Source of the DNA: a virus
Lineage: Duplodnaviria > Heunggongvirae > Uroviricota > Caudoviricetes
IMG/VR virus record: IMGVR_UViG_2651869691_000007
Span: 1 to 12,183 of that record
DNA: 12,183 bases
Direction: 5' to 3' (one strand)
In this document: positions 1-12,183 of the stretch, piece after piece
Numbering within the stretch: the stretch's first letter is position 1
Layout of the letters: the number at the start of each line of letters is the position of its first letter
Position numbers and translations under genes: made by a program
The notes under the pieces: model-generated
What the model was told of the DNA's origin: nothing
Seen by the model: only the letters and a program-made list of their open reading frames with translations
Databases searched by the model: none

Positions 1-261
1 CTTTCTTTTTTCTCCTTTTATTTCAGAGTGATAGGTGGTGAATAATGGGTGAAGGGTGAACATTCGATTCTTCACCTACGGCATTCTGCCGGTGTGACTT
101 GTACAGGGGATTAATCCTCCGCACTGAAATCACACAGGGCGAAAAAAGTTTTTTTTGATTTGATTGTTCACACTGTTCACCTTTCGTTTTTCTCTTTTAA
201 TTTCAGTGTGATAACGGGTGAATACACGGTGAAGGATGAACAGTGGATTGTTCACCTGCGG
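1..261. repeat. crr: crr-like cis replication region: two ~81-bp imperfect direct repeats (1-81 and 181-261) each carrying type-I iteron variants
   Basis: Seen directly: repeat A (1-81) and repeat B (181-261) align at ~85% identity; both contain GGTGAATA, GGTGAAGG, G(G/A)TGAACA and an inverted TGTTCACC; two more inverted iterons at 165-181. P4 crr is described as two direct repeats with TGTTCACC iterons bound by alpha. Repeat A may start before the window. Confidence 0.6.
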
Positions 262-274
262 GGAATTCAGGGAT

Positions 275-300
275 AAAAAAAAGACCGGCAGATGCCGGTC
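275..300 (-). terminator. Rho-independent terminator downstream of alpha
   Basis: On the minus strand: GACCGGC-AUCU-GCCGGUC hairpin (283-300) followed immediately by U8 (275-282); lies 17 nt past the alpha stop codon (317-319). Confidence 0.65.
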
Positions 301-316
301 AGATGAGTCATGATGG

Positions 317-2650
317 TCAGGTTGTCGCAGGGTCGTCACATTTTGGCAGCCAGTCGCCGTAGCTTTCCTCTTTCAGTGTCAGGTTGGTCTGTATCCCCTG
401 TTTGGTATGGCGCTTCTCGTAATTCAGTCCGTATTCCTTCAGCATCACCGGTAGCCCCAGCCCGAACATTTTCAGACTGAGTACATTCCGGTAGCCGTTT
501 GCCTCCATGTAGGCCAGACAGGCGTGATAGAGGTATTTACGGTAATTACGCGGGATGATACTGGCGTTCCCCATATACATGCCGCTGGTCTGCGGCAGGG
601 TTTCCAGATAGCCGATAAAATCAAACGTCGGGTCGGCATCCCGTTTGATGTTCAGCGCCTCGTCTGAGTTCTGCTGGGACTGAAGCAGTGACCGGGCGAG
701 CATCGGGTCGCTGAACTTCTGCATCAGGTGACGCACGATGACCGCCAGCTCGCGGGTGATTTTGTCCTTAAGCTGCGGGTCGCGCTCCTGCGGGGCTATC
801 TGTTCCGGGAAGTGAATAATCACCCGCCGGCGTGACACGCCGCCGCTGCGGTCGGTGAAGCGCATCGGGTTATTGTTCACGGCCAGAATCACCGCCGGGA
901 TATGCGTGGAGTACGCATCCCGGTATTTCGGGTCAACGGACACCGCATCGCCGCCGGTGATGGCCTTGAGTCCGGCACCGTCGCCGCTCCATTTTTCCTG
1001 GTCCGGCAGGCGTATCAGTGAGAAGCCAGTTAACGCGGCACGTTCACGCGGGGATTCCAGCGTCTCAATGGTGGCCGACGTGGCGTTATCCTCCCCGGCC
1101 AGCAGGGTGGCGATTTCGGCCATGATACTTTTGCCGCTGCCGCCGGGACCGGTCACCTCCAGAAAGAGCTGCCAGTCGTAGCGGTTTGCCAGCACCATAA
1201 ACAGTGCGGCCAGAATCACGTCGCGTTTTTCCGCACGGCCACCGGCGGCACGGTCAAGCCAGCGCCAGAACGCGGGGGCGTGGGTCTCCAGCGTTTCACC
1301 GTCCACCGGCGGGGTGAAATCCACATCGCACAGGGTGCGCATCCAGTGTGACGGACTGTGCGGGTGGAACGTGCCGTTCTGCGTGTCGAGCACGCCGTTA
1401 CGAAAGCCAATCAGGCGGCGGGAGGGGGCTTCCTGCTGCGGAATAATCAGCTTCAGGGTGTCCACCACGGAGGCCACCTTCCCGGAGGAGAACGGCGCGC
1501 GCAGACGCTGAAACAGCCCGGCCACATCCCGGGCAAAGTCCTGTGGCGGCAGCACCTTCCAGACACCATTTTCATAGCGGGACAGAAGCTGGCCGTTGGC
1601 ATCGACCGCGAGCGCCTCGCCGTAATGCTCATAGATACGCATGGCCTTTTCGCTGGTACTCATGGCGGAAAACTCCGCTTCGCTCATGGTGTCGAACGGG
1701 CTTTCAGCCGGTGGCCGGATGGCATCATAAATGGCCTTACGGGTGGCCTCCCCGCCGTACTGCGTGAAGGCATCATTCCAGTCACCGAAGACCGGCGGCA
1801 GGGCAACAACACCCTCACACGCATCTGCGGCTGCGGCGGCTTTTGTCTGGCCGTCACCGCTGAGGTCACGGTCTGCGGCAAGGACAATCTGACAGGCCGG
1901 ATACTTCTGCCGGGCAAGGCTGGCCAGAGAAAGGAGGTTCACGGAAGAAAGCGCCACCATCACCGTTTCACCGGTCAGGTGATGCACGGTAAGTGCGGTC
2001 GCGTATCCCTCCGCTATCCACAGACGTTTTCCGGCCTGATTCTGTCCTTCAAAGATGTGACAGGTGCCCCTGACCTGCCCGCCTTTCAGAGTGCGCTTAC
2101 GGCCGTCAGCACTGATTAACTGAAGGTTAACCAGTTCGCCACTGTCGTCATACAGTGGCACCACAAGGTCACCGGCGCGCCAGCTCACGCCACCGGCTCT
2201 GTGTGTGCCGGTCAGCATCCGGCATTCCCGGTCGGGAAAGCCCTTGCGGGTCAGGTAGGCGTTACCGGTTCCGGGACGGGTTTTTGCCATCAGGGTTTGT
2301 GCCAGTGCGGCGGCGTTCTTCCGGGCAGCGTCTGTTTCAGCGCCGGCGGCGGCCGTCACTGCCGGGTCAGCCGGGGGCAGGCTGCCGGTCACGGCAGCCA
2401 CCTTTGCGGCCGCGTCGGACGGGGAGACACCAAACACCTTTTCAACCAGTTTCAGGCCGTCACCGGCACCACACTGATTGCAGTACCAGGTGCCGCGCCC
2501 CTCCCTGTCATCAAAACGGAAGCGGTCACTCCCGCCACAGACCGGACAGGGCTGATGACGGTTTTTCAGCACCTGAATCCCCAGCGCCGGGAGAATACGC
2601 GGCCAGTGGCCGAGCGCATGGCTGACGGTGGCGGTTACGTTCATTTTCAT
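317..2650 (-). CDS. alpha: P4 alpha-type DNA primase-helicase (777 aa)
   Basis: 777-aa ORF; N-terminal Cys4 zinc ribbon (CPVCGG...YCNQCG), TOPRIM-like segment (WIAEGYATAL...LAADRDLSGDG), Walker A GPGGSGKS. Length and N-terminus match recalled P4 alpha. The C-terminal domain would bind the TGTTCACC iterons seen at ori and crr. Confidence 0.9.
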   Translation of the reverse strand: MKMNVTATVSHALGHWPRILPALGIQVLKNRHQPCPVCGGSDRFRFDDREGRGTWYCNQCGAGDGLKLVEKVFGVSPSDAAAKVAAVTGSLPPADPAVTAAAGAETDAARKNAAALAQTLMAKTRPGTGNAYLTRKGFPDRECRMLTGTHRAGGVSWRAGDLVVPLYDDSGELVNLQLISADGRKRTLKGGQVRGTCHIFEGQNQAGKRLWIAEGYATALTVHHLTGETVMVALSSVNLLSLASLARQKYPACQIVLAADRDLSGDGQTKAAAAADACEGVVALPPVFGDWNDAFTQYGGEATRKAIYDAIRPPAESPFDTMSEAEFSAMSTSEKAMRIYEHYGEALAVDANGQLLSRYENGVWKVLPPQDFARDVAGLFQRLRAPFSSGKVASVVDTLKLIIPQQEAPSRRLIGFRNGVLDTQNGTFHPHSPSHWMRTLCDVDFTPPVDGETLETHAPAFWRWLDRAAGGRAEKRDVILAALFMVLANRYDWQLFLEVTGPGGSGKSIMAEIATLLAGEDNATSATIETLESPRERAALTGFSLIRLPDQEKWSGDGAGLKAITGGDAVSVDPKYRDAYSTHIPAVILAVNNNPMRFTDRSGGVSRRRVIIHFPEQIAPQERDPQLKDKITRELAVIVRHLMQKFSDPMLARSLLQSQQNSDEALNIKRDADPTFDFIGYLETLPQTSGMYMGNASIIPRNYRKYLYHACLAYMEANGYRNVLSLKMFGLGLPVMLKEYGLNYEKRHTKQGIQTNLTLKEESYGDWLPKCDDPATT

Positions 2651-2664
2651 GGTGTTGTTCTCCT

Positions 2665-2985
2665 TCAGTGCAGTACCGGCGCTTTTATGTGACGGGCACA
2701 GAGTTCATCCATCACAACCAGCCCGAGAAAGGACAGCGACGGCGCGGCCTTCAGGGGGCCGGATTCCATTAAATCTTCCAGCAGGGCACAGGCTATCTGA
2801 CGCCCTTTTTCCTCACCGTGCTGGCGCAGATAAAAGCCTTCCAGCTCAGCGGCGATGGCCGCCTCCAGTGACTCAAGGGTGAGATGCGGGTAGCGGTGCT
2901 GACGTTCGCACACGGTCAGCCAGGCACAGGCGACAGCGCGACGGTAAAGGGCAGCGCGTAAGACGGGCGGTAAGGGTGTTTTCAT
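2665..2985 (-). CDS. P4 orf106-like protein (106 aa), function unknown
   Basis: 106-aa ORF immediately upstream of alpha in the same operon; AGGGAG Shine-Dalgarno upstream of the ATG; position and length match P4 orf106. Confidence 0.7.
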
Positions 2986-3047
2986 TTGCTTTTCTCCCTG
3001 TGACAGATGACTGCATTCCGTGCCGGTTGCATTAACTGATAAGGCAT
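2982..3047 (-). CDS. Candidate 21-codon leader ORF ([21 protein letters not shown]) translationally coupled to orf106
   Basis: ATG at 3047 preceded by AGGAG (3056-3060) with 8-nt spacing; stop TGA overlaps the orf106 ATG as ATGA (2982-2985). Below the ORF-track length cutoff; no homology evidence. Confidence 0.25.
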
Positions 3048-3120
3048 ATCTGCGTCTCCTGAAGACGTGCGTATCCCTGCGCGAATACGCACATTTAATT
3101 TTTCGGGGGTCGTTTTTTAA

Positions 3121-3576
3121 TTACAGATAATTGCGGTAACTGTTATCCGGGGTGGTTTCCGGGTCAGGCTCCGTGCGGGGAATTTCCCGCCATTCCCGCG
3201 CCACCGGTGCCGCCCGGCTGACCGGAACAGGGGCCTGCGGGTAAATATCCAGATATTTCTCCCGCCATTTCTGTAATTCCGGGTCTCCGGCCATTTCTTT
3301 CAGTACCGCATGCCTGTTTACGGGGCTGCGTTTAAACAGGTCAGGACGGTCACAGGTAAATTCCCGCAGAAAACGCCCCAGCGGGATGTCTGTGGTGCGC
3401 CCGTCAGCGAGGATACGCACAAGGATACTGAATTTACGGCGGTACGGGTTCCAGACAATGTCCGGGCAGCGGTACGGCATTTCCCACGGAATACCGTCTT
3501 CCAGAATGCCGACCACGGCCACATCGGGAAAACCGGCAGAACGGTAAATCTCACCGGGCTGGGGAAAATCAAACAT
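3121..3576 (-). CDS. P4 orf151-like protein (151 aa), function unknown
   Basis: 151-aa ORF between epsilon and orf106; size and position match P4 orf151. Confidence 0.7.
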   Translation of the reverse strand: MFDFPQPGEIYRSAGFPDVAVVGILEDGIPWEMPYRCPDIVWNPYRRKFSILVRILADGRTTDIPLGRFLREFTCDRPDLFKRSPVNRHAVLKEMAGDPELQKWREKYLDIYPQAPVPVSRAAPVAREWREIPRTEPDPETTPDNSYRNYL

Positions 3577-3856
3577 GCGTCCTGTCTCCCCGGTCTTTCT
3601 GCTGGGCGAGAAAATCGCGGCACAGGCCTTTGGCTTTCAGCTCATTCAGCACAAAATCAATATCTTCATTCAGGTAGCTGAAAATATGCGGAATGTAGAG
3701 CTGATGCAGGCCGGAGAGTTCACGGTGAATCAAATCACCCCCAACAAACCGGGATACGGCGCTGGCGCGGTTGAGCTTATGGTAAGCCTCAATGCTGAGG
3801 TGTTCACGGGCGTCATGACGCGCTGAGACGGTCTGAGGGGCTTTTTTATTACGCAC
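3569..3856 (-). CDS. epsilon: P4 epsilon-like protein (95 aa; derepressor of helper prophage in P4)
   Basis: Tail of the 177-aa track ORF. Proposed start is GTG at 3856 with GGAGG 6 nt upstream, giving 95 aa ([15 protein letters not shown]...). The GTG overlaps the last codons of kil; the stop overlaps the orf151 start by 8 nt. Confidence 0.65.
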
Positions 3857-4046
3857 GGGACACCTCCACCACCGGCAGACGGGCAGCAAGGGAGAGCACA
3901 TAGTCACGGACAAGGGAACGGCGGGCGCTGCGTTCATCACCGGCGACGGTGCGAAGCATACAGATACGGGGATGACGGTCTGCGCGACGGACAGCCGCAA
4001 ACACAAAGACAAATTCAGGGTGTGAGGGGGTAAGGGTTGTAGCCAT
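3849..4046 (-). CDS. kil: kil-like 65-codon ORF, first translated gene after PLE
   Basis: ATG at 4046 preceded by strong SD AAGGAGG (4055-4060); 65 aa ([12 protein letters not shown]...VVEVSRA); forms the in-frame C-terminal part of the longer eta ORF, as described for P4 kil/eta. Confidence 0.6.
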
Positions 4047-4448
4047 GATGGCAGCCTCCTTGAAGTAACAGTTACAGCTACCACTAGAGTTCCTACGCTC
4101 ATGGGTGGTAGCCCGGACGGGGGTAGGAATACCGGCCTTCAAGGAAACCGGCCAGCCCGAAGGCTGCCCCGCCCGGACCACCATTATCTGACAGAGGCTA
4201 CGGTTTAAAAACCACAGCCAGAAAAACAGGTGTGCCGAAGCAACGACGTAAAAAAAGACGCATGGCGCGTCATATGTCGCCTTGAAGTAACTCGGGTTCC
4301 TACGCCCGGCTGCCGATTTTGCGGCAGCGGAAAAACTATATCCGCAAATGCCGGAAAAAGGCAAGCCAGAAAAAGGGAGTTTTTGCAGAGCGGGCATCAT
4401 CATGCGTCGTACCCCCGTTTGCGTCCGGCAATGCGTCCGGCCATCCAT
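3849..4448 (-). CDS. eta: eta-like long ORF (199 aa) starting upstream of PLE and containing kil in frame
   Basis: 199-aa ORF whose ATG (4448) lies upstream of the predicted PLE (4335-4364) and which spans the cI region. Matches the nested eta/kil arrangement reported for P4; translation is expected only from PLL transcripts. Confidence 0.4.
4104..4172 (-). ncRNA. cI: cI immunity RNA region (contains seqB)
   Basis: Minus-strand transcript 4172->4104 (69 nt) is closed by GGUGGU/ACCACC, has an internal CAGCC-UUCG-GGCUG tetraloop hairpin, and carries seqB (4123-4144) complementary to seqA (4280-4305) and seqC (4058-4098). Processed ends cannot be set from sequence. Confidence 0.45.
4250..4271 (-). 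terminator. Hairpin plus U7 in the PLE leader (candidate attenuator/terminator between seqA and cI)
   Basis: Minus-strand RNA: GACGC-GCCAU-GCGUC (4257-4271) followed by U7 (4250-4256). The stem is short (5 bp), so efficiency is uncertain. Confidence 0.35.
4335..4364 (-). promoter_or_regulatory. Candidate sigma70 promoter PLE (-35 TTGCCT, 18-bp spacer, -10 TATAGT)
   Basis: On the minus strand: TTGCCT (4359-4364), 18-bp spacer, TATAGT (4335-4340); sits inside eta, just downstream of the vis stop and upstream of seqA, as expected for P4 PLE. Confidence 0.4.
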
Positions 4449-4666
4449 GCGGTGACTTCAGAGTGCAGCCAGGCCACATTTTTACCGCCAAGACTCACCT
4501 GCGGCGGAAATTCCCCCTTACGGATGAGTTCGTAGATGGTCGAGCGTGACAGGCCGCACAGGTGCATCACTTCCGGAAGACGTAAAAAACGCTCCTGTGT
4601 GATGTCCGGCAGCGGCATCAGTGGCGTCACAGGGGCGGGAGAAGGGGAAGAAAAAACAGCTTGCAT
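4400..4666 (-). CDS. vis: Vis/AlpA-family small DNA-binding regulator (88 aa)
   Basis: 88-aa ORF with AlpA-type HTH ([46 protein letters not shown]); GAGG SD 7 nt upstream; first gene downstream of the PLL dyad; matches P4 vis (orf88) in size and position. Confidence 0.75.
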
Positions 4667-4768
4667 CGGGCTACCTCGTTAATGTCCATACAGCACCGGA
4701 TAAGTCCGTCCGGCTTCGGGTAGCGCTTTATTTTGTGAATATTTTCAGCAGACGCAACAGGGGGGATT

Positions 4769-4786
4769 TGTTCCGGCAGCCTTACA
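4769..4786 (-). promoter_or_regulatory. TGT-N12-ACA dyad: candidate Delta/Ogr activator site of late promoter PLL
   Basis: Exact TGT(4769-4771)-N12-ACA(4784-4786); sits roughly 100 bp upstream of the vis ATG (4666), consistent with a -55-centred activator site for a minus-strand promoter. The -10 element is weak, as is typical for activator-dependent P2/P4 late promoters. Confidence 0.45.
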
Positions 4787-4811
4787 ATGCTTGTGTATTT
4801 TTTGTTCATCT

Positions 4812-4841
4812 CCACTTAAAGTCATTTAAAGCCACTTAAAG
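4812..4841. repeat. Three tandem 10-bp repeats (CCACTTAAAG / TCATTTAAAG / CCACTTAAAG)
   Basis: Seen directly; the 10-bp period puts the sites on one helix face; located between the PLL dyad and the ori iterons. Confidence 0.5.
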
Positions 4842-4945
4842 CAATTCGTAATTTTTATAGTGAAATACAAATCGTTTTTTCTTATTCATTCCCGGCGAAT
4901 TAATAAAAACAAACAGTAATAAACAGCACAAAAAGCCCATCAACG

Positions 4946-5050
4946 GGTGAACAGTGGTGAACAGACGGTGAACAGCCATTACTGCAATTGTTCACCCTTT
5001 AACTTACTGTATTACCTATCTTTTTTCTTATGGTGAACAGAGGTGAACAG
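4946..5050. repeat. ori: ori-like iteron cluster: six type-I iterons (five direct GGTGAACAG, one inverted TGTTCACC)
   Basis: GGTGAACAG at 4946-4954, 4956-4964, 4967-4975, 5032-5040, 5042-5050; inverted TGTTCACC at 4989-4996. Flanked by AT-rich DNA and a 15-bp direct repeat AAAAACAAACAGTAA (4905-4919 and 5061-5075). P4 ori is reported to hold six type-I iterons. Confidence 0.6.
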
Positions 5051-5128
5051 TAAAATATAAAAAAACAAACAGTAAGCCGGTTTTTCCTGCGACCTTTTCC
5101 TGGCTTGCCGGTCTGAGGATGAGTCTCC

Positions 5129-5146
5129 TGTGTCAGGGCTGGCACA
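5129..5146 (+). promoter_or_regulatory. TGT-N12-ACA dyad: candidate Delta/Ogr activator site of late promoter Psid
   Basis: Exact TGT(5129-5131)-N12-ACA(5144-5146), centred ~82 bp upstream of the sid ATG (5219), consistent with a -55-centred site and a short leader. Confidence 0.5.
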
Positions 5147-5218
5147 TCTGCAATGCGTCGTGTTGTTGTCCGGTGTACGTCACAATTTTCTCAACCTGAA
5201 GTGACGAGGAGCCGGAAA

Positions 5219-5928
5219 ATGTCTGACAACACCATCCCTGAATATCTGCAACCCGCACTGGCACAACTGGAAAAGGCCAGAGCCGCCCACCTTGAGAACG
5301 CCCGCCTGATGGATGAGACCGTCACGGCCATTGAACGGGCAGAGCAGGAAAAAAATGCGCTGACGACTGGCGCACGGCCTTTCGTGCAGCCAGTGGTGTC
5401 CTGAGCGACGAGCTGAAACAGCGCCACATTGAGCGCGTGGCACGCCGGGAGCTGGTACAGGAATATGACAATCTGGCCGTGGTGCTGAATTTTGAACGCG
5501 AACGCCTGAAAGGGGCGTGTGACAGCACGGCCACCGCCTACCGGAAGGCACATCATCACCTTCTGAGTCTGTATGCAGAGCATGAGCTGGAACACGCCCT
5601 GAATGAAACCTGTGAGGCGCTTGTCCGGGCAATGCATCTGAGCATTCTGGTACAGAAAAATCCGCTCGCCAACACCACCGGGCATCAGGGCTACGTCGCA
5701 CCCGATAAAGTTGTCATGCAGCAGGTGAAATCATCACTGGAACAGAAAATAAAACAGATGCAAATCAGCCTCACCGGCGAGCCGGTTCTCCGGCTGACCG
5801 GACTGTCAGCGGCAACGCTCCCGCACATGGATTATGAGGTGGCAGGCACACCGGCACAGCGCAAGGTGTGGCAGGACAAAATAGACCAGCAGGGAGCAGA
5901 GCTTAAGGCCAGAGGACTGCTGTCATGA
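5219..5928 (+). pseudogene. sid: sid (external capsid size-determination scaffold) interrupted by a frameshift
   Basis: ATG at 5219 (GAGGAG upstream; MSDNTIPEYLQPALAQ...) runs in frame 2 to TGA at 5402-5404. The continuation (…AFRAASGVLSDELKQRHIERVARRELVQEY… to 5928) is open in frame 1 from 5335. The two frames overlap only in 5335-5401, which contains an A7 run (5349-5355). A sequencing error is possible. Confidence 0.6.
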
Positions 5929-6425
5929 TTTACTGCCCGTCGTGTGGACATGTTGCTCACACCCGTCGCGCACATTTCATGGACGATGGCACCAAGATAA
6001 TGATTGCACAGTGCCGGAATATTTATTGCTCTGCGACATTTGAAGCGAGTGAAAGCTTTTTCTCTGACTGTAAAGATTCAGGAATGGAATACATTTCAGG
6101 CAAACAGAGATACCGCGATTCACTGACTTCTGCCTCCGGCAGTATGAAACGCCCGAAAAGAATGCTTGTTACCGGATATTGTTGTCGGAGATGTAAAGGC
6201 CTTGCACTGTCAAGAACATCGCGGCGTCTGTCTCAGGAAGTCACTGAACGTTTTTATGTGTGCACGGATCCGGGCTGTGGTCTGGTGTTTAAAACGCTTC
6301 AGACCATCAACCGCTTCATTGTCCGCCCGGTCACGCCGGACGAACTGGCAGAAAGCCTGCATGAAAAACAGGAACTGCCGCCAGTACGGTTAAAAACACA
6401 ATCATATTCGCTGCGTCTGGAATGA
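5925..6425 (+). CDS. delta: Delta late-gene transcriptional activator (duplicated Ogr-type zinc finger, 166 aa)
   Basis: 166 aa with two Ogr-like Cys4 modules (MIYCPSCGHVAHTRRAHFMDDGTK...CRNIYCSATF and CCRRCKGLALSRTSRR...CTDPGCGLVF); ATGA overlap with the sid stop. Confidence 0.85.
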   Translation: MIYCPSCGHVAHTRRAHFMDDGTKIMIAQCRNIYCSATFEASESFFSDCKDSGMEYISGKQRYRDSLTSASGSMKRPKRMLVTGYCCRRCKGLALSRTSRRLSQEVTERFYVCTDPGCGLVFKTLQTINRFIVRPVTPDELAESLHEKQELPPVRLKTQSYSLRLE

Positions 6426-6498
6426 GGGCTGCCGGTTAACCCCGGCCGTCGCCGCACACCGTATTTTTATTCTTCAGCATGATGAGAAAGAGATAACG

Positions 6499-7071
6499 AT
6501 GGAAAGCACAGCCTTACAGCAGGCCTTTGACACGTGTCAGAATAACAAAGCAGCATGGCTGCAACGCAAAAATGAGCTGGCTGCGGCCGAACAGGAATAT
6601 CTGCGGCTTCTGTCAGGAGAAGGCAGAAACGTCAGTCGCCTTGACGAATTACGCAATATTATCGAAGTCAGAAAATGGCAGGTGAATCAGGCCGCCGGTC
6701 GTTATATTCGTTCGCATGAAGCCGTTCAGCACATCAGCATCCGCGACCGGCTGAATGATTTTATGCAGCAGCACGGCACAGCACTGGCGGCGGCACTGGC
6801 ACCGGAGCTGATGGGCTACAGTGAGCTGACGGCCATTGCCCGAAACTGTGCCATACAGCGTGCCACAGATGCCCTGCGTGAAGCCCTCCTGTCCTGGCTT
6901 GCGAAGGGTGAAAAAATTAATTATTCCGCACAGGATAGCGACATTTTAACGACCATCGGATTCAGGCCTGACGCGGCTTCGGTGGATGACAGCCGTGAAA
7001 AATTCACCCCTGCGCAGAACATGATTTTTTCGCGTAAAAGTGCGCAACTGGCATCACGTCAGTCTGTGTAA
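6499..7071 (+). CDS. psu: Psu polarity-suppression / capsid decoration protein (190 aa)
   Basis: 190-aa ORF following delta; N-terminus MESTALQQAFDTCQNNKAAW and length match recalled P4 Psu. Confidence 0.85.
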   Translation: MESTALQQAFDTCQNNKAAWLQRKNELAAAEQEYLRLLSGEGRNVSRLDELRNIIEVRKWQVNQAAGRYIRSHEAVQHISIRDRLNDFMQQHGTALAAALAPELMGYSELTAIARNCAIQRATDALREALLSWLAKGEKINYSAQDSDILTTIGFRPDAASVDDSREKFTPAQNMIFSRKSAQLASRQSV

Positions 7072-7235
7072 AATTCCCCGAAAATCCGCCTGTTTTTACT
7101 GAAAAAAGCCATGTATCGATAAGGTGCATGGCTTTGCATGCGTTTCCCTGCCTCATTTTCTGCAGACCGCGCCATTCCCGGCGCGGTCTGAGCGTGTCAG
7201 TGCAACTGCATTAAAACCGCCCCGCAAAGCGGGCG

Positions 7236-7254
7236 GGCGAGGCGGGGAGAGCAT
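7236..7254. other. cos: cos-like site (GGCGAGGCGGGGAGAGCAT)
   Basis: Differs at 2 of 19 positions from the P2/P4 19-nt cohesive end as recalled (GGCGAGGCGGGGAAAGCAC); preceded by GC-rich hairpin CCGCCCCGC-AAA-GCGGGCGG (7217-7236); lies right after psu, where P4 cos is expected. Confidence 0.55.
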
Positions 7255-7272
7255 TGCGCGCAGGTAAAAAAA

Positions 7273-7962
7273 TCATTTATTTTGTAATGCCGCATCAAAT
7301 CTGGTCTTGAGATCTTGGAATGGGATAACGAGTTTATCGATATAATCTTTATTATTATTTTGTAGAATTGCTTCAACAAAATCATTTAGAGGTGCATAGT
7401 TTTCTAATACTTTAGAATCGATAAAATCTTTATAGGACATACATTCAGCACCAATGCTAAGGCTTTCACCTATATACTTTTGTTCAAGAGATCTAATACA
7501 AGGAAAACCAATATCGTTCTCTCGTAGGGCTATAGAAATATTTTTGATTAATTCAGTTATTAACATTTCATCATTAGTTGGTGAAAATACAGATGAATCT
7601 CTATTTTTCCTGAATTGATGTACCCAGCAAAAATATTGGCATAGATAGAATCTTGTACTATCAATATAATATTGATCCGACGATAGGTCATTGTGATCTT
7701 TAATATAACATAGCCTTCCTAAAAAACCATTTGCAGCACTAAGTAATGTTAACCCCCAACGTCCGATTTCAAGATCTCTTGCTTTTTTAAAATTATAAGC
7801 ACGTTCATCCTCTTTAATTCTCTGTTCACTTTCATATTTCAACTTATTTTTAAATGATTCTAACTCTCTTTTATCAATATGTTGTAAAAAAGCCTTACAA
7901 ACAAATCCAATAATTGCAAATGAAATGCTTGATGACAAAATACCTTCCCAAAAGCTACTCAT
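7273..7962 (-). CDS. Small membrane-anchored partner protein (229 aa) of the RT-nitrilase gene
   Basis: N-terminal hydrophobic helix (ILSSSISFAIIGFVCKAFL); ATG overlaps the upstream gene stop as ATGA (7959-7962) with GAGG SD; ~30% GC; no motif I can recognise in the soluble part. Confidence 0.75.
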   Translation of the reverse strand: MSSFWEGILSSSISFAIIGFVCKAFLQHIDKRELESFKNKLKYESEQRIKEDERAYNFKKARDLEIGRWGLTLLSAANGFLGRLCYIKDHNDLSSDQYYIDSTRFYLCQYFCWVHQFRKNRDSSVFSPTNDEMLITELIKNISIALRENDIGFPCIRSLEQKYIGESLSIGAECMSYKDFIDSKVLENYAPLNDFVEAILQNNNKDYIDKLVIPFQDLKTRFDAALQNK

Positions 7963-10835
7963 TTCTCACCTCGCTCTAATAGAGCATTATAGTCAAACCC
8001 TGGAGGATTGTGTTTAATAGTATCGGAGTTAATTCTGAATGAACGATATTGAGCCTCTCTCAATGCATATATATTTAAAGTAGTAGTTAGGATGCAATGG
8101 TTTTCCCCACCTTTTACATATATCTTATTTGAAATAGTGCTACTGGTCGGTTGTAGAACACAAGAACCGCCATAATGCGAAGTATTTGATTGAGCCACAT
8201 AACAATGTAAATCCCGTGTCGCTGACTCAGTGATATGTTGATAATAATTTATATCTTGATTCCATACGCAAGCAAATAAAATATCCAACTGCGAACGAAA
8301 TAATGCTCTATGCTCGATATTAGCCAGTTCAAAACAGTTGTATGTAGAAAATGATACGTTTTTCCACTTAATCAAATGATACCGTTGTTTACTAGGTTTA
8401 GGAGAGGATATTTTTAACCTTAAAGAATTCAGCATCGTAATCTCACTAGGTGCGTAATGATTTTTCACTCGAAAAACTAACATACTGGATTTGTGTTTAA
8501 AGTTTGAAGTATAAGGCAGCATTTCAACCAAAATATTATATGCGCGTTCGTTAATAACCCAATGCTCTAATCCGAAAATCAAAGATATTTGTTTTCTCCT
8601 TGAATGTGCTGCCATAAAAGGTAACCACGACACAGGAATTGATAACTCAGGGAGTAGTAATATCTGCACATTTTCTTCAGTTGCCGAGTTGAGAATACGA
8701 TAAAGGTTTCTTTGTCGTTCATAACTTAAATTTGGAGACTGATCTTTTCTGCAAGCACTTTCAATATTACGACGTTCAACTCTCATATTTGCCAACGCAA
8801 CTTTTATTGTGTCATTACCACTTCTATCATCAATTCCTACCTTTATTTCAAGAGCTTTATTATCTTTTATCTTAGTAACAGAGCAATTTTTTAAGTGATG
8901 CTTATTTTCATGCGTAAACTTATGTAGTTTTCTTGTATGAAGAGCATCAATCAAATCGAAAAGCTGCTTTTCATCAGCATGAATATATCTAGGGGTTTTA
9001 TTTAATTTATCATTATCAAGTGGAATACCATGCATCTTACTGTATAAATTCTCCTCAGTAAGATCTCCTTTATATTTAGTATAGTTAGCTAAAGGCCAAG
9101 ACACTAGATTATGACGAATCAAATTACTGCTTCTAAATCTTTCAATTAGAACAGACATTCCATCGGACTGTTTAATTAAAGATTTCAAACCTTCCAAAGC
9201 TCTATTTTGTGGCTCTTTATCACCTAAAATGACATTTAAATCTAACAAAGCCAAATTCAAACAAAGAGAAATATCAATGTATTTCTGCATTCCATTTTTA
9301 AGTTTTGGAGATATAACACTATCACCTTCCTTCCACTTCATTTTATTAATTGATTCTTTAATTTGTTTGTAAAAGGCGATTGAAAATCCATATTTTCTTG
9401 TAATTAATGTATACGATAGAACTTTCTCCCATAACCGACTGAACCTTAGAGAATTTTCACCTTTAAAAAACAGCGTTATTTGCTTTAAGGTATTCTCATT
9501 CGATGGAAGATTGCAAAGCCTATGAGCTAAGATATGTGATGATATATATTTTGATAATTCAGTTTCATTCTCTGCCAAACCTACAATACTTCTAAATTTA
9601 TTTGCCGAACCATCAAGTAATATATCATAAGCAAATTTATCGAGATCGCTAGATATATGTTCTTCCGGTAAAAAACGAAATGCACTGCTTCTGTTCTCAA
9701 TTTCTTGTTTGAAGACTTGTAAACCAGCCAAACTATGATCTTTATTGAAATAATGAAAAATCAATTTATCCTTTTGAATTGGTAATTCATGATAACTCTC
9801 GGTCAACGTAAAGCCTTTCTCATCATTCGCTGCCTGTTTGATGAATCCATTAAGGGTTCGCTCTATGAATTTTATTACTTCTTCACCTTTATCTTCTTTT
9901 TTAATGTCCGGAGATGAAAAAACTAAAAGAATATCATCCACATAGCGACCGTAGTACGATGGATTAATTTTTGATTTAATATCTTTATCAAAACCCATTA
10001 AATACCAATTAGATAATATGGCAGAAGAAGTAAATCCAATTGGAATGCCTTTTGATGAAGGAGTTGAATGTGTCACACCAATATATGGAGATATTTTCTC
10101 TCTGTATTTTTGATGCATCAACCTCAATTTACTATTCAACAACATAGAAAGAGCTTTAATTTCTTCTAATTGTTCTTCGTCAATAATTCTATCAATGGCA
10201 TCAAAATCTATATCTATATTATAATAAAAACCCTTAAGATCCAGAGAAAGAATTGCAACATCATTTCGCTCTTTTTCTATAACTTCTATCGCTTTATCGA
10301 TACCACCATCTCGCCATTTATTATAATTATCAATGTATCTTTCAAAGATATTTTTTGAGGAGTTTTTTGGCGCATCGAAACTATTCTTAGAATATTTTTT
10401 TATTACTTTTGATATTCTATTTCCATAAACCGAATCAGAAAACTTGTCATCTAGCATTGAACCAACAAAGATAGACCAGAGTGTTTCTATTAAATATATT
10501 TCAATAGGAGCAACGATCAAATAATTTACAGCACCTACTTTGTATTCATCTGATGTCTTATTATTACTTAAAAAAAGAGCTCCGCTCGTTTGCTCAATAT
10601 CCAAATGGCTATCAATTTTTTTTGGTAATAATTCAACATCAATTTTATTTAGCCACTCATTAAAGTTAATGTCATTATTATTTTCAAAAAAATCAACCAC
10701 TTTTTCTATTTTTTCGTCATAGAGAGAATCTTCAAATTGAGCGATTTCTTCCTTTAGGAAAAAATTTAAGTTTTCGTAGTAAGCATATGACTTAAGACAA
10801 TTATATGCACTAACAACTATATCTTTTGTAATCAT
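7959..10835 (-). CDS. Reverse transcriptase fused to C-terminal nitrilase (carbon-nitrogen hydrolase) domain, 958 aa; candidate defence-associated RT
   Basis: RT motifs: LSLDLKGFYYNIDIDF (aa 196-211), PIGFTSSAILSNWYL (aa 265-279), YGRYVDDILLVF with YVDD encoded at 9933-9944. CN-hydrolase signature: IKVALANMRV, LLLPE (Glu730, 8646-8648), FRVKNHY (Lys), YNCFE (Cys834 at 8334-8336, Glu836). N-terminal ~185 aa and the aa 310-670 region are unassigned. Confidence 0.85.
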   Translation of the reverse strand: MITKDIVVSAYNCLKSYAYYENLNFFLKEEIAQFEDSLYDEKIEKVVDFFENNNDINFNEWLNKIDVELLPKKIDSHLDIEQTSGALFLSNNKTSDEYKVGAVNYLIVAPIEIYLIETLWSIFVGSMLDDKFSDSVYGNRISKVIKKYSKNSFDAPKNSSKNIFERYIDNYNKWRDGGIDKAIEVIEKERNDVAILSLDLKGFYYNIDIDFDAIDRIIDEEQLEEIKALSMLLNSKLRLMHQKYREKISPYIGVTHSTPSSKGIPIGFTSSAILSNWYLMGFDKDIKSKINPSYYGRYVDDILLVFSSPDIKKEDKGEEVIKFIERTLNGFIKQAANDEKGFTLTESYHELPIQKDKLIFHYFNKDHSLAGLQVFKQEIENRSSAFRFLPEEHISSDLDKFAYDILLDGSANKFRSIVGLAENETELSKYISSHILAHRLCNLPSNENTLKQITLFFKGENSLRFSRLWEKVLSYTLITRKYGFSIAFYKQIKESINKMKWKEGDSVISPKLKNGMQKYIDISLCLNLALLDLNVILGDKEPQNRALEGLKSLIKQSDGMSVLIERFRSSNLIRHNLVSWPLANYTKYKGDLTEENLYSKMHGIPLDNDKLNKTPRYIHADEKQLFDLIDALHTRKLHKFTHENKHHLKNCSVTKIKDNKALEIKVGIDDRSGNDTIKVALANMRVERRNIESACRKDQSPNLSYERQRNLYRILNSATEENVQILLLPELSIPVSWLPFMAAHSRRKQISLIFGLEHWVINERAYNILVEMLPYTSNFKHKSSMLVFRVKNHYAPSEITMLNSLRLKISSPKPSKQRYHLIKWKNVSFSTYNCFELANIEHRALFRSQLDILFACVWNQDINYYQHITESATRDLHCYVAQSNTSHYGGSCVLQPTSSTISNKIYVKGGENHCILTTTLNIYALREAQYRSFRINSDTIKHNPPGFDYNALLERGEK

Positions 10836-10926
10836 AACGCATCATTCCGTGTATAAGTCTGTTATAGATGAAAGTAAAACTGAAATTGATTAATACCTAA
10901 CAAAAACATACAGAAAAAATCAATTA

Positions 10927-12183
10927 TTAATATTTTTTTGCAAAATCAAATGGTGTTACGAAAGTCTCACGATTTGCTGATAGGAAATCCGCCCACCATT
11001 GCATCATCAATCGACGTTCGTCCAAATGCTCTGAAGTATGGATATAAGCTGCACGAACATTATTGCGCTCCGAGTGGCTTAACTGACGTTCTATCGCATC
11101 ATCACTCCAAAGCCCCGACTCCCCCAAAGCACCACGCGCCATTGTTCTAAAACCATGCCCACATACTTCCGTTTGTGTGTCGTAGCCCATAGTCCTGAGC
11201 GCATTATTAACTGTGTTTTCGCTCATAACTTTATTGGGATCATGATCACCGGGAAACAGTCTAGGATTATCTCCACTAAGCTTCTTCAACTCATCCAGCA
11301 AAGCTAGAGCCTGAGTGCTCAATGGAACAATATGTTCCTCTTTCATCTTCATCCCACGATAGGAGTAACGCACACCTTCGATTTCTTCACGCCGCGCCGG
11401 TATCCGCCAGCAGGCGTTATCAAAATCAAACTCATCCCATCGGGCAAATCGCATCTCACTAGAGCGAACGAAGGTAAGTAGAGATAACTCGACTGCAATA
11501 CGCGTCATTTTGCGGCCACGATATGCCGCAAGGCGTGCCAGAAACTCAGGGAAACGGCTGGAAGGTAGAGCTGGATAGTGTCGTGCTTTAGTTGTCGATA
11601 ACGCACCAGCCATATCGCTAGCCGGGTTCGAGTCGATATAATCGTTCTGTACGGCATACCGCATAATGGCCGTGACGCGCTGTTGCAGGCGCTGAGCGAC
11701 GTCGTGTTTACCACTGACATCAACTTTTTTAATCGGGGCTAATAGGTGGCTAGTTTTGAGCTGGCGAATGTCGGACGAACCGATATGAGGGAAGATATAA
11801 AGCTCAAGATAGCGAAGAACACGCGATCGATGGTCTTCACTCCAGCGCTTGTTACTGGCATGCCATTCGCGAGCAATGGTTTCGAAGGTATATGCCCCCG
11901 AATTCTCGGCCTGAGCTTCTTTCTGTTCGGCTTTTGGGTCAATGCCCTGCACTAACAGCTTTTTAGCTTCGTCGCGCTTTGCTCTTGCCTGAGCAAGCGT
12001 CACTGTAGGCCAAACACCAAAAGCGAGGCGATCCTCTTTTTTGTCAGAGGGGCGTCGGTATTTCATGCGCCAGTATTTAGAACCCTTGGCCGAAACCTCG
12101 AGATACAAACCGCCGCCATCGGCCATTTTGTATGTTTTGTCTTTTGGCTTTGCGGTCTCGACCTGTCTGGCGTTGAGCTTCAT
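10927..12183 (-). CDS. int: P4-family tyrosine integrase (418 aa), start codon at window edge
   Basis: N-terminus MKLNARQVETAKPKDKTYKMADGGGLYLEVSAKGSKYWRMKYR typical of P4/CP4-57-type integrases; catalytic-domain boxes TFVRSSEMR, HGFRTMARG, VRAAYIHTSE. ATG occupies 12181-12183, so upstream extension cannot be excluded. Confidence 0.9.
   Translation of the reverse strand: MKLNARQVETAKPKDKTYKMADGGGLYLEVSAKGSKYWRMKYRRPSDKKEDRLAFGVWPTVTLAQARAKRDEAKKLLVQGIDPKAEQKEAQAENSGAYTFETIAREWHASNKRWSEDHRSRVLRYLELYIFPHIGSSDIRQLKTSHLLAPIKKVDVSGKHDVAQRLQQRVTAIMRYAVQNDYIDSNPASDMAGALSTTKARHYPALPSSRFPEFLARLAAYRGRKMTRIAVELSLLTFVRSSEMRFARWDEFDFDNACWRIPARREEIEGVRYSYRGMKMKEEHIVPLSTQALALLDELKKLSGDNPRLFPGDHDPNKVMSENTVNNALRTMGYDTQTEVCGHGFRTMARGALGESGLWSDDAIERQLSHSERNNVRAAYIHTSEHLDERRLMMQWWADFLSANRETFVTPFDFAKKY

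Follow-up and report, generated by a model that had tools for sequence, protein, structure and literature searches.

The CI RNA of the satellite phage P4 has a length of 69 nt and is processed by RNase P and PNPase. It is an antisense RNA that brings about premature transcription termination through pairing with two targets, seqA and seqC (PMC4825925, PMC10111431), and it is processed from the leader transcript and stable (PMC4825925). The Rfam families C4 and isrK have been equated with the P4 CI RNA and with the P4 seqA leader, respectively (PMC3632133, PMC4825925, PMC10111431). Furthermore, the Rho-dependent terminator fragment timm of P4 corresponds to positions 8365-8209 of X51522 (PMC3177188), and eta is translated from the late promoter only, its translation preventing termination (PMC10111431). 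This mechanism has been known since the 1990s and belongs to the P4 textbook, the RNA family is curated in Rfam, and the module described here is an ordinary member of the system.

A second described system is immI of phages P1 and P7, where the c4 antisense RNA, with the targets a1b1 and a2b2, controls icd-ant. Biere et al. are said to have found in 1992 that P1 c4 acts by translational repression, termination being secondary. With the module in the window, i.e. the whole stretch of 12,183 nt of DNA that was analysed, immI shares the Rfam families C4 (RF01695) and c4-a1b1 (RF03163) of clan CL00128, the excision of the antisense RNA from the transcript that it controls, two boxes facing two target sites, and a downstream site overlapping the ribosome-binding site of an Icd-like gene. 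In contrast, the sequences of both are only distantly related, and the downstream cargo is an antirepressor in P1, while satellite replication and derepression genes take this place in the window. Moreover, the C4 precursor of P1/P7 is a substrate of RNase P (PMC2190699). A third system is IsrK of Salmonella Gifsy-1, a structural homologue of the P4 'SeqA RNA', for which STnc1160 has been suggested as the CI-like RNA (PMC4825925). Along its whole length, the leader found in the window fitted the isrK model (73.4 bits); however, IsrK is reported to activate, in trans, the translation of orf45-anrP of a lambdoid prophage, and no such role is suggested for the window leader.

As compared with these systems, the minus strand of the window very probably carries the module by which a P4-like satellite prophage secures its immunity and maintains lysogeny, working by an antisense mechanism of the P4 type, with an allele predicted to be heteroimmune to P4.

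Genomic setting of the satellite element

To begin with, the window matched P4 with an identity of 95% across 69% of its length, and its counterpart was found in the island adjoining tRNA-Leu in E. coli M19, with an identity of 99.5% end to end. Judging from these alignments, the window represents a satellite prophage of E. coli that resembles P4. The order of the genes was that of P4 (int, variable cargo region, psu, delta, sid, ori, vis/alpA, eta/kil, epsilon, orf151, orf106 and alpha), and the genes that mark a P4 satellite were present, namely int, psu, delta, sid (frameshifted), vis, eta/kil, epsilon and alpha, with int, alpha, epsilon, delta and psu as open reading frames. The parts of the immunity module (promoter, leader, seqA, cI, seqC and kil) were all located on the minus strand (Table 1). 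An immunity region of the P4 type had been proposed in the initial annotation, and the alignment with P4 bore this out, as the flanks of the region were 99.5-100% identical and the gene order was the same. The 306-bp immunity region was also found with at least 99% identity in 131 complete E. coli genomes. For the window, the outcome mainly concerns annotation: the stretch labelled in RefSeq as an 'ash family' pseudogene and an Icd-like gene is actually an RNA-based immunity module like that of P4, with all its parts.

Beside these genes, sid (plus strand, about 5194-5928), which has its role in capsid-size determination, presented a 25-bp deletion at ~5365 compared with both E. coli M19 and P4, resulting in a frameshift. 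The ability to redirect the capsid size of the helper may be lost in this copy and, given the frameshifted sid, the window element may be partly decayed. Alternatively, the deletion could be an assembly error.

Anatomy of the immunity module

Table 1. Features of the immunity module in the order of the minus strand, with positions in the window
Feature	Position	Strand	Basis
eta ORF, 199 codons, Phage_ASH	3849..4448	minus	in frame with kil
Putative constitutive early-left promoter, equivalent of P4 PLE, TTGCCT-18 nt-TATAGT	4335..4364	minus	sigma-70-like scan and P4 identity
Leader RNA (isrK / 'SeqA RNA' homologue)	4251..4328	minus	Rfam isrK and c4-a1b1, fold
seqA, upstream CI target	4280..4305	minus	box complements at 4303..4297 and 4287..4280
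Candidate intrinsic terminator, equivalent of P4 t1, GACGCGCCAUGCGUC then U7	4250..4271	minus	terminator scan
CI RNA gene (C4 antisense RNA family)	4101..4188	minus	Rfam C4, fold, stem covariation
seqB, CI pairing face	4121..4147	minus	Rfam C4 model and fold
seqC, downstream CI target	4055..4098	minus	runs into kil ribosome-binding site
kil ORF, 65 codons, Icd-like cell-division inhibitor	3849..4046	minus	first gene after leader
Equivalent of P4 timm (Rho-dependent terminator fragment)	3890..4046	minus	aligned to P4; inside kil

A single sigma-70-like site was found between positions 3700 and 4750, at 4364..4335, where the identity with P4 was 100% and from which transcription was predicted to start near position 4328. 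By its likeness to P4, this site may be taken as an active promoter. The leader starting there was predicted to present, in this order, hairpin 1, hairpin 2 with GUAGGAA in its loop, a single-stranded CUUCAAGG and the terminator hairpin. It reached 73.4 bits with the isrK model (RF01394, gathering score of 50) over 4328..4251, and 49.6 bits with the c4-a1b1 model (RF03163, gathering score of 46.7) over 4341..4289, both matches lying upstream of the C4 RNA and on the same strand. The terminator hairpin (4271..4257, with a tail of U7) was the sole terminator-like site in the scanned region, located at the position of t1 in P4 and differing from it by one base, and its role would be that of the P4 site. 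On the other hand, a possible antiterminator in the leader (GGCG-CGCC) was discarded, being only 4 bp long, absent from the minimum free energy (MFE) fold and not kept in every locus.

The RNA that follows the leader matched the C4 model (RF01695) at 4188..4101 of the minus strand, with 86.1 bits (gathering score of 45, E = 2.8e-16) over positions 1-87 of the 87 of the model. Thus, the three Rfam models C4, isrK and c4-a1b1 were all found above their gathering scores and in the expected order. The core of this RNA (4183..4106) was predicted to fold into a closed 17-bp stem with two hairpins (MFE of -52.7 kcal/mol, z = -5.35), which is the C4 architecture, with the pairing boxes in the loop of the second hairpin and in the 3' junction. 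The bounds first proposed for the cI RNA, 4104-4172, fared less well, as the corresponding 69-mer (4172..4104) lacks most of the 5' arm, 11 nt being cut off, and its fold was not more stable than those of its shuffles (z = -0.48, compared to the z = -5.35 of the core). Folding was good for a centred 69-mer (4178..4110; z = -3.95), and the earlier bounds are probably offset by several bases. As for its processing and its stability, the CI RNA of the window element can be expected to resemble that of P4.

The kil gene was 99.5% identical to that of P4, and the identical gene of E. coli M19 is labelled in RefSeq as 'host cell division inhibitor Icd-like protein'. The timm-equivalent inside it differed from P4 by one mismatch, and Rho-dependent termination would occur there if it behaves as in P4. 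The eta frame spans the promoter, seqA, the terminator, cI and seqC, and the Pfam domain Phage_ASH (118 bits, residues 37-146) nearly coincides with the RNA module.

Pairing boxes and their targets

On the plus strand, seqA (4280-4305) reads CCTTGAAGTAACTCGGGTTCCTACGC, seqB (4123-4144) reads GTAGGAATACCGGCCTTCAAGG, and seqC (4058-4098) reads CCTTGAAGTAAC...GTTCCTACGC. The corresponding minus-strand sequences are GCGUAGGAACCCGAGUUACUUCAAGG (4305..4280), CCUUGAAGGCCGGUAUUCCUAC (4144..4123) and GCGUAGGAAC...CUUCAAGG (4098..4058), so that the coordinates given to the three elements in the initial annotation all agree with the sequence. Within seqB, box 1 is (UUU)CCUUGAAG at 4147..4137, in the loop of CI hairpin 2, and box 2 is UUCCUAC at 4129..4123, in the unpaired CI junction. 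The complements of these boxes are found in seqA as GUAGGAA (4303..4297) and CUUCAAGG (4287..4280), and in seqC as GUAGGAA (4096..4090) and, after a looped-out insert of ~17 nt, CUUCAAGG (4065..4058). Therefore, seqB is complementary both to seqA upstream and to seqC downstream on one transcript, and the spacing between the boxes in the two targets differs by the 17-nt insert.

The composite motif GTAGGAA-N(5-30)-CTTCAAGG had exactly three matches in the 12,183 bases when both strands were considered, corresponding to seqA (4303..4280) and seqC (4096..4058) on the minus strand and to the complement of seqB (4123-4144) on the plus strand. In 200 dinucleotide-preserving shuffles, it had a mean of 0.00 matches, none of the shuffles containing any. 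Moreover, a search of the window for both box complements within 60 nt returned seqA and seqC alone on the transcribed strand. In seqC, as had been claimed from the letters alone, CUUCAAGG (4065..4058) overlaps the ribosome-binding site AGGAGG (4060..4055; CCTCCT at 4055-4060 of the plus strand). This site is followed 8 nt downstream by the ATG of kil (4046..4044). The pairing of CI with seqC over this site would comprise 8 Watson-Crick pairs plus A-U, G-U and G-U across AGGAGG.

Regarding accessibility, the predicted cost of opening both boxes was 1.0 kcal/mol for seqA and 6.1 kcal/mol for seqC, and within CI it was 0.0 kcal/mol for box 2 and 2.6 kcal/mol for box 1. In the co-folding that had been proposed as a check, RNAcofold returned a ddG of ~0 without intermolecular pairs, because contacts in a loop and a junction are not representable by it, and the pairing was therefore assessed from duplex and opening energies. 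The middle box of seqC (4081-4090, minus strand) was CUCUAG in the window and CUCCGG, which pairs with GCCGG of CI, in nearly all relatives. The predicted seqC duplex thus had -25.7 kcal/mol in the window, compared to about -31 kcal/mol in the relatives with the same boxes (~5 kcal/mol weaker).

When the duplex energy with seqB was scanned along the whole window, energy by itself did not discriminate seqA and seqC from GC-rich sites, the latter scoring high as they pair through the GCCGG part of the stem. Among these, the site at 464..433 of the minus strand (in alpha, on the transcript of the left operon; -28.5 kcal/mol with the seqB region) and the GC-rich sites at ~2729-2760 of the plus strand and at 5292..5271, which score like seqA and seqC, were without both box complements and were judged to be due to chance.

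Comparison with P4 and immunity specificity

P4 presents the same genome position, gene order, promoter, leader hairpins, terminator and CI fold, and its targets are likewise bipartite, with a seqC that overlaps the ribosome-binding site of kil. Nevertheless, the identity with P4 was mosaic. It reached 100% upstream through the promoter and 99.5% through kil, whereas it was 80% in seqA, 97% in the terminator, 80% in CI and 64% in seqC, and only 32% in the spacer between the terminator and cI (4189-4249), a spacer shortened by 45 nt relative to P4. With a spacer so divergent between flanks that are 99.5-100% identical, a recombinational exchange of the immunity cassette seems likely. The shortening of the spacer consisted of three deletions (6, 22 and 17 nt), and the net change preserves the eta frame.

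The pairing boxes themselves also differed. Box 1 is CCUUGAAG in the window and CCUGUGAA in P4, differing at 5 of the 8 aligned positions, and box 2 is UUCCUAC in the window and UUCUCAC in P4, differing at 2 of 7; the middle box of seqC is stronger in P4. The changes in box 1 and box 2 were matched by complementary changes in both seqA and seqC. For seqA, the predicted cognate duplex had -24.9 kcal/mol, compared to -14.4 and -12.2 kcal/mol for the crosses with P4, and for seqC the respective values were -29.8 kcal/mol compared to -22.5 and -16.5 kcal/mol. The cross duplexes were thus predicted to be 7-18 kcal/mol weaker than the cognate ones. The boxes of the window element are not those of P4, and cross-pairing as expected within one immunity group was not predicted. 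As the boxes differ at all three sites, the element would be self-immune but not immune to P4, and vice versa, i.e. it is probably heteroimmune to P4 in both directions. That P4 has relatives with which it is heteroimmune, e.g. phiR73, is an old idea. Hence, of the match with the P4 mechanism that had been drawn initially, the homology of the module and its pairing stood, and the boxes turned out to differ, belonging to another immunity allele. No experiments on the window allele were found in the literature searched. The prediction is that a widespread E. coli satellite confers no immunity to P4, nor P4 to this satellite.

Covariation among related loci

Related loci were gathered by patterns constraining seqB only, so that seqA and seqC were outside the selection, with 25 loci from species genomes, 7 from E. 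coli and about 80 from viral contigs. For every locus examined, duplex prediction placed a fitting seqA upstream and a fitting seqC downstream, the latter ending in GGAG plus ATG, and seqC ended in the ribosome-binding site in all the 32 loci that were aligned. The pairing between seqA and seqB was kept in 93.3% of the cells of these 32 loci, compared to 77.9% after shuffling and 40-58% after sliding. Double changes were found in 12 of its 15 pairs, and the double-change cells amounted to 73, compared to 19.8 expected from shuffling. Similarly, the pairing between seqB and seqC was kept in 93.5% of the cells, compared to 81.4% after shuffling and 31-54% after sliding, with double changes in 13 of 23 pairs and a total of 78 double-change cells (18.2 in the shuffles). 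In both cases, none of 500 shuffles reached a count as high, although these counts overstate independence, the loci being related by descent; yet the ~26 variants of box 1 and ~10 variants of box 2 have matched partners. Together with the composite motif, this covariation upheld the complementarity of seqA and seqC to seqB that had been noticed in the initial annotation. Moreover, G-U pairs were accepted between seqB and seqC (e.g. GU in 25 and GC in 4 loci at columns 256-316), and such tolerance points to pairing of the minus-strand RNA rather than to a symmetry of the DNA.

The same conservation was found in the folds. The closing stem of CI was paired in 98.9%, with double changes in 11 of 17 pairs among these related loci, while CI hairpin 2 was fixed by the search patterns and is hence uninformative as evidence of covariation. 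In the leader, hairpin 1 was paired in 98.2%, with double changes in 6 of 7 pairs, hairpin 2 in 100%, and the stem of the terminator in 91% across the loci.

A larger set of 131 unique regions was then considered for the box complements. Perfect complements of box 1 appeared in seqA in 115 regions and in seqC in 115, and perfect complements of box 2 in 123 and 121 regions, respectively. Non-cognate complements of box 1 were found in only 25 out of 15,354 comparisons. What the analysis shows of the module is its anatomy, the RNA families to which it belongs, its complementarity and its covariation in evolution, and its matched variation provides a clean case of covariation between molecules.

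Mode of action and alternative readings

For the window element, transcription, processing, termination and translational repression are carried over from experiments on P4 and P1, according to which the module would act as follows. The constitutive promoter at 4364..4335 would give rise to a leader with seqA and a weak intrinsic terminator, and the read-through transcript would hold the tRNA-like RNA of the C4 family (core 4183..4106), to be excised as the stable CI RNA. Two single-stranded boxes would be presented by CI, CCUUGAAG in the hairpin loop and UUCCUAC in the junction, and these would pair with seqA and seqC on later transcripts of the same promoter. Pairing with seqA would favour a stop at the nearby terminator, by which the synthesis of CI would limit itself, and pairing with seqC would bury the ribosome-binding site of kil, leaving kil untranslated. 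As the timm-equivalent lies inside kil, a block of kil translation should expose it, and the untranslated kil RNA would then be terminated at a t4-like site and at the Rho-dependent timm. In this way, the derepression and replication genes epsilon, orf151, orf106 and alpha would remain off.

It is also conceivable, albeit rather unlikely, that the translational route dominates, as in c4 of P1/P7, with the block of seqC and Rho-dependent polarity silencing the operon, seqA and the terminator only autoregulating CI, and no antisense-induced terminator being involved. This proposal concerns the dominant route and leaves the identity of the element undisputed. Briani et al. are said to have found in 2000 that CI promotes termination at t1 and t4, which are Rho-independent sites, and that timm is dispensable for immunity, which speaks against it. 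The ending of seqC in the ribosome-binding site in 32 of 32 loci, a timm-equivalent within kil that is nearly identical to that of P4, the Icd-like nature of kil, the grouping of CI with P1 c4 in Rfam, and the prevention of termination by eta translation (PMC10111431) would all fit a translational route. However, seqA co-varies as tightly as seqC, and it is cited as essential for establishing P4 lysogeny (PMC3632133).

The remaining readings are poorly supported. In particular, the module is improbable to be a non-functional remnant in a decaying prophage, whose features would be inherited and control nothing. Such decay would agree with the 25-bp frameshifting deletion in sid and with the weakened middle box of seqC, but the promoter, the leader hairpins, the terminator and the CI stems are all intact, as are both boxes at each of the three sites, the ribosome-binding site and kil. 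Moreover, the reading frames of int, alpha, epsilon, delta and psu are open, and identity over the 306 bp amounts to at least 99% in 131 complete E. coli genomes. A repeated peptide of Eta (Ash family) as the source of the likeness between seqA and seqC, the complementarity of seqB being incidental, is a very remote prospect. The eta ORF of 199 codons does cover the region, with Phage_ASH at residues 37-146, and its frame is open in 23 of the 32 related loci, but boxes and pairings alike are retained in the 9 loci whose frame bears stops, the changes keep the three-site complementarity, including G-U pairs, and not the encoded peptide, and the scores of the RNA covariance models are high. Finally, repeats acting at the DNA level, e.g. 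inverted-repeat operators for Vis/AlpA, can practically be dismissed in spite of the AlpA-family helix-turn-helix gene directly upstream, since only one of the strands accepts substitutions of the G-U type, the boxes lie in the loop and the junction of a conserved RNA fold, and the inter-box spacing of seqA and seqC differs by the 17-nt insert.

Allelic diversity of the boxes

Among P4-like elements, the antisense RNA locus has many variants. In the 131 unique regions, about 26 variants of box 1 and about 10 variants of box 2 were found, giving rise to 48 combinations, with some of the rare box classes being one-base register artefacts of the search pattern. The window allele was the commonest in this sample, appearing in 18 of the 131 unique regions, while the P4 allele was rare. 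The boxes were also seen to reassort, as box 1 CCAATAAG appeared with TTCCTAC, CTGCAAA or ACGCCAA as box 2, and the family extended to Pseudomonas (loci L002, L009, L015 and L022).

This combinatorial variation of two boxes is more interesting than the window module itself, and no systematic account of it in P4-like immunity was found in the literature searched. Rather than being fixed in sequence, the immunity module may serve as an address code of two hypervariable boxes, a proposal for which we see the chances as evenly split. If its alleles are functionally orthogonal, satellites would be diversifying their RNA immunity, which would let them co-exist with or superinfect one another. Such a code would need three sites to change in concert, all of them within the coding frame of eta. 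Moreover, the matched three-site variation provides naturally occurring antisense-target pairs that are short and probably orthogonal.

Cargo region

The cargo region between int and psu (7273-10835, minus strand) harboured a two-gene reverse-transcriptase system of the defence type. It consisted of an RT_UG5-nitrilase of 958 aa (2254 bits against the PADLOC models) and its RTasTM partner of 229 aa (541 bits against the PADLOC models). The reverse transcriptase was intact in the window, whereas the annotation of E. coli M19 gives its copy as a pseudogene, interrupted by an internal stop.

What the first reader, a model, noticed from the sequence alone, without database searches (positions are those of the whole stretch)
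4812..4841. Unexplained triple 10-bp tandem repeat next to the PLL activator site
CCACTTAAAG, TCATTTAAAG and CCACTTAAAG are in perfect helical phase, 26 bp from the PLL dyad and ~100 bp from the iterons. I do not recognise it as a described P4 site. It could bind Vis, alpha, IHF or another factor that couples late transcription to replication.
Basis: seen in the sequence. Interest (0 to 1): 0.45.

Follow-up and report, generated by a model that had tools for sequence, protein, structure and literature searches.

The report
P2 Cox-binding boxes upstream of P4 PLL
The three 10-bp repeats are the already described docking site where the helper phage P2's Cox protein binds to switch on the satellite phage P4, so the finding is ordinary; in related satellites, however, this same spot carries repeats that match other helper phages.

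Summary
The repeat is real: 4812-4841, three 10-bp units in exact phase. It is not an unexplained site. The window is a P4-type prophage, 97.6% identical to P4 in this region, and the 30 bp are identical to P4 X51522 9176-9205. GenBank annotates those bases as three 'ori type 2 repeats'. Read 4 nt further on, they are three consecutive P2 'cox-boxes': TTAAAGTCA, TTAAAGCCA and TTAAAGCAA. Against the published consensus TTAAA(G/C)NC(A/C) they score 9/9, 9/9 and 8/9, with the published 10-11 bp spacing. They lie upstream of PLL and face away from it, where the P2 Cox footprint was reported (Saha 1989, cited in PMC3936717).

Most likely mechanism: the helper's Cox oligomerises on the array and activates PLL. 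PLL drives vis...alpha, which leads to derepression and replication of the P4 prophage. Vis, alpha and IHF are not supported as binders.

Extra observation, possibly new: in close E. coli relatives almost all divergence in this region falls in a ~45-bp cassette at exactly this position. Across about 74 P4-like satellites the cassette holds different 10-11 bp phased arrays. Several match the operators of other P2-like helpers' Cox/Apl proteins (186, WPhi, PsP3, Fels-2), and the arrays vary independently of Vis.

Verdict: already known; low interest as submitted.

The parts
4812..4841 (+). It equals the P4 'ori type 2 repeat' x3 (X51522 9176-9205).
   Evidence: TRF. Identical to P4 in alignment A1. 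GenBank features.
4816..4824 (+). cox-box 1, TTAAAGTCA (9/9 to TTAAA(G/C)NC(A/C))
   Evidence: Consensus taken from PMC3936717 and PMC5009727.
4826..4834 (+). cox-box 2, TTAAAGCCA (9/9)
4836..4844 (+). cox-box 3, TTAAAGCAA (8/9)
4805..4869 (+). Span that also holds three weak candidate boxes at 7/9: 4805 TTCATCTCC, 4855 TTATAGTGA and 4861 TGAAATACA. This is the likely extent of the published >=70-nt Cox footprint.
   Evidence: The footprint size comes from the literature. Assigning the weak boxes to the footprint is inference.
4806..4856 (.). Swappable cassette. In close E. coli relatives almost all of the region's divergence falls here, and alternative phased arrays replace the cox-boxes.
   Evidence: Alignment A3. 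Genome counts.
4770..4787 (-). PLL activator (Delta/Ogr) dyad TGT-N12-ACA, read on the minus strand as TGTAAGGCTGCCGGAACA.
   Evidence: Sequence. The half-sites are kept against P4 while the spacer carries 3 substitutions (A/C, T/A, T/C). Its role follows from established knowledge of P2/P4 late promoters.
4721..4736 (-). Inferred PLL -10 and transcription start (+1 near 4723). This places the three strong cox-boxes at about -93 to -121.
   Evidence: Inferred from the dyad being centred at -55 (established for P2/P4 late promoters). No sigma-70 consensus promoter was found, as expected for an activator-dependent promoter.
4400..4666 (-). vis (orf88), the first gene of the PLL transcript; AlpA-family winged HTH.
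   Evidence: 99% identical to P4 ORF88. Pfam Phage_AlpA, E = 7e-21.
4946..5049 (.). ori1 type I iterons (GGTGAACA / TGTTCACC) at 4946, 4956, 4967, 4989 (inverted), 5032 and 5042. These are the alpha-binding sites.
   Evidence: by offset from the annotated P4 features.
5129..5146 (+). Psid activator dyad TGTGTCAGGGCTGGCACA.
   Evidence: Sequence; identical to P4.

Best explanation
The three repeats are the core of the P2 Cox-binding array ('cox-boxes') of satellite phage P4. They sit about 90-120 bp upstream of the late promoter PLL.

Proposed sequence of events:
1. A P2-type helper is derepressed or infects the cell and makes Cox. Cox is its excisionase and its repressor of the Pc promoter.
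2. Cox monomers bind head-to-tail, one per helical turn, on the three phased boxes. They then spread cooperatively into the weaker flanking boxes, bending or wrapping the DNA.
3. The boxes lie upstream of PLL and point away from it, so the promoter stays free and is activated instead of occluded. In P2, boxes in the same orientation overlap the Pc promoter and repress it.
4. PLL transcripts read through vis and the left operon, including alpha. The P4 prophage is thereby derepressed, replicates and can exploit the helper.

What is shown here: sequence identity to P4, and the fit to the cox-box consensus, spacing, orientation and position.
What is taken from the literature: Cox binding and Cox-dependent activation of PLL.
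What is inferred: the positions relative to +1, and the 'displaced operator' logic.
For: - The window is 97.6% identical to P4 over 4400-5400.
- The 30 bp are identical to P4 9176-9205.
- The boxes score 9/9, 9/9 and 8/9 against TTAAA(G/C)NC(A/C), with 10-bp spacing.
- This is the best phased triplet in the window, 26 of 27; no randomisation of 300 exceeded 23.
- PMC3936717 states that the Cox binding site lies upstream of P4 PLL. It gives a footprint of >=70 nt, >=6 boxes, 10-11 bp spacing, and boxes facing away from the promoter.
- PMC5009727 gives the same consensus and says P2 Cox activates PLL whereas WPhi Cox does not.
- The P2 RefSeq record annotates cox as activating the P4 promoter.
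- P2's own Pe-Pc region has three same-strand boxes about 10 bp apart that overlap Pc.
- The cassette is conserved: 441 complete E. coli genomes carry it, 253 of them at >=99% identity over 56 nt.
Against: - Only three strong boxes are present. The literature speaks of at least six per site, and the other candidates here score only 7/9.
The exact protected bases therefore rest on secondary citation.
- No binding or reporter experiment can be run with these tools.
- This copy of the element has a frameshifted sid, so it may not be fully functional as a satellite.
Confidence: 0.9

Rival explanations
1. The repeats are an operator for the satellite's own Vis protein. Vis is an AlpA-family excisionase and regulator encoded next door, and it is known to repress PLL. 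Proteins of this class bind tandem repeats one helical turn apart.
For: Recombination directionality factors bind head-to-tail direct repeats spaced one turn apart (PMC7498355). vis lies 146 bp away. From my memory of Polo 1996 (not read here), Vis binds the PLL region.
Against: The Vis helix-turn-helix and wing are almost invariant across satellites whose arrays differ completely. Vis pairs 98-99% identical carry different array classes, and the same class occurs with Vis only 51-56% identical. No similar array is visible in the P4 int-attP interval, where Vis boxes were reported.
Confidence: 0.05
2. The repeats are a working part of the replication origin ('type II repeats' of ori), needed for alpha-dependent initiation or for origin unwinding.
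For: GenBank X51522 places them inside the rep_origin feature and names them 'ori type 2 repeat'. They lie about 105 bp from the alpha iterons.
Against: Close relatives keep the iterons and the AT-rich stretch but replace exactly this cassette with unrelated sequence. Alpha stays 84-98% identical, and the iterons are unchanged in L004 and L005, whose arrays differ. From my memory of Tocchetti 1999 (not verified here), the minimal ori1 is a 123-bp segment with the six iterons and an AT-rich stretch, which excludes this site.
Confidence: 0.04
3. It is a site for a host nucleoid protein such as IHF, or an intrinsically curved DNA element with phased A-tracts, which shapes the PLL upstream region without any phage-specific factor.
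For: TTTAAA/TTAAA tracts repeat every 10 bp, which could add curvature (sequence).
Against: No IHF consensus (WATCARNNNNTTR, <=1 mismatch) occurs within 4700-5100. A host-factor site should be conserved across satellites of one host. Instead E. coli satellites carry at least three discrete cassettes, several lacking A-tracts but matching helper-phage operators.
Confidence: 0.03
4. It is a chance or slippage-generated tandem repeat with no function.
For: It is short, and the individual 10-mer is not enriched in the window.
Against: The phased triplet exceeds all 300 randomisations. It is identical in P4 and conserved at >=95% in about 414 E. coli genomes. The same position holds phased arrays in 50 of 74 satellites, against 8.8% of control windows.
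Confidence: 0.01

Closest known systems
P2 Cox operator in the P2 Pe-Pc switch region, and the Cox site in P2 attP
   Same: Same recognition consensus TTAAA(G/C)NC(A/C). Same-strand boxes about 10 bp apart: P2 25954 TAAAAGGCA, 25964 TATAAGACA and 25973 TTAAACGCA. According to the literature the same protein binds all of them.
   Different: In P2 the boxes overlap the -10 and -35 of Pc and repress it, and at attP they serve excision. In P4 and in the window they sit about 90-120 bp upstream of PLL, face away from it, and activate. The P4 boxes fit the consensus better than P2's own (9/9, 9/9, 8/9 against 8/9, 7/9, 9/9).
P4 'ori type II repeats' (GenBank X51522 features; my attribution to Flensburg & Calendar 1987 is from memory)
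   Same: Literally the same 30 bp.
   Different: That name implies a replication role. The comparative data here argue that the sequence is not tied to alpha or to the iterons.
Phage 186 Apl operators (pR-pL and attP)
   Same: Same architecture: short direct repeats 10-11 bp apart, bound cooperatively by a small HTH protein that is both excisionase and regulator. At least three adjacent sites are needed (PMC7498355).
   Different: Different recognition sequence (TGGCAA) and an unrelated protein. The window has no such chain: 21 of 30, within the random range. Other P4-like satellites do carry it at this position (L005, 27 of 30).
Lambda Xis X1-X1.5-X2 micro-filament
   Same: Head-to-tail binding of a winged-helix protein on three phased repeats, with DNA bending (cited in PMC7498355).
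   Different: Xis acts in excision at attR, not as an activator of a promoter in another genetic element.
SaPI Stl derepression by helper-phage proteins (functional analogy, from general knowledge)
   Same: A satellite senses a specific helper-encoded early protein in order to leave dormancy.
   Different: SaPIs use a protein-protein antirepressor mechanism. Here the sensor is a DNA operator array that copies the helper regulator's own binding sites.

Membership tests
P2 Cox-binding array (cox-boxes) | Match to consensus TTAAA(G/C)NC(A/C) | tested here: met
   4816 TTAAAGTCA 9/9, 4826 TTAAAGCCA 9/9, 4836 TTAAAGCAA 8/9. Consensus.
P2 Cox-binding array (cox-boxes) | Boxes 10-11 bp apart, start to start | tested here: met
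   Spacing is 10 and 10. The phased-triplet score of 26/27 exceeds all 300 randomisations.
P2 Cox-binding array (cox-boxes) | At least six boxes, within a footprint of >=70 nt | tested here: inconclusive
   Three strong boxes plus three weak ones at 7/9 within 4805-4869. P2's own annotated sites also contain 7/9 boxes.
P2 Cox-binding array (cox-boxes) | Located upstream of P4 PLL, facing away from the promoter | tested here: met
   The boxes are on the + strand at 4816-4844. PLL fires leftward from about 4723, and the dyad is at 4770-4787. The sequence is identical to P4.
P2 Cox-binding array (cox-boxes) | Bound by P2 Cox, with Cox-dependent activation of PLL | not testable with these tools
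   Reported for P4 by Saha 1989, as cited in PMC3936717. The primary paper is not held.
P4 ori type II repeat | Identity to the annotated features X51522 9176-9185, 9186-9195 and 9196-9205 | tested here: met
Alpha type I iteron | TGTTCACC / GGTGAACA octamer | tested here: not met
   No octamer lies within 4812-4844. The iterons are at 4946-5049.
Vis operator | Sequence should co-vary with the Vis DNA-binding surface. The published Vis box consensus was not available to me. | tested here: not met
   Vis pairs 98-99% identical carry different arrays, and identical HTH and wing sequences occur across classes.
IHF site | WATCARNNNNTTR | tested here: not met
   No match at <=1 mismatch between 4700 and 5100.
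Delta/Ogr activator site | TGT-N12-ACA dyad | tested here: not met
   The dyad is separate, at 4770-4787. There is none inside the repeat.

The most novel reading that the evidence does not exclude
The cox-box array may be one allele of a general, swappable 'helper-sensor' cassette. P4-like satellites across Enterobacterales keep, at a fixed place just upstream of the PLL activator site, a phased array. That array copies the operator of the Cox/Apl-type excisionase-regulator of whichever P2-like helper they exploit. Arrays found match P2 Cox (TTAAAGNCA), WPhi Cox (GGACTGGAAGGG), 186 Apl (TGGCAA), PsP3 (TGCAGT) and Fels-2 (TAAAAC), and some arrays are composite. Exchange of this ~45-bp cassette between otherwise near-identical satellites would set which helper can wake which satellite. 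I found no description of this in the searchable literature, but older or subscription papers could not be searched.
Probability: 0.6. Interest if true: 0.62.

Novelty: already known. Interest (0 to 1): 0.28.

Why it matters
As submitted, the finding matters little. The site is a textbook part of P2-P4 'mutual derepression', and it is correctly present in a P4-type prophage.

The comparative pattern around it could matter more. If the cassette really encodes helper specificity, then the satellite-helper pairing of hundreds of P4-like prophages could be read directly from about 45 bp of DNA. In 5,426 complete E. coli genomes, 441 carry the P2-type cassette, 280 the WPhi-like type and 373 a third type. 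It would also explain the published finding that WPhi Cox cannot activate P4. Finally, it offers a simple handle, a cassette swap, for re-targeting P4-based delivery vectors to other helpers.

Tried and rejected
Rejected after testing:
- Vis operator. I first favoured this, because excisionase-type proteins bind phased repeats. I dropped it when the Vis DNA-binding segments proved almost invariant across satellites with unrelated arrays.
- Alpha or origin function. The iterons and alpha are conserved while the cassette is swapped.
- IHF. No consensus match near the site.

Led nowhere:
- Literature searches for P4 Vis/PLL and ori papers mostly returned unrelated work.
- The primary papers are not held: Tocchetti 1999, Ziegelin 1993 and Saha 1989.
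- BLAST of the TTGGCC-type and GTGCA-type arrays against phage genomes gave only chance hits.
- An IUPAC pattern scan of IMG/VR for TTGRCC arrays returned mostly unrelated tandem repeats plus the satellites themselves.
- Two Klebsiella P2-like phages gave no match for the TTGGCC class. One has P2-like boxes.
- 6-mer sharing is too crude for degenerate operators. It did not even recover the experimentally established P4-P2 pair (z = 0.7). It also left the E. coli 042-type cassette unassigned and L004 ambiguous.
- A test of co-occurrence between cassette type and the resident helper prophage could not be done, because hit lists are capped at 60 rows.

Full report
**Observation.** The sequence at 4812-4841 reads CCACTTAAAG TCATTTAAAG CCACTTAAAG. 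Tandem Repeats Finder reports 4812-4842, period 10, 3.1 copies, score 48. The single 10-mer is not over-represented in the window: 4 matches against 2.9 expected. Three adjacent, phased copies are exceptional, however. Scored against the cox-box consensus, the best phased triplet in the window lies here, at 26 of 27. None of 300 first-order Markov randomisations exceeded 23. The quoted distances to the TGT-N12-ACA dyad (4770-4787) and to the iterons (from 4946) are about right.

**Context.** The window is a P4-type prophage.
- 4400-5400 is 97.6% identical to P4.
- alpha (317-2650, minus strand) is 98.5% identical to P4 alpha.
- vis is 4400-4666 on the minus strand.
- The six type I iterons of ori1 lie at 4946-5049.
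- The Psid dyad lies at 5129-5146.
- The iterons next to the repeat are therefore ori1, not crr. In P4, crr lies beyond alpha.

**Identity of the repeat.** The 30 bp are identical to P4 X51522 9176-9205. That record annotates them as three 'ori type 2 repeats' inside the origin feature. The older record X02534 marks 'imp. direct repeat 3/3'' there. So the site has been described.

More informatively, shifting the register by 4 nt gives TTAAAGTCA, TTAAAGCCA and TTAAAGCAA at 4816, 4826 and 4836. These score 9/9, 9/9 and 8/9 against the P2 'cox-box' consensus TTAAA(G/C)NC(A/C).

PMC3936717 states the following about the P2 Cox site:
- Protected regions span at least 70 nt and hold at least six boxes, 10-11 bp apart.
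- At PLL the boxes face away from the promoter, leaving it accessible.

PMC5009727 repeats the consensus. It adds that P2 Cox activates PLL, whereas WPhi Cox does not and recognises a different repeat. The P2 RefSeq record annotates cox as activating the P4 promoter. P2's own Pe-Pc region shows three same-strand boxes about 10 bp apart that overlap Pc. All sequence-level defining features are met here. Only the count of at least six boxes is inconclusive, with three strong boxes and three at 7/9 within 4805-4869. Binding itself cannot be tested with these tools.

**Mechanism.** The dyad should be centred at -55, as is established for P2/P4 late promoters. That puts +1 of PLL near 4723 and the strong boxes at about -93 to -121 (inference). 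Helper Cox would bind one monomer per helical turn, spread cooperatively and bend or wrap the DNA (literature). In P2, boxes in the same orientation overlap a leftward promoter and repress it. In P4 they are displaced upstream of a leftward promoter and activate it (inference). PLL transcripts run through vis into the left operon, including alpha. Cox thereby derepresses the P4 prophage and starts its replication. The factor is helper-encoded.

**Rivals.**
- Vis was attractive, because excisionase-type proteins bind phased direct repeats. But Vis HTH and wing sequences are nearly invariant across satellites with unrelated arrays. Vis pairs 98-99% identical carry different arrays, and the same array class occurs with Vis only 51-56% identical.
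- An alpha or origin role is unlikely. Relatives keep the iterons and an 84-98% identical alpha while replacing exactly this segment. From memory, not verified here, the minimal ori1 of Tocchetti 1999 excludes it.
- No IHF consensus lies nearby.
- Chance is excluded by the conservation data.

**Beyond the finding: a swapped cassette.** I aligned P4, the window and five E. coli relatives that are 87-92% identical over this region. Almost all divergence falls in a ~45-bp cassette at 4806-4856. PLL, the dyad, the AT-rich stretch and the iterons are nearly identical.

Three discrete cassettes account for essentially all such regions in 5,426 complete E. coli genomes. The region as a whole occurs in 1,074 genomes.

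| Cassette | Genomes |
|---|---|
| P2 cox-box type | 441 (253 at >=99% over 56 nt) |
| O157 type | 280 |
| 042 type | 373 |

**Beyond the finding: other satellites.** I surveyed 80 Vis-homologue loci from other Enterobacterales.
- 74 have P4-type iterons.
- 50 of the 74 carry at least 3 phased (9-11 bp) repeat copies at the same distance from vis, against 8.8% of control windows.
- 24 of the 74 carry at least 4 copies, against 0.28% of control windows.

The arrays fall into many sequence classes, and several match operators defined independently in helper phages.

| Helper regulator | Motif | Satellite evidence |
|---|---|---|
| 186 Apl | TGGCAA | L005: best 5-site chain in an 18-kb locus is the array, 27 of 30; shuffle maximum 23. 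Same motif at the attP of Erwinia phage EtG. |
| WPhi Cox | AAGGGACTGG | The O157 cassette shares the 12-mer GGACTGGAAGGG with WPhi attP (6-mer sharing z = 4.5). In L004 the only two near-matches in 18 kb lie in the array, 20 bp apart, but L004 is ambiguous (see limits). |
| PsP3 | TGCAGT | L076 and L083: 18 of 18, reached by 0 of 200 shuffles. |
| Fels-2 Apl | TAAAAC | L037 and L061: 16 of 18, reached by 0 of 200 shuffles. |

Some arrays are composite, with TGGCAAA units followed by TGCA units (L012, L013, L035, L039, L043).

The natural reading is that the PLL-upstream array is a modular helper sensor that copies the helper regulator's own operator. The published failure of WPhi Cox to activate P4 fits this reading. 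I found no description of it in the searchable library. The older literature could not be searched.

**Limits.**
- The 042-type cassette and several other classes remain unassigned. These include TTGGCC, the Pantoea AGTACTAA class and CTTATTAGT.
- L004 is ambiguous between P2-like and WPhi-like boxes.
- Co-occurrence with resident helpers could not be tested.
- All functional statements about the non-P4 cassettes are inference.

**Verdict.** The submitted finding is real but already known. It is the P2 Cox-binding site of P4, also annotated as the ori type II repeats. Interest as submitted is low. The cassette polymorphism seen around it is the part worth following up.

Noticed in passing
window 4806-4856; L204-L208 (alignment A3): Among E. 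coli P4-type prophages 87-92% identical over this region, divergence is concentrated in a ~45-bp cassette exactly at the cox-box array. Three discrete alleles occur in 441, 280 and 373 of 5,426 complete genomes. Each allele is internally >=95% conserved.
   Followed up: yes
L005 9126-9176; L076 and L083 about 160-170 bp upstream of vis; L037 and L061 about 130-175 bp upstream of vis; L208 187-245: At the same position, other P4-like satellites carry phased arrays that match helper operators. The matches are to 186 Apl (TGGCAA), PsP3 (TGCAGT), Fels-2 Apl (TAAAAC) and WPhi Cox (GGACTGGAAGGG). Each is statistically supported by helper-derived motif chains.
   Followed up: yes
L012, L013, L035, L039, L043 (about 130-190 bp upstream of vis): Composite arrays: two or three TGGCAAA units (186-Apl type) are followed directly by three (A/T)TGCA units (PsP3 type). 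This may allow a response to two helper types.
   Followed up: partly
L028, L050, L052, L058, L060 (upstream of vis): A subgroup of satellites has no obvious phased array. Instead they share a conserved segment, TTGCCACATGACGCGCTGAGA, at that place. Its meaning is unknown.
   Followed up: no
window about 5219-5928 (sid): sid appears frameshifted. A 25-bp deletion at about 5358, relative to P4 9722-9746, splits it into 5153/5219-5404 and 5437-5928. This copy may not be able to redirect capsid size, or the deletion may be an assembly error.
   Followed up: partly
window 7273-10835 (minus strand): The variable region between psu and int carries a defence reverse-transcriptase system in place of P4's gop/beta/cII. 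It consists of a 958-aa RT_UG5-nitrilase (full-length PADLOC match) and a 229-aa RT-associated membrane protein.
   Followed up: partly
window 4700-4760; same region in L004, L005 and most survey loci: The promoter-proximal segment GGTAGCGCT(N)TATTTTGTGAATATTTT is almost invariant, even in satellites only 67% identical overall. It is a candidate for the PLL core and possibly for the conserved Vis operator.
   Followed up: no
window 4773-4784 vs P4: The spacer of the PLL TGT-N12-ACA dyad differs from P4 at three positions (TCCGGCAGCCTT vs TCAGGCTGTCTT). The TGT and ACA half-sites are kept.
   Followed up: no
L099 (IMG/VR contig, 14,111 bp) 6579-6604 and 9215-9240: One viral contig carries two identical copies of a TTGGCC-type array with its PLL context, 2.6 kb apart. 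This suggests a tandem or partly duplicated satellite.
   Followed up: no

What the first reader, a model, noticed from the sequence alone, without database searches (positions are those of the whole stretch)
4905..5075. Origin architecture: six iterons bracketed by a 15-bp direct repeat and an AT-rich tract
Five direct GGTGAACAG copies and one inverted TGTTCACC lie between two exact copies of AAAAACAAACAGTAA (4905-4919 and 5061-5075), with a strongly AT-rich tract at 4843-4940. This looks like an iteron array with an adjacent DNA-unwinding element, placed between the divergent late promoters. The same iteron family recurs in the crr repeats ~4.8 kb away, at the far side of alpha.
Basis: partly seen in the sequence, partly recalled or inferred. 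Interest (0 to 1): 0.45.

Follow-up and report, generated by a model that had tools for sequence, protein, structure and literature searches.

The report
Satellite phage P4 replication origin

Summary
Five direct GGTGAACAG copies, one inverted TGTTCACC and two exact copies of AAAAACAAACAGTAA lie at the stated coordinates, far beyond chance. The window is a P4-like prophage. Region 4780-5230 is 98% identical to phage P4, whose GenBank records annotate these same six octamers as "ori type 1 repeats" inside "origin of DNA replication". All six iterons are unchanged. The initiator alpha (317-2650, minus strand) is 99% identical to P4 alpha, and its C-terminal origin-binding domain matches PDB 1KA8 at 99 of 100 residues. 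Cnr is 100% identical. The second cis site, crr (1-271), carries the same octamers.

A comparison of 26 P4-like origins from 11 genera shows that the iteron layout is strongly conserved. So is an exactly 35-bp AT-rich spacer between the inverted iteron and the last pair. The 15-bp "bracket" is a close repeat only in P4's nearest relatives. The same TGTTCACC-N35-GGTGAAYA module also occurs in each crr unit. Which AT-rich segment melts remains unmapped.

Verdict: already known, low interest.

The parts
1..271 (+). crr, the second cis-acting replication site. Unit 1 is cut about 40 bp in by the window edge; unit 2 is complete. It carries type 1 octamers at 55, 174 and 249 (exact) and at 37, 69, 165, 217 and 235 (1 mismatch).
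   Evidence: Alignment to P4 4291-4590 ('crr', two 120-bp direct repeats) and to E. coli M19; octamer list.
317..2650 (-). alpha, the initiator: zinc ribbon, Toprim primase, D5_N/SF3 helicase and a C-terminal winged-helix origin-binding domain (residues 671-770).
   Evidence: 765 of 776 residues identical to P4 alpha. Pfam domains. Residues 671-770 match PDB 1KA8 at 99 of 100, E = 1e-62.
2665..2985 (-). cnr (ORF106), the copy-number regulator that acts through alpha.
   Evidence: 106 of 106 residues identical to P4 ORF106. Its role is stated in PMC8628076.
4769..4786 (.). TGT-N12-ACA dyad, the presumed Delta/Ogr site of the leftward late promoter PLL.
   Evidence: The promoter assignment rests on my own knowledge; the inferred start near 4722 corresponds to P4 9086.
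4790..4940 (.). AT-rich tract (29% G+C), candidate unwinding region A. Its sequence is not conserved among P4-like elements, but its AT-richness is.
   Evidence: The least stable 30-mers of the backbone include 4849-4879 and 4896-4926.
4812..4841 (+).
   Evidence: P4 annotation 9176-9205; identical in the window. The block varies between lineages.
4905..4919 (+). Left copy of the 15-mer AAAAACAAACAGTAA.
   Evidence: In P4 itself the last base is G, so the exact repeat there is 14 bp. Conservation to the window is 62%.
4946..4975 (+). Type 1 iterons 1-3 (GGTGAACAG at 4946, 4956 and 4967; spacing 10 and 11 bp).
   Evidence: They are 92-98% conserved over 26 origins.
4989..4996 (-). Type 1 iteron 4, inverted (TGTTCACC on the + strand).
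   Evidence: 88% conserved.
4997..5031 (.). 35-bp AT-rich spacer (23% G+C) between oppositely oriented iterons 4 and 5, candidate unwinding region B.
   Evidence: It is exactly 35 bp in 24 of 26 origins, 83% identical and 11-29% G+C. The 30-mer 5000-5030 is among the least stable of the backbone. The same N35 geometry occurs in crr.
5032..5050 (+). Type 1 iterons 5 and 6 (GGTGAACAG at 5032 and 5042).
   Evidence: 93% and 85% conserved.
5061..5075 (+). Right copy of the 15-mer, inside an A-tract (5051-5075, 12% G+C).
   Evidence: It is 82% conserved across genera, as AAAAA(C/T)AAAC(A/G)G.
5076..5113 (+). Conserved G+C-rich block (GTTTTCCTG.GACCTTT..CTGGC..GCCGG) between the origin and the Psid dyad; function not established.
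   Evidence: 75% conserved over 26 origins. Positions 5093-5109 form a 94% complementary inverted repeat with 4360-4376 (I23).
5129..5146 (.). TGT-N12-ACA dyad, the presumed Delta/Ogr site of the rightward late promoter Psid, upstream of sid (ATG at 5219).
   Evidence: Conserved in all aligned relatives except the three Serratia sequences. The promoter assignment rests on my own knowledge.

Best explanation
Region 4790-5075 is the primary origin (ori, also called ori1) of a P4-type satellite phage, carried here in a prophage.

The proposed mechanism has four steps:
- The element's own alpha protein is a single polypeptide with primase, SF3 helicase and a C-terminal winged-helix DNA-binding domain. 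It recognises the octamer TGTTCACC/GGTGAACA at the six origin iterons and at the related octamers in crr, about 4.8 kb away beyond its own gene.
- The 10-11-bp phasing puts neighbouring iterons on one face of the helix.
- Bound alpha assembles over an adjacent AT-rich segment, opens it, primes and unwinds, giving bidirectional theta replication without the host initiator or helicase loader.
- Cnr restrains this in the plasmid state by acting on alpha.

Shown here: sequence identity of every cis and trans component with P4, and strong cross-genus conservation of the iteron geometry. Taken from the P4 literature and database annotation: alpha binding and the requirement for ori plus crr in cis. 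Inferred: where melting occurs, and that this particular prophage copy still fires.
For: The region is 97-98% identical to P4, with the rep_origin feature, six 'ori type 1 repeats' and three 'ori type 2 repeats' annotated at the homologous positions. No substitution falls in any repeat.

Alpha is 99% identical to P4 alpha, and its residues 671-770 match the solved P4 origin-binding domain 1KA8 at 99 of 100. Cnr is 100% identical. crr is aligned to the annotated P4 crr.

All 9 exact octamers of the window are confined to ori and crr.

The 3 + 1 inverted + 2 layout at offsets 0, 10, 21, 43, 86 and 96 is kept in 26 origins from Escherichia, Enterobacter, Serratia, Phytobacter, Kosakonia, Kluyvera, Edwardsiella, Raoultella, Tatumella, Buttiauxella and Klebsiella, while the flanks diverge.

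ori and crr are the least stable duplex segments of the backbone.

PMC4234260 and PMC2777425 state that P4 alpha binds the origin repeats through a winged-helix domain and then unwinds and primes.
Against: Nothing in the sequence argues against this reading. The limits are these:
- No experiment exists on this copy.
- The primary P4 papers could not be read here, so alpha footprinting, ori-crr looping and DnaA/DnaB independence are cited from memory or second-hand.
- The cross-genus set was ascertained by requiring two adjacent iterons, so only the other four iterons, the spacings and the spacer are independent evidence.
- The element has a frameshifted sid, so it may be decaying, although replication genes and sites are intact.
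Confidence: 0.95

Rival explanations
1. This is the same origin, but the unwinding and helicase-loading site is the 35-bp spacer 4997-5031 between the oppositely oriented iterons 4 and 5, not the reader's tract 4843-4940. Two alpha assemblies would be nucleated on inverted sites about four helical turns apart and would melt the DNA between them, as SF3 helicases of papilloma- and polyomaviruses do at their origins.
For: The spacer is exactly 35 bp in 24 of 26 origins, 83% identical and 11-29% G+C. The left tract, by contrast, is only 38-62% identical in sequence. The 30-mer 5000-5030 ties with 4849-4879 as the least stable of the backbone. The same TGTTCACC-N35-GGTGAAYA module is present in both crr units of P4, in the window's crr, and at about -4.1 kb in 5 other genera (Raoultella, Kluyvera, Tatumella, Enterobacter, Phytobacter). 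It occurs nowhere else in those loci.
Against: AT-richness of the left tract is also conserved (23-43% G+C) even though its sequence is not, and that is how unwinding elements usually behave. High sequence conservation of the spacer could instead reflect a bound protein or a priming site. crr carries the same module yet is not reported to be an initiation site (own knowledge).
Confidence: 0.35
2. The repeats serve mainly as operators for the divergent late promoters, not for replication. Alpha, Vis or Delta would bind them to set PLL and Psid expression.
For: The array lies between two TGT-N12-ACA dyads. No sigma-70-type promoter is predicted in 4600-5300, which fits activator-dependent promoters. 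The conserved block 5076-5113 next to the Psid dyad has no replication role assigned.
Against: The same octamers occur in crr, downstream of alpha's terminator, where there is no promoter. The P4 records annotate the region as the origin. The protein domain solved as the 'origin-binding domain' is encoded here. A regulatory side-effect of alpha binding is not excluded, but it would be in addition to origin function.
Confidence: 0.03
3. The origin is intact in sequence but is a silent relic. The prophage is decaying and this origin is no longer used.
For: sid carries a 25-bp deletion that truncates it after 61 codons. The 12 closest complete E. coli genomes are 25 bp longer over the whole window, and alignment to M19 places the gap in sid.
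Against: alpha, cnr, vis, delta, psu, int, crr, cos and every origin repeat are intact. Loss of sid affects capsid size, not replication (own knowledge). The deletion appears recent, because all close relatives lack it.
Confidence: 0.1
4. The repeats are chance or low-complexity repeats in AT-rich intergenic DNA.
For: The 15-mer is A-rich and lies in an AT-rich region.
Against: 0 of 200 and 0 of 2000 shuffles reach the observed values. The iterons are conserved across 11 genera.
Confidence: 0.01

Closest known systems
Bacteriophage P4 ori (ori1) with crr and the alpha protein (GenBank X51522 / NC_001609 / X05623 / X02534; alpha origin-binding domain PDB 1KA8)
   Same: The six type 1 iterons, the three type 2 decamers, the spacings and the flanking genes (vis/ORF88 on the left, sid on the right) are all the same. 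So are crr beyond alpha, alpha (99%) and Cnr (100%). The DNA is 97-98% identical across the origin.
   Different: There are 13 substitutions in the 451 aligned bp, none in a repeat. One of them makes the left 15-mer an exact copy, whereas P4 has G at its last base. The element is integrated, has a different cargo (a DRT reverse-transcriptase system instead of gop/beta/cII), a more divergent integrase (84.5% DNA identity) and a frameshifted sid.
Iteron-type plasmid origins (pSC101, R6K gamma, F, P1, RK2)
   Same: They share clustered, helically phased direct repeats bound by the replicon's own winged-helix initiator next to AT-rich DNA. They also have a second iteron cluster elsewhere on the replicon that takes part in control.
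   Different: The initiator here is itself the primase and helicase. No DnaA box (up to 1 mismatch) and no IHF consensus occur inside 4790-5080. The iterons are 8-9 bp rather than 17-22 bp. From my own knowledge, the remote cluster (crr) is required for replication rather than only inhibitory.
Origins of SF3-helicase viruses (SV40 large T antigen, papillomavirus E1) and poxvirus D5 / pRN1 ORF904 primase-helicases
   Same: They have one polypeptide with an origin-binding domain plus an SF3 helicase, and oppositely oriented binding sites flanking AT-rich DNA. Alpha matches the Pfam families D5_N and Pox_D5. PMC2777425 and PMC4234260 draw the same parallel.
   Different: Alpha carries a bacterial Toprim primase and a C-terminal rather than N-terminal DNA-binding domain. 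Double-hexamer assembly at the P4 origin has not been shown.
Replication modules of other phage satellites (SaPI/PICI Pri-Rep with iteron origins, PLE RepA)
   Same: A satellite encodes its own initiator and an iteron origin, so it replicates independently of the helper phage.
   Different: The proteins and repeats are unrelated, and a remote crr-like second site is not a feature of those systems (own knowledge).

Membership tests
P4-type origin (ori1) | Six type 1 octamers TGTTCACC arranged as three direct, one inverted and two direct within about 105 bp | tested here: met
   Exact octamers at 4946, 4956, 4967, 4989 (inverted), 5032 and 5042. These are homologous to P4 9310-9413, annotated 'ori type 1 repeat'.
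P4-type origin (ori1) | Three tandem type 2 decamers in the AT-rich DNA to the left of the iterons | tested here: met
   4812-4841 is identical to P4 9176-9205.
P4-type origin (ori1) | Cognate initiator alpha with a C-terminal winged-helix origin-binding domain, encoded on the same element | tested here: met
   ORF 317-2650 (minus strand) has 765 of 776 residues identical to P4 alpha. Residues 671-770 match PDB 1KA8 at 99 of 100.
P4-type origin (ori1) | A second cis site, crr, with the same octamers, located beyond the 3' end of alpha | tested here: met
   Window 1-271 aligns to P4 crr. The first 40 bp of unit 1 lie outside the window but are present in E. coli M19.
P4-type origin (ori1) | Position between vis/ORF88 (PLL) and sid (Psid) | tested here: met
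   The AlpA-family ORF lies at 4400-4666 (minus strand) and the sid start at 5219. TGT-N12-ACA dyads lie at 4769 and 5129.
P4-type origin (ori1) | Alpha binds the iterons, and ori plus crr are required in cis for replication | not testable with these tools
   This is known for P4 only from the literature (summaries in PMC4234260 and PMC2777425). The primary papers were not held.
Classical iteron plasmid origin (DnaA-dependent) | DnaA box(es) within the origin | tested here: not met
   No TTATNCACA match with up to 1 mismatch occurs in 4743-7064.
Classical iteron plasmid origin (DnaA-dependent) | IHF site within the origin | tested here: not met
   The only WATCAANNNNTTR match in the window is at 7872.
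Classical iteron plasmid origin (DnaA-dependent) | Phased direct repeats next to an AT-rich region | tested here: met

The most novel reading that the evidence does not exclude
The functional unit of P4-type replication may not be 'six iterons plus a flanking AT tract'. It may instead be a conserved module, TGTTCACC-N35(AT-rich)-GGTGAAYA, present once in ori and once in each crr unit. Two alpha assemblies on inverted sites exactly 35 bp apart would melt the DNA between them. On this reading crr would be a pair of origin-like loading modules, and the flanking 15-mer duplication and type 2 repeats would be lineage-specific accessories. I cannot tell from the papers available here whether this shared N35 geometry has been pointed out before.
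Probability: 0.3. Interest if true: 0.35.

Novelty: already known. Interest (0 to 1): 0.08.

Why it matters
The result confirms that the first-stage reader can recognise an origin from raw sequence.

The modest added value is comparative. The iteron geometry and the exact 35-bp AT-rich spacer are conserved across 11 enterobacterial genera and are shared with crr. The 15-bp bracket and the type 2 repeats are not conserved. This narrows where to look for the still unmapped melting site of this primase-helicase initiator.

Tried and rejected
- Primary P4 papers. Ziegelin 1993 (PMC413647) and Lindqvist 1993 (PMC372931) are not held. Full-text searches for crr/iteron/Psid/PLL found only secondary mentions.
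- Genome-wide pattern scan. I kept only 18 Enterobacterales loci with at least 4 iteron-like sites in 140 bp.
- Host-factor sites. There is no DnaA box or IHF consensus in the origin.
- Sigma-70 promoter and terminator scan of 4600-5300 found nothing, as expected for activator-dependent late promoters.
- The idea that the type 2 repeats are specificity sites for the adjacent Vis/AlpA protein is weakened. E. coli Z563 and M19 encode the same Vis protein (WP_001149160.1), yet Z563 has a different type 2 block from the window, which is identical to M19 there.
- The idea that the two 15-mers are a conserved pair of binding sites is rejected as a general feature. Left and right copies diverge independently outside the P4-proper clade.
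- The 62-aa ORF at 4627-4815 (minus strand), which overlaps the PLL region, was treated as spurious. It starts upstream of the inferred PLL start and is not annotated in P4 or M19.

Full report
**Observation**

The sequence at 4905-5075 is as described. GGTGAACAG is exact at 4946, 4956, 4967, 5032 and 5042. TGTTCACC, the inverted octamer, is at 4989-4996. AAAAACAAACAGTAA is exact at 4905 and 5061.

These repeats are not chance.
- The 9-mer with up to 1 mismatch occurs 11 times against 1.98 expected, and 0 of 200 shuffles reach 11.
- All nine exact octamers of the 12.2-kb window fall in two clusters, six here and three at 55-256.
- No dinucleotide-preserving shuffle of 4790-5080 gives an exact repeat of 15 bp (0 of 2000).

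The AT-rich tract is real. Region 4843-4940 is 27.6% G+C against 55.4% for the backbone. The tract actually runs from about 4790.

**Identity of the element**

The window is a P4-like satellite prophage. Its order is:
- crr (1-271)
- alpha (317-2650, minus strand)
- cnr (2665-2985, minus strand)
- ORF151
- epsilon
- vis/ORF88 (4400-4666, minus strand)
- ori
- sid (from 5219)
- delta (5925-6425)
- psu (6499-7071)
- cos (7236-7254)
- a cargo hotspot (7273-10835)
- int (10927-12183, minus strand)

This order follows.

Region 4700-5300 is 97.0% identical to P4 9064-9664, and 4780-5230 is 98% identical with no gaps. In GenBank X51522 and NC_001609 this stretch carries the feature 'origin of DNA replication'. 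It also carries six 'ori type 1 repeats' at 9310-9413, which correspond to window 4946-5049. Three 'ori type 2 repeats' at 9176-9205 correspond to window 4812-4841. None of the 13 substitutions touches a repeat.

The region is 100% identical in E. coli M19. It occurs in 1072 of 5426 complete E. coli genomes, always on chromosomes.

**The trans-acting partner and the second site**

Alpha has 765 of 776 residues identical to P4 alpha. Its Pfam domains are zinc ribbon, Toprim, D5_N, DUF5906 and Pox_D5. Residues 671-770 match the solved P4 origin-binding winged-helix domain 1KA8 at 99 of 100 positions. Cnr is 106 of 106 identical.

Window 1-271 aligns to the annotated crr of P4, which consists of two 120-bp direct repeats. 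The window edge removes the first 40 bp of unit 1, including two octamers that are present in M19.

PMC4234260 and PMC2777425 summarise the published mechanism: alpha binds the origin repeats through its winged-helix domain, then unwinds and primes.

The following points I cite from memory only, because the primary papers were not available:
- footprinting of type 1 iterons and ori-crr looping (Ziegelin et al. 1993);
- the cis requirement for crr (Flensburg & Calendar 1987);
- independence from DnaA, DnaB, DnaC and DnaG;
- a back-up ori2 within alpha (Tocchetti et al. 1998).

**Position relative to the promoters**

TGT-N12-ACA dyads lie at 4769-4786 and 5129-5146. From my own knowledge, this dyad centred near -55 is the Ogr/Delta site of P2/P4 late promoters. 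No sigma-70-type promoter is predicted, which fits activator-dependent promoters.

**Comparative anatomy**

I aligned 26 P4-like origins. They comprise the window, P4, six diverged E. coli copies and 18 loci from Enterobacter, Serratia, Phytobacter, Kosakonia, Kluyvera, Edwardsiella, Raoultella, Tatumella, Buttiauxella and Klebsiella.

One caveat applies. The non-E. coli set was ascertained by requiring two adjacent iterons, so only the other features are independent evidence.

Mean identity to the window by segment:

| Segment | Identity to window |
|---|---|
| Iterons 1-6 | 0.98, 0.94, 0.92, 0.88, 0.93, 0.85 |
| Spacer 4997-5031 | 0.83 |
| Right 15-mer | 0.82 |
| Block 5076-5113 | 0.75 |
| Left 15-mer | 0.62 |
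| AT tract 4843-4904 | 0.51 |
| Type 2 repeats | 0.39 |

The spacer between iterons 4 and 5 is exactly 35 bp in 24 of 26 origins and 11-29% G+C. The left tract keeps its AT-richness (23-43% G+C) but not its sequence.

The two 15-mers agree at 13-15 of 15 positions only in the P4-proper clade and at 5-10 of 15 elsewhere. The 'bracket' is therefore a lineage-specific duplication, not a general design feature.

**A shared module in ori and crr**

Both crr units contain TGTTCACC, a 35-bp T-rich spacer, then GGTGAATA. This is the same geometry as iteron 4, the spacer and iteron 5 in ori.

A pattern scan finds this module only at ori and at the crr position. It lies about -4.8 to -5.0 kb from ori in P4 and about -4.1 kb in Raoultella, Kluyvera, Tatumella, Enterobacter and Phytobacter loci.

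**Duplex stability**

With nearest-neighbour energies, the least stable 30-mers of the backbone (1-7100) are 4849-4879, 5000-5030, 5046-5076 and 4896-4926. Two crr segments follow.

**Mechanism and rivals**

The best explanation, at 0.95 confidence, is the alpha-dependent origin of a P4-type replicon. Where the DNA opens is not settled. I put about 0.35 on the internal 35-bp spacer, by analogy with SF3-helicase origins that have inverted sites flanking AT-rich DNA.

A purely transcriptional role is unlikely, because the same octamers occur in promoter-less crr.

A 'silent relic' reading has limited support from a 25-bp deletion in sid. All replication parts are nevertheless intact.

**Relation to known systems**

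This is a member of the P4 ori family on every sequence-level criterion I could test.

It works like iteron plasmid origins in three ways: phased repeats, a winged-helix initiator and AT-rich DNA. It lacks DnaA and IHF sites, and its initiator is itself the primase-helicase.

**Verdict**

The finding is correct and already known. Interest is low.

Noticed in passing
window 5357/5358 (sid, 5219-5928): Relative to E. coli M19 the window lacks 25 bp (CGCTGACGCAGGCCGACGGAAACGA) inside sid. The frameshift stops the protein after 61 codons, whereas P4 Sid has 244 residues. All 12 near-identical copies in complete E. coli genomes are about 25 bp longer over the window. This copy probably cannot direct small-capsid assembly.
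   Followed up: partly
window 7273-10835 (minus strand): The psu-int hotspot carries a defence reverse-transcriptase system. It comprises a 958-aa RT_UG5-nitrilase (PADLOC full-length match, 2254 bits) and a 229-aa RT-associated membrane protein (RTasTM). The RT is annotated as a pseudogene with an internal stop in strain M19 but is an intact ORF here; the two differ at 9912 and 10315.
   Followed up: partly
window 5093-5109 and 4360-4376: The 17-mer CCTTTTCCTGGCTTGCC, just upstream of the Psid dyad, has a 94% complementary inverted copy 716 bp to the left, downstream of vis near the expected early promoter. The right copy sits in a block (5076-5113) that is 75% conserved across 11 genera. Its function is unknown to me.
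   Followed up: no
window 4806-4850 versus L006-L008: The type 2 repeat block is a sharply bounded variable cassette. E. coli cq9, Z563 and A25 have GGACTGGAAG GGTCTCAAAG GGTTCTGAAG-type decamers in otherwise near-identical flanks. More distant relatives have TGGCAAAC-type decamers at the same place. Z563 and M19 encode the same Vis protein (WP_001149160.1), yet Z563's block differs from the one shared by M19 and the window.
   Followed up: partly
L063, L082, L090, L104, L125 (about 4.1 kb left of their ori): In five non-E. coli P4-like elements with enough flank, only one crr-type module (TGTTCAC-N35-GGTGAATA) was found, against two 120-bp units in P4. The crr duplication may be specific to the P4 lineage.
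   Followed up: no
L005 about 3172-3181 and P4 4281-4290 (just outside the window's left end): A perfect DnaA-box sequence (TTATCCACA) lies immediately upstream of crr unit 1 in both P4 and M19. The type 1 iteron itself (TTGTTCACA) is one mismatch from the DnaA-box consensus TTATNCACA.
   Followed up: no
window 7236-7254: The cos cohesive-end sequence is GGCGAGGCGGGGAGAGCAT, two mismatches from the P4 end GGCGAGGCGGGGAAAGCAC.
   Followed up: partly
window 10927-12183 and L005 1507-3212: The integrase is only 84.5% identical to P4 int at the DNA level. In M19 the element sits next to a tRNA-Leu gene. At its crr end lies a second integrase gene plus an integrase fragment, which suggests tandem islands at this site.
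   Followed up: no

Follow-up and report, generated by a model that had tools for sequence, protein, structure and literature searches.

A probable sid pseudogene in a P4-like satellite prophage of Escherichia coli, formed by a 25-bp deletion between direct repeats

The sid gene of the P4-like satellite analyzed here is divided between two overlapping reading frames, raising the question of whether the element can still make the external scaffold Sid, and whether the split reflects a true lesion, an artefact of sequencing or assembly, a recoding signal, or a division into separately useful parts. We put at about 90% the probability that sid is a recent pseudogene, produced by the loss of 25 bp between two copies of CGCTGACG, and that the element makes no functional external scaffold. 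The lesion is an ordinary loss-of-function mutation in a well-understood gene and involves no new biological mechanism.

The whole stretch of DNA analyzed, 12,183 bp in length and hereafter called the window, is filled by an E. coli satellite prophage of the P4 type. Across ori-sid-delta it shares 95% identity with phage P4, and its whole length is 99.6% identical to P4-like elements that several complete E. coli genomes carry at tRNA-Leu (leuX). The NCBI draft contig JHTA01000006.1 (assembly GCA_001266255.1) matches the window at 100% identity, and the closest complete genome, NZ_CP062910 (E. coli Res13-Lact-EA06-22), carries a relative with an intact sid (locus L002) that is distinguished from the window over 12.2 kb by 29 substitutions and a single 25-bp gap. 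In the flanking leuX-ahr DNA, identity to E. coli reaches 99.2%. The core P4-like gene set (int, psu, delta and sid, with alpA, epsilon and alpha; PMC8628076) is co-localized, in conserved order and integrated at a tRNA gene. Within this set sid is the sole broken component; the other ORFs are full length, with 0–4 amino-acid differences from L002, and the nucleotide differences in those genes are few and mostly synonymous.

The intact alpha gene occupies positions 317–2650 on the minus strand and is separated from the Icd-like/Ash region, with its CI (C4) RNA and targets (4101–4341), by DUF5375, ORF151 and an epsilon-type derepression protein, in this order. An intact AlpA-type HTH regulator follows at 4400–4666, and the ori repeats lie between it and sid. 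Downstream of sid on the plus strand are the Ogr/Delta transactivator gene delta (5925–6425), intact and identical to that of L002, and psu (6499–7071; PF07455), also intact, with which the sid-delta-psu late operon ends. A variant of cos at 7236–7254 on the plus strand is followed by a two-gene defence system in the psu-int hotspot (7273–10835, minus strand) and by the intact integrase gene (10927–12183).

Several features of this layout merit description in their own right. Rfam matches on the minus strand correspond to the P4 immunity RNAs, comprising C4/CI RNA (4101–4188), isrK (4251–4328) and the a1/b1 target element (4289–4341); long called ORFs, such as one at 3849–4448 with an Ash domain, overlap these RNAs at 4101–4341. 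The cohesive-end sequence at 7236–7254 reads GGCGAGGCGGGGAGAGCAT, with two mismatches relative to the GGCGAGGCGGGGAAAGCAC of P4 and P2, and over the 87 bp flanking cos the identity to the P4 cos junction is 96.6%. The defence system at 7273–10835 encodes an RT_UG5-nitrilase of 958 aa and RTasTM, its 229-aa transmembrane partner, each of them a full-length PADLOC match. The pair is apparently the reverse-transcriptase/nitrilase system that PMC9122126 validated from P4-like hotspots. Copies of att lie at 2531–2549 and 15129–15148 of locus L003: the core beside int lies inside tRNA-Leu and matches the P4 attP core exactly over 20 bp, while one nucleotide is missing from the distal copy, beyond alpha (TGGTGC-GAAGGCCGGACTC). 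The distal att position of L002 likewise has at least the 14-nt core segment GAAGGCCGGACTC and the base before it. Judged by the distance between the att cores, the element is ~12.6 kb long and includes the RT_UG5-nitrilase defence system, whereas P4 is 11.6 kb, a difference in length of roughly 8%.

The 5′ ORF of sid runs on the plus strand from ATG 5219 to TGA 5402–5404 (61 codons), and the -1 frame, which follows a TGA at 5332–5334, is open on the same strand from 5335 to 5928. Residues 1–47 of the 5′ fragment (5219–5404) match the Sid of the intact relative and are succeeded by an out-of-frame tail, TGARPFVQPVVS; residue 48 (T) is likewise preserved, being re-encoded by the repeat copy that was kept. 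Homology to Sid residues 56–244 resumes at the junction in the 3′ part (5335–5928). That the two ORFs are not a chance pair follows from their matches to consecutive parts of PHROG 6165 and to the solved structure of Sid: the 5′ ORF covers profile positions 2–49 (E 1.3e-15) and the 3′ ORF positions 82–241 (E 8.8e-75), and the -1 frame matches residues 53–244 of 7JW1 (E 6.9e-121). PHROG 6165 contains P4 Sid, although the family is mislabelled there as Psu-like. Searches of Pfam and NCBIfam yielded no usable Sid model, even with the intact protein as query, and the family assignment was made with PHROGs and the PDB.

P4 sid is 735 bp long and encodes 244 aa. Homology to it extends over the whole length of the protein but is spread over two frames, so that the window sid offers neither a single uninterrupted ORF of ~243–245 aa nor a single polypeptide combining stem, dimer knot and gpN-binding C-terminus. 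The preliminary description had reported a split sid with a stop at 5402–5404 and a -1 continuation over 5335–5928, and had set a joined product of about 236 aa against a length of about 244 aa for P4 Sid; all of these coordinates and both figures hold. Upstream of the gene, in a region ~95% identical to P4, an intact TGT-N12-ACA dyad (5129–5146, plus strand) was located by pattern matching and, by analogy with P4, putatively serves the late promoter Psid as its Ogr/Delta activator site.

Alignment to P4 sid localizes the difference between the two genes to one gap of exactly 25 bp, outside which nucleotide identity is ~97%. The deletion junction falls within 5358–5365, 3–10 nt downstream of the A7 homopolymer; at these positions only one copy of the 8-bp direct repeat CGCTGACG is left (plus strand). 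In L002, two copies of CGCTGACG lie 25 bp apart at 6858–6865 and 6883–6890, in the arrangement ...AAAAAAATG CGCTGACG CAGGCCGACGGAAACGA CGCTGACG ACTGG..., and the segment lost from the window reads CGCTGACGCAGGCCGACGGAAACGA in this closest intact relative. An A/G difference limits the repeat in P4 to 5 bp (CGCTG). A short repeat flanks the lost segment in L002 and is kept in exactly one copy in the window, and this anatomy indicates that replication slippage or microhomology-mediated deletion is the most likely cause. Since 25 is not a multiple of 3, the sid frame shifts after codon 48 and reaches the stop at 5402–5404; and since 25 nt equal eight codons plus one nucleotide, the deletion explains both the frameshift and the discrepancy between 236 and 244 aa.

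The preliminary description had placed the lesion inside the 5335–5404 overlap and had suspected a short deletion rather than a single base, both of which this alignment bears out. It had also pointed to the A7 run: the run is indeed present at 5349–5355 on the plus strand, but it is not the site of the lesion, and we rejected an A7 slip in the window because the run is unchanged relative to P4, L002 and other relatives.

Slippage at the same homopolymer was nevertheless recovered in other members of the lineage. A sid frameshift caused by A7 → A6 occurs in loci L008 (SRR16292318_2311, positions 740–1473), L009 (SRR12247696_777, 117–850) and L010 (NZ_CP013662.1, 1391–2124), leaving in each a 47-aa 5′ ORF and the same 163-aa 3′ ORF as in the window. 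The copy in NZ_CP013662.1 (E. coli 08-00022) is labelled 'glycoprotein 3, frameshifted' by PGAP, while the two Logan cases (SRR16292318 and SRR12247696) may be either real or homopolymer read errors. The A7 → A6 alleles resemble the window allele in their satellite lineage, in their -1 outcome and in the ~70-bp stretch affected, but their lesion is independent of the 25-bp deletion. Two independent lesions in a short stretch of sid indicate that loss of this gene recurs at low frequency.

Whether the window allele is itself real was assessed from its distribution. An exact look-up of the 61-aa product returned two NCBI contigs only, JHTA01000006.1 and JHTC01000005.1 (GCA_001266305.1). The latter has the same junction and differs from the window by 3 SNPs (1439, 1727 and 3750), at two of which it carries the base of the intact relative. 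A search of 5,426 complete E. coli genomes with a 38-mer spanning the junction found no match, and a junction 29-mer was absent from species-representative genomes, IMG/VR and JGI metagenomes. A locus search of genome contigs with intact Sid recovered one locus only and added nothing of use. All 12 relatives at ≥98.6% identity span 16–25 bases more than the window. With the junction confined to two drafts and the relatives longer, the allele is private and apparently recent.

The same pair of contigs bears on the possibility that the strain carries an intact sid from which 25 bp were lost in silico. The consecutive accession prefixes (JHTA and JHTC) suggest that the two assemblies probably come from the same project and pipeline, in which case an error could be shared. 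However, the 3 SNPs separating them within the element mean that they come from different data, and the sequences point to a deletion inherited through this slight divergence. Moreover, a 25-bp loss is atypical of read-level error, assembler k-mers are far longer than a repeat of 8 bp, and the anatomy is exactly what a biological direct-repeat deletion leaves. The size of this deletion, the repeats that bounded it and its occurrence in both assemblies lead us to regard an artefact as very unlikely.

A separate caution applies to Sid sequences in databases, where hundreds of fragments (clusters P0002–P0030) are 'partial' proteins at contig ends that terminate within the first ~90 codons of sid or start just after them. 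Breaks within sid or next to it are therefore frequent in short-read assemblies, probably as a consequence of several P4-like copies per genome, and such contig-end partials should not be taken for truncations. One further sequence, P0033 (229 aa, on a 5.7-Mb NCBI contig), is Sid-like over its C-terminal ~180 residues, while its N-terminal ~50 residues do not align; the N-terminus is similar to a P2-type tail-fibre segment, and this composition suggests a rearrangement joining helper-like and satellite DNA.

A real deletion could still leave a partly active gene if ribosomes returned to the Sid frame. An A_AAA_AAT heptamer at 5350–5356 is in phase for a -1 slip into that frame (GAA AAA AAT), and an RNA hairpin is predicted within the sid coding sequence at 5363–5397 on the plus strand (-22.2 kcal/mol, z -4.3), where it is retained in a longer fold. 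The deletion brought this hairpin from ~31–34 nt to 6–9 nt downstream of the heptamer, so that an in-phase heptamer with structure at a spacing of 5–9 nt, as expected of a -1 frameshift site, is present through a juxtaposition that the deletion created. The hairpin also occurs in P4, with one G-U replacing an A-U. Hairpin-aided slippage on the heptamer would produce a Sid of 236 aa with KC in place of NALTQADGND, and the gene would be only partly inactivated.

Programmed frameshifting as the native state of sid was rejected, as the two-frame architecture is not kept among homologs: close relatives and homologs at 55–66% identity are single-frame. The preliminary description had raised two-frame homologs as the mark of programmed frameshifting, and an extra base restoring a single frame as the mark of an error. 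No such homologs were found, the second, independent assembly has the deletion as well, and the reading of sid as lesioned stands. The narrower proposal, that the deletion built by chance a canonical-looking -1 cassette and that the allele is leaky, yielding a little 236-aa Sid with a stem 8 residues shorter, strikes us as highly improbable. Although the heptamer is in the correct phase, both the A7 run and the hairpin are older than the deletion. Heptamers ending in AAC, decoded by the same tRNA-Asn, are of low efficiency in E. coli, and unstimulated motifs reach at most ~10 times the 0.055% background (PMC4066793). The AGGA directly 5′ of the heptamer would be too close to act as a dnaX-type stimulator. 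Each shell, furthermore, requires 60 copies of Sid, and the stem, which has an invariant length among homologs, would be 8 residues short in the recoded product. If the allele were leaky, partial or altered capsid size redirection could result.

The structural consequences of the deletion favor the pseudogene reading. In the cryo-EM structure of the P4 procapsid, Sid residues 11–137 form a 100-angstrom two-helix coiled-coil stem whose tips provide the trimer contacts at the threefold axes, residues 139–189 form the dimer knot, and residues 161–165 and 219–224 contact gpN (PMC7552001). An AlphaFold model of the intact homolog P0031 (pLDDT 85.6) shows helices at 8–52 and 55–65, a tip loop at 66–71 and a helix at 72–138; on this layout, the deletion removes the end of helix 8–52 and the kink of alpha-1 at 53–54, in the distal stem. 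Beyond residue 48 the sid product is entirely out of frame, and the 61-residue peptide keeps only the first ~two thirds of helix alpha-1; the rest of the coiled-coil stem, the dimer knot and the gpN contacts are encoded in the -1 frame. The 34 full-length homologs at 53–66% identity are 243–245 aa long, with no indel at the deleted segment, for which their consensus is L-E-Q-E-N-G-x-D, and stem length looks tightly constrained in this alignment.

One could instead suppose that the gene is split but functional, with the 163-aa ORF acting as a Psu-like, hexamer-binding dimer that builds no cage and was possibly selected. Gene callers do predict this ORF, starting it at GTG 5437; its product would still have the dimer knot and the two gpN-contacting regions, and Sid and Psu share a fold (PMC7552001). 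Yet no convincing Shine-Dalgarno sequence was found before GTG 5437 or the other in-frame starts of the 3′ part of sid. Any 3′ product lacks alpha-1, and the stem coiled-coil therefore cannot form. An intact psu is already present in the element, and the confinement of the allele to two near-identical isolates gives no sign of selection. We accordingly see very little prospect of a functional role for the fragment.

Given a sid pseudogene, the genes downstream may or may not be affected. The ATG of delta overlaps the sid stop (ATGA) and has its own AGAGGA site 8 nt upstream, so delta can initiate on its own. The premature stop leaves 520 nt untranslated before delta, and a C-over-G scan of this stretch detected moderate rut-like windows only, with C/G up to 1.5 near 5630–5740. 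Rho-dependent polarity on delta and psu is therefore a possibility rather than a finding.

The following sequence of events is proposed for the allele. Slippage between the two CGCTGACG copies would have deleted 25 bp from sid, and the resulting truncated peptide, together with a -1-frame remainder that has no ribosome-binding site of its own, would provide no external scaffold. On induction by a helper, no T=4 cage would form, multimers of the satellite genome would be packaged only into T=7 heads and at low efficiency, and the yield of helper phage would no longer be suppressed by the satellite. The genes for replication, immunity, transactivation (delta), psu, the integrase and the defence system are still intact.

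This packaging and helper-yield phenotype is inferred for the window allele from P4 sid mutants. The P4 sid1 and sid-null mutants (Shore et al. 1978; reviewed in PMC6893505) resemble the window allele in the early truncation of the same gene in the same sid-delta-psu operon, and the outcome expected of the window allele parallels that of P4 sid-null, with no T=4 redirection, multimers in helper-sized heads and a higher helper yield. The difference lies in origin, as sid1 is a laboratory amber point mutation, whereas the window allele arose naturally, in a prophage, by loss of 25 bp between direct repeats. Size redirection is the only means by which P4 suppresses its helper, and a sid mutant lets much more helper be made; sid mutants are transduced at low efficiency in large heads (PMC6893505), and P4 sid1 exists as a propagable stock (PMC9122126). 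Because sid mutants are still transduced in large heads, the satellite would be handicapped rather than immobile. A P2-sized genome is 33.6 kb; three copies of the ~12.6-kb element exceed this length, which may worsen packaging.

The window element is a natural counterpart of laboratory sid-null P4, and an example of the Type B P4-like satellites described by Moura de Sousa and Rocha (PMC8628076), with which it shares the loss of one core component, six of the seven being intact. In that survey the pseudogenized component is usually alpA, that pseudogene being conserved across clades, whereas in the window it is sid and is private to two isolates. The locus is best annotated as a P4-like satellite with a sid pseudogene, rather than as a pair of hypothetical genes (61 and 163 aa). 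Such a satellite would not shrink helper capsids, and would hence spread poorly and not curb a P2-like helper by that route, while its RT_UG5-nitrilase defence system, immunity region and integrase, all working-looking, would still be carried. The element provides one data point on how chromosomal satellites begin to decay.

What the first reader, a model, noticed from the sequence alone, without database searches (positions are those of the whole stretch)
7255..10926. Low-GC cargo island replaces the gop-beta-cII segment between cos and int
Composition drops abruptly from about 55% GC in the backbone to about 30% GC between the cos-like site (ends 7254) and the int stop (10927). Phage P4 carries gop, beta and cII in this position; here they are absent and replaced by the two-gene RT operon on the minus strand. 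This indicates modular exchange at a satellite hotspot and foreign origin of the cargo.
Basis: partly seen in the sequence, partly recalled or inferred. Interest (0 to 1): 0.7.

Follow-up and report, generated by a model that had tools for sequence, protein, structure and literature searches.

The report
Known anti-phage cassette in P4 satellite
The low-GC island is a real but already published anti-phage defence cassette (a reverse transcriptase fused to a nitrilase, plus a small membrane protein) in the well-known variable slot next to the packaging site of P4-like phage satellites in E. coli.

Summary
GC falls from 55.5% (1-7254) to 31.2% (7255-10926). P4 homology stops 8 nt past the cos cohesive end (window 7262), and gop/beta/cII are absent at DNA and protein level. 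The slot holds a two-gene minus-strand operon: a 958-aa UG5-large reverse transcriptase-nitrilase and a 229-aa single-pass membrane protein.

This is already known. The psu/cos-int interval is the P4 defence hotspot of Rousset et al. 2022. The first 100 nt of their cloned, phage-protective 'RT-nitrilase + 1TM' insert (pFR76, E. coli E101) match window 10958-10859 exactly.

Three refinements:
- The right-hand exchange junction is not the int stop codon. It is a crossover inside int (window ~11512-11524), so the integrase catalytic half travels with the cargo.
- Two different int 5' segments are joined to the same block at that point.
- Low GC does not point to a recent low-GC donor. P4's own cassette, other cargoes and distant homologues of this RT are all AT-rich whatever the host.

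[quoted passage not shown] Interest is low and novelty is 'already known'.

The parts
6499..7071 (+). psu, the last conserved backbone gene before the hotspot
   Evidence: Pfam Psu, E=1.3e-88; 97% nt identity to P4
7072..7261 (.). Conserved cos-proximal region. It contains a GC-rich hairpin at 7217-7236 (terminator-like on the minus strand) and ends in the conserved GCGCGC.
   Evidence: Conserved in P4, L002, L009, L010 and Serratia L005 up to ...AGCA(T/C)(T/C)GCGCGC, then complete divergence by cargo. Hairpin.
7236..7254 (+). 19-nt cos cohesive-end sequence GGCGAGGCGGGGAGAGCAT (P4 nt 1-19)
   Evidence: Window 7262 = P4 nt 27; sequence read
7262..7272 (.). Left junction and an ~11-nt spacer between the conserved cos flank and the TM gene stop codon
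7273..7962 (-). 229-aa partner protein ('RTasTM', Mestre cluster 1858). It has an N-terminal transmembrane helix (residues ~5-27, window 7882-7950) and a cytoplasmic all-helical domain.
   Evidence: PADLOC RTasTM, 541 bits, full length. 29 homologue clusters, all Enterobacterales. AF2 pLDDT 87, helical. Only generic helical-bundle fold hits. Hydrophobic segment translated.
7959..10835 (-). 958-aa UG5-large reverse transcriptase fused to a C-terminal nitrilase (C-N hydrolase). It overlaps the TM gene by ATGA.
   Evidence: PADLOC RT_UG5-nitrilase, 2254 bits, 1-958/958. Pfam RVT_1. Annotated WP_000628823.1 in L002. Identical to the pFR76 system.
9786..10418 (-). RT fingers/palm region (residues ~140-350), with invariant D199 and YVDD (residues 298-301 = window 9933-9944)
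   Evidence: Profile alignment to DRT1 9yfd residues 151-372, E=1e-24. Invariant columns. YVDD translated.
7986..8816 (-). Nitrilase-superfamily domain (residues ~674-950). Invariant residues are E730, K791, E757 and C834 (window 8334-8336), plus a C-terminal K941/P944-P945-G946 motif.
   Evidence: Invariant columns in 34 homologues down to 44% identity. Foldseek hits to nitrilase/amidase structures, TMt 0.6-0.66. C834 aligns with DRT1 catalytic C1116, and PPGF with DRT1 C-terminal PAGF. Translated.
10836..10958 (-). Native promoter and 5' leader of the RT operon. It overlaps the last 32 nt of int and has a conserved TAnTAAT-like motif at 10889-10895. No structured RNA.
   Evidence: The pFR76 insert starts at 10958 and was active from its native promoter (PMC9122126). 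Motif conserved in L003, L005 and L006. Fold z-score -0.02. The consensus promoter scan found nothing here.
10927..11511 (-). 3' part of int (catalytic domain, residues ~225-418), co-inherited with the cargo
   Evidence: 74-77% nt identity to other E. coli int alleles but 90% to the int next to the closest RT homologue, L003. 56 of 68 informative sites follow L003. At >=99% identity it is found only in the 33 RT-bearing genomes.
11512..11524 (-). Crossover interval inside int (gene nt 660-672). It lies at the end of a ~45-nt block conserved in all alleles (encoding RFPEFLARLAAYRGR), at the boundary of the core-binding and catalytic domains.
   Evidence: Breakpoint analysis. The same boundary appears in L011/L013 with a different 5' allele. 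Alignment. Pfam catalytic domain starts at residue 225. Translated.
11525..12183 (-). 5' part of int (arm-binding and core-binding domains), of ordinary E. coli P4 type
   Evidence: 82 of 88 informative sites follow the E. coli alleles. Matches 719 of 5426 E. coli genomes, mostly at 90-95%.

Best explanation
What it is: the interval is the cargo of the known defence hotspot of a P4-like satellite prophage integrated at tRNA-Leu. The cargo is the UG5-large 'RT-nitrilase + 1TM' system (a class 3 UG/Abi defence-associated reverse transcriptase). It matches the start of the cassette that Rousset et al. cloned from E. coli E101 and showed to protect against phage.

How it got there (inferred from sequence): a block running from 8 nt beyond the cos cohesive end, through both cargo genes, into the catalytic half of int was exchanged. 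One end is fixed at the cos flank. The other is a homologous crossover in a conserved ~45-nt stretch of int.

How it works (inferred from relatives, not shown for this protein):
1. The RT domain makes short semirandom DNA without a template, primed on its own side chain.
2. This covalent DNA drives oligomerisation that both assembles and restrains the nitrilase domain.
3. A phage replication function releases the restraint.
4. The nitrilase, and probably the membrane partner, then stop growth of the infected cell (abortive infection).

The operon is translationally coupled and uses its own promoter, which overlaps the end of int.
For: Identity of the element:
- Backbone is 96-97% identical to P4, with core genes confirmed by Pfam.
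- It is integrated next to tRNA-Leu in complete genomes.

Identity of the cargo:
- Full-length PADLOC hits to RT_UG5-nitrilase and RTasTM.
- 100/100 nt match to the start of the pFR76 insert.
- WP_000628823 and WP_000094232 are listed in the paper's hotspot table.
- The paper reports defence from the native promoter, measured at room temperature.
- Mestre et al. name it UG5-large from E. coli E101.
- PMC13436386 places it in the UG5 radiation and says it resists a podovirus-like phage.

Hotspot behaviour:
- Unrelated cargo in L008-L010 and P4, with a shared break after GCGCGC.
- 31 of 1083 cos-flank-positive genomes carry this cargo.

Exchange block:
- int is a mosaic, with 82:2 informative sites upstream and 6:56 downstream of the breakpoint.
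- The boundary is shared by L011/L013, which carry a different int 5' allele.
- The two halves of int have very different population distributions.

Mechanism:
- RT and nitrilase catalytic residues are invariant.
- Homology to DRT1 covers the RT, the catalytic Cys and the C-terminal lid motif.
- The nitrilase fold is confirmed.
- DRT1, DRT5S and DRT5L all make covalent DNA without a template (PMC13275509).
- There is no room for an ncRNA: 91 nt upstream and ~11 nt downstream. There are no Rfam hits in the island and no stable leader.
- The ATGA overlap is conserved in four loci.
Against: - No biochemistry exists for this exact protein. I could not confirm that the 'DRT5L' used in PMC13275509 is a close relative.
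- DRT1's priming serine (S402) is reported as not conserved in other class 3 enzymes, and its region did not align here, so the priming residue is unknown.
- The TM protein's role is open. DRT1 and DRT11 work without one. Mestre et al. state that it is required in this system, but I did not find that experiment in the main text of Rousset et al..
- The nitrilase substrate is unknown for the whole class.
- The shared int breakpoint could come from one ancestral event plus later replacement of the int 5' part, rather than two crossovers at the same spot.
Confidence: 0.85

Rival explanations
1. The exchanged unit is the cargo alone, bounded by cos and the int stop codon. The mosaic int would reflect unrelated recombination among integrase genes.
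For: The composition changes most sharply near 10926-10985. The int C-terminal tail motif (V/I)(T/S)P(F/Y)(D/E)FA is shared by int alleles with other cargo, so the tail is not cargo-specific at the protein level.
Against: At >=99% identity the int 3' part occurs only in the 33 genomes that also carry the RT. It is 99.6% identical between two element types whose int 5' parts differ by 8.6%. Its nearest relative (90%) is the int adjacent to the nearest RT homologue. Its divergence from other E. coli alleles (74-77%) equals inter-genus levels, unlike alleles linked to other cargo (83-89%).
Confidence: 0.12
2. The island is a recent import from a low-GC donor organism, and its 31% GC is the donor's signature.
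For: There is a 24-point GC drop and a GC3 of 0.20-0.24.
Against: The same cassette is 31-33% GC in Serratia, Dickeya and Aeromonas, whose flanks are 59-64% GC, although the proteins are only 65-80% identical. Homologues at ~45% identity in Marinobacter and Halomonas-like contigs are 39% and 33% GC. All close relatives are Gammaproteobacteria. P4's own cassette and other cargoes are also 31-36% GC. AT-richness is therefore a lasting property of these genes.
Confidence: 0.04
3. The RT is part of a selfish or templated retroelement (group II intron, retron, DGR) or a DRT2/DRT9-type system that copies a dedicated ncRNA.
For: It has an RVT_1 domain and weak structural similarity to group II intron, DGR, retron and DRT2/DRT9 RTs.
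Against: No Rfam family matches in the island at gathering threshold. The non-coding flanks are only 91 nt and ~11 nt, poorly conserved and not stably folded. There is no maturase or endonuclease domain. The best models by far are UG5-large (2254 bits, against 96 bits or less for other RT classes). Class 3 enzymes synthesise DNA without a template.
Confidence: 0.03

Closest known systems
P4-like satellite psu/cos-int defence hotspot (Rousset et al. 2022, PMC9122126; dynamics in PMC13586616)
   Same: Same backbone, same position directly next to cos, and the same sharp junction. The cargo differs between otherwise homologous elements. This very cassette is one of the systems the paper validated (pFR76, E. 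coli E101).
   Different: Nothing essential. Here the right-hand junction is mapped inside int and the int catalytic half is linked to the cargo. I did not find this stated in either paper; the 2026 study excluded the integrase from its core analyses.
UG5-large RT-nitrilase, class 3 UG/Abi (Mestre et al. 2022, PMC9226505), including DRT11 of Sinorhizobium meliloti (PMC13436386)
   Same: RT with a fused C-terminal C-N hydrolase and a full-length match to the UG5-large model. The downstream TM protein belongs to the associated cluster.
   Different: DRT11 has no TM partner and works without one. The TM family here is confined to a small enterobacterial clade (29 clusters), and distant homologues lack it.
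DRT1 / UG1 (Gao et al. 2020; structure 9yfd, PMC13275509)
   Same: RT plus nitrilase in one chain, sometimes with a TM partner (drt1b). Shared features are the YVDD motif, the catalytic Cys and a C-terminal PxGF motif. It is the probable model for the mechanism.
   Different: A different RT clade: 958 aa against 1229 aa, Drt1a model 96 bits against 2254 bits for UG5. Only the RT core and the end of the nitrilase align. The S402 priming region does not align.
P4 gop-beta-cII cassette
   Same: It occupies the same slot, is also low in GC (36%), and is also an anti-phage system according to Rousset et al..
   Different: No sequence relationship at DNA or protein level. It has three genes in mixed orientation.

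Membership tests
P4-like satellite defence hotspot (psu/cos-int) | P4-like core genes (alpha primase, epsilon, delta, psu, int) and a cos site | tested here: met
   Pfam hits. 96-97% nt identity to P4 over 1-7262. cos at 7236-7254. Note that sid is frameshifted in this copy.
P4-like satellite defence hotspot (psu/cos-int) | Variable gene content directly next to cos, between psu and int, in otherwise homologous elements | tested here: met
   P4, L008, L009 and L010 carry unrelated genes. Homology breaks after the GCGCGC that follows the cohesive end. 31 of 1083 cos-positive genomes have this cargo.
P4-like satellite defence hotspot (psu/cos-int) | The cargo confers anti-phage defence | not testable with these tools
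   Published for the cassette whose first 100 nt are identical to window 10958-10859.
UG5-large (class 3 UG/Abi RT, RT-nitrilase + TM) | RT domain of the UG5 clade with an intact catalytic YxDD | tested here: met
   PADLOC RT_UG5-nitrilase, 2254 bits, full length; the next RT class scores 96 bits or less. YVDD is invariant.
UG5-large (class 3 UG/Abi RT, RT-nitrilase + TM) | Fused C-terminal C-N hydrolase with a Glu-Lys-Cys triad | tested here: met
   E730, K791 and C834 are invariant. Nitrilase/amidase fold hits. PADLOC RTasNitrilase covers residues 674-948.
UG5-large (class 3 UG/Abi RT, RT-nitrilase + TM) | Downstream transmembrane partner (cluster 85/1858); frequent but not universal | tested here: met
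   PADLOC RTasTM, 541 bits. N-terminal hydrophobic helix. ATGA overlap with the RT gene.
UG5-large (class 3 UG/Abi RT, RT-nitrilase + TM) | [quoted passage not shown] | not testable with these tools
   Shown for DRT1, DRT5S and DRT5L. Here there is only supporting evidence: no ncRNA space or structure.
DRT1 / UG1 | UG1-clade RT of ~1200-1300 aa with the conserved priming serine (S402) | tested here: not met
   958 aa. The Drt1a model scores 96 bits against 2254 for UG5. The profile aligns only RT residues 140-349 and the last ~115 residues. The S402 region is not aligned.
Retron / group II intron / DRT2-DRT9 type (templated RT) | Adjacent structured ncRNA template (msr-msd, intron RNA or DRT ncRNA) | tested here: not met
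   No Rfam hit within 7263-10985. 91-nt leader with z=-0.02. Leader poorly conserved.
gop-beta-cII | Homologues of Gop, Beta or CII | tested here: not met
   The best tblastn E-value is 3.1, and the hits lie outside or at random positions. No blastn homology.

The most novel reading that the evidence does not exclude
The unit swapped at the P4 hotspot may be a block, not the defence cassette alone. The block would be anchored on one side 7-8 nt beyond the cos cohesive end, and on the other side at a conserved ~45-nt stretch of int at the boundary of the core-binding and catalytic domains. Each cassette would then carry its own integrase catalytic half. The crossover point would be reused: here two different int 5' alleles are joined to the same block within 6 nt of each other. 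If general, this would be the physical evidence for the 'cos end plus a second homologous crossover' model that Rousset et al. only proposed. It would also explain why integrase phylogeny disagrees with the satellite core.
Probability: 0.45. Interest if true: 0.4.

Novelty: already known. Interest (0 to 1): 0.2.

Why it matters
As a discovery it matters little. The hotspot, this cassette's anti-phage activity and the RT family are all published.

It is a clean worked example of how phage satellites carry interchangeable immune cassettes. The mapped junctions (a fixed point just past cos and a crossover inside int) are a concrete lead on how hundreds of different cassettes get swapped into one slot, a question the two hotspot papers leave open.

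The locus also pairs a class 3 RT-nitrilase with a membrane partner that is reported to be needed. That makes it a good system for asking what the partner adds to the DRT1-type mechanism.

Tried and rejected
1. Cargo-specific Int tail: rejected. I suspected that the last ~19 codons of int (10927-10985, 30% GC, no nucleotide homology to other alleles) were cargo-derived. The tail motif (V/I)(T/S)P(F/Y)(D/E)FA turns out to be shared by int alleles with other cargo, and P4's own tail is the aberrant one.

3. Structured leader or ncRNA: none. There are no Rfam hits in the island, the leader fold has z = -0.02 and conservation is poor.

4. Consensus promoter scan: no site in 10836-10960, and fewer sites than in shuffled sequence overall. 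Only a conserved TAnTAAT-like motif was seen by eye.

5. DRT1 priming serine: the region did not align. The invariant S383-S384 next to a low-confidence loop is only a guess.

6. Foldseek of the RT model against PDB did not return DRT1 (9yfd). That library may predate its release. The sequence-profile search did find it.

7. Organism of L003: its flank is only 76-84% identical to E. coli, so the organism remains unidentified.

8. One script failed because of a file-naming assumption, and one gave an empty alignment because of an id collision. Both were rerun correctly.
Full report
OBSERVATION. The compositional island is real. GC is 55.5% over 1-7254, 31.2% over 7255-10926 and 48.9% over int. 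Every 200-nt window inside 7263-10926 lies between 25.5% and 38% GC. Outside the island the mean is 54.9%, and only the replication-origin region around 4721-5100 is as AT-rich. Third-codon-position GC is 0.20 and 0.24 in the two island genes, against 0.47-0.72 in backbone genes.

BACKBONE. The window is a P4-like satellite prophage. Pfam identifies the alpha primase-helicase, the Ash/cI-region and epsilon ('Derepression') proteins, Delta, Psu and a P4-type tyrosine integrase. Megablast finds P4 itself at 95.5% identity over 69% of the window. blastn gives 97.4% identity for 1-4185 and 96.8% for 4244-7262. In complete genomes the same element sits next to tRNA-Leu, followed by ahr, yjgR and lptGF.

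WHAT IS MISSING AND WHAT IS PRESENT. In P4, gop, beta and cII lie between cos and int. Here P4 homology stops at window 7262 (P4 nt 27) and resumes at 10986 (P4 nt 2717, inside int). tblastn with Gop, Beta and CII finds nothing better than E = 3. The interval holds two minus-strand genes that overlap by ATGA:
- A 958-aa protein matches the PADLOC model RT_UG5-nitrilase end to end (2254 bits).
- A 229-aa protein matches RTasTM end to end (541 bits).

ALREADY PUBLISHED. Rousset et al. 2022 (PMC9122126) described the psu-int interval, directly next to cos, as a hotspot. They counted 5,251 loci and more than 300 gene arrangements in E. coli. They cloned 19 systems and reported that gop-beta-cII and an 'RT-nitrilase + 1TM' system, with an RT of unknown group 5, protect against phage. 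The latter was measured at room temperature. Their Table S2A lists that construct as pFR76 from E. coli E101. The first 100 nt of its insert match window 10958-10859 (minus strand) without a mismatch. The protein accessions annotated on a 99.6%-identical element appear in their locus table. Mestre et al. 2022 name the system UG5-large and say the TM protein (cluster 1858) is needed. A 2026 paper places it in the UG5 radiation and says it resists a podovirus-like phage. The finding is therefore correct but not new.

DISTRIBUTION. Of 5,426 complete E. coli genomes, 1,083 match the cos flank and 31 carry the whole island at 99.8-99.9% identity. Three copies are interrupted by IS1 or IS4 elements, and one has a frameshifted RT. 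Two contexts exist. One is an intact satellite at tRNA-Leu. The other is a remnant in which IS elements removed everything upstream of psu but left psu-cos-TM-RT-int.

JUNCTIONS.
- Left: all cos-bearing elements compared are conserved through ...AGCA(T/C)(T/C)GCGCGC (window 7250-7261). These are P4, three E. coli elements and a Serratia element. They diverge completely afterwards, according to cargo. The TM gene's stop codon follows about 11 nt later.
- Right: the gene boundary is the int stop codon at 10927, but int is a mosaic. In 99-nt steps from its 5' end, identity to P4, L008 and L010 is 90-98% for the first ~600 nt and then 66-76%. Identity to the int beside the closest RT homologue (L003) goes the other way, from 74-84% to 88-94%. 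Among 156 informative sites, 82 follow the E. coli alleles and 2 follow L003 upstream of gene nt 660-672. Downstream, 56 follow L003 and 6 follow the E. coli alleles. That places the crossover at window 11512-11524.
- Independent confirmation: the remnant elements L011 and L013 have the same cargo and the same int 3' part (two differences after nt 666). They differ from the window at 57 positions in nt 1-666, where they are 97% identical to P4.
- Population level: the int 5' part matches 719 genomes, mostly at 90-95%. The int 3' part reaches 99% or more only in the 33 RT-bearing genomes and is otherwise 78% or less.
- Location of the crossover: it lies at the end of a ~45-nt stretch nearly identical in all alleles, encoding RFPEFLARLAAYRGR. 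This is Int residue ~224, where the Pfam catalytic-domain match begins.

The exchanged block is thus roughly 7262-11512: the cargo plus the integrase catalytic half. This fits the model Rousset et al. proposed but did not document, namely a cos-end event plus a second homologous crossover. The 2026 study of hotspot dynamics left the integrase out of its core analyses and does not mention breakpoints.

ORIGIN.
- Close relatives of the RT (60-88% identity) occur in Serratia, Cronobacter, Enterobacter, Klebsiella, Dickeya, Pectobacterium, Pantoea and Aeromonas. A large set at 42-47% identity is found in marine and other Gammaproteobacteria.
- In Serratia the cassette again lies between a P4-type int and cos, with a delta-like gene beyond. 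In Dickeya it follows a P4-type int at the same chromosomal site but is followed by a different element. In Aeromonas it stands alone.
- In all of these the cassette is 31-33% GC, although the flanks are 59-64% GC. Two homologues at ~45% identity in Marinobacter and a Halomonas-like contig are 39% and 33% GC in 50-58% flanks. They lack both the TM gene and an integrase.
- P4's own cassette is 36% GC, and three other cargoes are 31-35%.

Low GC is therefore a persistent trait of hotspot cargo and of this RT family. It is not the signature of a recent low-GC donor. The int 3' part is as diverged from other E. coli alleles (74-77%) as int genes of different genera are from each other. This indicates that the block came from a satellite lineage outside E. 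coli. The closest known relative is an unidentified enterobacterial assembly.

PROTEINS AND MECHANISM.
- Shown here: across 34 homologues down to 44% identity, the invariant residues are the RT residues D199 and Y298-V299-D300-D301, the nitrilase residues E730, K791, E757 and C834, and a C-terminal K941...P944-P945-G946 motif.
- Shown here: a family profile finds the DRT1 structure 9yfd at E = 1e-24. It aligns the RT core, the segment with DRT1's catalytic C1116 (C834 here) and the extreme C-terminus (PPGF with PAGF).
- Shown here: the AF2 model (pLDDT 79) matches nitrilase-superfamily amidases for its C-terminal third and AbiA, Abi-P2, DRT9 and DGR RTs for its N-terminal half.
- Shown here: the partner protein has an N-terminal hydrophobic helix and a confident all-helical domain with no informative structural neighbour. 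There is no space or signal for a template RNA.
- From the literature: purified DRT1, DRT5S and DRT5L synthesise DNA without a template and covalently attached to the protein. In DRT1 this DNA drives assembly of dormant filaments whose swapped C-termini close the nitrilase site. RT and nitrilase mutants lose defence, defence is abortive, and a T4 ssDNA helicase is needed for activation. The authors suggest that a TM partner, where present, might be gated by the DNA adducts, as in Hailong.
- Inferred: this protein works the same way, with the TM protein as a co-effector or amplifier. The priming residue, the trigger and the substrate are unknown.

VERDICT. The object is an already published, experimentally validated defence cassette in an already published hotspot. 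The new details are the crossover inside int and the family-wide AT-richness. Both are modest.

Noticed in passing
window 5219-5928 (+), deletion after 5357: sid (the capsid-size determination gene) has a 25-nt deletion relative to P4 and to the 99.6%-identical element in E. coli CP062910. This frameshifts the gene into two ORFs (5153-5404 and 5437-5928). This copy of the satellite probably cannot direct small-capsid assembly.
   Followed up: partly
window 4101-4341 (-): Rfam finds C4 antisense RNA (4101-4188), isrK (4251-4328) and the c4 a1/b1 target (4289-4341), which together form the P4 CI-RNA immunity region. P4 homology is interrupted at 4186-4243, which suggests a different immunity specificity from P4.
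   Followed up: no
P4 (L001) int 3' end, nt 2607-2717, compared with window 10927-10985: P4's own Int ends in an aberrant, 17-residue-longer tail (ISLMIIQNTKKYLNKNSYWLIFKMSVK). All other P4-type integrases examined end in (V/I)(T/S)P(F/Y)(D/E)FA... The junction of P4's gop-beta-cII cassette therefore seems to lie inside the last codons of int.
   Followed up: partly
L011, L012, L013 (E. coli E8, FORC_031, 3359): These are remnant elements. IS1 and IS4 fragments replace everything upstream of psu, while psu-cos-TM-RT-int is retained next to a second island and a second integrase at tRNA-Leu. In FORC_031 the RT gene is frameshifted. The defence cassette thus outlives the satellite.
   Followed up: partly
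L003 11552-12230: In the closest non-E. coli relative, int-RT-TM is followed by a partial cos and then directly by crr-like repeats (75-85% identical to window 29-281). The whole psu-to-alpha backbone has been deleted.
   Followed up: no
window 9683-9689 (RT residues S383-S384) and residues 385-421: An invariant RSSAFRFLP motif lies just before the only long low-confidence loop of the AF2 model. It sits about 80 residues after YVDD, similar to the spacing of DRT1's priming serine S402. It is a candidate priming site, but untested.
   Followed up: no
window 4650-5250: A second low-GC dip (35-45%) coincides with the P4 ori and late-promoter region (P4 9086-9809). It is part of the conserved backbone, not an island.
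   Followed up: partly
L008 (E. coli VG12A2) 2781-6936: A P4-like element of a different subfamily (two psu-like genes, a short delta-like gene, no cos match within 5 mismatches) carries three unannotated genes of 422, 178 and 646 aa at 31.5% GC in the equivalent slot. Their function was not examined.
   Followed up: no

What the first reader, a model, noticed from the sequence alone, without database searches (positions are those of the whole stretch)
7273..10835. Two-gene RT-nitrilase plus membrane-partner operon in the satellite cargo slot
The 958-aa protein combines a bona fide RT core (YVDD at 9933-9944) with a C-terminal CN-hydrolase signature (Glu in LLLPE, Lys in FRVKNHY, Cys-x-Glu in YNCFE), separated by ~350 aa of unassigned sequence and preceded by ~185 aa of unassigned N-terminus. 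It is translationally coupled (ATGA) to a 229-aa protein with one N-terminal transmembrane helix. The pair sits where P4-like satellites are known to carry antiphage systems. The architecture recalls DRT type 1 (UG1 RT-nitrilase), but I cannot tell whether it belongs to that family or is a distinct lineage. No room for a large structured ncRNA is evident in the 91-bp upstream spacer (10836-10926).
Basis: partly seen in the sequence, partly recalled or inferred. Interest (0 to 1): 0.9.

Follow-up and report, generated by a model that had tools for sequence, protein, structure and literature searches.

The report
Known RT-nitrilase antiphage system in P4 satellite
This two-gene reverse-transcriptase/nitrilase plus membrane-protein operon is real, but it is the same anti-phage system from an E. 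coli P4-like satellite that was cloned and shown to work in 2022, so it is a correct identification and not a discovery.

Summary
The operon lies between psu/cos and int of a P4-like satellite.

It is not new. PADLOC models RT_UG5-nitrilase (E=0, 958/958) and RTasTM (229/229) match over their full length. Plasmid pFR76 of Rousset et al. 2022 ("RT-nitrilase + 1TM", E. coli E101, P4 hotspot) matches the window. Its TM protein is 100% identical. The 399 RT residues and 399 nt of insert that the stored supplement shows are also identical. That fragment (about window 6948-10958) gave phage resistance at room temperature.

The same protein, called "DRT5L", was purified in a 2026 NSMB paper. It made covalently attached DNA without added template.

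The family is UG5-large (class 3 UG/Abi). This is a sister lineage of DRT1/UG1, not a member of it.

Still open: the role of the TM partner, the nitrilase substrate and the priming residue. I propose Ser384, in a conserved loop predicted to be disordered. The C-terminal K-x-x-P-P-G-F motif matches the essential lid residues of DRT1.

The parts
7959..10835 (-). RT-nitrilase gene (958 aa), UG5-large class 3 UG/Abi reverse transcriptase; RefSeq WP_000628823.1
   Evidence: ORF confirmed. PADLOC RT_UG5-nitrilase PDLC02995 gives E=0 over 1-958/958 and PDLC03780 gives 2.2e-252. It is 100% identical to the CDS in CP062910. The first 399 aa are identical to pFR76 protein 1.
9825..10541 (-). RT (palm/fingers) domain, about aa 99-337, containing YVDD at 9933-9944
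   Evidence: Pfam RVT_1 3.4e-11 over aa 171-328. HHpred RVT_1 over aa 99-337 in Rousset Table S3. YVDD is invariant in 58/58 relatives.
9570..9689 (-). Conserved loop predicted to be disordered, aa 383-422 (RSSAFRFLP...), with Ser384 as the candidate protein-priming residue
   Evidence: pLDDT is below 50 over aa 383-422. Despite that, S384 is conserved in 57/58, P390 in 53/58, K413 in 53/58 and R415 in 51/58. It is analogous in position to the unresolved DRT1 loop 382-478 that carries priming Ser402. The assignment is an inference.
8916..9569 (-). Alpha-helical connector domain between RT and nitrilase, about aa 423-640
   Evidence: The AlphaFold2 model is all-helical over aa 419-640 with pLDDT about 80-95. 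Foldseek matches to AbiA 8oz7, DRT9 and DRT4 extend beyond the RT core.
7992..8816 (-). CN-hydrolase (nitrilase) domain, aa 674-948, with catalytic E730, K791, C834 and E836
   Evidence: PADLOC RTasNitrilase 2.7e-34. Cys834 aligns with DRT1 C1116. Foldseek matches nitrilase-superfamily structures. The tetrad is invariant in 58/58 relatives.
7995..8015 (-). C-terminal K941-x-x-P944-P945-G946-F947 motif, candidate active-site lid
   Evidence: K941 is conserved in 58/58, P944 in 57/58 and P945 in 51/58 (the other 7 have Ala). DRT1 ends ...K1219-T-Q-P-A1223-G-F-K, and K1219A or A1223F abolish defence.
7273..7962 (-). Membrane partner gene (229 aa), PADLOC RTasTM / Mestre cluster 1858; RefSeq WP_000094232.1
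   Evidence: PADLOC PDLC03013 5.2e-164 over 1-229/229. It is 100% identical to pFR76 protein 2. The AF2 model has pLDDT 87 and is all-helical.
7882..7950 (-). Single N-terminal transmembrane helix of the partner, about aa 5-27
   Evidence: The Kyte-Doolittle maximum is 1.94 at aa 8-26. There are no K/R residues before it and 7 in the 24 residues after it, which predicts an N-out/C-in topology. The AF2 model has a helix at aa 3-28.
10836..10926 (-). 91-nt spacer between the int stop and the RT start; presumed native promoter and 5' UTR
   Evidence: It is found in only 33/5426 E. coli genomes (31 carry at least 80% of the 7100-11000 query). It is not conserved with the Aeromonas, Pantoea or Dickeya copies. 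Its folding z-score is +1.28. There is no Rfam hit.
7217..7236 (-). Terminator-like GC hairpin followed by a T-run, 37 nt downstream of the partner's stop codon
   Evidence: Found. It lies in P4 backbone sequence (97.8% identical to P4 11489-11624).
7236..7254 (.). P4-type cos site (GGCGAGGCGGGGAGAGCAT), marking the left end of the packaged satellite genome
   Evidence: The window sequence is. The right end of P4 aligns up to window 7235. The P4 left-end sequence appears in Rousset Table S2A.
6948..10958 (-). Extent of the fragment cloned in pFR76 and shown to confer phage resistance
   Evidence: The forward end of the insert equals window 10958 and the reverse primer site is at 6948.
6499..7071 (+). 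psu, left boundary of the P4 defence hotspot
   Evidence: Pfam Psu 1.3e-88.
10927..12183 (-). P4-type tyrosine integrase, right boundary of the hotspot
   Evidence: ORF. Annotated as integrase in CP062910, next to tRNA-Leu.

Best explanation
This is the UG5-large RT-nitrilase + 1TM antiphage system. DefenseFinder calls it Rst_RT-nitrilase-Tm (name recalled from memory; the string occurs in one paper), PADLOC calls it RT_UG5-nitrilase + RTasTM, and one paper calls the enzyme 'DRT5L'. It is carried in the psu-cos-[cargo]-int hotspot of a P4-like satellite.

Shown in the literature for this sequence:
- The operon, with its native flanks, protects E. coli from phage at room temperature.
- The purified 958-aa enzyme polymerises dNTPs without added template, in the presence of RNase A, into DNA that stays covalently attached to the protein.

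Inferred by homology with DRT1:
- A hydroxyl residue in the conserved disordered loop after the RT primes synthesis. My candidate is Ser384.
- The short semi-random ssDNA adduct drives oligomerisation through the nitrilase domains.
- The assembly is held dormant by a C-terminal lid (K941-x-x-P-P-G-F) that occludes a neighbouring nitrilase site.
- A phage replication factor that acts on ssDNA releases the block.
- The Glu730/Lys791/Cys834/Glu836 nitrilase then hydrolyses an unidentified essential C-N compound, which gives abortive infection.

The 229-aa partner is predicted to be anchored N-out/C-in, with a roughly 200-aa helical domain in the cytoplasm. It most likely acts as a clade-specific co-effector or membrane tether of the RT-nitrilase. 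Its requirement has not been tested directly.
For: Identity:
- PADLOC gives full-length hits, E=0 for the RT-nitrilase and 5.2e-164 for the partner.
- The pFR76 TM protein is 229/229 identical. The RT is 399/399 identical and the insert DNA 399/399 identical over what the stored supplement shows.
- 'DRT5L' in the NSMB supplement aligns at 926/958 positions, despite errors from machine reading of the PDF.
- Both proteins are 100% identical to WP_000628823.1 and WP_000094232.1 in CP062910.

Function:
- Rousset 2022 lists it among the seven validated systems; it was assayed at room temperature from its native promoter.

Biochemistry:
- Class 3 DRTs, including DRT5L, synthesise protein-linked DNA without template.

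Conservation:
- YVDD, E730, K791, C834 and E836 are conserved in 58/58 relatives, S384 in 57/58, K941 in 58/58 and P944 in 57/58.

No ncRNA:
- There is no Rfam hit in 7000-11000.
- The spacer folds no better than shuffled sequence.
- The flanks are not conserved between genera.
- The functional clone carries only about 123 nt upstream and about 325 nt of P4 backbone downstream.

Partner linkage:
- The Aeromonas, Pantoea and Dickeya copies all keep a 228-232-aa gene that overlaps the RT gene by 4-8 nt.
Against: - The mechanism beyond DNA-adduct synthesis is transferred from DRT1, which is only distantly related. The profile E-value is 1.8e-25 and covers only the RT core and the end of the nitrilase domain.
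- DRT1's priming Ser402 is reported as not conserved in other class 3 DRTs. The loop of this protein has no detectable sequence similarity to DRT1.
- No catalytic or partner-deletion mutants of this E. coli system are described in the main text or in the supplement passages I searched of Rousset 2022. Mestre et al.'s statement that the TM protein is 'necessary' is therefore not backed by any experiment I found there.
- DRT11, a UG5-large system without a TM partner, defends on its own. The partner may therefore be accessory.
- The stored supplement cuts the published RT sequence at 399 aa. Residues 400-958 are tied to the published construct only through the noisy DRT5L text and the RefSeq identity.
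Confidence: 0.9

Rival explanations
1. The membrane partner is the real killing effector, acting as a membrane-disrupting or channel protein. [quoted passage not shown] In this reading the nitrilase serves regulation or assembly and is not the toxin.
For: - Rousset et al. call the partner a 'transmembrane effector'.
- The DRT1 paper raises a Hailong-like role for drt1b.
- The partner is strictly linked and translationally coupled in four genera.
- Its predicted large cytoplasmic helical domain could contact the RT or its DNA adduct.
Against: - The nitrilase tetrad and the lid motif are invariant in 58/58 relatives, which argues for a catalytic role.
- The nitrilase Cys is essential in DRT1 and DRT11.
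- None of 80 distant UG5-large loci encodes a homolog of this partner, and a Kyte-Doolittle scan of the longest ORF just downstream of the RT gene flagged a short (<=230 aa) TM-containing protein in only about seven.
Confidence: 0.25
2. It is a member of DRT type 1 (UG1: Drt1a + Drt1b).
For: The domain order is the same: RT, helical domain, then nitrilase, with a downstream TM gene. DRT1 (9yfd) is the best hit among solved structures. The C-terminal K-x-x-P-[A/P]-G-F motif is shared.
Against: - PADLOC Drt1a models score only 49-96 bits, best stretches in the RT core, against 838-2254 bits over the full length for the UG5-nitrilase models.
- The protein is 958 aa, against 1229 aa for DRT1.
- The partner matches only the two RTasTM models in the PADLOC library at E<=1; I did not confirm that the library holds a Drt1b model.
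- Rousset and Mestre both place the RT in UG5.
Confidence: 0.02
3. It is an ncRNA-templated reverse transcriptase, like retrons, DRT2, DRT3 or DRT9, with a template RNA hidden in or near the operon.
For: The RT core is similar to Drt3a, Drt2 and retron RTs. The 91-nt spacer travels with the module within E. coli.
Against: [quoted passage not shown]
- There is no Rfam match.
- The spacer's folding z-score is +1.28.
- No non-coding flank is conserved between genera.
- In Dickeya only 62 nt separate int from the RT gene.
- RNA-seq found no ncRNA at the UG5-large DRT11 locus.
Confidence: 0.03

Closest known systems
RT-nitrilase + 1TM system of E. coli E101 (plasmid pFR76; Rousset et al. 2022, PMC9122126); UG5-large with TM cluster 1858 (Mestre et al. 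2022); 'DRT5L' (Neville et al. 2026)
   Same: It appears to be the same operon. The TM protein is 229/229 identical. The RT is 399/399 identical and the insert DNA 399/399 identical over what the stored text shows. The position is the same, between psu/cos and int of a P4-like satellite. The length matches the 958-aa and 229-aa PADLOC models exactly.
   Different: Nothing was detected in the module. This window's satellite backbone carries a 25-bp deletion that frameshifts sid. I do not know whether E101 shares it.
DRT11, UG5-large of Sinorhizobium meliloti RMO17 (PMC13436386)
   Same: Same family (UG5-large). It is an RT-connector-nitrilase fusion of about 1,000 aa with YVDD and a K-C-E nitrilase centre. 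It shows an abortive-infection-like phenotype, and no ncRNA was detected.
   Different: DRT11 has no TM partner and works as a single gene. It is plasmid-borne in an alpha-proteobacterium. The E. coli clade has a dedicated partner that I found only in Enterobacterales by protein search, plus an unverified 228-aa gene in the same position in Aeromonas.
DRT type 1 / UG1 (Drt1a +/- Drt1b), cryo-EM structure PDB 9yfd (PMC13275509)
   Same: Class 3 UG/Abi. Domain order is RT, alpha-helical domain, then nitrilase. Synthesis is template-free and protein-primed. Both have a disordered loop after the RT, and the catalytic Cys aligns. The C-terminal K-x-x-P-[A/P]-G-F motif is shared. A downstream TM gene is optional.
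   Different: It belongs to a different RT clade (UG1 against UG5). DRT1 is 1229 aa against 958 aa. The priming loop cannot be aligned. The TM partner matches only the RTasTM models in PADLOC, so no link to Drt1b was detected. Filament formation and a Dda-type trigger are not shown for UG5-large.
gop-beta-cII of satellite P4 and other P4-hotspot cargos (PARIS, TIR-NLR and others)
   Same: They occupy the same slot, immediately after cos and before int. They are expressed from their own promoters and defend the host of the satellite.
   Different: The proteins and mechanisms are unrelated.

Membership tests
UG5-large (class 3 UG/Abi RT-nitrilase) | The RT domain falls in the UG5 group rather than UG1, UG6 or UG29 | tested here: met
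   PADLOC RT_UG5-nitrilase PDLC03780 gives 2.2e-252 and PDLC02995 gives E=0. RT_UG5_small gives 1.9e-142. Drt1a gives 3.4e-28 and RT_UG6 gives 4.5e-06. No tree was built here; the assignment agrees with Rousset and Mestre.
UG5-large (class 3 UG/Abi RT-nitrilase) | A C-terminal CN-hydrolase domain fused in the same polypeptide, with an intact Glu-Lys-Cys(-Glu) centre | tested here: met
   RTasNitrilase 2.7e-34 over aa 674-948. Foldseek matches nitrilase-superfamily structures. E730, K791, C834 and E836 are conserved in 58/58 relatives. The Pfam CN_hydrolase model misses it with hmmscan.
UG5-large (class 3 UG/Abi RT-nitrilase) | An intact RT active site (YxDD) | tested here: met
   YVDD at aa 298-301, invariant in 58/58 relatives.
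UG5-large (class 3 UG/Abi RT-nitrilase) | An optional downstream TM protein (cluster 85 or 1858) | tested here: met
   RTasTM PDLC03013 5.2e-164 and PDLC03799 1.2e-122. One TM helix. ATGA overlap with the RT gene.
UG5-large (class 3 UG/Abi RT-nitrilase) | Template-independent, protein-primed DNA synthesis | not testable with these tools
   Reported for purified DRT5L, whose printed sequence matches this protein. Sequence analysis cannot show it.
UG5-large (class 3 UG/Abi RT-nitrilase) | Confers phage resistance | not testable with these tools
   Reported for the pFR76 insert, which corresponds to window 6948-10958.
DRT type 1 (UG1, Drt1a/Drt1b) | Full-length match to Drt1a, at about 1200-1300 aa | tested here: not met
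   The Drt1a models match mainly the RT core (best stretch aa 137-357; 96 and 49 bits). The protein is 958 aa. NCBIfam gives no DRT1-type hit.
DRT type 1 (UG1, Drt1a/Drt1b) | The conserved priming serine (S402) in its sequence context | tested here: inconclusive
   The loop region (aa 350-500) has no detectable similarity to 9yfd. A loop in the analogous position, with a near-invariant Ser384, does exist.
DRT type 1 (UG1, Drt1a/Drt1b) | The partner is Drt1b | tested here: inconclusive
   Only the two RTasTM models match the partner in the PADLOC library at E<=1. I did not confirm that the library contains a Drt1b model, so a Drt1b match is undetected rather than excluded.
P4-like phage satellite defence hotspot | The cargo lies between psu and int, next to cos, in an element that carries the P4 core genes | tested here: met
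   Alpha primase, DUF5375, epsilon, Ash, AlpA, sid, delta and Psu are present, as are C4/isrK RNAs. The cos site is at 7236-7254. Gene order is collinear with P4 NC_001609. In CP062910 the element sits at tRNA-Leu.
ncRNA-dependent RT systems (retron, DRT2, DRT3, DRT9) | A conserved structured ncRNA adjacent to the RT gene | tested here: not met
   There is no Rfam hit in the module. The folding z-score is +1.28. No conserved flank exists between genera.

The most novel reading that the evidence does not exclude
The Enterobacterales/Aeromonas clade of UG5-large may be a two-effector variant of class 3 DRTs. In this reading the RT primes on Ser384, which lies in a conserved disordered loop. The resulting DNA adduct would then gate the nitrilase through the shared C-terminal K-x-x-P-P-G-F lid. 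It would also gate a clade-specific, cytoplasm-facing membrane partner with no detectable link to Drt1b, which adds a membrane-damage arm. That arm could also explain the room-temperature dependence. None of this has been tested for this system.
Probability: 0.2. Interest if true: 0.45.

Novelty: already known. Interest (0 to 1): 0.12.

Why it matters
As a discovery it does not matter. [quoted passage not shown]

Its remaining value is as a well-defined, natively E. coli model for open questions about class 3 DRTs:
- what the nitrilase hydrolyses;
- which residue primes DNA synthesis;
- what the membrane partner does.

This analysis adds three concrete, testable pointers:
- Ser384 is the candidate priming site.
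- The C-terminal lid motif is shared with DRT1.
- The partner family was found only in Enterobacterales by protein search, with a likely Aeromonas copy, and was absent from all 80 distant UG5-large loci examined.

Tried and rejected
- **Pfam and NCBIfam.** Pfam hmmscan found no CN_hydrolase hit. NCBIfam gave nothing above its cut-offs. Both libraries are uninformative for the nitrilase domain and the partner.
- **Fold of the RT-nitrilase.** The Foldseek PDB library ends in April 2026 and did not return 9yfd. Similarity to DRT1 therefore rests on sequence profiles and not on structural superposition.
- **Priming loop.** A phmmer search with the loop and connector fragment (aa 350-500) found no real PDB match. 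The priming site cannot be transferred from DRT1 by alignment.
- **Genome-contig scan.** I recovered close relatives through the look-up of encoding contigs instead.
- **Partner homologs in distant loci.** hmmsearch and tblastn with the partner found nothing in the 80 distant loci.
- **Promoter scan.** No sigma-70-like site reached the threshold inside the 91-nt spacer. The native promoter is inferred only from the activity of the published clone.
- **Rejected readings.** I considered and rejected a group II intron, a retron and a mobile retroelement. There is no ncRNA or intron RNA match, and the retron and group II RT models score far below their cut-offs.

Full report
**1.

The window has a 958-aa ORF at 7959-10835 and a 229-aa ORF at 7273-7962, both on the minus strand. 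They overlap by ATGA.

The small protein has one hydrophobic segment, aa 8-26, with a mean Kyte-Doolittle score of 1.94. There are no K/R residues before it and seven in the 24 residues after it, so the remaining roughly 200 residues should face the cytoplasm. The upstream spacer is 91 nt.

The module has 31% GC against 54% for the rest of the window.

**2. The context is a P4-like satellite.**

The other ORFs are the P4 alpha primase, DUF5375, epsilon (Derepression), Ash, AlpA/Vis, sid, delta and psu. Rfam finds the P4 immunity RNAs: C4 at 4101-4188 and isrK/c4-a1b1 at 4251-4341.

Gene order is collinear with P4 NC_001609. In P4, gop-beta-cII occupies the slot between cos and int. Window 7100-7235 is 97.8% identical to the right end of P4. 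The cos sequence GGCGAGGCGGGGAGAGCAT follows at 7236-7254, 18 nt from the partner's stop codon. In a near-identical E. coli chromosome the element sits at tRNA-Leu.

**3. What the operon is.**

PADLOC models match both proteins from end to end:

| Query | Model | Result |
|---|---|---|
| 958-aa protein | RT_UG5-nitrilase PDLC02995 | E=0, 2254 bits, 1-958/958 |
| 958-aa protein | RT_UG5-nitrilase PDLC03780 | 2.2e-252 |
| 958-aa protein | Drt1a | 96 bits, best stretch in the RT core (aa 137-357) |
| 229-aa protein | RTasTM PDLC03013 | 5.2e-164, 1-229/229 |
| 229-aa protein | RTasTM PDLC03799 | 1.2e-122 |

Pfam sees only RVT_1. The nitrilase domain is supported by four other lines:
- PADLOC RTasNitrilase at 2.7e-34.
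- A homolog profile that aligns Cys834 to the catalytic Cys1116 of DRT1, PDB 9yfd.
- Foldseek matches of the AlphaFold2 model (pLDDT 78.7, pTM 0.80) to amidases, Nit2 and Lnt, with TM-score on target 0.61-0.67.
- The published HHpred result, CN_hydrolase at 99.7% probability over aa 678-929.

**4. It is already published.**

*Rousset et al. 2022 (PMC9122126).* They surveyed the psu-int hotspot of P4-like satellites. They validated an "RT-nitrilase + 1TM" system from E. coli E101 on plasmid pFR76, under its native promoter, assayed at room temperature.
- Their Table S2A gives the insert. Its first 399 nt equal window 10560-10958 on the minus strand, and the reverse primer site is at window 6948.
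- Protein 2 is 229/229 identical to the window's partner.
- The 399 residues of protein 1 that the stored file shows are identical.
- Their Table S1B counts 53 loci and notes that the RT is UG5 and the system is "similar to type I DRT".

*Mestre et al. 2022 (PMC9226505).* They classify it as UG5-large (class 3) with TM cluster 1858.

*Neville et al. 2026 (PMC13275509).* They purified "DRT5L". The sequence printed in their supplement aligns to the window protein at 926 of 958 positions, despite errors from machine reading of the PDF. [quoted passage not shown] That DNA is released only after proteinase K treatment, so synthesis is protein-primed and template-free.

*RefSeq.* It annotates the pair as WP_000628823.1 and WP_000094232.1, both 100% identical to the window. 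At least 80% of the 7100-11000 query is present in 31 of 5,426 complete E. coli genomes.

**5. Tests of an ncRNA.**

- No Rfam family matches the module, even at E<=1.
- The leader folds no better than shuffled sequence, with z = +1.28.
- The 91-nt spacer accompanies the module in 33 E. coli genomes. It shares nothing with the upstream regions of the Aeromonas, Pantoea and Dickeya copies.
- In Dickeya only 62 nt separate int from the RT gene.
- The downstream flank is P4 backbone.
- The published functional clone has about 123 nt upstream.

Together with the DRT5L biochemistry and the RNA-seq result for DRT11, a templating ncRNA is very unlikely.

(a) *Two layers of relatives.* The RT has a tight clade at 60% identity or more in Enterobacterales and Aeromonas. 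There is then a jump to 47% or less in a very broad family that reaches Bacteroidota, Firmicutes and Methanoregulaceae.

(b) *A narrow partner family.* The partner has only 29 clusters, all those that carry an organism name being Enterobacterales, at 46-100% identity. It tracks the tight RT clade: the Pantoea and Dickeya copies keep a downstream partner-sized gene overlapping the RT gene by 4-8 nt, and Aeromonas has a 228-aa gene in the same position whose homology I did not test. No homolog occurs in 80 distant UG5-large loci. A hydrophobicity scan of the longest ORF just downstream of the RT gene flagged a short TM-containing protein in only about seven of them.

(c) *Partner structure.* The partner models confidently (pLDDT 87) as a TM helix, a long helix (aa 31-89) and a helical bundle. 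It resembles nothing specific in the PDB.

(d) *A candidate priming loop.* Residues 383-422 of the RT-nitrilase are predicted to be disordered yet are strongly conserved. Across 58 relatives, Ser384 is Ser in 57 and Thr in 1. P390 is kept in 53, K413 in 53 and R415 in 51. In DRT1 the priming Ser402 lies in an unresolved loop (382-478), 77 residues after the YVDD aspartates. Here Ser384 lies 83 residues after them. I therefore propose Ser384 as the priming residue. This is an inference. The loops do not align, and the DRT1 authors note that S402 is not conserved outside DRT1.

(e) *A shared C-terminal motif.* The C-terminus carries K941-x-x-P944-P945-G946-F947, with K in 58/58, P944 in 57/58 and P945 in 51/58 (Ala in the other 7). 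DRT1 ends K1219-T-Q-P-A1223-G-F-K. There, K1219A and A1223F abolish defence, and these residues form the domain-swapped lid over a neighbouring nitrilase site. This supports a shared lid mechanism.

**7. Mechanism.**

*Shown for this sequence (from the literature):*
- Phage defence from the native fragment.
- Covalent, template-free DNA synthesis.

*Inferred from DRT1 and DRT11:*
- Adduct-driven oligomerisation.
- C-terminal autoinhibition.
- Release by a phage ssDNA-acting factor.
- Hydrolysis of an unknown essential C-N compound by the nitrilase.
- An abortive-infection outcome.

*Unknown:* the role of the partner. I found no deletion experiment for this system in the main text or the supplement passages I searched of Rousset et al., although Mestre et al. 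call the TM protein necessary. DRT11 and most DRT1 operons work without a TM protein. The main rival is that the partner is a DNA-adduct-gated membrane effector, as in Hailong. I give that about 0.25.

**8. Verdict.**

The family question is settled: it is UG5-large, and not UG1/DRT1. The finding is an already known, experimentally validated system, so its interest as a discovery is low.

Noticed in passing
window 5153-5928 (+), junction near 5357/5358: The capsid-size gene sid is split into two ORFs (5153-5404 and 5437-5928). Compared with the intact 244-aa sid of CP062910 and of P4, the window lacks 25 bp, which frameshifts the gene. This satellite may therefore be unable to redirect P2 capsid size.
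   Followed up: partly
window 7236-7254: The P4-type cos site (GGCGAGGCGGGGAGAGCAT) lies only 18 nt beyond the stop codon of the membrane-partner gene. The defence operon is therefore the first thing at the left end of the packaged linear genome. A terminator-like hairpin at 7217-7236(-) abuts cos.
   Followed up: partly
window 4101-4341 (-): The P4 immunity region RNAs are present. C4 antisense RNA scores 86 bits, isrK scores 73 bits and the c4-a1b1 target scores 50 bits, all above Rfam gathering scores.
   Followed up: no
L086 (NZ_OZ546925.1) 1360-5013; also H13 NZ_OZ546911.1: In two human E. coli isolates (the one inspected is from blood culture) an IS1A element has inserted into the RT-nitrilase gene. 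It splits the gene into a 603-aa RT part and a 358-aa C-terminal part, a natural knock-out. H14 (JNE170426) appears truncated as well, with a 719-aa product (P0049).
   Followed up: partly
L081 (Aeromonas hydrophila), L082 (Pantoea), L083 (Dickeya dadantii): The same two-gene cassette keeps 31-33% GC in hosts of 51-62% GC, and it sits in unrelated contexts. In Aeromonas it lies between housekeeping genes. In Pantoea it lies next to smpB. In Dickeya it lies beside an integrase in a different primase-bearing island at the pepA/lptFG locus. It is therefore a freely moving cassette and not tied to P4.
   Followed up: partly
L013, L015, L016, L047, L064 (Methanoregulaceae / Methanolinea MAGs): Full-length UG5-large RT-nitrilase homologs, about 35% identical and with an intact YVDD and nitrilase tetrad, occur in methanogenic archaea.
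   Followed up: no
L004, L020, L032, L046, L063, L074, L077 downstream of the RT gene: Many distant UG5-large genes are followed directly by an ORF of about 1,000-1,130 aa. Several start with a motif that I judged, from the sequence start alone, to resemble type I restriction HsdR (KEDHISQLPALQLL), which would fit defence-island neighbourhoods.
   Followed up: no

What the first reader, a model, noticed from the sequence alone, without database searches (positions are those of the whole stretch)
7273..7962. Membrane-anchored partner protein with no recognisable domain
The 229-aa partner has a single predicted N-terminal TM helix and a soluble remainder rich in charged and aromatic residues with no motif I can name. 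In RT-based defence systems, small membrane proteins are plausible effectors or regulators of abortive infection. Its stop lies 18 bp from the cos-like site, so its 3' end and terminator overlap the packaging region.
Basis: inference. Interest (0 to 1): 0.6.

Follow-up and report, generated by a model that had tools for sequence, protein, structure and literature searches.

The report
Known membrane partner of RT-nitrilase defence
This 229-residue membrane-anchored protein is the second gene of a published anti-phage system (a reverse transcriptase fused to a nitrilase, plus one membrane protein) carried by a P4-like phage satellite; the gene is real but already known, and only its molecular role is still open.

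Summary
Window 7273-7962 (minus strand) is a 229-aa ORF with one N-terminal transmembrane helix (about residues 5-22) and a 200-residue all-helical cytoplasmic part with no Pfam, NCBIfam or PHROG match. Its start overlaps the stop of the upstream RT-nitrilase gene (ATGA). Its stop lies 18 bp from a P4-type cos 19-mer.

It is not new. The protein is 100% identical to "Protein 2" of plasmid pFR76, the "RT-nitrilase + 1TM" system of E. coli E101. Rousset et al. 2022 cloned that system from the psu-int hotspot of a P4-like satellite and showed it to be anti-phage. PADLOC models it as RTasTM (E = 5e-164), next to RT_UG5-nitrilase.

What I add:
- The close family is rare. It is always glued to a UG5-large RT-nitrilase and diverges in step with it.
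- Most UG5-large RTs have no such partner and no compensating domain difference.
- Remote relatives with the same 1TM + helical-bundle layout sit in a UG6 operon, next to a Lamassu-like LmuB ATPase, and in an RT-free three-gene operon.

This fits a portable, accessory membrane module, most likely a second effector. No experiment has yet separated effector from regulator. Novelty: already known. Interest is low.

The parts
7273..7962 (-). 229-aa single-pass membrane protein (RTasTM), second gene of the RT-nitrilase + 1TM defence cassette; stop codon 7273-7275
   Evidence: ORF. PADLOC RTasTM PDLC03013 E=5.2e-164 and PDLC03799 E=1.2e-122, both full length. 100% identical to pFR76 Protein 2.
7897..7950 (-). 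Transmembrane helix, residues about 5-22 (WEGILSSSISFAIIGFVC), with conserved small or polar residues S10-S12, A16, G19, C22 and an invariant K23 at its cytoplasmic end
   Evidence: Hydropathy maximum 1.94. Conservation. An N-terminal hydrophobic segment is present in nearly all full-length family members. Phobius '1 TM' reported in Rousset Table S2A.
7768..7896 (-). Juxtamembrane motif (H28-x-D30-K31-R32) and highly charged helical stalk, residues 23-65; the stalk is longer by tens of residues in remote homologues
   Evidence: AlphaFold2 predicts one continuous helix over residues 31-89. Invariant residues. Lengths of remote homologues.
7276..7767 (-). Conserved cytoplasmic helical-bundle domain, residues 66-229, with motifs E-x-G-R-W-x-x-T-L-L-S, Q-Y-F/L-C-W and R-S-L-E-Q-x-Y-I-G; R83 and T103 are invariant across the whole family
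7959..7972 (-). Gene junction: GAGGTG Shine-Dalgarno (7967-7972) inside the end of the RT gene, and ATGA start/stop overlap (7959-7962), implying translational coupling
   Evidence: Sequence read. The same abutting or overlapping arrangement occurs in homologous loci.
7959..10835 (-). 958-aa UG5-large reverse transcriptase fused to a C-terminal nitrilase (YVDD at residues 298-301; nitrilase E730, K791, C834)
   Evidence: PADLOC RT_UG5-nitrilase E=0 and RTasNitrilase E=2.7e-34 over residues 674-948. Pfam RVT_1. Invariant catalytic-type residues. The first 399 residues shown in Rousset Table S2A are identical.
10836..10958 (-). Upstream region that Rousset et al. cloned with the cassette as its native promoter region (their forward primer begins at 10958, inside the end of int)
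   Evidence: Primer mapping; 'native promoter' statement. My consensus scan found no promoter-like site in 10836-10926.
7236..7254 (+). P4-type cos 19-mer; the backbone/cargo boundary follows at about 7262/7263
   Evidence: Two mismatches to the P4 19-mer. Alignment with four P4-like satellites from Rousset Table S2A.
7217..7236 (-). G+C-rich hairpin followed by TTTT on the minus strand; the only terminator-like site downstream of the cassette, and part of the conserved satellite backbone
   Evidence: Terminator scan. The same sequence is present in P4 itself and in the PARIS-2 satellite.
6499..7071 (+). psu, left flank of the P4 defence hotspot
   Evidence: Pfam Psu E=1.3e-88.
10927..12183 (-). 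P4-type tyrosine integrase, right flank of the hotspot
   Evidence: Pfam Arm-DNA-bind_3, Phage_int_M and Phage_integrase. tRNA-Leu lies next to it in a complete genome.

Best explanation
IDENTITY (shown, about 0.97). The ORF is the membrane component (PADLOC 'RTasTM'; TM cluster 1858 of Mestre et al. 2022) of the published 'RT-nitrilase + 1TM' anti-phage system. This is a UG5-large, class 3 UG/Abi reverse transcriptase system. It sits as low-GC cargo (30% against 49-61% for the backbone) in the psu/cos-int hotspot of a P4-like satellite integrated next to tRNA-Leu. MECHANISM (inferred, about 0.45). The protein is a single-pass N-out/C-in inner-membrane protein, made in step with the RT-nitrilase through translational coupling. 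Its conserved cytoplasmic helical bundle docks on, or reads a product of, the RT-nitrilase. In the related class 3 enzymes DRT1 and DRT5S/L, the RT makes template-free, protein-primed DNA adducts; in DRT1 these hold the nitrilase in dormant filaments until phage factors release it. On activation, several copies of the partner would associate through the charged stalk and the small-residue face of the TM helix and damage the inner membrane. That would add a second abortive-infection hit to the nitrilase. It is an accessory, portable effector module, not the core of the system. The single confidence value (0.5) is for identity and mechanism taken together.
For: Identity:
- Full-length PADLOC RTasTM and RT_UG5-nitrilase matches.
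- Exact identity to pFR76 Protein 2; the cloned fragment maps to window 6950-10958.
- The published anti-phage activity of that clone, measured at room temperature, and later placement of it in the UG5 radiation.
- Hotspot flanks psu and int, tRNA-Leu next to int, and the GC contrast.

Functional coupling:
- ATGA overlap with an internal Shine-Dalgarno sequence.
- In all 7 other close-family loci examined (L002, L003, L010-L014) a UG5 RT-nitrilase ends where the TM gene starts. Two of these (Pantoea at smpB, Photobacterium) are not typical P4 contexts. A further divergent pair, L022, has the same order.
- RT identity and TM identity to the window co-vary, r=0.86 over 7 loci.

Accessory rather than core:
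- Three UG5-large RTs at about 45% identity have no TM neighbour.
- TM-linked and TM-less RTs differ only by indels of 8 residues or fewer, and share the same C-terminus and catalytic residues.
- DRT11 and DRT1 defend without a TM protein.

Portable module:
- A full-length homologue is the first gene of a TM-DnaG-RT_UG6-nitrilase operon.
- Another lies directly upstream of a 569-aa protein and a LmuB-like SMC ATPase.
- Others sit in an RT-free operon with conserved partners of about 210 aa and 318 aa.

Topology and oligomerisation cues: positive-inside distribution, a conserved S12/A16/G19/K23 stripe at i, i+4, i+7, i+11 spacing, and a 59-residue continuous helix.
Against: - No experiment shows toxicity, membrane damage or even a requirement for this protein. 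Rousset et al. report only the two-gene clone. Mestre et al. state that the TM protein is 'necessary', but the Rousset text I could read contains no deletion that supports this.
- One TM helix per chain is a weak basis for a pore. The most conserved part is the cytoplasmic domain, which would suit a regulator or adaptor equally well.
- No fold or sequence similarity to known pore formers, SLATT or any solved membrane effector was found.
- The nitrilase already supplies an effector in sister systems.
- In 3 of 31 E. coli genomes the RT gene is broken by IS elements while the TM gene stays intact. So the TM gene on its own is tolerated, although polar effects may silence it.
Confidence: 0.5

Rival explanations
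1. Non-lethal membrane adaptor or regulator. The protein tethers or positions the RT-nitrilase (or its DNA-adducted filaments) at the inner membrane, or senses a membrane-proximal phage cue. It thereby tunes activation threshold, temperature dependence or phage range, while killing is done only by the nitrilase.
For: The strongest conservation is in the cytoplasmic bundle, with conserved polar residues R83, T103, Q109, Q161 and E166, as expected for a binding site. There is only one TM helix. The nitrilase catalytic residues are intact here and essential in DRT1 and DRT11. Sister systems work without a TM protein. The TM gene is tolerated when the RT gene is disrupted.
Against: Regulators and sensors are usually tied to one system. 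This family reappears in UG6, LmuB-like and RT-free operons, which is the pattern of swappable effector modules such as SLATT. Small polar residues are conserved inside the TM helix itself, which suggests the helix does more than anchor.
Confidence: 0.3
2. Antitoxin-like restraint. The membrane protein sequesters the RT-nitrilase and keeps it inactive; infection releases it.
For: Tight translational coupling and co-divergence with the RT would suit a stoichiometric inhibitor. For Drt1b, the DRT1 authors raise only the converse, Hailong-like idea, that polymerase-made DNA adducts block a membrane channel.
Against: Most UG5-large RTs with the same architecture exist without it, so the RT-nitrilase does not need an external inhibitor. 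In DRT1 auto-inhibition is built into the filament. The IS insertions hit the RT gene, not the supposed antitoxin, which does not distinguish the models. Homologues occur with no RT at all.
Confidence: 0.08
3. Unrelated neighbour. The gene is a separate satellite function (for example superinfection exclusion or a packaging-related role, given its position next to cos) and is only by chance adjacent to the RT.
For: It lies 18 bp from cos, and P4 hotspots hold many independent single genes.
Against: The same RT-TM pair, with abutting or overlapping reading frames, recurs outside P4 contexts, at smpB in Pantoea and in Photobacterium. In 31 of 31 E. coli genomes the gene lies next to the RT gene. 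Identities co-vary. The conserved cos backbone ends before the gene.
Confidence: 0.03

Closest known systems
'RT-nitrilase + 1TM' system of E. coli E101 (plasmid pFR76; Rousset et al. 2022, Cell Host Microbe, PMC9122126); the model behind PADLOC RTasTM / RT_UG5-nitrilase
   Same: The TM protein is identical residue for residue. The first 399 RT residues printed in the paper's table are identical. It sits in the same hotspot between psu/cos and int of a P4-like satellite, and the published clone corresponds to window 6950-10958.
   Different: Nothing in the cassette differs. The surrounding satellite in this window carries a 25-bp deletion in sid that at least one other carrier lacks.
Drt1b, the TM protein next to about 18% of DRT type 1 (UG1) RT-nitrilase genes (Gao et al. 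2020 as cited; Mestre cluster 85; Neville et al. 2026, PMC13275509)
   Same: A small membrane protein encoded next to a class 3 RT-nitrilase. It is present in only a minority of loci, and its role is unknown.
   Different: The RT here is UG5, not UG1. Drt1a models match only partially, at E=3e-28, against E=0 for UG5. The PADLOC scan of the partner returned only RTasTM models. Direct homology to Drt1b could not be tested because I had no Drt1b sequence.
DRT11, a UG5-large system of Sinorhizobium meliloti RMO17 (Sanchez-Nieto et al. 2026, PMC13436386)
   Same: The same RT plus fused-nitrilase architecture, an abortive-infection-like phenotype, and activity against podovirus-like phages.
   Different: It has no TM gene and needs none. 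This shows the TM protein is not a universal requirement of UG5-large systems.
SLATT membrane proteins that accompany AbiA, UG17/DRT10, DRT3, UG23, UG28, RADAR and CBASS
   Same: Small membrane proteins that move between unrelated defence systems, as main or accessory effectors. The RTasTM family likewise appears with UG5-large, UG6, a LmuB-like ATPase and RT-free operons.
   Different: SLATT proteins have 2-3 TM helices and a recognised Pfam domain. This protein has one TM helix, a 200-residue cytoplasmic bundle and no Pfam match.
Hailong HalA/HalB (as described by Neville et al. 2026)
   Same: The concept that DNA made by a defence polymerase holds a membrane effector in check. The DRT1 authors raise this as a possibility for Drt1b.
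   Different: No sequence or fold similarity to any solved channel was detected. This is an analogy only.

Membership tests
UG5-large RT-nitrilase + TM defence system (class 3 UG/Abi; 'RT-nitrilase + 1TM') | Reverse transcriptase of the UG5 clade with an intact YxDD motif | tested here: met
   PADLOC RT_UG5-nitrilase E=0 over residues 1-958; Pfam RVT_1 E=3.4e-11; YVDD at residues 298-301.
UG5-large RT-nitrilase + TM defence system (class 3 UG/Abi; 'RT-nitrilase + 1TM') | C-terminal C-N hydrolase (nitrilase) domain fused to the RT, with a Glu-Lys-Cys catalytic set | tested here: met
   PADLOC RTasNitrilase E=2.7e-34 over residues 674-948. E730, K791 and C834 are invariant in 14 aligned UG5-large proteins. 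Published HHpred gives CN_hydrolase at 99.7% probability.
UG5-large RT-nitrilase + TM defence system (class 3 UG/Abi; 'RT-nitrilase + 1TM') | Small protein with a single TM helix encoded immediately downstream, matching the RTasTM profile | tested here: met
   RTasTM PDLC03013 E=5.2e-164 and PDLC03799 E=1.2e-122, residues 1-229 of 229. One hydrophobic segment. 4-bp gene overlap.
UG5-large RT-nitrilase + TM defence system (class 3 UG/Abi; 'RT-nitrilase + 1TM') | Anti-phage activity of the two-gene cassette | not testable with these tools
   Published for the identical TM protein and cassette, measured at room temperature under the native promoter. The separate contribution of the TM gene is not reported in the text I could read.
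P4-like satellite psu-int defence hotspot cargo | Located between psu/cos and the integrase of a P4-like element, with foreign base composition | tested here: met
   psu, delta and int by Pfam. cos 19-mer at 7236-7254. Backbone/cargo boundary at about 7262. GC 30-31% against 49-61%. Of 1,083 E. coli genomes that share the flanks, only 31 hold this cargo.
DRT type 1 partner Drt1b | Encoded next to a UG1 (Drt1a) RT-nitrilase | tested here: not met
   The neighbouring RT is UG5. Drt1a models give only partial matches, E=3.4e-28 and 5.3e-14.
DRT type 1 partner Drt1b | Sequence homology to Drt1b (Mestre cluster 85) | tested here: inconclusive
   PADLOC scans of this protein and 20 remote relatives returned RTasTM and no Drt1b model. 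I could not confirm that the library holds a Drt1b model, and I had no Drt1b sequence for a profile-profile test.
SLATT pore-forming effectors | Two to three TM helices and a SLATT domain | tested here: not met
   One hydrophobic segment only. No Pfam family at E<=0.1.
Known solved membrane or pore-forming folds (ClyA/Nhe-type toxins, ion channels, Hailong HalA) | Specific structural similarity to the predicted model | tested here: not met

The most novel reading that the evidence does not exclude
The RTasTM fold (one TM helix, a charged stalk of variable length, and a conserved helical bundle with the RW / QYFCW / LQQR-IGE motifs) may be a previously unrecognised, portable membrane effector or sensor module of bacterial immunity. 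It would be comparable in role to SLATT and has been recruited independently by UG5-large, UG6, Lamassu-like (LmuB) and at least one uncharacterised RT-free operon. In the RT systems it would read the protein-linked DNA or the nitrilase product and convert it into membrane damage.
Probability: 0.3. Interest if true: 0.5.

Novelty: already known. Interest (0 to 1): 0.2.

Why it matters
For a genome scan, this is a correct detection of a catalogued defence cassette in a known hotspot, so it needs no discovery claim. The open question is biochemical: what does a single-pass membrane protein add to an RT-nitrilase that works alone in sister systems? The contexts found here (UG6, LmuB-like and RT-free operons) suggest the protein is a reusable module. 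That makes its conserved cytoplasmic residues and its TM stripe concrete targets for mutagenesis on a plasmid (pFR76) that already exists.

Tried and rejected
- Pfam, NCBIfam and PHROG scans of the partner gave nothing significant.
- A profile search of PDB sequences gave only Mdm2 N-terminal domains at E=0.07-0.3. These are one protein counted many times, at chance level, so I rejected them.
- I asked whether TM-linked RT-nitrilases lack a domain or the C-terminal 'lid' that the partner might replace. They do not: indels are 8 residues or fewer and the C-termini are conserved.
- I looked in Rousset et al. for a TM-deletion experiment behind Mestre's word 'necessary' and found none in the main text. 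Mestre's supplementary tables are not held.
- A locus search with the broad alignment A2 failed for lack of a conserved stretch. The narrower alignment A3 found only 5 loci among 185,579 species genomes and 1 in IMG/VR.
- The promoter scan found fewer sites than shuffled sequence (13 against 20.3), so I make no promoter claim.
- The reading that the gene's 3' end overlaps the packaging site was rejected from the backbone alignment.
- A direct comparison with Drt1b could not be made.

Full report
**What is in the window**

The 12.2-kb window is a P4-like satellite. It encodes:
- an alpha-type primase/helicase (317-2650, minus strand);
- a delta (Ogr/Delta zinc finger, 5925-6425) and psu (6499-7071; Pfam Psu E=1.3e-88);
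- a P4-type integrase (10927-12183, minus strand).

In a complete E. coli genome with 99.9% identical DNA, the element sits next to tRNA-Leu. Between psu and int lie a cos-like 19-mer (7236-7254, two mismatches to the P4 sequence) and two overlapping minus-strand genes of 30-31% G+C. The backbone has 49-61% G+C. The two genes are a 958-aa RT-nitrilase (7959-10835) and the 229-aa ORF of the finding (7273-7962).

**Check of the observation**

The ORF exists as described.
- Hydropathy gives a single segment above the usual 1.6 threshold, with a maximum of 1.94 over residues 8-26.
- No K/R precedes the segment and six follow it (K23, K31, R32, K38, K40, K42). This indicates an N-out/C-in signal anchor, not a cleaved signal peptide.
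- The rest is 27.5% charged and 13.1% aromatic.
- Pfam, NCBIfam and PHROGs return nothing significant.
- The gene is under selection. Seventeen homologues at 45-75% identity keep 54 invariant columns. These include S12, C22 and K23 in or at the end of the TM helix, the juxtamembrane H28-x-D30-K31-R32, and three cytoplasmic motifs.
- The start codon overlaps the RT stop (ATGA, 7959-7962), and a GAGGTG Shine-Dalgarno sequence lies at 7967-7972.

One clause needs correcting. I aligned the region with four P4-like satellites whose sequences are printed in Rousset's Table S2A. The shared backbone runs through the 19-mer and about 8 bp beyond it, to roughly 7262, and then diverges into cargo. So the coding region ends 10 bp outside the conserved cos segment. 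The only terminator-like hairpin (7217-7236, minus strand) lies on the other side of the 19-mer. It is backbone sequence that P4 itself also has. Transcripts of the cassette probably read across cos and stop there; that step is an inference.

**What it is**

PADLOC models match both proteins end to end:
- RTasTM for the partner (PDLC03013 E=5.2e-164; PDLC03799 E=1.2e-122);
- RT_UG5-nitrilase for the RT (E=0).

The literature settles the identity. Rousset et al. 2022 (PMC9122126) surveyed the psu-int hotspot of P4-like satellites. They cloned an "RT-nitrilase + 1TM" system from E. coli E101 (plasmid pFR76) under its native promoter and listed it among validated anti-phage systems, with defence measured at room temperature. 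They describe it as a UG5 RT with a C-terminal nitrilase "associated with a transmembrane effector", reminiscent of type I DRT.

Their Table S2A prints the proteins.
- Protein 2 is identical to the window ORF over all 229 residues.
- The 399 printed residues of Protein 1 are identical to the window RT.
- Their primers map to window 10958 and 6950.

Mestre et al. 2022 (PMC9226505) classify this as UG5-large (class 3 UG/Abi). They report a TM protein of cluster 85 or 1858 downstream in 31 of 299 members. The finding is therefore a correct detection of a known, experimentally validated system.

**How common it is**

- In 5,426 complete E. coli genomes the gene occurs in 31. It is always single-copy and chromosomal, at least 99.9% identical, and always next to the RT gene. 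By contrast, 1,083 genomes match the satellite flanks.
- The word-indexed search of 5.8 billion proteins found 29 clusters, the named ones all Enterobacterales, down to 46% identity.
- An exhaustive profile search of 1.84 billion representatives found 49 proteins at E<=1e-3 and 11 at E<=1e-10.
- One-genome-per-species scanning found 5 loci in 185,579 species: Erwinia, Silvania, two Rahnella and Photobacterium.
- IMG/VR holds one contig, with an identical copy.

**Linkage to the RT**

In seven other close-family loci (L002, L003, L010-L014) a UG5 RT-nitrilase ends exactly where the TM gene begins.
- Five of them are in P4-like elements.
- One is at smpB in Pantoea.
- One is in Photobacterium, with no P4 genes.

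A more remote pair, with the TM protein about 30% identical, shows the same order next to a divergent UG5-nitrilase. RT and TM identities to the window co-vary (r=0.86, n=7), and the TM protein diverges faster. This argues for a co-evolving, probably physically interacting pair. It argues against a chance neighbour.

**Accessory, not core**

The RT search shows two groups. One has at least 60% identity and carries the partner. A much larger group of UG5-large proteins has 42-47% identity. Three of the latter, examined in long contigs, have no TM neighbour.

Aligning six partner-linked and eight partner-less RTs shows only indels of 8 residues or fewer. The C-terminus is conserved, as are YVDD and the nitrilase residues E730, K791 and C834. 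So the partner does not replace a missing domain.

The literature agrees.
- DRT11, a UG5-large system without a TM gene, defends Sinorhizobium, and both catalytic domains are needed.
- DRT1 defends without Drt1b.
- In DRT1 the resulting DNA adducts assemble dormant filaments that hold the nitrilase inactive until phage factors act.
- Those authors note that Drt1b accompanies about 18% of drt1 genes. They speculate about a Hailong-like arrangement in which DNA adducts block a membrane channel.

Mestre's statement that the TM protein is "necessary" in the E101 system is not backed by a deletion in the Rousset text available to me. I treat the requirement as untested.

**Structure**

AlphaFold2 with the 17-sequence alignment gives mean pLDDT 84 and pTM 0.73. 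The model is all-helical:
- a TM helix at residues 2-28, with pLDDT 53-68;
- one continuous helix over residues 31-89;
- a compact bundle over residues 97-227, with pLDDT mostly above 90 and one small hairpin.

Across 33 family members at about 20% identity, R83 and T103 are invariant. Y98, Q109, W113, Q161, E166, C174, Y177 and F180 are nearly invariant. An N-terminal hydrophobic helix is present in almost every full-length member. In the close family, S12, A16, G19 and K23 fall at i, i+4, i+7 and i+11, which places them on one face of the TM helix. Such a pattern is typical of helix-helix packing; that reading is an inference.

**New contexts for the family**

- A full-length homologue (P0034; profile E=2.3e-24; RTasTM E=1.4e-32) is the first gene of a four-gene operon with overlapping genes: TM, DnaG-like primase, RT_UG6, nitrilase. 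Mestre's description of UG6 does not mention a TM protein.
- Another (P0036, E=8.8e-19) lies 4 bp upstream of a 569-aa unknown protein, followed by a LmuB-like SMC ATPase and a DUF2779 protein.
- Two more (P0040, P0046) head an RT-free operon with conserved partners of about 210 aa and 318 aa. The 210-aa partners are 34% identical to each other, E=2e-32.
- Others stand alone, one of them between integrase genes.

Each context rests on one or two loci. Taken together, they show the pattern of a module that is swapped between defence systems.

**Most likely mechanism**

Shown:
- the identity of the protein;
- the operon structure and co-inheritance with the RT;
- the single TM helix and the cytoplasmic orientation by charge;
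- the fact that sister systems do without this protein.

Inferred (about 0.45): the cytoplasmic bundle docks on the RT-nitrilase or reads its DNA adduct or reaction product. On activation, copies associate through the stalk and the TM face and damage the membrane. This adds a second abortive-infection hit or widens the phage range.

Rivals:
- Main rival (about 0.3): a non-lethal membrane adaptor or regulator.
- Antitoxin-like restraint (about 0.08) fits poorly, because partner-less RTs have the same architecture.
- An unrelated neighbour (about 0.03) is contradicted by synteny outside P4.

**Verdict**

The gene is real and was correctly interpreted, and it is already known. Interest is low (0.2). 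The residual value lies in the untested role of the membrane protein and in the hint that its family is a portable module.

Noticed in passing
window about 5357/5358 (sid region, 5219-5928): Relative to an otherwise near-identical satellite in E. coli CP062910, the window lacks 25 bp of sid, at an 8-bp direct repeat (CGCTGACG). This shifts the frame and splits Sid into an 83-aa ORF (5153-5404) and a 163-aa ORF (5437-5928). From established P4 biology, this satellite copy would probably be unable to direct small-capsid assembly.
   Followed up: partly
L018 (NZ_OZ546925) 1160-4813 and L019 (NZ_CP065613) 1392-5339; homologous to window 7959-10835: In 3 of 31 E. coli genomes the RT-nitrilase gene is interrupted by an insertion sequence: IS1A in two related isolates and ISEc60 in another. 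The downstream TM gene stays intact and identical. Several truncated RT variants at 100% identity also appear in the protein database (719-814 aa). This suggests recurrent inactivation of the RT-nitrilase.
   Followed up: partly
L005 1393-7217: A metagenomic UG6 operon reads TM (RTasTM family), DnaG-like primase, RT_UG6, nitrilase, with 4-bp overlaps at the first and last gene junctions and a 32-bp overlap between the primase and RT genes. A Schlafen/AlbA_2 gene lies divergently upstream. A TM partner is not part of the published description of UG6.
   Followed up: partly
L023/L024 7001-14067: An RTasTM-family protein (254 aa) sits between sbcCD and a tight array of a 569-aa unknown protein, a LmuB-like SMC ATPase (PADLOC LmuB E=4.6e-24) and a DUF2779 protein. 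A large helicase/nSTAND-type gene follows. This may be a Lamassu-like system with a membrane component.
   Followed up: no
L004 317-2322 and L006 114-2712: An RT-free three-gene operon reads RTasTM-family protein (312-322 aa, with a longer stalk), a conserved protein of about 210 aa (34% identity between the two loci; weak DUF7587 hit, E=0.003), and a protein of about 318 aa. None has a PADLOC match. It could be an undescribed defence candidate.
   Followed up: no
window 7217-7236 and the homologous backbone in P4, PARIS-2 and Klebsiella satellites: The G+C-rich hairpin that abuts the cos 19-mer is conserved in P4-like satellites whatever their cargo. On the minus strand it is followed by a T-run, so it may terminate transcription from whichever defence cassette occupies the hotspot.
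   Followed up: partly
L017 1857-3773: One partner-less UG5-large RT (Neptunomonas) lies inside a type I restriction-modification locus, directly after a SMODS/AGS_C cyclase and a SLATT_6 protein. This is a defence island in which a different membrane effector family sits next to the RT.
   Followed up: no
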